Below, piece by piece: positions 1 to 64,000 of a stretch of DNA of 64,000 nucleotides. The notes beneath the pieces were generated by a model. That model made no database searches. It worked only from the letters and a program-made list of their open reading frames with translations, and had not been told where the DNA came from. The stretch is from assembly GCA_964016885.1 (NCBI GenBank), contig OZ024758.1, forward strand, positions 31,992,001-32,056,000, in the 5' to 3' direction. Source of the DNA: Eledone cirrhosa. Its lineage: Eukaryota. How positions within the stretch are numbered: position 1 is the first letter of the stretch; each line of letters starts with the position of its first letter. Both the position numbers and the translations under genes were made by a program.

Positions 1-1253
1 AGAGTTGTCTTGCTCGCATAGGACTGTCTGGCGGGTTTTCTACAGCTGGATGCCCTTCCTAACACCAACCACATTTACAGTGTGGGGCTGGGAGGTTTTT
101 ACCGTGTTGCCTACACGGCCACATTTACAGCGTGGACTGTGTGTTTTTTGTCGTGACACCTACACGATCTCATTTGTTTCGGCCTGGATGTTGTGGGACC
201 AACATAACTTTACATTGAAAGGGGCGGTGTGGAGGTGGTGGGACGGGGGTGTGTTTTGATAGAGATGCCTACTGACTGTAGTAGGTTTTTACTTTGTATT
301 TAGGTAAGGCGGGTCTTCTCTGTTACTGAGTACCGCCAAAGGTCTCGGTCCAGTGACATTGTCTTGGAGAGGTGTAAGCGTGTGAGGTCGGAATTTATCA
401 GCTCGTCCCATGTTTTTCTGGGTCTGCCTACTCCGTGGCTACCGTCTATCTTTATTGCCCTGCACTTTGTTATACAGCCGTCGTCTTTCATGCGCATCAC
501 GTGACCATACCAACGTAGCCTTCTCTCGAGTAAACAACATCTGATCCCTATTATTTCTAATTTTTTTTTCCTTAGTTCGTTTATGCTTTGCCGTTCACGT
601 ATATTACTATTGCACATCCAGCGGAGCATGCAAGCTTCGTTCCTCTCTAGTCTGCGTATATCCTCTGCACACAATGCCCAGGTCTCACTGCCATGCAGCA
701 TTGCTGTTCGTATGCAGGCATCGTATAACCTGCCTTTCATTTTTAGGGAGAACCCTCTAGCGGCTAATAGTGGTATAAGCTCTCTGAACTTTTTCCATCC
801 AGTTCTGACTCCAGCTACTGTACTTTCAGAGCACCCTCCCCCACTGCTGATTTTGTCACCCAGGTAACGGAAGCTGTCCACTATTTCTATAGAACCCTCT
901 GCGCAGTTGAAGGAGCTAGTATTTTGTGGGCACTTGCTGCTACTTATTGCACCAGAGCACCGGCCACATGTAAAATCTATGTTCTTAGTTAGCTTACCTG
1001 TGATCCCACTACATCTTTTATGCACCCATACTTTGCATTTGGGACATAAAATGGAGTTTCTACCTACGCCTTTCCTACACACTGAGCATGGCCATTTCCC
1101 AGATGGGACTGCCGCCATATTTTCTTTCCTACAAACTAGAACTTTAGTCTTAGCCAGGTTAATTTTAAGGCCTTTTGATTCTAGGCCGTGCTTCCATGTT
1201 TGGAATTTCTTCTCTAGTTCGGTCATTGATTCAGCTATGAGCGTTAGATCATC
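1..1253 (-). mobile_element. 5'-truncated RTE-clade LINE: RT C-terminal half with embedded PHD-like finger, plus 3' UTR
   Basis: ORF 300-1292 has DDLTL...KINLAKTKV...FRYLG...HGSETW...RRLRWYGHV...GRPRKTW (RTE RT/thumb motifs). It is cut at the YADD motif by a (TA)n tract and is near-identical to 58195-59440 on the + strand. Confidence 0.93.
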
Positions 1254-1304
1254 ATATATATATATATATAAATATATATATAACTCATGCAAGCATTTAA
1301 AAAC

Positions 1305-1466
1305 ATTCTGAGTTCAAATCCCACTGAGGTTAGTTAGCTTTACTTTTCTTCCTTATGGGGTCGATAAATAAAGCACCAGTAATGTACTAGGGTTAATTTA
1401 ATCAACTTTCCCTTTCCCCAAAAATCGTTGGCCTTGTGCCTAAATCAGAAACAATTATTATTATTA
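1305..1466 (+). mobile_element. Partial tRNA-derived Nin-domain SINE
   Basis: B box GAGTTCAAATCC, Nin-like core GGGGTCGATAAATAAAGCACCAG, (TTA)n tail. Confidence 0.75.
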
Positions 1467-1709
1467 TCTTTTTTTGGGGGGAAGTTAACAATCTTCACCA
1501 TATCACTAAAAGTACACATACATTGCTATCTGAACAGTTACATTCATGCAATTCCTCTTCTCTCATCTCAAACTGTGTTTCTATTTTCTGTGTGTATCAG
1601 CTATTATAAGCAACCATCTTTAATAATCTTTTATTAGTGGTTTATAGTGCTAATGGTTTTCATTGAAGACGAACACACACTTTGTCCTTTTATGCAATTC
1701 TTTTTAATA

Positions 1710-1900
1710 TATGAGGGTAGGCTGAAAAGTTCATAGGCTGACTATGAAAGATTGATGCTAGAGCTGTGAAATTTTGTATGCATTAATTTCAACTCTTCTT
1801 ATTAATAACAGCATTGTTTCTTTCCAGAAATTATGTTGAAAAATAAACCTTATTTGATCATTCCATGAAAGTGTCTTGGTCAGCCCATGAACTTTTCTCT
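1710..1900. mobile_element. Tc1/mariner-type MITE remnant
   Basis: GAAAAGTTCATAGGCTGAC near the left end is inverted as GTCAGCCCATGAACTTTTC near 1880-1898. Left end starts at TA. Confidence 0.55.
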
Positions 1901-2229
1901 TGTATATGATATGAAAAAAATATGAAAAACAGTAATAAGGCATGATTTTACTACAACCTCATCATTATTGTGTTTTATATCTGTTTACCAATAATAGTTA
2001 TTGTTGTTAATGTTTAGCATTAGGTGAAACCTGATTCAGCTGACCTATTATTGAAGGCATTCCAGCAGTAACCGTCCTGTTTTTATGCACTATCTAATGT
2101 GTTCTTCATTTACTATCCCTTTCATTAACATATTTCTAATGAAATATGTTGTATTTGAATTAATCAATGAAGAATTTAGAGAGAGATTGACTAATTATTT
2201 TGTTATAAAGATAGTATTTGTAACATACA

Positions 2230-2350
2230 TTGGAACGTTAGCTGCCCGTCTGAGGAAGAAGTCCCGCGAGGTTGGGTGGCTGTTACAGTGAGTGTCACTG
2301 TCCGCGGAAAGGCCTTTGCAGGTTTGTCCGCGGGGCACAGCCCTAACACC
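2230..2350 (+). mobile_element. REL-endonuclease (CRE/NeSL-like) LINE C-terminal fragment
   Basis: LAARLRKKSREVGWLLQ matches the motif in 16706-16888. An inverted related copy lies at about 8290-8470. Confidence 0.55.
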
Positions 2351-2793
2351 GCCCTGCCCTAGGCCCAGAGCCCACCACCCTTCCCCCTTCCTCCTCCCTT
2401 TCTTCTGTGGTCCAACTGTTCTTGCTTTTCCCCTCCTTTTCCTCTCATTTATGGCATTTATAGTCCTTTCCTCTACTTGGCCATACAGCCAGATCTGCCC
2501 TTCTTTACCCCTTCCCCCTTTTTCTCATTGCTTAATTTTGTTTTTATCTTTCTTTTTCATATTTCCATCATTGTAGAACTTTTTTATTTGTAATGTTATC
2601 ACAGGAGATATTTCAATAATCACAAAAATTACTATTTACAAGTTCTCTTTTCAAGTTGTCAATGCAGATCTTTGCCAGTTATCATGGTTTCCAGACTTTA
2701 CACTTTAAATATATTTCAATGCCTTCTTTCTCAGCATTCTCATGGTGCTAAGAAACAGACTTTTAAAAGAAATATCAAGCATTAGCATTATCA

Positions 2794-2838
<45 letters not shown>

Positions 2839-3457
2839 TTTGTGTGCGTGCGTGTGTGTGTGCATGTATATGTCCTTGTATTTATTTGGAAGAAGCTATG
2901 TAGCTGGTCCGGTAAAATAGACTCCCAGGCTATGTAGTCAGTAAGAGTGTCAGACACCAAGAGTTGCAGCCATATAAGGTCTGAGTTAAGACAATTTGAA
3001 ATCTTTTCAGATCTTTTCAGTGGCAGCCAAACTGAAAAGATCTTTTCCACCACCAATTGTTAAAAAACAAGTTAAAATCATTTAGTCGTCCATTGGTAAC
3101 CTACGTTACACTTTAGTAGCATACACACACATATATACATAAATACACACACATATATACATAAATACACACACATATATATACATAAATACATGAACAG
3201 ATACAGACAACAGAAGTGGAAACCCATATACACACACACACATCTACTCATACATATTCATAAATAGACACATGATACAAAATAATTATTACATACACAC
3301 ACATCTATGAATGATTGAGGAAGGAAGGGGCCGGTGAAACACTATAGCTATATGTGTGTTGCGTCCCTTTAGGGTTTACTGACTATATAGCCAATTCATA
3401 TTTATTTTGCTGTAGTGATGCCCACTTAGTAACAAATTCCAGCTTTACTAAAAAGTT

Positions 3458-3611
3458 GGTTGGCTTCCAGCAGAGTTACGTCCCTTTACGATCTGAGTTC
3501 AAATCCCGCCGAGGTTGACTTTGCCTTTCATCCTTACGGGGTCGATAAAATAAAGTACCAGTAATGCACTGGGTAATTGCTGGCCTTGTGTCTAAAGTAG
3601 AAACAATTATT
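3458..3611 (+). mobile_element. Nin-domain SINE
   Basis: GAGTTCAAATCCCGCCGAGG...GCCTTTCATCCTTACGGGGTCGATAAAATAAAGTACCAG. Confidence 0.8.
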
Positions 3612-3689
3612 TTCAAATAGCTCAAATGAAAATAAGTAACATTATACACAAATTGTAACCATACACAAATATCCTGAAATATCGTAATC

Positions 3690-4060
3690 TGTTGGCTAAC
3701 TACATTTTCCAGCCTGTGGTGTTCGAGACATTTGGGGAAGTCGTGCTGCTAACTGTTCTTGTCTTCACTGGCAGCTCGTCTAACCGAGGTAACTGGTGAT
3801 GCTCGTGAGGGCGCTTCGCTGTTACAGTACATCAGCCTCACTACCACCCGAGGTAATGCCGCGAGAGTGCTGGCTTGCCTCAAAAATTATTAGAGAGGTT
3901 TCCCAGTGCTCCTCGCAATATTGTTATCTTTTGCTCTGGCACTGGTTCGTTTGTCCACATCTTTCGCCTGCCTTTTGTTGTATGTGGTCCTAGATGTGCA
4001 TATTACCTGCTTGTGTATGTGTGTGTTTTCTTTTTTCCTTTCCCTTTTCTTTCTCTTTCT
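3690..4060 (+). mobile_element. REL-endonuclease LINE 3' fragment
   Basis: YIFQPVVFETFG-like coding followed by the same 3' UTR as 7690-8040 (minus) and 9370-9470. Confidence 0.65.
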
Positions 4061-4204
4061 ATTTGTAATATTATGTTGATAGCTATGCTTTAATAAAATT
4101 ATATAATACTGGTGAACACTAACTACTTCCTTGGATTTACTCTGAGTTTTAACAATGGAAGGATAAAAGTGATACAATCGAGGTTGTAAATATTTTCATT
4201 ACAG

Positions 4205-4291
4205 AGGACTTCTGATTTATCAAATTTCATTATCAAATATTATCCTTCTCTGAATGCAAACGTATATACCGAAGGTGTGGATATTTTTGAG
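4205..4291 (+). CDS. Candidate isolated internal exon (RTSDLSNFIIKYYPSLNANVYTEGVDIFE)
   Basis: Acceptor ttttcattacag, 87-nt open frame in phase 0/0, donor GAG|gtaata, non-repeat context. No homology recognised. Confidence 0.3.
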
Positions 4292-4397
4292 GTAATACAA
4301 CACACTCAAATTTAATCTTTTACATTCAATAATTAAAGTATTTAAAGAAAGTATTTTTCTTTTACTTCGTTTTTGTATTTGTTTAGCAAGATACTTG

Positions 4398-4648
4398 ATG
4401 TTGAAACAGATACCTTGGTAGGGTCACGCTGCCATTGTATGTTGAAACAGATACCTTGGTAGGGTCACGCTGCCATTGTATGTTGAAACAGATACCTTGG
4501 TAGGGTCACGCTGCCATTGTATGTTGAAACAGATACCTTGGTAGGGTCACGCTGCCATTGTATGTTGAAACAGATACTATACCTTGGTAGGGTCACGCTG
4601 CCATTGTATGTTGAAACAGATACTATACCTTGGTAGGGTCACGCTGCC
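4398..4648 (+). repeat. 41-bp minisatellite, 6 units
   Basis: Unit ATGTTGAAACAGATACCTTGGTAGGGTCACGCTGCCATTGT repeated head-to-tail. The last two units carry a 5-bp duplication. Confidence 0.95.
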
Positions 4649-5169
4649 AATAAAAACACATGCACTTGTTCAGTTTCATTTCGGTTAATGATTAGTTGAG
4701 TAACTAATCCATTCATCGATTAGTTTAGTAAGCAGGTGGTTGTTTTATTGTATATATAAAGGGTGGTCACCAAACTGACAACAACGGGCATGCATGCAGA
4801 CAAGCATACATATCTACCTAGTTGATGTTTAAATTCCAATGAGAGAGGCTTGTCTATGTTAGAAACCAACTCTCTCTCTATTGGTAAAAATTTATAAAAT
4901 TATAAAACTAGAATAACATACATACAAACACATGCATGAGGATTGCAGCGTCTTCACAGATGATTACCATCTCTTATTGATTCTTCATTGTCATCCCACC
5001 CACCTCCATGACTTTGTAGGTCAGCTGCAGATCTGCATGGTTTACAACACAGGTGACAGAAGAGAGTTATTCTTACCACAGGACTGGTGGGGGTCACCCT
5101 GTGGGACACAATCTTTATGTACCACCATGTGTATTTTTAGTCTGGAACTAGTCCTACACACTTTGTTGC

Positions 5170-7020
5170 ATATCACATTGTTTCACCAGGTCTTTGTTGA
5201 GTGGTGTTGCAAGTGGTTATCCTATCATGTAACTTCAGGTTACCAGCCTTTGAGAGGAGTACACACTGACAGAAATAGCATGTCCAACTACTGGTGACTT
5301 CATCAAGATTGTGAGCACAGCCCTTCCGGAGCTGATGCTTCAGTTGTTTATGTTCTTGACGACATTCCTCAAAGGTTTTGCAACTGCCCTTTATGTGCTT
5401 TCTCCACCCAGCCCTATTTAGAGCTATCTCCTCACAGTTGTCTATATCAAATGCCAGTTCTTTGAGATTGTTCTTGATGTTGTCCCTGAACCTCATTTTC
5501 GGTTTGTGTTGAGGCCTTTTTCCAAGATGGAGTTCACCGTAATCCTTGCTTCGGGATCCTGCTTTCTTTCATGCAGACAATATGTCCAGTCCAGTGCATT
5601 TGAGATGTTACTTGAGACTCAATGCTTGGACATTCTGCTTTGATGAGGACATGGATGTCAGGAGTTCTGTCTTGCCAATTGATGTTGAATATGCGACTTA
5701 AACATTTCTGGTGAAAGCGTTCAAGCAATACATACATGCATGCATGCATATACACATATATATACTCCACCCTGACTATACCTTCAGATTTATACCTGTG
5801 ATTATTGGGGCACTGGGATATGTTAGTAACTGACTCAGTACAAATCTTGAGAAGCTAGGCTTCACAGGAACAGAAAGAACACAACTAGTTAGGAAATTAC
5901 AAGTACAATCCATTAATGGAACAGGAAAAATATGTAAAAATTCCAAAAATTCTGCATCTAATAACTCCATGTATACATGTATGGATACAAAGAATATACA
6001 CATGCACACTTACAACTCAAAACATACACATCCACACATACAATAACATCCATACCTGCATATTTACCTAGATAATGTTGTGTATATTCCAATGAGAGTC
6101 TTGTATCTATGTTAGAAACTGACTCTCTCTCTCTCTATTTGTACATACATACATACACACATACATACATAAGGAGAATATTTATGCAGAACTGATGAGA
6201 AGCTAGGCTTCACAGGAACAGAAAGAACACAACTAGTTAGGAAACTACAAGTACAATCCATTAATGGAACAGTAAAAATATGTAAAACGTTCCAAAAATT
6301 TTGTATCTAATAACTGCTTATACACATGTACAGATACAAAGCATATACACATGCACACATACAACTCAAAACATACAGATCCACACATACAATAACATCC
6401 ATATCTACACATGCATGCATACATACATATCTACCTAGTTGATGTTGTGTAAATTCCAATAAGAGAGTCTTGTGTCTATGTTAGAAACCGACTCTCTCTC
6501 TATTGGTAAAACTTTGTGAAATTATAAAACCAGAAGAACATACATACATACATACATACATACATACATACATACATACATACATACATACATACATACA
6601 CACACACATACATACATACACACATACATACACACATAATACACACACACACACACACACATACATACATACATACCCAGGTCTTGGAGACATAAAGAAG
6701 AGAAGAGAGCACACATACCTTGTACACTTTTACCTTTATCTTCTTGCATATGTCACCTTTCTATCTTTAAGAAAGCATCACTTGCTTTCCTAATCCTGAG
6801 TGGAATTTCATAGTTGCTGTATCGATTGACAACGCTTCCCAGGTAAACGAACAGATCAACCATTCCAAGTTGTTTACCATACACATATATATTTGGTTCA
6901 CTGAACTGCTTACCAGGGGCAGGTTGGTACATGACGACGGTTTTCTTGAGACTGACATTCAATCCTAGGGTAGTGCAAGCATCAGAAAATGCATTCAAAA
7001 TGTGCTGCATATCACTCTCT
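5170..7020 (-). mobile_element. Interrupted, decayed RTE LINE (RT 3' part and C-terminal zinc finger)
   Basis: GLNVSLKKT...FVYLGS (6753-7010), LERFHQKCL...WTGHIVCM (5534-5770) and CYFCQCVLLSKAG (5173-5496). Split by (TACA)n and a duplication. Confidence 0.8.
5848..6540 (+). repeat. Imperfect direct duplication (about 5848-6140 and about 6197-6510)
   Basis: Both units start TGAGAAGCTAGGCTTCACAGGAACAGAAAGAACACAACTAG and stay colinear. Confidence 0.85.
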
Positions 7021-7046
7021 GTGTTATTATTATTATTATTATTGCC

Positions 7047-7180
7047 ATTCTGAGTTCAAATCCCGCCGAGGTTAACTTTGCCTTTCATCCTTACGGGGTC
7101 GATAAAATAAAGTACCAGTAATGCACTGGGTAATTGCTGGCCTTGTGCCAAAAGTAGAAACAATTATTATTATTATTATT
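7047..7180 (+). mobile_element. Nin-domain SINE (5'-truncated)
   Basis: B box, Nin core and (TTA)n tail, flanked by (TTA)n on both sides. Confidence 0.8.
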
Positions 7181-7689
7181 GTGATCTTTTTTTTTCTTCT
7201 ATTGAATGGCTGGCTGTAGCCTTAAAAAGCAACCAATTCAATGATGTTCCAAAACAGCATAAAAGAGATAATTGGGAATAAAGGCTCTGGAACCATACCA
7301 GTTGAAAGGGCCTGGTCTGGCAGGGGCCCCAGGGTATCACAGCCTGGGCCTGCCCATCATCGTGCCACTGTGATAGAACCAAACAAAACATTGAATATTG
7401 GCTTTTGGAACGTAGACACTGAATGAAGAACTGCTCTTGTTGCATATATACATTTTATTGAAAAATTCAAATCAGTTTTGAATAGCCAATGATATTGATT
7501 TGATTTGATCTTTAATAATTTAATGTATTCTGTAATTCTTATTAATTCTTGTATAAAAAGAAATATAATAATACAATGCTTACAGAATGAAAGAACAAAC
7601 AAATATAATATAAAGGAAAGGAAGAGGGGAAACAGAAAAAAAAAGGAAAGGAAAAGAAAGAGAAAAGGAAAATACAAAAACAAAACAAA

Positions 7690-8040
7690 AAACACAGAAG
7701 CGGTTAGCACACACATCTGGGACCACACACAACAAAAGGCAGGCGAAAAGGGTGGACAACCGAGCCGCTACCAGAGTAAAAGATAACAGTATCACGAGGA
7801 GCACTGGGAAACCTCTCTAAACATTTTTTAGGCAAACCAGCACACGCACAGCGTTATCTCGGTTGATGGCGAGGCTGATGCACTGGAACAACCAAGTTCC
7901 TTCACGAGCTTCACCAGTTATGTCTGTTAGGCGAGCCACCAGTGAAGATAGGAATCTTGCAGTCAGTAGCCAGACTCCCCCAAACGTCTCGAATATTACA
8001 GGCTGGAAAATGTAGTTGGCCAACCGATCACGGTATTTGA
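7690..8040 (-). mobile_element. REL-endonuclease LINE 3' fragment
   Basis: ORF 7817-8023: FETFGG...ARLTDITGEAREGTWLFQCISLAINRDNA. Confidence 0.75.
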
Positions 8041-9587
8041 GAGTATTTTATAGTAAAAATAACCTCACAAATTTTATGTCAACTCTATTTTACAAACAAA
8101 AGTTATACATTGATGCAAATATTAAAATAAATATAAAAACAAAAGTAACGAAAAAAGGGGTAAAGAATGGCAAATCTGGCTGTATAGGAAAGGACTATAA
8201 ATGTCATAAATAAGAAGAAAAGGAGGGAAAGAGCAAGGACTATAAGGTAATGGAAGAAAGAGAGGGGAAGGGGTGACAGACTCTACACCTGAGTTGGGCG
8301 GTGTTTCGACTGTGCCCCGCAGACAAAACTGCAAAGGTATTTCCGTGGACAATGGCCAGTGACACCCACTGCAGCAACCACCCCATCTCACAGGGCTCCT
8401 TCCTCAGACGCCTGAAGTCTCGATGGCGATCTGTGCAAAGAGGAAGCGGCTGGACAAGCCCCATGTTTGCTTATTGCTAGCAACCTTATAAATATAATTT
8501 ATAAGTGTTAATTGTCAAAGCTCTTTCACCACATACTCTAGTCAATTAACAAACAACCACGCAGTGGCTAAACCAACCGATGAATGGATTAGTTACTCAA
8601 CTAATCACTAACTGAAATGAAACTCAACTGGTGTGCGTGTTTTTATTGGCAGCATGACCTTCCAAAGAAGAGGTCTGTGGATCATTTGCTTCAGGGCCGC
8701 AAAGAAATAATTAACTTGTTTAAAATGATATAATAGATTGTAGCGAATAAGGGGTATTCTTTGTATGGTAGTTTGATGAAAAGAATAACGTAAAAGTTGT
8801 GTTGTATCTTACAGATACAATATGACAGGAAGAATAGGGTGTGTGTGCCTATTCTAAGAATACATTATTGTTGTAGTAGTAGTGGTTAATCTGTCAGGCA
8901 GGCATGGCTGGCTGTCTGGCTGTGTCTGTGGCTAAGAAGGTGACAACCAGTGAGGCCAGGAGAGAGATAGAGTGAAAGGTCTGCTACATTGTAAACCTTA
9001 ACACGGACTGCTTGCTTCGGTCTCTCTGGACTAGATTCCTTAGCTCCTAAAGTTAGAAGGATGTGTTTATGAGGTTGATTTATGATCAGCCATGTGGATA
9101 TCGTCTCCCAGGAAGCTGGGATCAGAGGTCAAGTGGTATGTACGTTTATCATCGTTGACAGGACGATGGTGGGAATTTCCTATAATGAGTGGTCTCAGAT
9201 GCGAGAAACCTCAGATTTGGTTCCAAAAATCTTCGCCGGTAAAATATAGGAGTATTCCGTTATGAGATAAATTGAATATTGGACTTTAATTTAAAAAGAT
9301 TTATATGAGAGTCAAAATATACATTTTTTCTTCTCTTTAATAAATCACTCTTTTTATCGAAATGCCCTTCAGTGCTCCTCAAGATATTGTTATCTTTTGC
9401 TCTGGTTATCCGCCCTTTTCACCTGCCTTTTGTTGTATGTGGTCCCAGATGTGTGTGCTAATCGCTTCCGTGTTTTTTTTCTTTTTTAACTAACAAATAG
9501 TTTTTTCTTTTCTCTTTCTTTTGTTTTCCCTTTGCCTTTCCTATGTATTATATTTGTTTGTGCTTTCGTTCTGTAAGTAGTGTATTT

Positions 9588-9780
9588 GGTGAATTGGCAG
9601 TATCGGTAGAGGGTCAGACGCCATGCTTTCTAGCAGAGTTATGTCCCTTCATGATCTGAGTTCAAATCCCACCAAGGTTAACTTTGCCTTTCATCCTTAC
9701 GGGGTCGATAAAATAAAGTACCAGTAATGTACTGGGTAATTGCTGGCCTTGTGCCAAAAAGTAGAAACAATTTTATTATA
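9588..9780 (+). mobile_element. Near full-length tRNA-derived Nin-domain SINE
   Basis: A box TGGCAGTATCGG, B box GAGTTCAAATCC, Nin core and AT tail. Another copy at 10121-10285. Confidence 0.85.
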
Positions 9781-10461
9781 TTTCTTTTTATACAAGTGTG
9801 AATAAAGTTTGATTATATATATATATATATATATGAATTCGTGTGACGAAACAAATATTGTTATACTTGGGGAGGGTCATATTGTTGTAATAATATTGCC
9901 AGAATTAATAACAGAACACACTCACTGTTTGGTTGGTTTTCGCTTCTGTATCTTTTATATCAGTTAATTCATTCGGTCCTAAATGTTTACTATTGACTGA
10001 CGAACGGTAAAAAATACAGATATAATGTAGATATAAACACATATATATATAATCTAACAAAGTTCTTTCGTTGCACATCTGCAACATCGTCAGTGGTGCA
10101 ATTATGTTCCTCCTGTTGTATGGACGCCATGCTTTGCAGTATAGAGTTACGGCTCTTTATGGTCTGAGTTCAAATCCCGCCGAGGTTAACTTTGCCTTTC
10201 ATCCTTACGGGGTCGATAAAATAAAGTACCAGTAATACACTGAGATAATTGCTGGCCTTGTGCCTAAAGTAGAAACAATTATTATATCTATATTATATCT
10301 CAATATATATATATATATATATATATATGCAGAAGTTATATTTAATTTGTTGGGATTCAACAAGCTTAAACGTTTTATAACTGATATAAAGCACTCAACA
10401 GTTTACTGGAGTAAATATTCAATATATTAATAAATGGAAACTATATTTATAAAACCATAAT

Positions 10462-10526
10462 TATTTTATTATATATATTTCAAGGGCAACCTAAGCAATT
10501 TTGGTGCGCTTTCATCAGATAAAATA
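10462..10526 (-). ncRNA. Minimal type I hammerhead ribozyme
   Basis: Minus strand reads TATTTTAT CTGATGA AAGCGCACC...GGTTGCCCTT GAA ATATATAT A ATAAAATA: 8-bp stem I, intact core, palindromic stem III, AUA cleavage triplet. Confidence 0.8.
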
Positions 10527-10598
10527 CAAATCCAGCGAACCTTCAACCGTCAAGGTTGTTTTTCTACGGGTATGTCAACATTTATAAAACATATTTTG

Positions 10599-10660
10599 TA
10601 TTTTATCTGATGAAAGCGCACCAAAATTGCCTTGGTTGCCCTTGAAATATATATAAAATA
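10599..10660 (+). ncRNA. Minimal type I hammerhead ribozyme (inverted twin)
   Basis: TATTTTAT CTGATGA AAGCGCACCAA..TTGGTTGCCCTT GAA ATATAT ATAAAATA. It is 3 nt shorter around the cleavage site than its twin. Confidence 0.65.
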
Positions 10661-10701
10661 ATTATGGTTTTATAAATATAGTTTCCATTTATTAATATAT
10701 T

Positions 10702-11440
10702 TATAACGGCGGCGAAGATTCGAAACCGAATCTGAGCTTTCCCGCCTCTGGGACAAGCCGTTGGAAGTTGTTTACGCTCAAGAGACTAACCCATTGGGAG
10801 AGGCTAAACACAGGTCAGAGGTGTTTACGCCTGACAGAAAATAGGTAAGAGGATATATCCATCTTTCTGAGTTGCTTACTCTTGGCAAACTAACCCCTTG
10901 GGAGACTCTAACCAAAGTTCAGAGGATATATCAATCCTTCTAACTCCAACCCTTATAAATACAGGAGTTGTTTAAGCCCCGGGAGAAAAGAAGTGATATA
11001 CAGACAAGATGTAAACAAGCTCAAGTCACGAAAAACCAGTCTGTCACTTATTTCTCACCTGCCTGGCTGATCGCTGACTCCTACTACTAAAACAAGCAAA
11101 TATACTGATACGGACATACGCATTCATAGTAAGTTCACACTGTTTGCATTTTCACACGCACCATTTCTGTTTATTCACGTTATATCTTTCAGATGCAGTA
11201 CAAATTATATTATAATCTTATTCTGAGATACTTGTATTTACGTGGTTCGAAGAGCCACCAAATTATTGTACGAATATTTCGTATTATTGATTTTATCATT
11301 CAATATTCAAATTGAATATTGTTATAATAAAATAAACATTGTAACAACACAATCCTGGTATTTTTCTTTACATCGAAACCACCATACCAACAGTTACATC
11401 CATCCACTTATCGTTACAACCACACAAATATTTCGTTACA
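10702..11440 (+). mobile_element. Solo LTR
   Basis: Termini TATAACG...CGTTACA (TG..CA with one change), 4-bp TSD TATT on both sides, TATAAAT near 10954 and AATAAA near 11331. Confidence 0.75.
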
Positions 11441-11573
11441 TATTGTATATATATATATATAACATATTGTTTAACTGTGGTTTTTTTAACTATTGAGCGC
11501 TTGCCAGCATTTCTACGATATTGCGTTTCGTTTCGCTTTTTCTACCAGCCGAAATACGATTCTCGCTGAATTA

Positions 11574-11620
<47 letters not shown>

Positions 11621-12156
11621 AAAACAAAAAAAAATTAAATAACGCATATTTCCGGTCGGCGGAAAGATTTTCCGGCATGAAGTCAGTCCGTGGTATAAAA
11701 AAGGTTGGAGACGACTGTTCCAAAGTATAAACAATATTTTTCTTTTTATAGCAACACGTTTATATTACACGTTGTTATTGTTATCCGAAAGTACTGCTGT
11801 ACTTCCGTATAACAGGCTACTTCCATTAAGTGGGCTGTAACTCCACAGCGCACTCACTTTTACTCTCTCTTCTAATTTCTCCACACCTTTACACATTCAA
11901 TCTGTCTATCTCTGAAAAAGTTTATACGATATATAAGTTCAGTTAGATCTCAGCATATTTACATGCCACGTATGTTACTTTTCTTTTCTGTTAATAATAT
12001 TCTATATGGATTCGTTGCATTCTACCCCCACCTAAAAATGGCATTCTTGTTTTCCTCGCTGGTCACTATTGATTTCGATACCAATACTCTGGGGTCGAGA
12101 TGGGGTGGAAATCGCCACCTCCTCCCTGGACATCACATAAATACAACACATCAACT

Positions 12157-14771
12157 TATAGCGAAGATACTGGGTTGTATGAATGTAACAAGGAGACATC
12201 GTTTGTGTGTATAATATTTAATCAACAATTTAACAGTATAGTTGACATGTCAATGAATAAACGAAAGAATGAAGCAAAGTTAGTAGTTACCGTTTTGATT
12301 GCCAGGCAAACGCGGCTGGCAGAAGACGCCTGGCGAAGGCCAGGCGCCGGTAGGGCAAATGAGAGGGAGAGAGCCGAAAACTATTCGTTTTATAGGGCTC
12401 TGCCGGAAGTTACAGAAAGGGTTCTACTTCCCGTCTAGATGTTAATCTATTGGGGTTGTGAGTCACAACAAGGGAGGCTACTGCTACATAACCTCCCGCC
12501 AGAATTTTAGAATATAAAAATCGAATGAAATATGTAGCAAGTTGGCGAGAATGTTGTAACAGGCATGAAAATTACGATAAAAGAATGTTTGCAAAAATCA
12601 ATGATAGATATCAAGGTAGCCAACCGCTCTTGGCCAGAAAACGACTGGACATCTATCCATCACCCAAAGATACAATGTAATAAAGTAAGAGAAGAGCTCA
12701 AAGTTCAAATGTACAAAATATAGTTCACAGGTGTGCAATCACATGACAGCAGGAAAGAAAGTGTGTTCCAGAGAATGAATGCAGGTGGTTTCTGTTCTGT
12801 GGTATATCGTGAAATTTCCAACCTCCGAATGGATTTTCTCACAGGAAGAGTGCTGCAAAAATAAATTCTCTGGCTTGTTCTGCTGGTTTTGGTTGTTGGT
12901 GAAGCTGTGTTGCTGTTGATGTTGTTGTCTCGCTGAGTGAGCGTATTCGGTGTTTAAATTCACAGTAAAAAAAAAAATTTTTTTTGAAAAAATGAGTTGC
13001 GCAAAAGTGCTAGAAATAACAGCCGAAGTTGATGGTCGATGTTGAGAATGCGTTGACCTGGAAGGGTCAAGAGGCCAGCGACCAAAGAAATAAGCATTCT
13101 GAATAAATGCGCAGTTTTCAACGGCAAATTTACGTGGTAAATTTTTAAACCGGCAAATAGGAGAATATAGCTTAAGGCTGAAGAATCCTTGGCGAGAAAC
13201 GTTATCTCTGGCGTGCGGCTATCTCTGTGAGTCGAGAATTTGTGCTGCCTACACGTGCCAATGCAAGGTTAAGTTAGGTTGAAAAAATAATATTTCTAAC
13301 GCGCGAGAAAATGATAGTGCAAGTGTGAAAGTGACAATGATGAAAAAGAAAGGCTTCACTTAGCATAATTATTGGTGTGAACTTTGGAAAAAAAAACTTG
13401 AACGATGAAGAAAACGATGAAAAAAAAGGCAATGGTTCATCGAAAATAAATGTTCCTGTTGAAATGTTTTTTAAAGAATATCAAATTTCTTTCTTTTTTT
13501 TTGTTTTGTTTTGAAAGTGTTCGTTGTAAGAAACGAGAAACATATATATATATCGTGAAATGCGACAGTTAGTTGATGCGCGAGAGAAAAAGTCTGTCTG
13601 TGCGAAAATTTCACATGTGCGTGGTGTGTTCGTTTCTTTTACTGAGTATTTTCATAGTTTGTCAATAAATTTGCTGTGTATTCGTAATGTTACTCACACA
13701 ACACCAGATTCTGCTATTTTTTTATTTTTTCGGGGTGACCACTTATAGCGATGAACGGCTGCGTGTTCGTATCACGTCAGGGTTACCAATATAGCGAAGA
13801 TACTGGGTTGTATGAATGTAACAAGGAGACATCGTTTGTGTGTATAATATTTAATCAACAATTTAACAGTATAGTTGACATGTCAATGAATAAACGAAAG
13901 AATGAAGCAAAGTTAGTAGTTACCATTTTGATTGCCAGGCAAACGCGGCTGGCAGAAGACGCCTGGCGAAGGCCAGGCGCCGGTAGGGCAAATGAGAGGG
14001 AGAGAGCCGAAAGCTATTCGTTTTATAGGGCTCTGCCGGAAGTTACAGAAAGGGTTCTACTTCCCGTCTAGATGTTAATCTATTGGGGTTGTGAGTCACA
14101 ACAAGGGAGGCTACTGCTACATAACCCCCCGCCAGAATTTTAGAATATAAAAATCGAATGAAATATGTAGCAAGTTGGCGAGAATGTTGTAACAGGCATG
14201 AAAATTACGACAAAAGAATGTTTGCAAAAATCAATGATAGATATCAAGGTAGCCAACCGCTCTTGGCCAGAGAACGACTGGACATCTATCCATCACCCAA
14301 AGATACAATGTAATAAAGTAAGAGAAGAGCTCAAAGTTCAAATGTACAAAATATAGTTCACAGGTGTGCAATCACATGACAGCAGGAAAGAAAGTGTGTT
14401 CCAGAGAATGAATGCAGGTGGTTTCTGTTCTGTGGTATATCGTGAAATTTCCAACCTCCGAATGGATTTTCTCACAGGAAGAGTGCTGCAAAAATAAATT
14501 CTCTGGCTTGTTCTGCTGGTTTTGGTTGTTGGTGAAGCTGTGTTGCTGTTGATGTTGTTGTCTCGCGGAGTGAGCGTATTCGGTGTAAAAAAAAAAATAT
14601 ACATTATTAAGAAATAATAAGGCCAGGCGCCGGTAGGGCAAATGAGAGGGAGAGAGCCGAAAGCTATTCGTTTTATAGGGCTCTGCCGGAAGTTACAGAA
14701 AGGGTTCTACTTCCCGTCTAGATGTTAATCTATTGGGGTTGTGAGTCACAACAAGGGAGGCTACTGCTACA
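12157..14771 (-). mobile_element. Tandem non-autonomous Gypsy-derived LTR element (LTR-internal-LTR-partial internal-partial LTR)
   Basis: Two near-identical 332-bp LTRs (12157-12488, 13790-14121) plus a partial LTR (14621-14771), starting TGTAGCAG on the minus strand. PPT-like CTGGCGGG(A/G)GG precedes the LTRs, PBS TGGTCACCCCGA lies at 13730-13741, and the TSD AACT is at 12153-12156 and 14772-14775. No pol ORF. Confidence 0.88.
13757..13788 (+). pseudogene. cDNA copy of the 3' end of mature tRNA-Trp including CCA
   Basis: GGCTGCGTGTTCGTATCACGTCAGGGTTACCA versus the recalled metazoan tRNA-Trp end GGCTGCGTGTTCGAATCACGTCGGGGTCACCA: 29/32 identical. Confidence 0.85.
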
Positions 14772-14899
14772 AACTCAACAAACATTTTCTACTAAAATTT
14801 CTTCTTCACATTATCACAATGAAAGTGTTTACAATCTCGATCAGAAATAACAATAGTTTATTGTTCCCTCCCGGTTTATTTCTTCATAACTTTCTCTAC

Positions 14900-15960
14900 A
14901 CATGCGAATCATGAATCTTGACCAAAGATTCAAACAGTGGAGATGAGATGCTACAGAAGAATCCTGGGAATCTCCTACACAGAAAACATCATGAACGAGG
15001 CAGCAGGTAAATCACTGAAGATTTGCTGACCACAGGGAAGAGGAGGAAGGTGAGGTGGTATGTGATAAGATCGGATGGACTCTCTAAGACAATGGTCCAA
15101 ACAACGGGGAAAGAGAAAGCGGTACATAGTCACATAGCTGAGTGGAGAGGGAAGAAGTTTGCCATGACTCAAGCACTGGCCCATGGCCTTCAGACCAACC
15201 ACCCAGAAAAGAGTTAAGGGACTACGATGATAGTGATAAATTTCTTAATAATGTATATTTTAAAAAATTGTAATCTTGCAGAGATACATTTTCCTTGATA
15301 GTCATTACGATCATGTTCGAAAATGTATTACTGAAAATTTTTAATTAAGTTATGATTAATTTTGATTCGTATTTGTTGTTGATTAAACGTAAACTCTGTT
15401 ATTTCTCAGTGCCTTCCAATTTCATATCAAAGATTTTATATACGAACGTAATGTCATTTCTACAACTATCAACTACGGGGAAAACTTTATCAATTCAAAA
15501 TGTATTTGCAGGAAACTTAAATACAAGTATTACAGAACCTGTACCAGCTTCAGCATTCGGTAGAAAGTAGGCAGGTGTAAAAGCCAAACTGGCTATCAAT
15601 CTTGGGTAATGACCGAAAGAATACGACCGAGTCTACAACCAGCCGAGACGGGGTTTCTCCAAAGGGTCTTTGGAGTAACGTTACTTAATGAAGTGCGTAG
15701 CTCGGAAATAAGAGGCGCTCCAGGTAGAGCCACTACTCCAAAATGAGAGACAACAGCTCTGATAATAAGGGCATGTGGTTAGAATATCTCAGGAAAGAAT
15801 CACAGCAGATGTTATGGGCAAAACCAACCGACAGAAGACCTCGAGCAAGACGGTTGGATAATCCATGAGCTTGGCTTGTCTCGGGATCCAACCGTATTAG
15901 TTGGAAATGGTTGCTTCTGACCAGCTGGAAGAAGTATTTAAGGATTCTGCCTTCACGACC
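14900..15960 (+). mobile_element. Decayed RTE LINE 3' fragments (about 14900-15220 and about 15535-15960)
   Basis: KRRKVRWYVIRSDGLSKT motif. The second fragment is homologous to 23905-24500 on the minus strand. Confidence 0.6.
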
Positions 15961-16439
15961 CTCCCAAGAAGAAGACCTATTTGCATTTTAAGAAAGTTAT
16001 AATGTCAGAGTGGGGAGCACTAAAATATGGTTATTTCTTTGATTAGACCCTCTAGGATAGTTTCAATAATCCTCGTTATAATTCGACATAACTTTAATTG
16101 CTATGAAATTCTGTAAATGAAAATAATTCACTATGATTACCTCCCTCGTCGAAAAAAAGGTTCTAAAACTTCAGGAACTGATTTCTGTTTTATTTAAGAT
16201 TATATATAGAGATACTGAATAAAATGTCATTTATTTGGGGTACATTTTTACTATTATACCCGTCTCACGTTTGAGGTGGAAATCGTCCCCTCCCTTTTTT
16301 TAAAAAATCAATCTTACCTTCAAAAACGTCGAAAATTATTCGATCGGGGAGAGGGCACTCTCACGGTCTTCGGGTTGCTTAATTGTTAAGTGTTTTATTC
16401 ACAGTAATATAAATAACATTACAAATTGTTCACAATTCT

Positions 16440-16950
16440 TTCAGATTACAGTCTTTCTTGCCGCCTCATTCTGAAGAGAGCTTTGGCCCGAGCGAGCATC
16501 CCCTCGGTCTTGGAACCATTTGGGTTGTCCAGAAGTGACAGCAAAAGACCTGACGGCCTTACCCTGTGCCTCTGGTCGAGAGGCAGGTGCCCTGTCTGGG
16601 ACATCACTGGATGCTGCGGTTAGGACGAGACCCACAACTTCCGCAGCCGAGTGGAGTAAGACCCTCAAATAATCTGATCTGTCGGCCAGCCACATTTTTC
16701 AGTCTGTGGCTTTCGAGACGTTTGGGGGAGTCGGGCCGCTGACTGCGAGGTTCCTCTCTTCACTGGCTGCTCGCCTAATAAAGGTAACTGGTGAATCTCG
16801 CGAGGGCGCTTGGCTGTTCCAGCGCATCAGCCTCGCCATCACCCGAGGCAACGCTGCGAGTGTGCTGGCTTGCCTCAAAACTCATTAGAGAGGTTACCCA
16901 GTACTCCTCGCTGCTGTCTTTTGCTCTGGTGTTGACTCCGTTGTTCACCC
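16440..16950 (+). mobile_element. REL-endonuclease (CRE/NeSL-like) LINE 3' fragment
   Basis: LEPFGLSRSDSKRPDGLTL..W..GR..VWDIT (PD..D motif) and AFETFGG...WLFQRISLAITRGNAASVL. Confidence 0.85.
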
Positions 16951-17492
16951 CTTCGTGACGGGGATGGTTTCTATAAATTTAGGCTTTTATCATATAAAAT
17001 TTCATTTGTTAATTAAAAGAAAATGCCACTAACTACTACTACCACCACCGCTACTACTACTACTACTACTACTGCTGCTGTTGTTGTTGTCTACCTGCCC
17101 CTGCTTCTACTTCAACTGAGCGCATTTCACTTTAGGCAAAAAATTAACATGATTTATTAAAAATGTGCTGAGAGTAAAGCTGGATGTGCAGAAAAGAAGG
17201 CTGCACTGGTATCGCCATGTGATGCATAAAAATGAGGACTCTTGGGTAAAAAAGAGCTAAGAAATTCCAGTGGAAGGAACCTGGATAGGGTTGTGAGTTC
17301 ATAAGAGATGATGAAGGACTGCAACAAGTGGAGGGAAGCTGTGCGGGAAAAAACCGCCCAGCCTATGCAAGCATAGAACCCCCCTCCCCCGTAAAGCGAT
17401 GATATATATATATATAATCATCATCATCATCATCATCATCGTTTAACGTCTATCGTCTGCGCTAGCATGGGTTTAGAATATATATATATATA

Positions 17493-17921
17493 TCATCATC
17501 ATCATCATCATCAGCGTTTAACGTCCGTGTTCCACGCTTGCATGGGTTTGGACGGGGGTAGTCCCACTTGAGGCAAGAGTGATTGTCTTGCTCGCATAGG
17601 ACTGTCTGGCAGGTTTTCTACAGTTGGATGCCCTTCCTAACACCAACCACATTTACAGTGTGGGTCTGGGAGGTTTTTACCGTGTTGCCTACACGGCCAC
17701 ATTACAGCGTGGACTGTGTGTTTTTTTGTCGTGACACCTACACGATCTCATTTGTTTCGGCCTCGATGGCGCGGCACCAACATAACTTTACATAGAACGG
17801 GGTGGTGTGGATCGGGTGGGGGTGGTGGGACGGGGTGTATTTGTTAGAGATGCCTACTGGCTGGAGTAGGTTTTACTATATATTTAGGTAAGGCGGGTCT
17901 TCTCTGTTACTGAGTACCGCC
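17493..17921 (-). mobile_element. 3' end of the RTE-PHD LINE family with (CAT)n tail
   Basis: Colinear with 1-340 and with the reverse complement of 59105-59530. Confidence 0.9.
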
Positions 17922-18932
17922 AAATATAATTAATAAATGAAACAACAGACACAGGAATGCAAAATTACAGTTATATTAGGTTCACACACACACACACACG
18001 TGTGTAGATCTCGAGTTAAATCGAGGGCAACCACAGTAAAGAAGGTACTGAATACATTAGTAGAGAAAAACATCAATATTTAATATAGAAATGGCTTCTA
18101 CAGGATTAGAACTGTTTAGGGATGTTTGGTGACATAGTAAGTCGTTGATATTTATAGGTTTCATAGTGGTTTGAGGTGGTAGTCGTGGTGGTGAAAATAT
18201 AAAAGACAGGATAAGAACAGGCTGGAAGAAAGTGCTTTTCTGACAACAAAGGGCTTTTCTCTCTGAGTGAAGGGTACACTGTATGATGCATGTTGTGAAT
18301 TGCAATGCTACATGGCAGTGAAACCACAGAAGACCTGTGAAGGCTAGAAAGAAATGAAGCAAGTATGCTCGGATAGATATATCTGACTAATATTAGTGTG
18401 CGTGAATGACATAGCGTAAACAAACTCAGAAAAACTTGACATAAGAAGAATTGGATATATTGTGCAAGAGAAAAGAATGTTAGTATGAACATGTGATGTG
18501 TATTGAAGATAGCAACTGCTGAGACAGACCTAGGTTTAAAAAGAAAAATGCCCTAGAAATGCTGCATGTCAGTATGGCACCCCTAAAACTTCGCAAGAAG
18601 TTACAGATCCAGACATACAATCACATCATCACCACATCAACATTGACAAACACAACCAAATATTTCTTTTAGGAGAGCAAGCCGGCCATTGGGTATTTTC
18701 TCAGTCTATTCAAATATATATATTCCCAATTTATCTTATACTTACCACTATTCTGCTTGCTGGCTGTTTTTATCTCAGTTTCTTTCAATGATATATGTCT
18801 CCTCTCTTTCATAGGCTGCACCTTATGTCAAATTTCTAGATACCTTGAGGAAACTCAATACATCTGCCATAATAATGTCTCATTTTATTCTCAACATAAT
18901 CTTTCTTTTTTTTTTGTTTTTTAGAGCTTACT

Positions 18933-19046
18933 TACTTTCAAGCCTTGAGTAATCGCCCCCCCCCCCCCCGCCACTTTTCAGACCCACCCCACCCCCGCTT
19001 ATCAAATTTTGCTAATCTACCCCCCTCCTATTGAGACCTGAGAGTA
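18933..19046. mobile_element. Possible small MITE with C-rich interior
   Basis: TACTTTCAAGCCTTGAGTA and TATTGAGACCTGAGAGTA form imperfect TIRs ending in TA. Confidence 0.35.
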
Positions 19047-19134
19047 TGTCAGTATGGTGAGGCAAATACTAACAATGATCATGATTTTAATTTTGGCTAA
19101 TATTTTATTTTTTAGATTCAAAATTAATCTAAAG

Positions 19135-19168
19135 ATGAGTGAGTACAAGCCGAATGAAATTCGATTTC
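19135..19168 (+). CDS. Host gene coding exon 1 (MSEYKPNEIRF); exon acceptor at 19116
   Basis: Acceptor tattttatttttttag, AAAGATG start context, consensus donor C|gtaagt in phase 1. The frame is also open upstream of the ATG, so further 5' exons are possible. Confidence 0.65.
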
Positions 19169-19529
19169 GTAAGTACAGATGTGTTTGTTTTAGTGACTAA
19201 ACCAAGATTTTATGCTAGAGGGAGTATGAATGAGTGGTAGTTGAAGATGACATTCACATTAAGAAAGCATATCAATATATAAAGATTTTTGCGAGGTTCT
19301 GTCTGGGTATGTATACTTAGGGTGGCGCTTGTATAAGGTTGCTAGCTAATATTTACATCTAGCTACACACATGCTCACACACATACAGAGTTTTTGTAGA
19401 GAATTTTTCATTACTGATACATAAAAGAATTTAAATATGGAAACTGAGATTAAATTCATAAGCAAGCATAAAAGCATCAATAAATTACAGCCAGTTAAAG
19501 CGTGTACTACCCTCAGTACACTGATATAC

Positions 19530-19790
19530 ACTAAAGTCTGACTCAAGCTGGAAGGCTCATTAGGCTGGTGCTTATAGCAGTTTCATGGTGTGAAGTGACT
19601 GAGAGTACAAGACTTTCCCCTGGACAATGCCAGTCCCTCACAGGGCTAAACAGCTATTGCTGTCATTTTCAGCAACGTGAAATGAAGTTTATTGCTCAAG
19701 AACACAACATGCAACTCAGTTAATGAATTGAACCTATGACATTATGATCGTAAGCCCAACACTGTTACCATTAAGTCATGCGCCTCCACT
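19530..19790 (-). mobile_element. tRNA-derived SINE (second family)
   Basis: Minus-strand head GTGGAGGCGCATGACTTAATGG...GGTTCAATT and core TCTTGAGCAA. Related to 36040-36181. Confidence 0.6.
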
Positions 19791-20051
19791 CCAACTAATG
19801 GTATACAGTAATTGTTGCAGAACCTGAGCTGGATTACTTTACATAGAAACTATAGTTTCTGAGTTCAACTCTTTGTGAATTTGTCTTTTATTTGGTTAGA
19901 TCATTTGAGCTGTAACAAGATTCCTTGTCGTGTTATTTTGACATGTAAATCAACGATTATGCACTAACATATACACAGTAATTCTATTTACAGACATACA
20001 TTATTTCTATTTATATGCTCAATTCTCAAATTGACTATTTACTTTATCTAG

Positions 20052-20381
20052 AATTGTGTACGAGTTACTTTATGACATTCTTTGGAAACACTGAATTGTT
20101 TGACCTAAAGCAGCTGGAAAAGATTGCCACAGAATTGAAAGATCCTTGTGTGAATTCATTAATCGAATTTGTAGAGTGTCTAAATTTATGGGTAGAGGAA
20201 AACAAAGAAAAAAAAATGTCAGAGAAAAACGAAGAAAAAAAAATGTCAGAGAAAAACGAAGAAAAAAAAATGTCAGAGAAAAACGAAGAAAAAAAAATGT
20301 TAGATTACGACATAAAGGAGAAATTAAAAAAGATTTTAATTGATTTGAAGTACATACGACAAAGTGAAAAACTAGAAAACG
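20052..20381 (+). CDS. Host gene coding exon 2, death-domain-like helical region with 27-bp tandem repeat
   Basis: Acceptor ctttatctag, 330-nt open exon in phase 1/1, donor G|gtaaca, same frame as ORF 20015-20458. Confidence 0.7.
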
Positions 20382-21034
20382 GTAACAAAATTGATTTGAA
20401 ATTTTTTCAGTGGCGTTCTAAATTCGGTGTTGTGTACTTAGCTCTAGTCTATTTTTAATTTGCGGGTGCGTTCTGGCTATGATTAATGCTTAATTAATTC
20501 TGAGGTTGCCGAGGTTTCCTTCTCTTGTTTCAACCTTAACTTATCTCACGTTCTGATTTGAAATTATTTCTTGGTGGTAGGTGGAGGAAACCATGTTAAT
20601 ATGGGGTTGCTGGAAGATTACATTGTAAATACATTTTACAATGGTAACGTCATATTAAAGGGGAAATGAGCTAGTCGTTTTTAGTTCAAATCTTACTTTT
20701 TTTGACATCACAGTTATTCCCCCTAGAAAATACATAGTGGTTACTTCCCTTAAAAAATTACCTTTTTTTTTTTTAACGCTTTCTATTTTATAAACCTTGC
20801 ATGGTTATAATGGTTTATAATAGATTTTTATGTCTGAATGTCCTTTATAAATCTACCATTAGAATTAATCGATTGGCCATCTAGCACTCTATTGCAAATA
20901 TTCAGGCCAGACTTAGTCATTTAAAAAGCTGATTTAGCTGTGAGGTCAATAATCCTGTACCCTAATCTTACACAATGTTAATACTGCTGAAAGATATTTG
21001 TGGAAAAAAATAAATTTTTAATGTTGGTCACAGA

Positions 21035-21220
21035 ATAATTGTTTCTACCTTAGTCACAAGGTCAGCAATTACCCCAGTGCATTACAGGTGCATTATTTTA
21101 TTGACGCAAGGATGAAAGGCAAAGTTAACTTCGGTGGAATTTGAACTCAGACCGTAAATGGCCGTACCTCTATGCTACAAAACATGGTGTCTAACGCTTC
21201 ACCAATACTGCCAATCCACA
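21035..21220 (-). mobile_element. Nin-domain SINE
   Basis: Reverse complement of the 9588-9780 family. Confidence 0.75.
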
Positions 21221-21624
21221 TCCTGGTCACAAAATAAAACTATTTTTCAGTATTTGGATAAGACTAATTATACACTAATGTATTTGGACTTGTGTCCCCA
21301 TCTTTAGTTATATTCACATTTCACCTGTTGTATGTTCTAGCTCTGCATTTCTCAAATGGTGTCTCCCAGAACCCTAGGGTTCCATAAAAGGTCGCTAGGG
21401 GTTGAGCGAAAAATGGTGATAAATAAGCTAATGTATAAAGGAGCAATATGAGTTTTTTTTTTTTTTTGCATTGCCAAATTTGACAAAAAAGGGGTCATTT
21501 TTTTCGTTAAACCAGTTATTATTTATTTTGAGAACAATACCTTAACATCAGTGTGAGTGGCCAGTTACGGCCGGTTTGAACAGAAAGCGGTGAGAGAATT
21601 CTGGCCGGTTTAAATGGTAATGGG

Positions 21625-22430
21625 TTAAAGACAATAAAAAAGACTTCACAAATAAGCCAGCGATTAGATTAATATGCACTTCAACTTTGCATATGGGAAG
21701 AATTAATAAGAATATCTTGGATAGAATTATTCCTGATATCAAACAGAAAACCACACTTAACTTACGAGGTAATCGTATCAAGGTTATTGATTTAGATAAT
21801 AAGAATAAAGTGAAATTCTTATAGATTGATATCAATAACTACTATTCTTCTATTTCTCCTACCCTCCTTGATGAAGAAATTTTTATGGCTTTAGACTTTA
21901 CTAATATTACTAAACAAGAAATGGGTATTATTATTGCTGCTAGGGCAGTGGATTGGCAGCATTGGTAGATCGTCGGACAACCTACTTCACGGCAGAGAGT
22001 TACATCCCTTTACGTTCTAAGTTCAAATCCTTGCCTTTCATCAATTTAATCGACCCCCCCCCCAATTTGCTGGCCTTGTGCCTATAGTAGAAATCATTAT
22101 TATAGCTGTTAGATGAGCTATTATAGAATTTAATGGTAGTTTCTAGACTTGAAAAAAATAACTTTTATATTACAATGAGTTCGAATGACTCAGCCCAAGT
22201 AACTGATCTTGCAGGCCTGTTTCTCATTAACAAACTGAGGTGTCAGGTGATGCCCATGAAAGTGCCTGGTTGTTTCAATGCCTTAACCTCACTATCACCT
22301 AAAGGGTTAAGTTGGAAACTGTTCTGTTGGATGTTTCCAATTAAATTTTATTTGAATTTCTAATTAAGAAAAAATAGCATTAAATTTAAGACAATTAAAA
22401 ATAAGTTAGGCTTAACCATCTCATTTTATT
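21625..22430 (+). mobile_element. Decayed Penelope-like (Naiad-type) RT fragment interrupted by a SINE (21945-22104)
   Basis: KDNKKDFTNKPAIRLI...IDINNYYSSI...FYITMSSNDSAQVTDLAGLFLINKL, homologous to 37700-38190. Confidence 0.75.
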
Positions 22431-22467
22431 TCTAATGAAATACACCACCTATGTTTTTTTTTCTTCT

Positions 22468-22760
22468 TCATCTACTTATTTCTGAGAGGGTTGTGGAGGC
22501 AGTCTTCAAATACTCCTTTTTACAGGTTCTGTCAGAAGCAACCGTCTCCAACTGATCTAGCTGGATCCCCCAGCAAGACCAACCAAGCGCATGGATGTTA
22601 TCCAACCATCTTATTCGGGGTAAACTCCTGGGTCTCCTGCTGCTTGGTCTTGCCCATAAAATCTGTCCAACGATTCTTTCTTGAGACATTCTAGCCACAT
22701 CCCCACAGTACCAGAGCTGTGATCTCTTAATTCGGAGAAGTAGTGGCTCTACCTGGAGTA
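22468..22760 (-). mobile_element. RTE LINE 3' fragment
   Basis: RMSQERIVGQILWARPSSRRPRSLPRIRWLDNI. Confidence 0.75.
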
Positions 22761-23003
22761 ACTTATATTTTTCAAATTCCTAATTCTTTTGTTGTTGGTG
22801 AGAAGTAACTGGAATTATTTTTCTTTTTTTAATCTGTTCTGTATTTACTTTTATTTTTTTACTTATGAAGTTTATTCACAACTGTATAAATAACATTACA
22901 AATTTTTTTTTTATAAATTATAATGGAATGTGCCATGAAAATATTGCGATTGTTCTATGTTGTTTATTTCTCTCAAAACATCAACTATGTTTGTATATTT
23001 CAG

Positions 23004-23035
23004 ACTACAAGAAATCCCTCGGTTTAGAAAATTAA
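23004..23035 (+). CDS. Host gene terminal coding exon (DYKKSLGLEN*)
   Basis: Acceptor ttgtatatttcag, phase 1 compatible, TAA at 23033-23035, AATAAA at 23089 and 23103. Confidence 0.6.
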
Positions 23036-23236
23036 AACTGATGCCAACTATAAACTTGGTAAAGTAATATTAGTGACAGCTGCTGCTGAATAAAAATAGA
23101 GAAATAAAGATAGATAGGCCGGCAGTGTTAATTATGATTCAATATAGTGTAAAACATTTCTGAAAACTCCATTCAACTAAACTCTCAATAATGATTTCTT
23201 TATTAACCACAGGGGATGACACAAAGTATAACATTA

Positions 23237-23690
23237 AGGACAATACAGAACAATACAGAACAGTACAGGACAATACAGAACAACACAGGACAATACAGGA
23301 CAGTATAGGACAATACAGGACAATACAGGACAGGACAATATAGGACAGTATAGGACAATACAGGACAATACAGGACAATACAGGGCAGTACAGGACAATA
23401 CAGGACAGTATAGGACAATACAGGACAGTATAGGACAATATAGGACAATACAGAACAGTACAGGACAATACAGGACAGTATAGGACAATACAGGACAATA
23501 TAGGACAATATAGGACAATACAGGACAGGACAATATAGGACAGTATAGGACAATACAGGACAATATAGGACAATACAGGACAATATAGGACAATATAGGA
23601 CAATACAGGACAGGACAATATAGGACAGTATAGGACAATACAGGACAATATAGGACAATACAGGGCAGTACAGGACAACACAGGACAGTA
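23237..23690 (+). repeat. 10-bp minisatellite (YAGGACARTA)n
   Basis: Direct reading. It explains the Cys/Ile/Val/Leu-rich spurious ORFs at 23139-23728. Confidence 0.95.
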
Positions 23691-23904
23691 AAGAGTCTCC
23701 CCAAGGACGTTGTTGCTCTTTCCTTCAACTAATCCTCTATTCCTGGAGTTTCCAGCGATTGTAGAGGAATAGTGATAAATAAATAAAAAATAGAAATGAA
23801 TAAATAAACAAATAAAATAAATGAAAATCTTATTTTTCTTTTTTTAATCTGTTCTGTATTTACTTTTATTTTTTTTACTTATGAAGTTTATTCACAACTA
23901 TAAA

Positions 23905-24740
23905 TAACACAGCAGAGTCCTCAAACACTGCTTCCAGCTGGTCCTGTCAGAAGCAACTGTCTCCAACTGATCTGGCAGGATCTCCAAGCATGACCAGCCA
24001 AGCTCATGGATGTTATCCAACCATTTTGCTCTGGGTCTCTTGCCGGTAGGTTTTGCTTGTAAAATCTGTCCAGTGATTCTTTCCTGAGACATTCTAACCT
24101 CATACCCATAGTATCGGAGCTGTGATCTCTCAATTCGGAGAAGTAGTGGCTCTTGAAATCACACGCTGATCTCCGAGCTACAAACCTATCTGGCAATTCT
24201 TTCCTATGACATTCTAATCACATACCCTGTGAGATCTCAATTTGGAGAAGTAGTGGCTCTACCTGGATTGACTCTCTGATCTCTGAGTTATGCACTTTAT
24301 GGAGTAACGTTACACCAAAGACCCTTCGGAGGAATCCCATTTCGGCAGCTTGTATTTGTGATCATATTCTTTCGGTCATTACCCAAGATTCATGACCATA
24401 GGTAAGAGCTGGCACGAAAACCAAATTGATGAGTTTGGCTTTTACACCTCCCCCACTTCTTCTGATTTACTGAATATTGAAGCTGGCGCATTACTGCACC
24501 AACTCCTGCAATTCTTGCACTTACTTCCATCACCTTCCATCACTCGTGAACATGGCACCGCGATACTTGAACTTCTCCACCCGATTCAATGGAACTTCAT
24601 GTGTAGTGTGCACTGCTTCTTTGAGAGGATGAACATCTGTTTTTGCAGCACTGATTTCATTCCAGCCATGCAGCACTCCACATCAAACTTATCAAGTGCA
24701 AGTCAAAGATCATGTTCTTTCAAGTTAAGTAACACCATGC
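23905..24740 (-). mobile_element. Decayed RTE LINE with internal partial duplications
   Basis: SQERITGQILQAKPTGKRPRAKWLDNI, repeated blocks CTCAATTYGGAGAAGTAGTGGCTCT, and a VEKFKY-like motif upstream. Confidence 0.7.
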
Positions 24741-24904
24741 CGTCTGCATCCAGCTCTAAAAATCCCAGCCAAAATACAGTTCCGTTTAAGGTACAGTATG
24801 GCCAACTGACTAGACTTGTATCATAATGTGGATGACCCCATCTAACCCATGCAAGCATGGAAAATAGCCTCCACAATGATATGGGTGTTACCTAAATAAA
24901 AGAA

Positions 24905-25046
24905 TGATATAACTGGTTCAAAGATGGCTGCAGATTAGTGGTGAGTGACCTGATATAAACTGGTTCAAAGATGGCTGCAGATTAGTGGTGAGTGACCTGA
25001 TATAACTGGTTCAAAGATGGCTGTAGATTAGTGGTGAGTGACCTGC
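24905..25046 (+). repeat. About 46-bp tandem repeat, 3 units
   Basis: TGATATAACTGGTTCAAAGATGGCTGCAGATTAGTGGTGAGTGACC x3. Confidence 0.95.
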
Positions 25047-25079
25047 ATTCTGGGAGGCTATCAACACAGACTGTAGTTG

Positions 25080-25501
25080 TTATTGAGAAAGTGTGGAACT
25101 TGATAATGAAGAATTATTCGTTGACAAAGTTTGGATCAATAAAAATTCTGCACATTAAAGGATTTGGGCATGCAATGAGTAGCAGTAAAATTTGTGCCTA
25201 AGCTATGCTACTTTCTCAGGAATGACAACAACTTCATGTTGAAGTTGAGCAGGACCTGCTGAATACTGCAAAAACGTTCCTGAACACCATGTTAACTGGA
25301 GGTGAGATGTGGGTGTACAGATACAACCTAGAAACCAAAGCTGAGTCATGACTGCAAGCAAAGTCCAAAAAGAGCATGTCATATGCTGATTGTTGTCTTC
25401 AACTACCAAGGCATTGTGCATTCCAAATACGCACCAGAAGGAAAATCAGTTACAAAGGTATACATTAAGTAGTCATTCAACATCTTTGTGATGCATTTTG
25501 A
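25080..25501 (+). pseudogene. Mariner transposase relic, 5' part (continues at 28586-28842 and after 32228)
   Basis: KTFLNTMLTGGEMWVYRYNLETKAES corresponds to the decayed TGDE.W.Y.Y.PETK.QS motif. Confidence 0.75.
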
Positions 25502-28500
25502 TGTGCTGCTTACCTTGTCAGTCCTACCCTAATTGACATTTATCCATGAAAAAAAAATCTACCTACACTGATTCAGCATTGGGTCTACCAAGAGCTCACC
25601 TGCCGAGACACAATGTCAGACGAAGAGAAAAAGACCCATGCTGTTAAAGAAGCAGGCCCTGTCACTAATCCTTTTCTGCTCACATGACATCAGAACTCTC
25701 ATACTTCCAGCAAGCTCCACGCTTCTGTCCTCTGATCTCAAGATCACCTCACTCAATGTCAAAATCCACCTGGGTGGACGTTGCTCTCTCTGTGATCATC
25801 ACAAGATCAGAGTGTTGCTTGTATCCTCTCCTACATTATCATCTGACAAGCTGATGACCCTGTCGATGTCGAGAACATGGCATTCCATCCACAGAAACAT
25901 TGTTTCAGAAATTCTCAGCTGTCACTGTTCCTTTTCCCTTTTAACATGTGCAAGCACACATTTTGAGACTTGACTCAAACTTCGTCACTAACCTGCATGG
26001 ATGCTGACTCTTTTTCTTCTGCAGGTCACTCTGATACAGTACTTGGATGTTACTAATTTGTACCTGAAAACTGCTTTTTATGGCACCAACTCCTCAGCCT
26101 GTCCTGACTGGTGTGACATAGTGTACCCAAAGCACTGTTTTGATTGGGATGTCGTGTCCCTTTTTCACCGTAACTTTGATTGTATGATGGTGTCTCTCCA
26201 TTTCCACTGGGCCTATATGCCACTCTGCATTTCTTTCAGCACTTGTGCAATTTCATCTACATTTATTGTCTTTATTTCCTTCCATATTGCCATCTGCAGT
26301 CAATCATCAAGAGATATGTATCCTGCTGGTTGTGTGTCACATATACTGCCAATCTTTTCTAGTTGTTCAACTGGAATTTTTCTATCTTGTGTGCATCTGG
26401 TGGAAGTATGGGAGTTTTGACATCTATCCACTCTCATATGTTTTGACATCTATCCACCATGCAGTTTCTTTAGCTCCAGGTTACTCAGCCCATGCCCTGC
26501 GTCATGTGGCACTACCAACCAGGTTTTTTTCATCCTGGGTAGAACATTTCCCTTATTCCTTTGTGAGGGCACAAGGACCACACTCCAGCATTCCTAGCCG
26601 ACACATGATTATCAGCTCTGCTGCTAACCCTTTCCTTTACACTCTCCTCTTGTCGGTGATCACTGATCCCATCCATCAAGTACAGTGGCTGAATCTGTAT
26701 GAATCTCAATTGTGTGCCCCCCCCTCCGTCTCTGAGTCGGATTCACCTTCAGCATGTTGATATGGCTGCAGTCCTTCCTAAGTAATGTCATGTCCTCTAC
26801 TCTTCAACACCCACTATTTTCAGAATAACCCTTACCACTATACTACTAACATCATACCACCTCCCTTTACCTGAGTCCTTTACCCTTACCCTCTCCAGGA
26901 TCTCCTCTATCATAGCCACTGTCCTCTGTCCCCACTTGACATAGTTAGATGCTGTTTTGAGCTACCCCACTAATGGGTAGTCACCCATTAGTCTCCAGCA
27001 GATCAACAATAGTCCATGTCTGTTCATGCCAGTGCTAACTTCTGGGATCCCATTTCCTCTCTGAAATACCAACACACCCAACTTGTCCTTTCACAGCTTG
27101 AGCCCCAGTGCAGCTCCTCCTTCCATTGCTTCCAGTGGTTCTGAGGTCAGTTCAAGGCTCCTTAGATGGCCTATAACCTCTGTTGCTGACACCACTGTCT
27201 CATCCACTAGGATGTATTTTATATACTTATTGAAGACTCCTTTCATGTTGTCTATTTAATCCAGGATAATTTTGAGAACTGTTCCCATAATCTTCAGCAC
27301 TGGATTTCACCTGAATCCAAGCCTGGTCAAACAGTATATCTGGCCCTTATACCTCACAAAGTTGATACTTCCACAATTTCTCAGCCATTTGGATTTGCAG
27401 ATATGTCAATTTCAAATCAAAGATTGTGGAATTCCTCATAATCTGACTCCACTCTCACAAAGTTTCCCCGCAGATGTCTGTAACCTTACGGTCCATTGGC
27501 ACAATATGTGGTCATTCAACTCCCCAAAGTCCAATACCAGCTTAACTTTGTTTTTCATTGGCAGTACAACTTCTATTAGAGGCAACACCTTCCTCTTCAC
27601 CTCCCCCTTGCAGGGCTTTAGAAAACCCTCTTCAATCCTTTCCATTTCTCTCTTAAATCCTCTCTTGGCACCCACTTTCAGGGTAGGCTCATGGCAACTC
27701 ACTTTGCTTCTTAACGTCGGACCTCTCCCTTCCAGAACCCCTCAACTGTCCACTGTTCACCATGGAACACAACCTGGCAGTCCTTGCCTTCAAATGTGAG
27801 CAGCATTCCTTTCCTCAGGTCTTTTCCCACTCTATTGCTGCACACTCATGGTACATCATGCCTTTCTACACCAAACACTACTCCATCCTCAGTGACAGAA
27901 ACCCCGCCCCAGACAGCCAATAATATCCTTGCACATCACTATATCAAACCCATCTACAACATTGTCGATCACATTGATTGCAACCTAGTTCTGTTAACTT
28001 CCATAGCTGCCTAAGTTACAATCATCGTTCAATATTGAGACATAGGTTCTAGCAATCAATTCACCCATGGACATCGTTTTGCTACCCAGAAACTACTGCA
28101 GACTCACAGATAAGTTGTCAGGGAGGCCATTAATGAACGCCAGCTTCCCCATTCTTTCCAGCTTCTCTTCTTTAAATCTAGACAATATAGCCAATCTCTG
28201 GACTTCTGTCGCATACACGTCCATATGCTCTCCCGCGAACTTCACCCTTCCAAGTTTGGCAAATGCAACAAATGGCTCTTCCGTGACCGCTTCTTTCAGA
28301 TGCTCTTCAATCTTCTCTCTATCTAGTTGGACCATATAGAACCATAAAGTCTGCCACATCTCCAATGTTTTTCATCCTTATCACCGCTTATTTTTCGAAT
28401 CTAGGCTTTCACATCTCCCCAGACATGTGGAGAAGGAAAAAGAAAATGGACAGAGTCCGAAATAGCTTGTGAAATATGAGATGTAAATTTGTTTATTTCA

Positions 28501-28585
28501 CTGGTCCTCTAATTGTCACTCTAATCCAGCGGCATAAATCCATGAAAAGATCCAAATCATTGGGTTTACCTAGAGCTTGCCCACA
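25502..28585 (-). mobile_element. Decayed Gypsy-like LTR retrotransposon inserted in the mariner
   Basis: Gag-like segment 28093-28365 (AFINGLP), RT-like VLPLIEVV...KVKLVLDFGELN. Degenerate direct repeats (CATTGGGTYTACCWAGAGCT near 25578 and 28558) and TG...CA ends. Confidence 0.65.
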
Positions 28586-28842
28586 GTGCAAAATGTTTTG
28601 GCCTTACAAAACTGGCAGCTGTATCATGACAACTTTCTGGCTCATTTGTCTGATCCAAGGTTTCTTGGTTAAGCAAAGCATTTTTGAACATTTACCAGGC
28701 TCCCTACTCTCATGGCTCTGGATGTTCCCAAAAATAAAGAGACCATCGAAAGGTTTCTGCTTTGAGTACTAGGAGAACACCATGTGGACTGCTATTTCAG
28801 AAGAAGCATTTCAGATGTGCTTTAAATAGTGGAAGGATCACT
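28586..28842 (+). pseudogene. Mariner transposase relic, 3' part
   Basis: NWQLYHDN (second catalytic Asp), QAPYS (PYSPDL-like) and EEAFQMCFK*WKD. Confidence 0.7.
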
Positions 28843-31800
28843 TACTTACTTGTACTTGTACTTGTGTCGACATTCACTCTGGACAGGTTGAGCCGGCTTC
28901 TTCCCTTGTCCTGACGGCATCCCGAACCATGGCAGCCCACGCACGACGGGCTAGGTCACTGGAGATAGCGAGCCAGTCACGGTTCCATCGTCGCAGGCCG
29001 ACCACCTGCAGACCTGAGAGTTCGGAGAGGTCCTCCTTGATCGTCGTTGCCCAGGTCTTCAGCTGCCCACCAACGCGCTAACGCCAGTTAGAGAGGAGAA
29101 CATTGAGGATCAGCTCACCCTCAGGGCGCCGGGCTGCGTGACCAAACCATCTCAAGTGCCGTTGCAGAAGCACCGTAGGAAGGGGTCGAAGATTCAGGCG
29201 AAGACGAAGACTGGTGGTAGGTACCCGATCAACGCACCGGCAGCGAAGAATGCAGCGGAGATAGTCATTGTCGAAGACCTCCAGCCCTCGTTGATCGACT
29301 ACCCTCATAGGCCATGTTTCACAGCCATAGAGGAGGATAGTGCGAACGACGGCCTGGTAGAATCACCCTTTGGTCGCCGAGGTGATCTCTCTTCTGTCCC
29401 ACAGACACCGCTGGAGGCGCCCAAAAGCGGATCTGGCAGCACCTATGCGACGCTTGACCTCGGCTGCGCCCTGTCCCGTTGGAACCACTGTTGAGCCCAG
29501 GTAAACGAAGGACTCCACATCCTCCAGGTACACACCCTCGAGAGATATCGGCTGCCAGGCATTAGGCGAGACCAGTGACGTCATGACTTTCGACTTGACG
29601 GCATTGATTCGTAGACCAACAGCGGTGGCTGCAGTGTGCACCCCTTCGAGAGCACCCTGTACATCTGTACCGTTAGCGCCCATCAGCACGATGTCATCCG
29701 TGTAGGCCAGGTCCGTCACCACAACCCCTCTTCCGACCTCTACGCCCGGGTAATCCCGGAGCGCTGTGTTGAGAGTGTAGTCAATGGCGTAGTTAAAGAA
29801 CACCGAACACCGGTCCCAACATCGAACGACTCCGTCTCCCCACCATAGACCCTCACTTGAGCCCGAGTCGACCGGTAGTAGCCTTGTATGAGACGAAGCA
29901 GCTTCATTGGGATGCCGTCCGCCTGCATTATACGCCATAGGGCTTCCCGATCTACCGTGTCGAAGGCAGCTGCAAAGTCGATGAAGCAGAGGACGGTAGG
30001 CTGTTGATGTGCCCACCGTTGTTCCAGGACACGCCGGAGAATGAAGATTTGATCAACGCACCCCCTCCCCGGGAGGAGCCGCCCTGAGAAGGGCGGGTAC
30101 GGACATCACGGATGGTCTGGAACCTCTTCAGCAGAAGAATTGCGAAGGTTTTGGCAGTAACGTCAATTAAACTGATACCCCTGTAGTTGGAACAGTTTCC
30201 TGTCGCCTTTTTAAAGAAGGGTAGGAGAGTTGCCTCGCTCCAGTCACCAGGGAACCGCTCCGTCGCCCACACCGAGGAGAAGACTCGATGGAGCCAAGCT
30301 GCGAAGACATCAGGCATGGCCTTGTAGACCTCAGCTGGAACGCCAACTTTGCCCGGAGCCTTGCTGTTCCGGAGATGTGTCAGGACACCACGTACCTCCT
30401 CCACCGTTGGAGGGGCAGTGCTGCACCCGTATTCTTCTCCGGAAGGCTGCACGTAGGTTGGTGTGGGTGGTGGCGGGTGGTTGAGCAGCTCGGAGAAATG
30501 GCCCCGCCATCGGACTAACCGGTCATTAAGATTGGTAATGACCGACCCGTTCCGATCACAGATCGTCTCGCTGACACCCGTACTGCTTCGGCTGGTCCGC
30601 TTCACCAGTTGGTAGAGCCTGCGCGAGTCACCACAGGCGCTGCTGCCCTCTCCGTCTGCTCCGCAAATTCGCGCCATTGTGCATTCCTTCCGATCGGCCC
30701 GAATAGCCCGAGATGTGCGACGTCGGAGATCTCGAAGATTGGGTGCACCCTCGAGTCGGGCCACTCTCGCCCTCTCCGCGAGTTCAAGAGTGCCGCCGGA
30801 GATCCAGTCCCGATGGCGTCTTCGGGTCGACTCGAGATGCTCTCCGGCCATAACAACCGTTGGCGCCCTGAGCGTGCTCCACTCCTGCTCCGGTTGCTGT
30901 TCCACTTCGTTACTCAGCATTTGGAATCGGTTTCGCAGCTCTAGCCGGAAAGCATTTCCAGCATCGAGCTTGAGTCGCGAGATGTCGATCCTCTTCTGGC
31001 GGTTGGGAGGACCTTTCACCTGCAGCCGCAGACGAAGGGTTGCTCGAACAAGAGTATGGTTTAACCCATGCTCACTGCATGTATCAGCCCCCCTCCCTCC
31101 GATACGCACGCGAGTCCATCACTGAGCTGGCCCACCGAGATCTGACCAGGATGTAGTCAATCTGATTGGCCGTTCTTCCGTCATTGGATCGCCACGTGAC
31201 GAGGTGACGCCGAGGATGTTGGAACCGGGTGTTAGTGACGATAAGACGATTGGCATCCGTGAAGGACACGAGCCGTTCACCATTGTCACAGCGTACGCCT
31301 AGGGTGAAGCGTCCTAGAATATGCCGTGTTGTATCATCAGCCGGCCCCGTCCGCGCATTCCAGTCCTCAGCGACAATGAGAACATCACTGGAGGGGACGC
31401 CATCCACGGTTGTGTGGATATCGGCATAGAACTGCGTCTTTTCCGCCTCGTCCGCATTCAGTGTGGGAGCGTAGACGGCAATTACGCTGACGTTGGAGAT
31501 TTGACCCTTCAATCGAACCAGCGCGAGTCGGTGTGAGATCGGCTGCTACGCCAGCAGAGCCGCTTACGTGTCGGGGCCGAGCGCTACACCGACCCCGTGA
31601 AGGCCACTGTTGTCAGTCACGCCACTATGGTACAAGTGGTAGGAGATGTCCTCGCCAGGAACATTGATCGGAAGATGACCAACATCGGGAAGTCGAACTT
31701 CTGAAAGGCAAGCGACACTAACGCAGTAGTTCGGACGTTCCAGCACGCCACCCTCAATTCCTTCCTTCGTCTGAAGAGCGGGACTACTGCGGGAGCAGTC

Positions 31801-32227
31801 TGTAGAGCCATAGCGGTAGGAGCGCTGTTGCTTTGCATTGCGTTCGTAGGGAGAAGGCAATTCGTATTCATAGTTCGTATTTGTAGGATTCATGGAAGAA
31901 GTGTCATGGGAGTAGTGAATTCACAAGCGGTCCCCCAAAAAACCCGCATGTATATCCCGAACGAGGGGAAAACACGTCCTGTTTGCCGCAGATTCTCCAC
32001 AGACGCAGGGCCAGAAACGACCCGACGCCGCCGGTTACCGGAACAGACACCTCTTGGATTTTCACCAGAGCCCCTTTTGCCGGGTTGCGGCCCTAATACC
32101 GCTGGGTGCCAGACCAATCCGCCTTGGGTGGCCCTACCAGGAACCGAAGTTCCCGACGGCATAGCTCTAACACTACCCGTTGCCACCGCCCTGCCACGTT
32201 GAGGAGGGGTTGAACTTTAGGTTGGGA
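28843..32227 (-). mobile_element. Apparently full-length GC-rich RTE LINE (APE + RT), frameshifted
   Basis: WNVRT, CLSEVR, DWNAR, NQIDYIL (APE); NYRGISL, AAFD, LAYTDD, FVYLGS (RT). Short-repeat tail TACAAG/TAAG and a 12-bp TSD GGAAGGATCACT at 28831-28842 and 32228-32239. Confidence 0.95.
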
Positions 32228-32854
32228 GGAAGGATCACTCAAAAGGATTCATTGAAAAGGGATTAGCAATTTAACACAACCAAAGGTATCTTGTTTCTCT
32301 TAGCCTAAGTTTGGGTACTTTTCAACAGACTTCATATATATAATATATATGTAATGTGTATCTCTATAATATATATATATAAATGGAACCATAATTACTT
32401 ATGGGATTGTAGGGACACCAGAGTGACATACTGAGTGTTTTGGGCATTTGAAACCTAGCAGAGCCCATCCAAAATGATTTCTTCAAGAGAAGGAGAGCAA
32501 GGGAATGAAAGGTAACGAGGAAGAGATTTAGAGGAAGAATTGACCCCAGTAAGTTGACCATAGCAGGATTTGAACCGAGCGAGTCAGAAGTAGTACCACT
32601 ATCCAACGGAACTGTTCTGGTAGAGAATGGGTCAGAGGTGGCAGATAACGACCACCAGACATGATGGTTAGTTGCAATATAAATGGGCAGCTGCTTGACG
32701 AATAAGCAACCCTGGACCAACAGCTGTAAACAACAACTATGCCTATTTCTCTTATATATATTGTCAACATGAATGGACCTATTATTTTTATCTAAAGACA
32801 TTTTTTCCAATTCCATCCCGCCCGTCCCCTCAATCTATTTTATTTCTCATTCTT

Positions 32855-32890
32855 TCTTCTGATGAAGGACTAGCGTCCGAAACGTTAAGA
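32855..32890 (+). ncRNA. Minimal type I hammerhead ribozyme
   Basis: TCTT CTGATGA A GGAC TAGC GTCC GAA ACGT T AAGA: stem I TCTT/AAGA, stem II GGAC/GTCC, palindromic stem III. Confidence 0.8.
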
Positions 32891-33320
32891 CCCTCTTCTT
32901 GCTATATCAAGTGTTAACCTAATAAATACCTTCCATATACTGTACCGATTGTATTGTTATTTCTGTTTACCTTTTACATATATATATACAGGTTTACATA
33001 TATATAAACAGGTTTATGTTTTGAAGTTCCGCCCGATCTGCTGAAAAGGTTTGAATTTTGAAATTTAAACTTGTCTAGGCACCAGGCAGTTGCCATTTTA
33101 CGTCTGTAAGTATAGATTTAATATTTAATATTCTCTAGATCGATACAGACGGACTATATGTACTTGAATTAAGGTATTTCTATCTGGCTAAAAAATTATT
33201 GTCATTTTGTCATTTTGCAAAAAAAACACAGTAGTGTTGATCATATATTTTTTTAAATTGTAATGTAATGCTCAGAAGTATTTTCTTAGAGCTTAATATT
33301 TGTAACTGACTACTAAACTG

Positions 33321-33359
<39 letters not shown>

Positions 33360-33366
<7 letters not shown>

Positions 33367-33690
33367 ATAATAATTAATTTGAAGACTAAAATCCAAAGAG
33401 GGTTCGATAAGGATAAATATATATCAAATATATAAGAACCGTAGAGCAAATATTTATTAAAATAACAGATTAAAGTTTAAGCAAAGAATCGCTGCTTTCA
33501 CCCTTAACGGGATCGTCTGAAACTAACAAATTCAATCTGTGAACGCAGAAGTGAATATTTCAAAAAACGTTGCAACCGGAGGAAGACAGGAAGACGATAC
33601 TTTGGTTCGTGGAAACGTTCCCTGGCAAAGAACGGGAAAAAACGAATATAATACGTCATTAATTGGAGCGGTGAAAAACAATGACTCTGC
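33360..33690 (+). repeat. Unclassified dispersed repeat (also 35105-35430 on +, 47865-48165 on -)
   Basis: Shared block GAAGACTAAAATCCAAAGAGGGTTCGATAAG...CCCTGGCAA. Each copy begins next to TA repeats. Confidence 0.85.
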
Positions 33691-34021
33691 ATCAAGATCT
33701 TTGCAGTTGTACAGAAGACCCGACTGCCATTGCATACAAACCTACAGTCAGTAGGCACCTCTTAACCCAATGTAGATCCCACCCCATACACCCTACCCAC
33801 CCTCCGTCCACTGTGTCGATGACACAACAGTCCACACTGTAATGTGGTGAAAAGGCTCCCAGTCCACATTGTAAATGTGGTTGGTGTTAGGAAGGGCATC
33901 CAGCTGTAAAAAACCTGCCCGAGACACTTCCGTATAAGCGAGACTAGGTCTCTGCATCAAATGCAACAAAGCCGTCTAACCCATGCTAACGTGGAAGATG
34001 GACGTTAAACGTTGATGATGA

Positions 34022-34410
<389 letters not shown>

Positions 34411-34702
34411 AATTAGCGAGAATCGTATTTCGGCTATTGGAAATTAGCGAAAAACAACTTTCGAGATGTGTGGCAAGCGCTCCATAGAAGCTAGTGAACT
34501 AGAGCATCAACATAAGTTAAAAGGCCAAACACACTGAGACGATGGTTAAACCATTATCCGCACAGCCATAGAATTCGGGTCAAGTAATTCGGGTCAAACA
34601 AATAAAATATGATTGAAAATTATACCCGGACCCCTGGAAGGTTGGTAAAATCGAGCATTTGGGTTTCTGCAACTCCTAAATCAAGTACTGTCTGCTTAGA
34701 CA

Positions 34703-34950
34703 AATAATTGTTTCTACTTTTGGCACAAGGCCATCAATTATCCCAGTGCATTACTGGTACTTTATTTTATCGACCTCGTAAGGATGAAAGGCAAAGTCAA
34801 CCTCGGCGGGATTTGAACTCAGATCGTAAAGGGACGTAACTATGCTGGAAAGCATGGTGTCTGACCCTCCACCGATACTGCCAATCCACCGCCAATACTG
34901 GTGTCTGACCCTCCACCGATACTGCCAATCCACCACCGATACTGCCAATC
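34703..34950 (-). mobile_element. Nin-domain SINE with tandemly duplicated head
   Basis: Nin core and B box on the minus strand. TGGTGTCTGACCCTCCACCGATACTGCCAATCCAC is repeated. Confidence 0.85.
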
Positions 34951-36039
34951 TGCTTAGACAAATAATGTTAAGCTTTTGGTAAGATGATCGAACAAGGATG
35001 TCACTTTCTCAACAGGCTTTTAGTTCAAGTGCCAAGCGAAGGACTGACCGTTATCAAAACACACGTGGGACTCGACAAGGGGGGCAACCCTTAGTTAAAA
35101 TATATATAGTAATAATAATACATGTGAAGACTAAAATCCAAAGAGGGTTCGATAAGGATAAATATAATATATCAAGTATATAAGAACCGTAGAGCAAATA
35201 TTTATTAAAATAACAGATTAAAGTTTAAGCAAAGAATCGCTGCTTTCACCCTTAACGGGATCTTCTGAAACTAAAAGAAAATCAATCTATGAACGCAGAA
35301 GTAAATATTTCGAAAAACGTTGCAAGCGAAGGAAAACAGGAAGACAATACTTTGGTTGGTGAAGACGTTCCCTGGCAATGAACGAAAAAAAAACGAAGAT
35401 AGTACATCGTTATGTGGTGCGATGAGAACAATTACACGCAAAGACAAAACACATTTATGGTATTTCATTTCATTTCATTTGAGTCGTAGACTAATATACT
35501 ATTTAGGAAACCGATTGATTCTCGGCTTTGGAGTTAAGAATAATGTAAATAAATTAGTAGAACGAAAATGACATGTTATTAGAATCATAAAAGTAATAAT
35601 AATTAAATATATATATACACAATATATATATACGTACATATATGTGCATACGTGAAAACACCCGCCATGCATGCATATACATGCATGTACATATAAACAT
35701 GCGCACACATACATACACCCGCACGACACACGTATACACCAAATCATCATCATCACCATTTTACGTCCGTTCTTCCACGCTAGCATGGGTTAGACAGGTT
35801 GTCCTGTTGTGGGCAGTGTCCGGTCGGCTGACCTTGTCTTGATCATACGGGAACTTATTCTGACTTGATTTCTACAGCTGGATACCCTTCCTAACACCGA
35901 CCTCATTTACAGTGAGTGCTGGGTGCTTTTTTCTGTGGTGCCTACACGTCCACTTTACAGAGTGGGCTGGGTGTTTTTTTTGCCATAGCATCCCCACACT
36001 TTGCAGTGGAATGATAGGGACCCCAGTCCTATCATCTTA

Positions 36040-36181
36040 TTTCTACAGCTGAGTAAACTGGAGCAATGTGAAATAACGTGTCTTGCTCAAGGAAACAAGA
36101 CATCACCCGGTCTGAGAATTGAACTCACAACCTTTCGATTACAAGACCTATGCTCTAACCACTAAGCCATGTGCCTTCACC
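36040..36181 (-). mobile_element. tRNA-derived SINE (second family)
   Basis: A box TGGCTTAGTGG, B box GAGTTCAATTC, core CCTTGAGCAAGACAC. Confidence 0.7.
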
Positions 36182-36621
36182 AAATACGCATAAGAATATA
36201 TATATGTGTGTGTATACAACATATAATTATATAAACGTATATAAATATACACACATAAATACGTATATAACACACGCGCACACATACCTACAGGTAGATA
36301 CACATATGTTCACCAAACATACGTCAACCATAAATCAAAGTACACATATACACACCTTACAAACGTGCAAACACGCATACACGCATACACACACAAACAC
36401 AAAATACACATATACACATAACCATATATACACATATACCAGTATATATAATATAAGATATACACCTATAACAAATACAAGCATATACGTACGAGAAAGT
36501 ATACGTACCTTCACAAAACATACAGGTAAGGTATATTTACTTATACAAATAAGTAATGGTAAAAACATAAAATATACTTAGCTACCACATCGAGATGTAA
36601 ATTATCCGCGTATTGTTCGTA

Positions 36622-38238
36622 CTATCCGTTAGGGTATAATGTGGGGCTGTAATACAGGAAAGTTTTATGCAATTTGTGTTTACAAGCCGAAATTGTCTCA
36701 GATTTTTTGTTTAAGATGTGATCATTAGCATAGAGTATTTCCAGGGCTTCAGCGGCGCAAAGATCGCATGGTCTTTTATTTCCGTTATACGATCTAGCCT
36801 TAGCTAGGATCTTCCAGTGTAACCTATATTGGATGTGGTTGTCTTTTAGACTGCAGATATAAGCTGAAAGTGGCGTCATATTCCTTCTTAAAGAGTTAAG
36901 AAAAGAATGGGTATGCATGTAAAGACGCTGCTTGAATCTATTGGCAGTTAAACCTATGTAGGTCATACGGGACGTGGGTGTTTCGACCTTACATTTGTAG
37001 ACAATGTTACTGGAGAGACATTTCCCGGATAGAGGGCAGTCAACCCGATTCCTACAATTACAGTTAGTACTAGCTACAGGGTTGCATGTGTTCATACGGC
37101 TAGGTAATTTAGCTAAATTTGAAGCAGTGATGTTATGTGCAAAGTTAGGAGTCGTAGAGTAAGAAATTTTAATGCTATTTCTATTAAACATTTTATTATA
37201 TTTATGTGCTGAGGGAAAATGCTTCTTAATAAGGGAGAGAAAGATCCTAGTTAATGGTGTGGCCACCTCCATATTATATGGTGGGTTATACCATATAATG
37301 TGTCGGGATCTATTTTTCCTAGGTTTATGCTCATAGTTAGTATATGCTACCTTATTGACAAATCCACTCCGAGCAAGAGCTTCATTGTAATATGTGCAAT
37401 GGTCGGTGAAAATATGCTCGTTTGTAGATAGACGGGAAAGCCTCAAAGAAACGTTTCTTACCAGGTTCTTGGTTATGCTGACAGGATGGTTAGAACGCTT
37501 ACTGATGTAATTAAGCGTATCATTCGGCTTTCTATACGAGTAGTGCAAGCCATTCGACAAACGGAGGGTAACGTCGAGGTAGTTTACGACCGAGAGGTTG
37601 GCCTCAACCTGTATGGAGAGGTTGAAGCCTTTAAAGAAGGCTGTGAGTTCTTTTCTAAACCTGTCGCAAGTGCGGGGACCGCACTTCATCATGGTCAAAA
37701 GACCGTCATGGCGGTACCTACCACGGCCCACGTTGGGGAATTCTTCTTTGATAGAGAAAATAAGGAAAAGGCTGATAAGATCAGTAACCTCCGCCCATAC
37801 TCACGTCGAATGGGGTACTATTAGATTTTTTTATCCAAATAGAGTCGTCGAAATTAATCACCGACTTACGGGCATTGAGGATGGCATCAACTTCGAAATC
37901 CTTAACCACCATGAGCGTTTTAGCGAAATTGATAGCTCTAAGAAGAAGTGGTAAAGTGATGGAGGAGTAGTAGTTGTTGATGTCGAATTGGATAAAACGG
38001 TAATGTTCCTTGTTGCATATGCCATTGAACCAATCAATCTCTGCGAAAGAATTATTCCACAGTGCAAGAGGAGCCAAGCTTCTAATTTCAGGTATAATTC
38101 TATCTAAAATCCTTTTACTAAGTCTACCTAAATCAGCCTTCGTAGGGTTAATTAACCGAATAGAAGGGCTGTTGGTGAAATTGGGTCCTTCAGGGTAAAG
38201 TGGGGGGAGAAATAGGGTCCAGAGGTTCAGTCCGGTCC
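36622..38238 (-). mobile_element. Penelope-like element, Naiad-type (RT + CxCx5Cx5C linker + GIY-YIG), frameshifted and 5'-truncated
   Basis: IRLINPTK, QFDINNYYSSI, FDVSMG, VNYLDVTL, IIWYNPPY, CNCRNRVDCPLSGKC, IVYKC..TYIGLT..FKQR, CDLC..E. Confidence 0.93.
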
Positions 38239-38271
<33 letters not shown>

Positions 38272-38799
38272 TGACCTTTCGTTATCGAGTATGTCCATTG
38301 CACGATTATTAATAATTAAATAATTATTGATTAATTCTATCGTGCAATGCCTGTGCGTGAACATATTTTTTAAAGTGAGGAAAGACTGTGCACTGAGCCA
38401 ATCCCACTCTCTGAGCGACAGTAGCTATAACCCGAAAAGAAGAAAAGATCAACCTCATTGGTAACTACCGAGCCGCAGGTTTTATATCGGAGTTATCCCA
38501 GTTTCCTGAGTTGCATTCTCCTAAAAGAAAGTCCTGACAAAGGCTAGGGGTCCTTCACTCCCAGTGATTTAACCGTGCGGTACATGTGTATATACATATT
38601 TACACACTTTCGGATGGCCGTTGACTCTTATGAGTTCTTCCGCCCTTTGTCAGGTTTTATTTTTTGTCCTGCAGGGTGTCCAAAATCCTCCTCCTCACCA
38701 AGTAAACTTGGTGGGGTTACCGGTTTAGTCGCCGACGACCCGACCATATGATAGGTTATACTGGGTTACATGTTACCAGTAGCACTCAAGAGTGACCCG

Positions 38800-38841
<42 letters not shown>

Positions 38842-38924
38842 ATTTGGTCGTTTTGGAAGGCTCAACAATGCAGATCTCCGGGTAACAGAATCCGGTGGTC
38901 AAGAGAGAGATGTAAGAGGGAATG

Positions 38925-39519
38925 TAGAATGAGATGTATAGTATGTAGAGGAACGTAGGAAAGAGCGTAAAAAATAAAAATAATAACACGAGATAGAGTT
39001 ACCTTGGGAGAGATTTAATTGTCCCTATATTTCGGATTTCGCATCCATCAACTGGAGGGTTTTCCGGGGAGGAAAGTTATCTGTCGGAGAGGAACGGTAC
39101 GTGGCCTCTGTTGTCCGCCATTTGTGTGTAACTGAGATATTCTGTAGAGCACACGTGCGCGCGGAATAGGTGCGGTCAAGCAAAGGTCGAGGCAGCTTCT
39201 CTTTATTGTAGGAGTGGGATGGTGCTAGCTGTCAATACATTGTACTACCTATATTCTTTGTTACTGGCAGTGTAGTATTCTGTCTGGTCGTTTGTTGGTC
39301 GGTGAATGGTGGGGGCGCTATACACACAATAACAATCGTTCGAATGCCACTGTGTGTGTGCGTGTGCTGTTGCCTCCTTTGTTTACCCCCAGTTGATGGA
39401 TGCGAAATCCAAAATATAGGGACAATTAAATCTCTCCCAAGGTAACTCTATCTCGTGTTATTATTTTTATTTTTTACGCTCTTTCCTACGTTCCTCTACA
39501 CTCTATACATCTCATTCTA
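38925..39519. repeat. Inverted repeat (about 130-bp arms) around a Penelope-like 3' remnant; arms carry a hammerhead-like variant
   Basis: 38925-39055 is the reverse complement of 39389-39519. Confidence 0.85.
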
Positions 39520-39762
39520 ACATGAAATACATACCAGCACACATATATCCCAGAAACGATCGTAAAATGATGAATTTTTCAATATAAGGAACCTGTTCTT
39601 TGTTTTTATTTCATTGTTTTTATTAATTTATCTTTACTCTGTTTTCCTATGATTTTTATCGTTAATTTTTGAATGTATTTTCTCTTTTCATGATATCTTC
39701 TATATTTGGATTACATTGAGTTCTTCATACGGATTGGACACCACCGTTTATTTTGGTAGATT

Positions 39763-40366
<604 letters not shown>

Positions 40367-41183
40367 TCTATATATCCATATATATAAATTTTGAGTATAT
40401 GTTGGTTGTTTACCGACACCTCAGTATGCAGGTTGGAGAACTCGACGAAGTACGCAGGTTGGTTTGTTTACTCCGGGGACATGTTAAATTTGGCTTCGTT
40501 TATTATAAATTCTCTGCTATATATATTTCAGTGACAGCTATTATTGGCTGTGATCTCTTCAGGCAGTACGAATTAATGTAGAAAGAACAGATAAACATGG
40601 TGTTGAAATGTGTTCCACTCTGTCAATTCATCGATATGTCCAGCTCCTGGGTGTGTTGTTACTCCTACGAGGAACTGGAATCATATGATACGATTCCAGT
40701 TCCTCGTAGGACTAACAACACACCCTTGCCTCCACCTTTTTATGTGATTCTCTCTCCCCCCATTAACAGCTGGGTAACGGTTGAGACTTGATGACTCCCC
40801 TTCTACAGACACTGTCCAGAGACCTTTTGGATTCTCCCCCCTACTTAAAGGCATATCGAATGGTGCACCTTCTCCTCCTAACCTTATAGCTCTGAAATAT
40901 AAGAACGCAATGCCACTACAAAAGTGAGCAAGGTTGAACTCTCAAACTGTACGCGCACAAAAAATGCAGTAAAGGCGTTCACGGGTATGTCGTTCTAATA
41001 AATCACGCCTCCCATTTCTTATGTTACCCATACACCATCAAGCATTCCATGTCACCCATTCTCTGTCTACCACCCCATGTCACACATTTCCCTGATCTCT
41101 CATCATTCAGTGCATCCAAAATGTGCACATTTTGTCAGAGTGGCAACTCACAAGTAAACTTACCCATCTTTTTTTATTCACTA

Positions 41184-44100
41184 GGAGACAGTGGCAGAGA
41201 GAGAGATGCTTGCCTGAATGCAAATAGCGCAGCCCTTGAAAGAGCAAAGCGAGCTGAGACGGCCGCAGAGAGAGATATTTGCCTTACTGCCGAAAGAGAG
41301 TCACACCAATGCACGAAAGAAGGTGAACACGCACTCTCCAGAACTCTAAGACAGAGATTTGATAGACCTGCACGAACAGCAGCCAGTGCTGCTAGGAACA
41401 TTGTCTGGTTCAAGGCTGCCTTCAGCTACGATCTCACTAGGGATTATGACAGCAACCCTAAGGTCTCCATTGGCAGAATGGATAATGTCTGCGCATACTG
41501 TAGGGCCATTAAGTGGCCAGGCAAGGCTCCAACTATGTGCTGCACTGGAGGAAAGGTGAGACTCGAGACAATGCAAGTTCCTCCAGATGTACTGAGGCAG
41601 CTGCTTACAGATGACACTCCAAAGGCCAAGCACTTTCGTGGTAAAATCTGGAAGTACAATACATCATTTATGATGACATCCTTCGGTGCAGACAAAGACT
41701 TGACGAACCGAGGTTTCTCCACCACGTATAATATCCAGGGCCAGTACTATCACCACTTGGGTAGCCTGCGACCAGTTTTAGATGAAGGGCCCAAGTATGT
41801 GCAAGTGTACTTTATGGGTGGTGGCAATGAGGAAGTTAATCAGCGCTGCAGGCTCACTCAAGGTGTTGACAGACAGATAATAGTAGAGCTCCAGAGTATG
41901 CTACACACAACTCACCCTTATGTCCACAGCTTCAAGTGTGCTTTGGAATGAATGGAGTAGATGTCTGCTCTCAAAGTGATCATCAAGGCTGACAGGCGGC
42001 CAGTTGGCAAGCATGCTTGGCGGTTCAATGCTCCTGCAACAAATGAGGTTGCAATCATTCTGTTTGGAGAAGAGCATGGCAAGCGTGACATTGTCTTGAA
42101 TCACCGCGACAACTGCTTATCATCCACCAAGGAGACACACAGGTCATATGATTGTTTAATTTTGAGCTGCGCCAAGTAAACCCGGTAAATGGACAGGAGA
42201 CCAACAACACTATTTTTTGCAAAGATTCCTATATCTACCGTCTAATGGTCTGAGATGGGGAATTCAATCAGCTTCTGCGGTTCAAGGAGGTGACAAGCCA
42301 GCTTATGGTGGATATGTACGCAAAGATAGAAACTGAGCATTTGTTATACGTTCGCATAAACCAGAATAAATTGAGATTAGAACAATATATCCACTTGCAG
42401 GATGCACTGAATTGCGATGGCATTGCTCAAAACGAGGGCCAGCAGGTCATCCTACCATCTAGTTTTACTGGCTCGCCCTGCTACATGCATCAACATAACA
42501 TGCCATGGCCTATGTGCGCAAGTTTGGCTGACCCGATCTGTTTATAATGTTTACCTGCAACCAAAAGTGGAAGGAAATTCAGGCCTACCTCTTTGAAGGT
42601 TAAAGGAGCGCTGACAGGCATGATCTTATCGCAAGGGTTTTCCACCAGAAACAGAAAAAACGTTTGTGGCTGCTAAAAGATGGAAGAATATTTGGTGATC
42701 TTAATGCATGGATGTACACTATAGAGTGGCAAAAACGGAGCCTCCCTCACTCTTTGGTGCAAGGAGAGGATCAGACCACAGAATATTGATTAGATCATTT
42801 GTGCAGAATTGCCCAACCCAGAGCAAGAGATGGAACTGTACACCACCACCAAGACATGGAACTGTACACTACCATCAAGACACAAATGGTACACGGACCC
42901 TGTGGCAACCTCAACCTAGGTCCTCGTGCATGGAAAGCAACAAGTGCACTAAAAGGTTCCCCAGGGAATTTATCCAGGAAACACGTACTGGACACGATGG
43001 TTATCCACTGTACAGGTGCAGCATACCAGAAGACGGTGGATTCAAGGCTAAGTTCAGAGTTAATAGCCAAGAGATGGAGACAACATTTGGATCGTGCCCT
43101 ACATCCCATTGCTGTCTAAAACATTCAACACCCATGTCAATGTTGAGTCATACAACTCGATAAAGATTATCAAATATGTATGCAAATACATCAATAAGGG
43201 TTCTGACATGGCAGTATTTGGTGTTGAACAGGCAGATGAAATCAAGCAATATCAGTTGGGCATATTTCATCCAATGAAGCTATGTGCTGCATCCTTGGCT
43301 GTGAAATCCATGAGCGGCATCCAACAGTGGTGAATCTGTCTGTTCATCTGGAAAATGGCCAGCATGTGTACTTTAGATAAGAAACAGCCCGCAACGTTAT
43401 TGAGCAGCCACCAGAAACCACTCTGACGGCTTTCTTCAAGTTATGCCAGGCTCACCTGTTTGCTAGAACACTTCTGTATATTGAGGTTCCTGTCACAAAA
43501 AATGGTCACAAAAAATGGAGCACGTGCAAACAAGGAGCACTAGTTGAGGGCTGGGAAACGGTCTTCAAAAGCAAGGCCATCGGGTGAGTGTACACTGTGT
43601 ACCCCAATCAGCAGGAGTGCTTCTTTCTGTGTCTGCTGTTGCACACTGTCAGAGGTCCTACATCATTGACAGACTTGCGAAGGTTCATTGGAGAGATCTG
43701 TTCGACCTACAGGGAAGCCTGAGCCAAACATGGACTTCTGTGACCAGACATTGGAGGAGGCTGCAGTCCCCAGAGTCTCAAGACAGCTACGTCAGTTATT
43801 TTCCATCATGCTGATGACATGTAGCTTGGGCGAGCCTCTTAAACATTGGGAGACCTCCAAAGAAAGCATGGCAGACTTACTTCGCGGGATTCAGAGAGAG
43901 CACCCCTCGGTAAATATGGAAATTAATTATGGGATTTTCAATGCGGCATCGACATCGACATCGACACCTGAGTGCAAACTATGGGGGATTAAAGAATTGT
44001 CACTTTTGGTCTGCCTCAACCAGAACAGGCAAACAATACTCTAGCAGTTGAGTACATACACGACATCAACTATTATGCCGAAGAAATCGCAGCGTACGCA

Positions 44101-45454
44101 GTTGATAAGGAGCACCGACTGACAGAGGATCAAAGGTATGTTTACAACTCAAACATTTCCAGCATTGAGGGTGAAAAGGGAGGCATAATTTTCCTGGACG
44201 CCCCAGGTGGGACTGGTAAAACATTCATCAACCTTTTGCTGGCGAAACTACAGCATACGAAACAGGTTGCTCTGGCAGTGGCCTCAAGTGGAATAGCTGC
44301 TACCCTGCTAAGTGGTGGCCGCACAGCCCATTCGTCTTTCAAACTCCCTTTGGACCTGTCCAAGAAAGAGAAGGCAACTTGCAACATCAGTCGTGGCTCC
44401 ATAAGAGGCAAACTCCTCAGTGAGTGCAAGTTGATCATCTGGGATGAGGCAACTATAAGTTATAAGGGGACCTTTGAGGCTCTTGACAGGGTATTGCAGG
44501 ATCTGAGGAACAACATGCGGCTCATGGGAGGTGGAACAGTCCTGCTTGCTGGAATCTTCAGAAAAACACTTGCGGTGCTTCCAAAGGGAAAAGGAGCTGA
44601 CAAGGTAAATGCTTCCTACATGTGGAGCAGTGTGACTAAGTTAATACTCCAAATGAACATGAGAGTGCAGCTTAGTGGTGATGAAGCTGGAACTTTATCC
44701 AGGCAGCTGATGGACGTAGGAAATGGCAGTCTGGTTGTTGGACAAAATGGTCAGGTCAGTTTACCTTTTGGGAACATGATTTCCGATATGCATGACTTAT
44801 TGTCTAAAGTGTATCCAAACCTGGGGATTCAGTTCGAAGACCTCACCTGGCTGAGAAAACGTGCCCTCTTAGCGCCCAAAAATGCTGCAGTGGATGACTT
44901 GAACATCAGACTCCTAGAGCAGCTGCTAGGTGAGCGTCGCAGCTACAAGTCATTTGACTCTGTACTTAACCCGGACGAAGTTACCCCATCGAATTTTTGA
45001 CCAGCTGACACCAGCAGGCTTCCCACCTCACAACTTGCACCTCAAAATTGGTGCAGCAATTATGCTTTTAAGGAACCTGGACCCACCCAAACTCTGCAAT
45101 GGGACACGACTTACGATCAAGAAGATGATACCAAGAGTCCTAGAGGCGACCATTTTGACTGGCAAAGCAAGTGGTGAAGTTGTCTTCATACCGTGTATTC
45201 CTCTGGTCCCATCTGATGTGCCATTTGAGTTCAAGTGCCTACAATTTCCAGTGAAACTGAGCTTTGCAATGACTATAAACAAGGCACAGGGTCAGTCCTT
45301 GGAGATGGTTGGCCTAAACCTGGCCGAACCTGTCTTTTCCCACGGCCAGCTGTATGTAGGTTGTTCAAGAGTCAGTAATCCAAATAATTTGTTCATTTAT
45401 GCTCCACAGGGCAAGACCAATAATGTTGTTTACCAAGAGGCTCTGCAAAACTGA
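41184..45454 (+). pseudogene. Helitron Rep/PIF1-helicase pseudogene
   Basis: CAYCRAIKW..CCTGGKV zinc motif, YTIEWQKRSLPH, KYVCKYINKG (Rep), DAPGGTGKTF, GRTAHS, IIWDEA, FAMTINKAQGQSL, HGQLYVGCSRV. Many stops and frameshifts. Confidence 0.95.
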
Positions 45455-45633
45455 TAATCCTCAACCACTAGTCAATTGTTTCATGTATTCATAAACCTGT
45501 CTATTTGTAAACCTTATTTAAAGCCTATTTGTCTATATGTCCCGTGTCATCAGGTATTTGTAAATCTTTGTGTAAGCCCATATGTTTGTAAACATAGTTG
45601 TTAATGTTTTGTGAATCTATACTTTTGACACAG

Positions 45634-45800
45634 GGTGAGCTCAATGCTTTTACTTCTCCCCTTCCCGGCGGATTCACCAGTAAGCTGCAACTTCTTGGCG
45701 TTGGCGTCATGAAGCAGTTCAAGGACCAGATCTGCGAACAGGCCGATAACTTTTCGATAGGCGCTGTCGATCAGGCAGTTAATCATTTGCACATCACCAA
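45634..45800 (+). pseudogene. pogo/Tigger-like DDE_1 transposase fragment inside the Helitron
   Basis: LPGGFTSKLQLLGVGVMKQFKD resembles the motif PGG.TS.LQPLDVGV.K.FK. Confidence 0.6.
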
Positions 45801-46089
45801 CTGGATCTCCCTTGAGCCAGTGTCAAGACTGAAAGCATGCAGAAGACCTGGAGAGGATTTGCATGTGAAAGCCACCGTTGATGTCACCATGGCAGTCCAG
45901 CTGTGTTATGTCTACTATAGGGGGAAAACAGTCTTACACACACAAACACATGCATGTGTATTTATGTATGTCATGAAAGCTACTATAACTGTTGGTGTAC
46001 CTAAAAGAAATAGAAAACGAATCTTCCTCAAACAAGATCCTACTACCATAGAGGTAAAAGTTGGTGAAACCTACAGTGTAAACATTTTA

Positions 46090-46290
46090 ATTAACCCAGG
46101 CTCTGCCGTACTTTGGAGGGTAAAGTCTCCAAATATAGGCCGCTCTCCGACAGGTTTGTTGTTGAGCCCATAGCAATGGAGACTTCTGATGTCCTTGGCA
46201 CTAGGGCTACCTCCCAACTCACCACCAGGGGTGAGCCTCGCAAGCCGGAATGGATTTTCCAGCGCGTCTCCCTCACCATCCTCTATTCCG
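46090..46290 (+). mobile_element. REL-LINE C-terminal fragment inside the Helitron
   Basis: KVSKY..L..RFVVEPIAMETSDVLG...GEPRKPEWIFQRVSLTI. Confidence 0.65.
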
Positions 46291-47242
46291 ATCGCCGGGG
46301 CTGCTGGGTAGCCAGCGCATGGGCCCCCATTTGCTCATAATAGTGAGTGATGGGGATATCGGGAGAGATGGAGGCAGTGACAGGATGGGAGTTTGGTTCC
46401 TGGTGTATATATATATATTTACCACACCTACATTTAAATAAACTTTCTTGAATTACAGAAATGAGTAAGTAAATTCTTCATTCATTCATCAACCAATGGT
46501 AAATTTATTATTTTATTTTATTTTATTTATGCTTTTAAAAATAACCTTCACATCTTGTTCGAATTTTGAAAAAAAAAAAGGATAAATAAAAGCTAAATTT
46601 ATTTTTTTGGTCATGCCCTTTTCACTGACAACATACCTAATGATTCTTCCTGTAATAGGGAGCAGTATTTAAAAAATCACCACTGGACAAAACTAATAAT
46701 ATTTTTTATCTAGATGATTTGCTTTAAACAAACGGCAATAAATATTCTGCTATAATTCCCACTTTAGTTAAAATTCAGCAATCATATTTCAATGGTAAAA
46801 TATTGTAACTTTAAAATACTTGGGAATCACCGGGTAGCTCAGCTAGTACATTCATATATATATATATATATATACCTCGTTTTTTAATTTGTTTTTGCAA
46901 GATTTCTTATCTGAAAATGTGTGATGAAACAGATATAGTTATACTTTGGGAGGGTCATGGTGCTAATAAAAACACACACCTGTTGGTTTTCACTTCAATT
47001 TATTATAAATTTCCGGTTGGTTGTCAAAGCTCTTTATGAGTTGGCACAAAAACAAGATAGTGTAGGACAGAACAAAGGAAAGACACAAAATAAAAACAGT
47101 CGGTGAGGAGGTCACAGAATGTGTGACAAAAGAGCTTTGACCATCCGGTTATTGAACCAACCAACCAGAAATTTATATTACATAGAAGTGCATGTTTTTA
47201 TTTGCACCATGACCCTCCCTAAGTATAACAATATATATATAT

Positions 47243-47295
<53 letters not shown>

Positions 47296-47494
47296 AGGTG
47301 AAGCTGGAAATAGTACGAAAAATATATTTAAGGGTCTGTTTTTCTTTTTTTTTATCCTTTCTTTGATTCGTCAAAGTGACATTATTGAAAAAATGAGAGG
47401 AACAATTCTTTTAAAAAAAAGTTTTATAATGTATATACAATTTATAAGGTATTACCGGTTTTGATGTATTATTAAAATTCATATTATCAAATAT

Positions 47495-47865
47495 TCATAT
47501 TAAATCGGACTTCGTAGGGTTAATATGCCGAATAGAAGGGTTGTTCGGAAAATAGGATTTGTGATCCTTCAGGGTAAAGTGGGGAGGTTCAGTCCGGTCC
47601 AGGATGTTGAGATCAGAGGTGATTTTAAACCCAGCATCATTGATTTCATTAATGACACTCCGATTAGTTTTACGGTAATCCTTAGTTACAGCATTATGTA
47701 GCAGTTGATGGTAAGTACTGCGCTCCACTTGATATAGATTGCCAGTTTTGTCGGAATGGACGTGCACGGCATTAGAATCCTTAATAGAACGAATTCTATT
47801 CTTCAGGTCCTGCTGGAAGGAATTGCTCCTATTCCGAAATTTGATACTCCGTATGAGCTCCAAAT
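47495..47865 (-). mobile_element. Naiad-type Penelope N-terminal RT fragment
   Basis: NSFQQDLK...HSDKTGNLY...FTLKDHKSYFPNNPSIRHINPTKSDL. Overlaps in sequence with 38130-38238. Confidence 0.85.
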
Positions 47866-48456
47866 AATGACGTATTATATTCGTTTGTTCCCGTTCTTTG
47901 CCAGGGAACGTTTCCACGAACCAAAGTATCGTCTTCCTGTCTTCCTCCGGTTGCAACGTTTTTTGAAATATTCACTTCTGCGTTCACAGATTGAATTTGT
48001 TAGTTTCAGAAGATCCCGTTAAGGGTGAAAGCAGCGATTCTTTGCTTAAACTTTAATCTGTTATTTTAATAAATATTTACTCTACGGTTCTTATATATTT
48101 GATATATATTTATTCTTATCGAGCCCTCTTTGGATTTTAGTCTTCAAATTTATTATTATTACTATATATATATATATATATAAAAGGTTTACATATACAT
48201 AAATTTATATATGTTACAACCGGTCACTCTTTAGCTCTATGAAGAATTAATCAATTAAATACTCAGAGCAATATATTATTATAAATCATGTCTACAGAAT
48301 TATTAGATAAACAAAATATATACTCCATTTCCTCTGCCAAACAGCCCAATCAACTATATAAAAAAATCAATTATACTAAGCCATAAGGATAAAAGCTCCT
48401 ATGAAGAAATCTCCGACAAATAAACGAGAGTGGCTTCTTCGCGTTTTCCACAGAAG

Positions 48457-49542
48457 AAGGGTCAAGAGGCCAGCGACCAAAGAAATAAGCATTCTGAATA
48501 AATGCGCAGTTTTCAACGGCAAATTTACGTGGTAAATTTTTAAACCGGCAAATAGGAGAATATAGCTTAAAGCTGGAGAATCCTTGGCGAGAAACGTTAT
48601 CTCTGGCGTGTGGTTATCTCCGTGAGTGGAGAATTCTGCTGCCTACACGTGCCAAAACAAGGTTAAGTTTTAAAAAAAAATGTTCTATTGCGCGAGAAAA
48701 TGGCGCGAAAATGATAGTGCAACAGGTCGTTGGCAGCCATTTTGAAAAAATGTGTGTGTGAAAGTGACAATGATGAAAAAGAAAGAAAGGCTTCACTTAG
48801 TATAACAAATATGGCGAGTTCAATTTTTTTTTTTTGTGAACGATGAAAAAAACTTGAACGATGAAGAAAACGATGAAAAAAAGCAATAGCTGAGATTCAT
48901 CGAAAATAAATGTTCATGTTGAAATGTTTAAAAAAAAAAATCAAATTTCTTTTTTTTTGTTTGTTTTTAAAGTGTTCGTTGTAAGAAGAAACGAAAAACA
49001 TATATATATATATACAGTGAAATGCGACAGTTAGTTGATGCGTGAGAGAAAAAGAGTCTGTCTGAACGAGAATTTCACATGTGCGTGTGTTCGTTTCTGT
49101 GTCTGCGTATTTTCATAGTTTGTCAATAAAATTTGCTGCGTATTCGTAATGTTACTCACACAACACCAGATTCTGTTATTTTTTTTCTTTTTTCGGGGTC
49201 ACCACTTATAACAAAATACTGGGTTGTATAAGTATAACAAGAGACGTGGTTTGTGTGTATAATATTTAATTAACAATTTGTGGATATATAGAACAGTATA
49301 GTTGACATGTCAATGAATAGATGAGAGAATGAAGCAAAGTTATTAGTTACCGTTTGGTTGCCAGGTAAACACGCCTGGCCGAAGGCCAGGAGCCGAAAAG
49401 GCAAATGAGAGATAGGGAGCTTAAAGTTATTCCCTTTATAGGGTTGGAACGGAAGTTACAGAAAGGGTTCTACTTCCTATCTAGAGAGCGTTAATCTATT
49501 GGTAATGTGATTGTCACAACAAGGGAAGCAACTCCTGCTACA
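48457..49542 (-). mobile_element. Second, diverged copy of the non-autonomous LTR element (LTR 49207-49542, PBS, part of internal region)
   Basis: Colinear with 13060-14121. PBS TGGTGACCCCGA at 49193-49204 is complementary to the tRNA-Trp 3' end. Confidence 0.88.
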
Positions 49543-50834
49543 AATCTATAGTGGGTGTCTGTATGGTCTAATGTGTGAACCGAAGTTTGGAACGCTAAAC
49601 TTATGTTGCGAGTTATAGGATGAAATAAATTAAATTAAAAATATTATATTGCAAAATGGTAAATTGAAAAATAGAGGCAGCGAGATTTATTTATTTAACG
49701 AACTTACGGAGAGTCTTATATGAGAAAATGTTATTTTATTTAACTCGATAAGATATTAGGATGGGATATGGAGTAAAGATTTCGATTGGGAGTCCCAGCC
49801 AGCACACCCACCACCATGAGTTAGCCAGTCTCGAGTGGTATCGTCCAGCGAAAGAAATGGAAATTAATTTTTCCGAGTACTCTAGGAACGTAGATAACTT
49901 TGGCCCCGGGATCGCTAACGGGAACCCCACAATTTCGACAGGCCATAGTCTATACCACGAATACTATTAAATCACACATTAGGGGTTTATTTGCATGTCA
50001 ATAGAGGCAAGATACAGCTAATAGTTGTGCCCAAACCTGGAGTTTGTAGGTACAGGTATAATTAGGCTGCCAAAACAGGCGGCGCGGTGGGACTGGGGCA
50101 GAGCAAGCCACTCCGAGTAATTTCATTTACCGAAAGAGGAAAAATTTATTTTTCCGAGCACTCAAGGAAGGCTGAACTTTCCGAGTGCCCAGCGCGCAGC
50201 CGGGAAAAAGCCACCACACAAGTCAAACAATGAAAAGTGCAAATAGATCAAAATTATTTTAAATTATTTTAAAGTCCCAGTTAGTCCGGGTTATAGCTAG
50301 CGTGGTTCTTGGGTGGGTAGGGGGCTATGAAGGCGCATAGTGACCTGAGTAAGGAAAAGTTACAAAGAAATACCAATACATTGATAAAAATACATTAATA
50401 AAATAATAAAATATACATTAATGAGATAGTAAAAAATTAATAAAGGTAAATAAGAGTCAATATAGATCAAGTTGTAGTAAGATAATATAAGTTGTACATA
50501 TAGATATAGATATAGAGGATGGAGGAGATGGAATGGTAACAGATTTTACCTAGTGTAAAGTTCGGGTTCCGAATTCAGTGCGAGTCACAAAAAGTCCTGA
50601 GGTATAGAGTATAGAATACAGTCAATACAATACATGTTTTAGTATAATACGTAGAGTTTTGTCGGAATCGGAATCAACCCGACAAGGAAGTAGTATCAGG
50701 TGGCGGTAGATAAGGCGCAGAGCAGCCAAAATCCGAATGGTAAGTAGATCAGTTAATCCCATGCTGGTAATAGCTGTACACTGAAGTCAGTGCCGCTGTT
50801 CAATATTACATTTTGAAGTGCTCAACATTATTTC

Positions 50835-51424
50835 TTAAGGTTTGTTGGTTCACCACTGGATAGAACTGGTCATTCCGTATGGTCAATCCTGGTGTAATAT
50901 TGTGAAGAGTACTCAACGCAGGGCAGTTCACCCATCATCGTTTGTGTAGTTGGTGGTGCGAATACGGAGTTAATTATAAATGAAATAACAGGAGGCAGGA
51001 CTGGTGTAAATCCTTGAAAGGTTTATTATACTATGATCATTTCAATGACCGGGTTCCGTATGAATCCGGTGATATCATCAGGTATTGGAATATAACAAAG
51101 GAATATGTAAAAAGCTATGGGTCCGAGAAACCAGAGACAGAGATGTTATTTCATTTATAATTAACTCCGTATTCGCACCACCAACTACACAAACGAAGAT
51201 GGGTGAACTGCATTGAAATGATCATAGTATAATAAACCTTTCAAGGATTTACACCAGTCCAGCCTCCTGTTATTTTATTTATAATTAACTCCGTATTCGC
51301 ACCACCAACTACACAAACGAAGATGGGTGAACTGCACTGCGTTGAGTACTCTTCACAATATTACACCAGGATTGACTATACAGAATGACCAGTTATATCC
51401 AGTAGTGAACCAACATACCTTAAG
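50835..51424. repeat. Fold-back inverted repeat (about 210-bp arms) with an extra partial arm
   Basis: 50835-51047 versus 51211-51424, plus an additional inverted block at 51144-51210. Confidence 0.92.
51028..51085 (-). ncRNA. Minimal type I hammerhead ribozyme
   Basis: ATAC CTGATGA TATCACCGGATTCATACGGAACCCGGTCATT GAA ATGATCAT A GTAT: stem I ATAC/GTAT, stem II ACCGG/CCGGT, palindromic stem III, AUA triplet. Confidence 0.75.
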
Positions 51425-51848
51425 ATATATATATATATGTATTTATATATGTATACATATATGTATATATATGTGTATACATATATGTATATATCATCAT
51501 CATCATCATCATCATCATCGTCGATTAATGTCTATCTTCCAGGCTAGCATGGGTTAGACGGGTTGTCCCAATTAGAGGCAAGTTGGGTTGGGTGAACGTG
51601 TCTTGTTCAGATAGGAGAGTTTCTGGCTGGTTTTCTACAGCTGGATGCCCTTCCTAACACCAACCTCATTTACAGTGTGTGGTGGGTGCTTTTTGTTGTG
51701 ACGCCTACATGATCCATTTACAGTGTAGGCTGGTGTGTATATATACATACATGCTAGTGTGGAAGATGGACGTTAAACGATGATGATGATGATATATATA
51801 TGCATATATATATGTATAGATCTGTGTGTGTGTGTATACATATATGTA

Positions 51849-51944
<96 letters not shown>

Positions 51945-52879
51945 TATATAATAAATCAGGAAAGAAGAGTGACACGGTTTGCTATACAAAAAAGGTTTTT
52001 AATCTCATTGCTGACAATTGTTTCTCTGAACTGGTAGGTCTAGAGATCGCTATCCGCTTATTTTCACGTTACTCGATCGCCAATACAAAGTTATAACCAG
52101 TCAGTTCATCGGAGCTTGCGAGAATGAAGAGAATATACAGGCATAAAAAGAATATACAGGCTACTATATGTAGTAGTAATGGCATTCAGTTAGAACAATA
52201 ACAACAATATCAACAATGCTAGCAATAAATTATTTGAAATAATCACAACATCAATCTAGGTGGGAAGTATAGTATATCTATGATTTTAGCGTGTAAAACT
52301 AGCTGACATGAGGCAGATGTATAGAATTGACATGTAAAAACAAGTGTAAAGATAAGCTGGTGTTTTTAAACAATGTAGGTCAGGTGGCCGTAATAGTCGG
52401 TTTTTATCTGACCGATGAAGTATTTATCACTGTAGTGGAATTTGTGTGCTCTATATTAGATGAGAGGGCTGTCTATCTTTCTCATCCTCAATAACATACA
52501 TGTATAAGACAACACTAACAAAGCTAAATAATGGGCAAGTTAATACAGAGGTTAAGGAGGCAATATATATATATATGTACATATATATACACACACATAT
52601 GCACACAAACATATATATACACACACACATACAAATACAAAGAGAAAACATGCTGACTATAATTATAGCAAGAGTAGTAGTATTTTGAAATGTTCTTGGA
52701 TTTAGGATCAAGTGATGACAGCAGCTGAGAAGAGATAAGTTTATGGGTTGATGAGGTACTTACAGACATTAGTGTGGTATAGAACTAAGAAGGCTAGAAT
52801 GTACTTAATGATTATATTTCTGTGGTGATTCGTGCAGAGTAGTGGGTATCCTAGTTGAAAGCTATGTTACGCAATAGCG

Positions 52880-53530
52880 AAATTAGTAGGAAAAAGAAAA
52901 TGATCATAGAATTTTTCAATAATTATAACCTTCTTACCATCTTACTATGAACATAGCGCAAAATATTAATAGAATTAATAATAGAAACTTAAATTTAAAC
53001 CCAACTAATAAACCAAAATAACAATAATAATATTATTAATAACAATACTAATAATAATCGTACCGTTCCTATAGTCAACAACTCTAGAAAATGTAACTGT
53101 AGAAATGAATTAAGTCGCCCTTTACAGAATAATTGTCTAGATAAAAACTTAGTATACAAATGCACAGTAAAAACTAGAGATAAATTATTTAACTATATAG
53201 GAACCACTTCTACAAAATTTAAGGAACGCTGGTATAATCACAAACATACATTTAATAGATCGGACAAAAAATCCTCAACATCACTTTCACATCTAATCTG
53301 GTACTTAAAAGACAATAATATCGACTACTCAATCTCTTGGGGAATGATTTCGAAAGCGCCCGCATACCGAAATATGGCCCTCTCAAGAATTTGTCATTTA
53401 TGTATTGAAGAAATATTTCACATAGTTACCAATAAAAAAAACACTATAAATAAAAAGAAAGAAATATTTAACTCCTGCAGACATCGTCGTCTAAGAGTTT
53501 TGGAAGTATCTATAATCTATAGAAAATATT
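52880..53530 (+). mobile_element. Naiad-type Penelope GIY-YIG fragment
   Basis: KCNCRNELSRPLQNNCLDKNLVYKC..NYIGTT..FKERWYNH...CHLCIEE...NSCRH. Further decayed Penelope scraps flank it (about 52300-52880 and 53530-53860). Confidence 0.85.
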
Positions 53531-53907
53531 ATTTATAGCCTCTATATTTCACCTGTTTACATTTTGTATGTCTTCGCCGTGCTTTGTAGGTGTTTTTGAA
53601 ATTATATTTTTGAAGGTATTTTTTTGTGATGGTTTTAATGATGTTTTCGAATTTACTTTGGATGTCTGTAGAATTTTTTCCTAATAGACTATATAGACAT
53701 TGTAAATCCATACATACAAATACTTAATATCATTAACCTATGCAAAGATATAAGGAATGGTATCAAAATACATAGATAAACATTTTTATCTTAGAAAATA
53801 TGTAATATATGACACTATAAAATCATATATAAAATAATTTCTCCATATATCATAATTAGAATTTTTTTTTAAAGTACATTCTAGAATGAGGGGTAAATAT
53901 AACTAGG

Positions 53908-53984
53908 AAATTTTAGAGTTATCTTTTCCTTTGAAATGTAACACGCAATTTTAGAGTTATCTTTTCCTTTGAAATGTAACACGC
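53908..53984 (+). repeat. 38-bp tandem duplication
   Basis: AATTTTAGAGTTATCTTTTCCTTTGAAATGTAACACGC x2. Confidence 0.9.
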
Positions 53985-54408
53985 TTACACATTTTATCTA
54001 AATAACAGCTAAACTTTACATAAATATTAAAATTTATTAAAATTTCGTAAATGCATTCCTATCTTGATGCAACTATTGAATGTACAAAATAATCTTCTAT
54101 AATAAAATAGAACTACTTCCATTTTTTTAAAACATATATTGAAAATGAAAACAAAAATTTATCGTAACTCTTCACATATAAAAAATATTTAAATTATCTA
54201 TCTATTAATAAAAACAACATATATACTCATCAAAATTATTTATATTTATATATATATTTCTATATATATTTATATATATATTTATATAAATAACCTGTGT
54301 TAATATAATAAAATAAAATATACTTACAAACCTAATTCTTCATAAAATATACTTATAAATATTATCTCTATAATATTAAAACACACGATTAGAATAGATC
54401 CAATAATT

Positions 54409-54476
54409 ATTAATTTTTAAAAGTGAGAGATACAATTAATTATAATTAGTAGTATCTCTCACTTTTAAAAATTAAT
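54409..54476. repeat. Perfect 25-bp inverted repeat with 18-nt loop
   Basis: ATTAATTTTTAAAAGTGAGAGATAC / GTATCTCTCACTTTTAAAAATTAAT. Confidence 0.92.
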
Positions 54477-54924
54477 ATTCTACCACTTTAACACATTTAT
54501 AATTCCCATATTATATTATAGATACTCCCAAAATATATAATTATATAATTAAATAAATAAATATAATTATTTCAGTGATAATGATGATGATGATGATATA
54601 TATATATACAGTCCATAGTGATGGATTAGCAGAATTGCTAAAGCCTCGAACATGATAGATCGTGGTATCTCTTTTAGTCCAAGACATTTAGAGTTTACCT
54701 ACTATTCACTGGTCTGAAGCTATTTCAGTTTTTTGCATGTTTCTTAGAAAACATTGTTGGCATGAAGAGTGGAGACTTGCAAGCAAGGGTGACTACTGGT
54801 CTTCCACACACACAAAAAAAAACCCACCTTGCCTAGGCTCGTGCATTGGAAATAAATATTCCAAGTGCGAAAGCCTTGGTCAACCATGACTGAAGGGTGC
54901 CTTAATATTATATGTGTATGTCAG

Positions 54925-54969
<45 letters not shown>

Positions 54970-56866
54970 TTATCATCATCCTCATCATTTAACATCTGTT
55001 TATATTATATATGTTTTTGTGTGTGTAAGTTTGTATGCATGTATATATATATATTAATCTATGTGTATAATTTGTAAATTTATAAATATGTAGGTCTACA
55101 TGCTATAGTGAGCATTATTAAAAATTAATATATCCAACCATAAAACTGTCTAACTACATCTATTATTCCAATATTCAGGGGTAGACATGTGTAAGCTTTT
55201 GTAGTTAGAGAAACAAAATTGTGAAATGCATATTTTAAAAAATCATATATGAATATTGGAACTGTAGAAATTCTGGTCAGCAAGAGAAATTAGTTTTAGC
55301 TGCTGTATTCTTTTTAGATGTTATACAAATGTTTATTTTTTTTGGTGAGGCGTAGAGTGAATAATTATTTATAACAAAATATTTCTTTAATCATTTTATT
55401 AGTTTCAATCATTTGACTGTGGTTATACTGCATCTCTGCCTTCTATAGCTTTAGTCTCCTGCTATTATTAATGGACAAAAGGCACAGGCAAATTGGGTGT
55501 AAATGAATATAACTTGTAAGTAATCAAATATCAGATATTTTTCTATTTTTTTCTTCAGCGAACTGATTCTGCAATCCATTGCTGAAATAGATACCCAACA
55601 GGTTTCTCTGCACAATTTCTGTCTACAACAATGTCACTTACATGGTAGAAGATATTTGCTCAAGGTGTTGGTTTCAAACCTGGATCTACATGGTTGCAAA
55701 GGCAACTTTATAATTATACTACAATGCTTCTTACCAATGATCCCTCCTTCCCCTACGAAAAAATTACTGTTAGATTTTTATGAAAACCTAATTTTTATTG
55801 TAAATATTCATTTTATTTGTTTTATCTTATGGCTCAAGAATAAACTGAGATGTGCTGTAACCAAGAGCAGCTTATATATAATTTCATGATGAATAACTAG
55901 CAAATATGTTACTCGGAATTTTTCTGCTTTGATTAGTGTAACCTAGTGGCAAGGGGAGGCAATCTGTTACAGTGCTGTATTGATGATGGAAGTTAATCTG
56001 TATTATCAAAAGAAATGTGAGTGCTGAATTTAAATATATAGTTGTTCTATTTATAAAAATAAAAGGCGAGGAATAATAGTATTTAGTATTACTTTTCTTT
56101 TTTTTTTAATTTTTCAACTCCATGATCAAACTTTATTTCAGTTGAAATAGAAATATAAAAAATTGAAACAGTTCATAAATGTCTAGAGAAATATTGAAGT
56201 CATAGTGGCTTAAACACACACCAAACACTAGTGTATATATATTTTGATGGTTAATAATATTATGGTCCTTTTCACATACACTTTTGTCACTGACAATTTA
56301 CCACAATGTATCTTTATGTAGTGATGACCAAATGACCAAAGCATCAGTTTCATATCTCAGAATCTCAGACTTATGAAGGAGGAGCAGGGAGACAAAAATG
56401 AAAGAAAAAACAACAAAAACAGATAGTTATGAAATCTTTAGTTGTATAATTATCAAAAAGTAGGTGGAAAAAATGAATCAGAATGAGTTTTATTTTGTCC
56501 ATATAGAAAGCTCAAAGAAAGTATTTCAGAGTGTTAAAATATATTTCCTGAATTAAATCAATTAGATACTCTACACACATATCTTACTGGAACTAGTACA
56601 GAGTTATGTCAGGTGAACACAAAGGTGCTGGTGCCTTAGATCTTCTTAGATAAAGGTAAGGTTAAAGGTTAAAAAAGGGGTATGCTTTCATCAGATAAAA
56701 GTTTGATGCATCAGATAGTGACATACACAAAATATAAACTTTCATCTTCAGCTTACAGTGGGCATATATATATATATAAATATATGAATATATATATTTT
56801 CATATATATATATTCCTCTCCACATTTTATTATTATTATATATATATATATATATATATGAATATA

Positions 56867-56956
<90 letters not shown>

Positions 56957-57040
56957 ATCGCGTTGTATGTATATTCCTCTCCACATTTTATTATTATTAT
57001 ATATATATAAATATATATGAATATATGAATATATATATAT

Positions 57041-59531
57041 AGAGGAACAGTGGAAATTCCTGAAAGCAAACCTGCTGATGGCGGCAGACAAAGTCTGTGG
57101 CCGGAGCAGGCCTATAGGCAGGAGGAGAGTAACATGGTGGTGGAACAGTAAGGTGGAGGAGTCGATTAAGGCCAAAAAGCAGGCTTAGAAAGTATGGCGG
57201 GATGGGGGAAGTAGAGAAGACTATCAAGTGGCCAGGAGGGAAGCTAGGAGACAAGTGTACTTCGCAAGAAGGGAAGCAGAGGAAAGAAAGTTCAAGCATG
57301 TTCTACAATGCGAGGACCAAAAACGTGAGGTGTTCAGGATTGCTAGGCAATGTATCAAGGAAAACCGTGATATTGTCGGGGAGAAGTGTGTACTAAATGA
57401 TGATGGCGTACTTGCCATCACTGACGCTGATAAGAAGGTAGCTTGGAAGTGTCACTACGAGAGGCTACTAAATGAGGAGAATAAATGGGAGAAGGATAGT
57501 CTCCCCCAGATCGATCCAATCAGTGTTAGTTGAAGGTAGTATAATAAGTAAGGCAATCAAAGATATGAAGACGGGTAAGGCGGCTGGGCCTTCGGAAATA
57601 GTTGCTGAGATGCTGAAAGCCTCTGGAACGGTGGGACACACCATGGTCACCCGGATAGTAAACCAAGTCATACAGAATGGGGTTGTTCCGAAGGACTGGC
57701 GTAGCAGCATCATCATAACTGTTACAAGGGTAAAGGAGAAGAGGCATTAAATTAATCGACCAGGTCATGAAGGTCACGCGAAAAGTAATAGTGCAACTAA
57801 TCAGAGAGAGAATTGATCTAGATGAAATGCAGTTCGGGTTTGTGTCAGGCAAAAGTACCACAGACGCTCTTTTCATTGTACGACAACTACAGGAGAAGTA
57901 CCCAGCTAAAAGTAAACCCCTATACTTAGCTTTTGTCGACTTGGAAAAAGCCTTCGACAGAGTCCCCCGTTCCATTATCTGGTGGGCTCTTAGAAAACTA
58001 GGTGTTTCTTTATACAAGCCATGTATAAAGAAACAGTCAGCAAGGTTAGAATTAACAACGAATATAGTGAAGAGTTTAGCGTAAAAGTTGGTGTTCATCA
58101 GGGCTCTGTTCTTAGCCCCCTACTATTTATTATTGCCCTACAGGCTATAACAGTGGAGTTCAAGACCGGCTGCCCATGGGAACTCCTATACGCAGATGAT
58201 CTAACGCTCATAGCTGAATCAATGGCCTAGCTAGAGAAGAAATTCCAAACATGGAAGCACGGCCTAGAATCAAAAGGCCTTAAAATTAACCTGGCTAAGA
58301 CTAAAGTTTTAGTTTGTAGGAAAGAAAATAAGGCGCCGGTCCCGTCCGGGAAATGGCCATGCTCAGTGTGTAGGAAAGGCGTAGGTAGAAACTCCATTTT
58401 ATGTTCCAAATACAAAGTATGGGTGCATAAAAGATGTAGTGGGATCACAGGTAAGCTAACTAAGAACATAGATTTTACATGTGGGCGGTGCTCTGGTGCA
58501 ATAAGTAGCAGCAAGTGCCCACAAAATACTAGCTCTTTCAATTGCGCAGAGGGTTCTATAGAAATAGTGGACAGCTTCCGTTACCTGGGTGACAAAATCA
58601 GCAGTGGGGGAGGGTGCTCTGAAAGTACAGTAGCTAGAGTCAGAACTGGATGGAAAAAGTTCAGAGAGCTTATACCACTATCAGCCGCTAAAGGGTTCTC
58701 CCTAAAAATGAAAGGCAGGCTGTATGATGCCTGCATACGAACAGCAATGTTGCATGGCAGTGAGACCTGGGCATTGTGTGCAGAGGATATACGCAGACTA
58801 GAGAGGAACGAAGCTTGCATGCTCCGCTGGATGTGTAATAGTAATATACGTGAACGGCAAAGCATAAACGAACTAAGGGAAAACTTAGAAATAAGAGGGA
58901 TCAGATGTTGTTTAGTCGAGAGAAGGCTACGTTGGTATGGTCACGTGATGCGCATGAAAGACGACAGCTGTATAAAAAAGTGCAGGGCAATAAAGATAGA
59001 CGGTAGCCACGGAGTAGCAGACCCAGAAAAACCTGGGACGACCTGATAAATTCCGACCTCACACACTTACACCTCTCCAAGACAATGTCATTGGACCGAG
59101 ATCTTTGGCGGTACTCAGTATTAGAGAAGACCCGCCTTACCTAAATACAAAGTAAAACATACTAAAGTCAGTAGGCATCTCTAACAAAACACACACCCCG
59201 TCCCACCACATCCACAACGCCCCTTTCAATGTAAAGTTATGTTGGTGCCACAACATCCAGGCCGAAACAAATGAGATCGTGTAGGTGTCACAACAAAAAA
59301 ACACACAGTCCACGCTGTAATGTGGCCGTGTAGGCAACACGGTAAAAACCTCCCAGTCCCACACTGTAAATGTGGTTGGTGTTAGGAAGGGCATCCAGCT
59401 GTAGAAAACCCGCCAGACAGTCCTATGCGAGCAAGACAACCACTCTTGCCTCAAGTGGGAAAACTCCCGTCCAAACCCATGCAAGCGTGGAACATGGACG
59501 TTAAACGATGATGATGATGATGATGATGATG

Positions 59532-59532
<1 letters not shown>
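57041..59532 (+). mobile_element. 5'-truncated RTE LINE with PHD finger in RT, 3' UTR and (GAT)n tail
   Basis: KAAGPS, QFGF..GKSTTD, FVDLEKAFD, GVHQGSVLSP, LYADD, PHD-like insert, FRYLG, RLRWYGHV. Frameshifts and stops are present. Confidence 0.95.
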
Positions 59533-59562
<30 letters not shown>

Positions 59563-59779
59563 ATCGCGTTGTATGTTATATTAGAAGTGATAAAATACTA
59601 GGGATGAAATAAATTTAGGGAGAGAAATAGAGATATAAAGATAGAGATACATAAAATATGAATGTAAATATAAGAGGTTCATTGATAGATGGTGACAATT
59701 ATAACAATAATGATGATGATATTATAATAGATCTAAGTGGTACAATTTGGGTTATGGAATAGATAAGATGAATTAAGCT

Positions 59780-60620
59780 GGTCTAAATTTCTCAAATTTG
59801 GTCGGCGTTTTATGCCGACAGAAAATAGTTCTTTCAATTTTATTGTTAAGTAGCATTTTGTTGTACTTTAAAATTTGGAAAAGCTCCATATTACAAAGAC
59901 CACAGTGGGACATGCCAATTCGATAGGCCGTTGCTGTATTTTATATTCCATGTTTGCATCTCTAAGTTGCCAGATTTTATTGGTGAGAGTTGTTGTATTT
60001 ATGAGCTTCCTGTTAATCATAGAGTGTCTGTGGACATACCACCTTTTCTTAAACTCCCCAGCTGTAGATCCTATGTAGTGCCATGCTAAACTGCCTGAAT
60101 TTATAGTACATAGGTATACTATATTAGACTCTAGACATCTATTTTGTAATGGGCATTTGTCAGGTAGATGACAGTTACATTTAGATGCTTTTCTATGCGC
60201 CGGTTCTTCTATATGGTTTTGTAAATTGTTATGTATGGGCTGACAATTGGGTTTGTTGATGTAGTTTTGTTTTTATAGAGGAGTTAAACACTGGATTGAA
60301 CCATAAGTACTTTCTATCTCTGCATCTTCTATAGTTATTAGTGGTCTTTCTATTAGTATTCTGTTCAATTAATTCATGTGTTTGTTGCCAATTTCTATGT
60401 TTAGTCCTAGATTTGCTGCTTCTATAGGTGTGGATAGTGTTATTTCTATTAAGTATGTTGTAGCAGTTAGCGTGTTCGTTAAACATCTCTAGATTAGAAG
60501 ATAGGCGTGAGATTCTAAGGGATATACTATGTGCTATGGAATTAATTATGGATCGAGGGTGATTAGAGTTATAATTAATGTAAGCTAAATTTTCATTATT
60601 TTTATGGAAGGGTTCTATTT
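59780..60620 (-). mobile_element. Naiad-type Penelope thumb/GIY-YIG fragment
   Basis: SNHPRS-like, RKYLWFNPVFN, KCNCHLPDKCPLQNRCL, HYIGST, CPTVV..FCRHK. Confidence 0.8.
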
Positions 60621-60931
60621 AGGTTAAGCAATACATCTTTCTTTCTTTCCTTTATCTATCTCTCTTTCTTTCTTTTGTTCTCTCTCTATCTTTATTACTA
60701 ATATTATTATTGATGCTGTAATTTGAATTTGTAGATTTGCCAGTTATATATATTTTTATGACAGTTTATGATGATATGATTGAGCTAGCATCGTATTTAA
60801 AATTGAGTGGCACTGCTTCTAGTGTTCAGCAATTTTTAGACAACTTAATCAGAGAAACAATTGTTAGACTGTAAATAAATCCCCTTTTTTGTACTGTTGA
60901 CCATGTTATTCTTCACATTTTTTCAATTTTA

Positions 60932-60986
<55 letters not shown>

Positions 60987-61044
60987 TTATATATTCATAT
61001 ATATATATATATTCATATATATATATTCATATATATTCATAGAT

Positions 61045-61472
61045 ATCATCATCATCATCATCATCATCAGGTTTAGCGTCCGTGTTCCACGCTTGCATGG
61101 GTTTGGACGGGGGTTTTCCCACTTGAGGCAAGAGTGGTTGTCTTGCTCGCATAGGACTGTCTGGCGGGTTTTCTACAGCTGGATGCCCTTCCTAACACCA
61201 ACCACATTTACAGTGTGGGGCTGGGAAGTTTTTACCGTGTTGCCTACACGGCCACATTACAGCGTGGACTGTCTGGCGGGTTTTCTACAGCTGGATGCCC
61301 TTCCTAACACCAACCACATTTACAGTGTGGGGCTGGGAGGTTTTTACCGTGTTGCCTACACGGCCACATTTACAGCGTGGACTGTGTGTTTTTTTGTCGT
61401 GACACCTACACGATCTCATTTGTTTCGGCCTGGATGTTGTGGGACCAACATAACTTTACATTGAAAGGGGCG

Positions 61473-61477
<5 letters not shown>
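61045..61477 (-). mobile_element. 3' end of the RTE-PHD family with internal roughly 120-bp tandem duplication
   Basis: GGACTGTCTGGCGGG...ACAGCGT occurs twice. Similar TATTCTTATATATTCAT tracts flank both sides. Confidence 0.9.
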
Positions 61478-61522
<45 letters not shown>

Positions 61523-61939
61523 TTATATATTCATATATATATTCATATATATTCATATATATATATATATATATATATATGAAAACAGGGAGAAAAAGAC
61601 AATTATTAGGAAGAAAAATATATTTTTTCCCCTTTTTATTTCCTTCTCTCTCTATATATATATCGAAGGAAGTGTGGTAAGGAACCACATGGAACATAAC
61701 GCACCAGAGTACTCAATACTTAGGGTAGTAGAGTGGGTAATAGGAAAATGTTCAAGACTCCGCCGGCAGAGCTCAAGCCGTTTCGACAGCTATTTCTGGA
61801 CTTTATTAAAAAAAAAATTCAAATATCAAAAATAAAAAAATAAAAAAATTTGCAAGTTGACAGCGATACGAAAGAGGAAAAAAAACACAAATAAAAATAA
61901 ATAAACAAACACACGTGGTAAGCAAATGCACAAAATAAA

Positions 61940-61978
<39 letters not shown>

Positions 61979-63101
61979 TATATATCAAATATTGAGTTAT
62001 AAAAATAGTCTTTTACAATTAAATAGCTCTCTATTTATATATATATATATACACATATACATATATACACATACATATACATAAAAATATACACACTTAT
62101 ATACAGTACAAACATATACACAGTTAAGTATATTACATACAAATATATATACACACACACATATATACACACACATATATATATACACACACACAATACA
62201 CACATATACATACTCACATGCATACACACGCATATACTCTCAACCACACGTATAGGTACATATAGACAATTTTTGGTGTATACACATATATAAAAAAAAT
62301 ATAAATACATTCACACACACACATATACATGAGAAAAAATACATTCAACCACATACACACATATATATAAATAATTACTTATATATAAAAATATAAATAC
62401 ATACACACATACGAATATGTACACGTACATACGCACGCATATATATATATACATATATATCTAAATCAGTTAAAAACATTTATATTTTTATTTATATTTG
62501 TCGGATTTCCAACTAATTGAATACCCCTTCCACTTTTATATATATATATATAAATATATATATATATAAATATATATATATATTGGTAAAAGGAAAAGAA
62601 AATGCTGACAAATTGTTCCCAGTGAAAAATAGTTTAATTAGGAATAAATAAAAATTAGTAATAAGTATTGGTTAGTATTCAGTTTTGGTTTTAAGTTTTT
62701 ACCGGTTGCGCATTTCTAATGCTTTTCAAAAATAATTTTGAGATAGAGCGCCCGTGATGTTTGCTCTAATCTGATTAGTTTTGGAAATTCTACCTGTTTT
62801 ATGTGAAAAAAGTGGCTCCAGATGTATTAAAATAAGTTACGCGCCAATTCGTGTTGCAAAAATTCTTGTGGTCAAAACAATTTTGATTGGTCGGTAGAGG
62901 TCATGTGAATGTTAAAAATTGATTTTGCGCCAAATGTAGGTTTGTCTTGGCTGATTGAGAAGTCACTGAAAAATAAGTCTTTTAAGACAAATATGTGTGT
63001 GTGTGTGTAGTAAAGAGGTTCATTGTTGTGATAATGGTCAATGTATGTGTGTGTGAATTGCAGTCATGTTGACAGGTCAACAGTTCAGGTGCCTATTAAG
63101 A

Positions 63102-63104
<3 letters not shown>

Positions 63105-63194
<90 letters not shown>
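63105..63194. repeat. (GT)n microsatellite
   Basis: Direct reading. Confidence 0.97.
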
Positions 63195-63196
<2 letters not shown>

Positions 63197-63864
63197 CAGA
63201 GTAATTCGTGGTAGAGGGATCGGTCAGTAGGAATGTGTCTGAACGTGTGTGGGGGATATTTTAACATGTTAAAAGATACTTTTCAGCTCTTGTCTTATAC
63301 GGAGAAGTGTGTGTGTACGTGTGTGTGTGTGTATATGTCTCTTTTTATGTTAGTGTACGCGTGTGTATGTGGGTGTGTATATATGTGTGTGTGTGTGTGT
63401 GTATGTGTGTATATATGTGTGTGTGTGGGTGGGTGGACCAGTATTTTTGTGATACTGGTAAAAATGGTGTACATTATTCGATATTTTCAGTAAAAACGAT
63501 TCTCTCAATAGAACATCAAAAACCTTAATAATAAAAGGTGTGAAATGATATATAGTATTGTCATAACACGAAGGTGTGTGTGAGTGTCCAGATTGTACGT
63601 ACTGCAAGGGGAATCCATTAGGCCCTGCCGTATTGGAATACTTGTGTACAAATATGTATGTGCCCATCAGTGTGCAATGCATGTGTGTGTGTCGGCATGT
63701 TTATATCTATAGACATCAAAAGGTATGCAAATTGGTGTATATTTGTGTTGCACCATAGAACATGTGTGTTTACGTATGTCATTGTGTTTATATGTGGGTA
63801 GAGATGTATGTAGGATGTATGCTGATGTAGGTATGTATGTTGACGTGAGTATGTTGTGGGTTCG

Positions 63865-64000
63865 TCTTAGGGAGAAGTGTTTAGACGGAGTCCGTATTTG
63901 TTAATAAAGTGAGATTCCTTGCTGATGCGCTGGGTGTAGGTGGCATTATCTTTAAATTTGTAGAGGGGAAAGATTCTGAAGTTGGGATGATTTTGGGCGG
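63865..64000 (-). mobile_element. Penelope-like GIY-YIG C-terminus, running off the window
   Basis: PNFRIFPLYKFKDNATYTQRISKESHFINKYGLRLNTSP* fits the R...E..FI......LN terminal motif. Confidence 0.65.

Follow-up and report, generated by a model that had tools for sequence, protein, structure and literature searches.

Reverse transcription past m1A58 of tRNA-Trp as the probable origin of a 32-base primer-site copy in a retrotransposon family of Eledone cirrhosa

Products of reverse transcription that has run past m1A58 of the primer tRNA are regarded as dead ends. A tandem LTR element in the stretch of Eledone cirrhosa DNA analyzed here (64,000 nucleotides, hereafter the window) raises the question of whether the product of such an event can be kept by a mobile element and passed on, as an insert resembling the 3' end of tRNA-Trp lies beside its middle LTR (Table 1). 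The initial annotation proposed that reverse transcriptase (RT) had overrun m1A58 of its own primer and had then jumped to another LTR end, creating the tandem. We consider it probable that a 32-base tRNA-Trp copy was written once by an RT that overran and misread m1A58, that it was inherited by about 500 copies, and that it likely serves as their working primer site.

Table 1. Features of the tandem element and of the insert-free sister copy, in window coordinates.
Feature	Coordinates	Strand	Basis
Left target-site duplication, 4 bp	12153..12156	.	identical to 14772-14775
3' LTR, 332 bp, ends TGT...ATA	12157..12488	-	two differences from middle LTR
Polypurine-tract-like stretch adjoining 3' LTR	12489..12502	-	sequence and position; function inferred
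Internal region of left unit, without recognised coding domain	12489..13729	-	longest ORF 159 aa, no Pfam hit
Old 12-nt primer site for tRNA-Trp (positions 65-76), position 72 mutated	13730..13741	-	G at 13737
Old 2-nt spacer, 8-nt LTR-end remnant (13744-13751) and 5-nt linker (13752-13756)	13742..13756	-	sequence
Captured copy of tRNA-Trp 45-76 with CCA	13757..13788	- (tRNA sense on +)	gene alignment
1-nt spacer between insert and middle LTR	13789		position
Middle LTR, 5' LTR of left unit	13790..14121	-	sequence
Second, deleted unit: 3' part of internal region	14122..14586	-	four differences from 12489-12953
A/T-rich filler where a deletion took out the primer site of the second unit	14587..14619	.	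sequence
Partial 5' LTR of the tandem	14620..14771	-	0/152 differences from middle LTR
Right target-site duplication, 4 bp	14772..14775	.	sequence
Insert-free sister copy: intact 12-nt primer site (49193-49204) and 2-nt spacer, LTR from 49207	49193..49206	-	

The minus strand of the window carries a non-autonomous LTR element in tandem form: two direct LTRs, a primer site, a polypurine tract and flanking 4-bp target duplications are present, and coding capacity is absent. Monomers of the family measure about 1.96 kb, and the 4-bp duplication was exact in 5/10 scored pairs, or in 7/9 once the window's tandem row was set aside and two off-by-one rows were corrected. A tRNA-Trp primer site, a 4-bp target duplication and TGT...ATA/AAA ends are features of the CsRn1 clade; the CsRn1-like elements PwRn1 and AgCR are described with such a site and duplication, TGT...ATA ends and a CHCC gag of the form CX2HX9CX3C (PMC2582038). 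The window's family shares the first three of these, and the genome also contains autonomous elements that combine a CX2HX9CX3C gag with a long tRNA-Trp site; unlike the clade as described there, the family has no recognised protein, and its primer site is doubled and 32 nt long. It is a non-autonomous family of Ty3/gypsy type with CsRn1-like ends, itself without gag or RT. It also resembles TRIM-type elements in being non-coding, with LTR-PBS-PPT-LTR order and a 4-bp duplication; TRIMs, Helenus included, are described with a 1-kb limit, that same order, a 4-bp duplication in animals and a presumed Gypsy helper (PMC10886601). Assignment to TRIMs was rejected on monomer length against the limit of about 1 kb, and assignment to Helenus on the tRNA piece, which here lies outside the LTR, at the primer site, and ends in CCA, whereas in Helenus it is a promoter inside the LTR; ARAGORN found no tRNA in the whole window.

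A helper link was sought in 16 loci, gag-pol-bearing ones among them, by blastn and tblastn, and only family copies and the tRNA part matched. Other tRNA-Trp elements of the genome do carry the CHCC gag motif and are candidate helpers of the window's family. One autonomous Ty3/gypsy family encodes a CHCC gag, PR, RT, RH and IN (L143, L156, L225, L074 and about 19 more loci) and has a fixed 32-nt tRNA-Trp site (45-76), the length of the window's insert; at L225:6560-8500, a relative that shares about 79% with the window's family and has a short primer site is found within or next to such an autonomous element. Elsewhere in the window, an ORF with a PIF1-like helicase domain (43993-45000, plus strand, E 1e-51) is perhaps a Helitron piece, two 96% identical copies with RT and PHD-finger matches (4-1253 and 58195-59440) are likely non-LTR retrotransposon ends, and a further RT fragment lies at 29363-30052.

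Aligned to the reference host tRNA-Trp(CCA) gene (L104), the insert corresponds to positions 45-76 and differs from it only at 58 (A>T, 13770), 67 (G>A, 13779) and 72 (C>T, 13784). This agrees with the initial annotation, which had recognised the last 32 nt of tRNA-Trp including CCA, a T in place of A at position 58, and two transitions. On the element strand, the same bases read as a 32-nt primer site. A 29-nt core of the insert had 689 genome matches at up to three mismatches, genes and other tails among them, compared with 0 for a reversed control; the insert is therefore not a product of chance. In two other samples of the species, the insert was covered by about 70-100 raw reads (short reads and contigs); contigs from a related organism gave no coverage of it. 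The comparison with host genes proposed in the initial annotation was made on a sample, four single genes plus portions of two gene clusters, which yielded 60 gene matches representing 59 distinct genes. None of the 60 matches was followed by a genomic CCA, and A58 was found in 57/59 genes. The two T58 genes are an intact one with A57 and a G57/T58 one with a broken anticodon loop and a further difference at 49. Thirteen places in the genome fit a pattern requiring T58, positions 45-66 intact and a base other than C at 44, namely one tRNA gene (A57, the insert having G57), 11 element CCA tails and one truncated tail. Two clusters of tRNA-Trp genes and pseudogenes were seen, G000:C4:277.41-277.44 Mb and 353.39-353.49 Mb, the second being a tandem array of mostly A57 genes.

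Joined to the family junction, by whose pattern the copies were counted, the insert has 500 matches in the genome. Internal sequence beyond the LTR was present in just 2/97 distinct copies with at least 800 nt past the insert, one of them the window's own element, and in 1/27 of the older copies. Being genome-wide in mostly monomeric copies, the insert marks a subfamily and predates the window's tandem, which likely arose later by ordinary recombination between LTRs. The proposal that a jump to another LTR end made the tandem is thus refuted, as 95 of the 97 copies are not tandem; the extended primer site is not confined to tandem junctions, and fixation of the insert in monomeric copies, named in advance as evidence against that proposal, is what the subfamily displays. 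The insert-free sister copy reported in the window was confirmed, and the insert-free form exists beyond it: the short site stood alone in 30/30 loci fetched with the sister sequence, and an intact short site next to the old LTR end had 121 matches, up to 27 of them insert-bearing. Within the window's element, the inner primer site had been called normal; the 12-nt tRNA-Trp site is indeed there, but it is mutated at position 72, a change that the initial annotation did not mention, as it did not mention the loss of the primer site in the right-hand unit. Since that unit's own primer-site region is deleted, no comparison within the element is possible.

The order of events can be followed in the older copies. 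Among 27 copies with an intact inner site, 26 share the window's junction; this old group contains 25 T58, one C58 and no A58, and one of its copies is truncated. All 25 whole tails have G67, and 23 have C72, the length of the G run being allowed for. The old group thus matches the tRNA at 67 and 72, so that its founder differed from the tRNA at 58 alone, and the two transitions are later changes of the young subfamily rather than part of the capture. A duplicated LTR end bracketing the insert had been claimed, and its remnant was found at 13744-13751; in the oldest copies, however, this remnant equals the LTR end of the insert-free family itself, so that no second element is needed. The 27th copy, L130, stems from another capture event within this family: it has a different junction, A57/A58, positions from about 51 to 76 and, again, an 8-nt remnant. 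Median LTR-pair identity is 96.5% in insert-free copies (n=25), 97.7% in old insert-bearing copies (n=13) and 99.0% in young copies (n=21; young versus old, p=0.004), many of the pairs overlapping only in part. A tree built from 102 internal regions, excluding the insert and either primer site and rooted on an insert-free copy, gave the order insert-free, L130, L151/L171, L112 and young clade, L151 and L171 being basal; it is poorly resolved, with 58/98 forks open, two rows forming a long-branch pair and 12/30 insert-free copies used.

Several copies display further rearrangements around the insert. Head-to-tail duplication of the insert unit, 46-47 nt long, is seen in L018, L108, L168, L170, L278 and L284/L285, and in L170 the tRNA bases at 67 and 72 occur only in the LTR-adjacent unit. 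At L163:3190-3700, an extra LTR is joined via a second insert (T47, C58, G67, C72), which may reflect a new read-through event in the young subfamily. In young copies such as L003, L004, L007 and L080, runs of as many as 14 G have grown in the abandoned inner site, and the outer site of old copies has 3 to 5 G.

Positions 67 and 72 also bear on which of the two sites primes. Haplotypes were counted in the first 100 of the 500 matches in genome order, with any base allowed at both positions, and comprised 79 A67/T72, nine A67/C72, 11 G67/C72 (one of them old, and two sharing one element) and one G67/T72. C72 accordingly occurs in 20 and G67 in 12 of these copies, the tRNA bases being the only alternatives seen, and G67 copies also carry C72 in 11/12 cases (p=1e-8). 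At position 58, by comparison, the same 100 matches have 97 T and three C; the variability that the initial annotation had asked about therefore exists, but it includes neither A nor G. Likewise, among 58 non-T58 tails with intact positions 54-76, the window's junction was found in six, all with C58 and none with A58. Variant copies were fetched on purpose, so that counts after the first 100 are enriched for them; among these, seven G67/C72 and 13 A67/C72 copies have the young inner-site change on one side and the young 1-nt spacer on the other. On the tree, revertants are scattered like shuffled labels (19 changes for 21 C72 copies, seven for seven G67 copies), some scatter being expected from its weak resolution. 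In raw reads of the two other samples, the minor alleles appeared at 67 in 18/89 and 15/76 and at 72 in 17/92 and 13/78 reads (about 17-20%). Insert-free copies keep the tRNA match at the 12-nt site, and young insert-bearing copies have lost it at the inner site. Since 67 and 72 revert and 58 never does, the captured piece is likely the primer site, re-copied up to m1A58; as judged from these sequences, the outer site would prime, with the 3' end of the tRNA re-copied in a minority of cycles.

The alternative that survives best, although we judge it unlikely, accepts the capture and ascribes the revertants at 67 and 72 to recombination with older copies or to surviving intermediates, making re-copying from the outer site unnecessary. 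Old G67/C72 copies do exist, the tree is weak, and Ty1 and Ty3 are reported to lack inheritance of the primer sequence; some A67/C72 copies may indeed represent intermediates from the ancestry of the subfamily, or have been copied from the host gene L086, which has A67. However, the seven G67/C72 copies keep young markers 5 nt away on one side and about 35 nt away on the other, so that recombination would require two switches within about 40 nt. These seven copies also lie in the most derived clade, and their median LTR-pair identity is 99.7% (n=7, one old copy).

That position 58 records a modification, as the initial annotation held, is supported from two directions, the old group and other tRNA-Trp tails in the genome. 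The latter were searched over positions 42-76 with CCA at up to two mismatches, the window's subfamily being excluded by pattern; removal of one tRNA gene from the 45 matches left 44 tails. Position 58 is the most substituted, at 12/44 (seven T, three C, two G), followed by 49 (five), 43 (four) and 64 (four), two of these sites being CpG. The enrichment at 58 gave a corrected binomial p of about 1e-8 and p=8e-4 against genes, values that overstate it, as the 44 tails form 37 junction groups, nine of them changed, concentrated in few LTR families. Five of the T58 tails also have A57, for which the A57/T58 host gene L116 is a possible source; the occurrence of three different bases at 58 nevertheless appears to fit misreading better than a variant gene. 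The priming tRNA is presumed here to carry m1A58. For HIV, stops at 58, 55, 54 and 37 are listed in PMC13191261.

It has to be weighed whether the read-through was real and T58 merely an ordinary founder mutation or the copy of a T58 host gene variant, with no modification recorded. T58 in the window's family rests on one founding event, 2/59 host genes have T58, and A58 is kept in 32/44 of the other tails. We nevertheless regard this account as improbable: the sole fixed change of the old group falls at the one site that is enriched elsewhere, and of the two T58 host genes the intact one has A57 and the other, with G57, is broken in the anticodon loop and different at 49. T58 is most likely a misincorporation at m1A58.

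The 5' ends of the 44 tails fall at 35-42 (37 tails, peak at 38-39) and at 27-29 (seven tails), with none at 30-34 or below 27; the gap at 30-34 has a p of about 0.001 when a geometric null is fitted to these very ends, in a search that demanded a match to 42. Tails passing position 37 are changed there in 2/7 cases. These ends would mark m1G37 and methylated G26, modifications that we presume tRNA-Trp to carry. Both are reported in many zebrafish tRNAs in passages of PMC11417395 that do not name Trp. A matching second LTR was found around at least five tails (L124, L128, L215, L216 and L232), and among the tail-bearing elements two families encode pol domains and a CHCC gag. Substitutions at 58 are grouped according to LTR family, with 6/7 tails in one group and 3/3 in another (L068, L115, L125, L140, L219 and L220; L089, L121 and L134) and 0/6 in a third (L102, L137, L145, L154, L212 and L128), possibly reflecting RT-specific misreading. 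In the second CHCC-gag family (L099, L103, L119, L149, L152 and L217), the site reaches position 37-38, and copies with one shared junction have A58 in four cases and T58 in two, which suggests re-copying past 58. Long tails also lie within inverted fold-back LTR arrangements, like integrated snap-back cDNA, in L219, L227, L228 and L154.

The autonomous CHCC-gag family with its fixed site of exactly 45-76 invites the explanation that the window's family acquired its long site when RT switched templates with an autonomous element packaged alongside it, and the young LTR ends are similar to that family's end. We consider this very improbable: A58 is present in 22/23 rows of the autonomous family (one G), T58 in none, and T47 in most, whereas the old insert group has C47 together with its own LTR end and spacer; moreover, template switching merely shifts the read-through to another element. 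Still weaker, to the point of being hardly credible, is an origin of the read-through at the window's locus, with the tandem as its result: the insert does lie at the tandem's middle LTR and the sister copy does lack it, but the genome-wide matches, the rarity of tandems and the older copies with the earlier form speak against it. Equally implausible is the DNA-level insertion of a tRNA gene fragment or tRNA-derived SINE beside the LTR, which tRNA likeness alone recommends; that class was rejected, as only positions 45-76 are present, with a CCA that the genes lack, in primer orientation and one base from the LTR, the tRNA 5' half with the internal promoter is absent, and neither ARAGORN nor Rfam (the latter on 13650-13900) found a tRNA here, the tRNA piece being too short for them.

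Our preferred reading, capture by read-through, would proceed as follows. Plus-strand strong-stop synthesis would have overrun m1A58, placed an A opposite it (T58 in the tRNA sense) and stopped near 45-42. The over-long end, unable to pair with the 12-nt site, would have been linked to the end of a minus strand on which the primer site, the spacer and 8 nt of the LTR end were still present, giving in a monomer the order LTR, tRNA copy, LTR-end remnant and old site; we infer this joining step from the structure only. The layout in the window, an LTR end, a primer site, more tRNA sequence and a junction to element DNA, is that of aberrant second-strand transfer of the HIV type. A younger subfamily then added the changes at 67 and 72, lost the match at the old site and expanded, as the copies show. 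With the outer site priming, possibly with a CsRn1-type helper, and the tRNA re-copied only as far as m1A58, 67 and 72 would revert and 58 would not. The window's tandem is an ordinary member of the subfamily with a 4-bp target duplication, its insert inherited. The claim that RT overran m1A58 of its primer and thereby created the tandem is accordingly supported for the read-through copy and not for the tandem, the insert being shared across the subfamily.

The molecular event and its genomic trace are already known from HIV: Hardy et al. 2025 (PMC12657518) describe 44 defective HIV-1 proviruses with tRNA-Lys3 read-through inserts of 7-54 nt, 5/44 of them changed at 58. In both systems, on our reading, tRNA was copied past the 18-nt site in plus-strand synthesis and left in integrated DNA. 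However, the HIV inserts reported there are somatic dead ends at deletion junctions, whereas here the product kept the whole element, entered the germline, was amplified about 500-fold and likely became the primer site. A search of mainly open-access literature found no germline, amplified and functional case of read-through. Mismatched primer sites with scattered revertants are likewise described in mouse ETn/MusD/IAP elements, where the commonest and youngest site has two tRNA mismatches and perfect sites recur across the tree, which is ascribed to copying of the primer (PMC7472051). The mouse sites in that account are 18 nt long and their changes do not lie at modified tRNA positions; here the marker at 58 shows the limit of re-copying. 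For Ty1 and Ty3, inheritance of the primer tRNA sequence is stated not to occur (PMC5371799, PMC7472051). Re-copying from the outer site conflicts with that statement, in PMC7472051 as regards Ty3, unless the lineage of the window's family differs, as this Ty3/gypsy-type family appears to inherit primer sequence.

A wider reading, which we find possible but would not expect to hold as a whole, is that read-through is a recurring, heritable way of renewing and lengthening primer sites in animal Ty3/gypsy elements, that it has left dateable traces of three modifications of tRNA-Trp (a misreading at 58 and arrests shortly before 37 and 26), patterned differently in different RT families, that primer inheritance is retrovirus-like, and that the captured site drove the expansion. 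If this were true, the family would have profited from a captured site that subsequently came to mismatch the tRNA at 67 and 72, by better priming or by escape from 3' tRNA fragments.

For the family itself, a read-through product likely founded its larger and younger part. This offers a concrete route for primer-site replacement, primer switching being called mechanistically unknown in PMC10886601. The three marked positions amount to a natural marked-tRNA experiment, in which bases 3' of m1A58 revert and base 58 does not, and they test primer inheritance in an animal Ty3/gypsy lineage by genome sequence alone. For species and times without RNA data, tRNA modifications and RT behavior could be deduced by counting these tails in many genomes. 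In Eledone cirrhosa, an error of reverse transcription likely became the working primer site of a family, in a genome with dozens of similar fossils.
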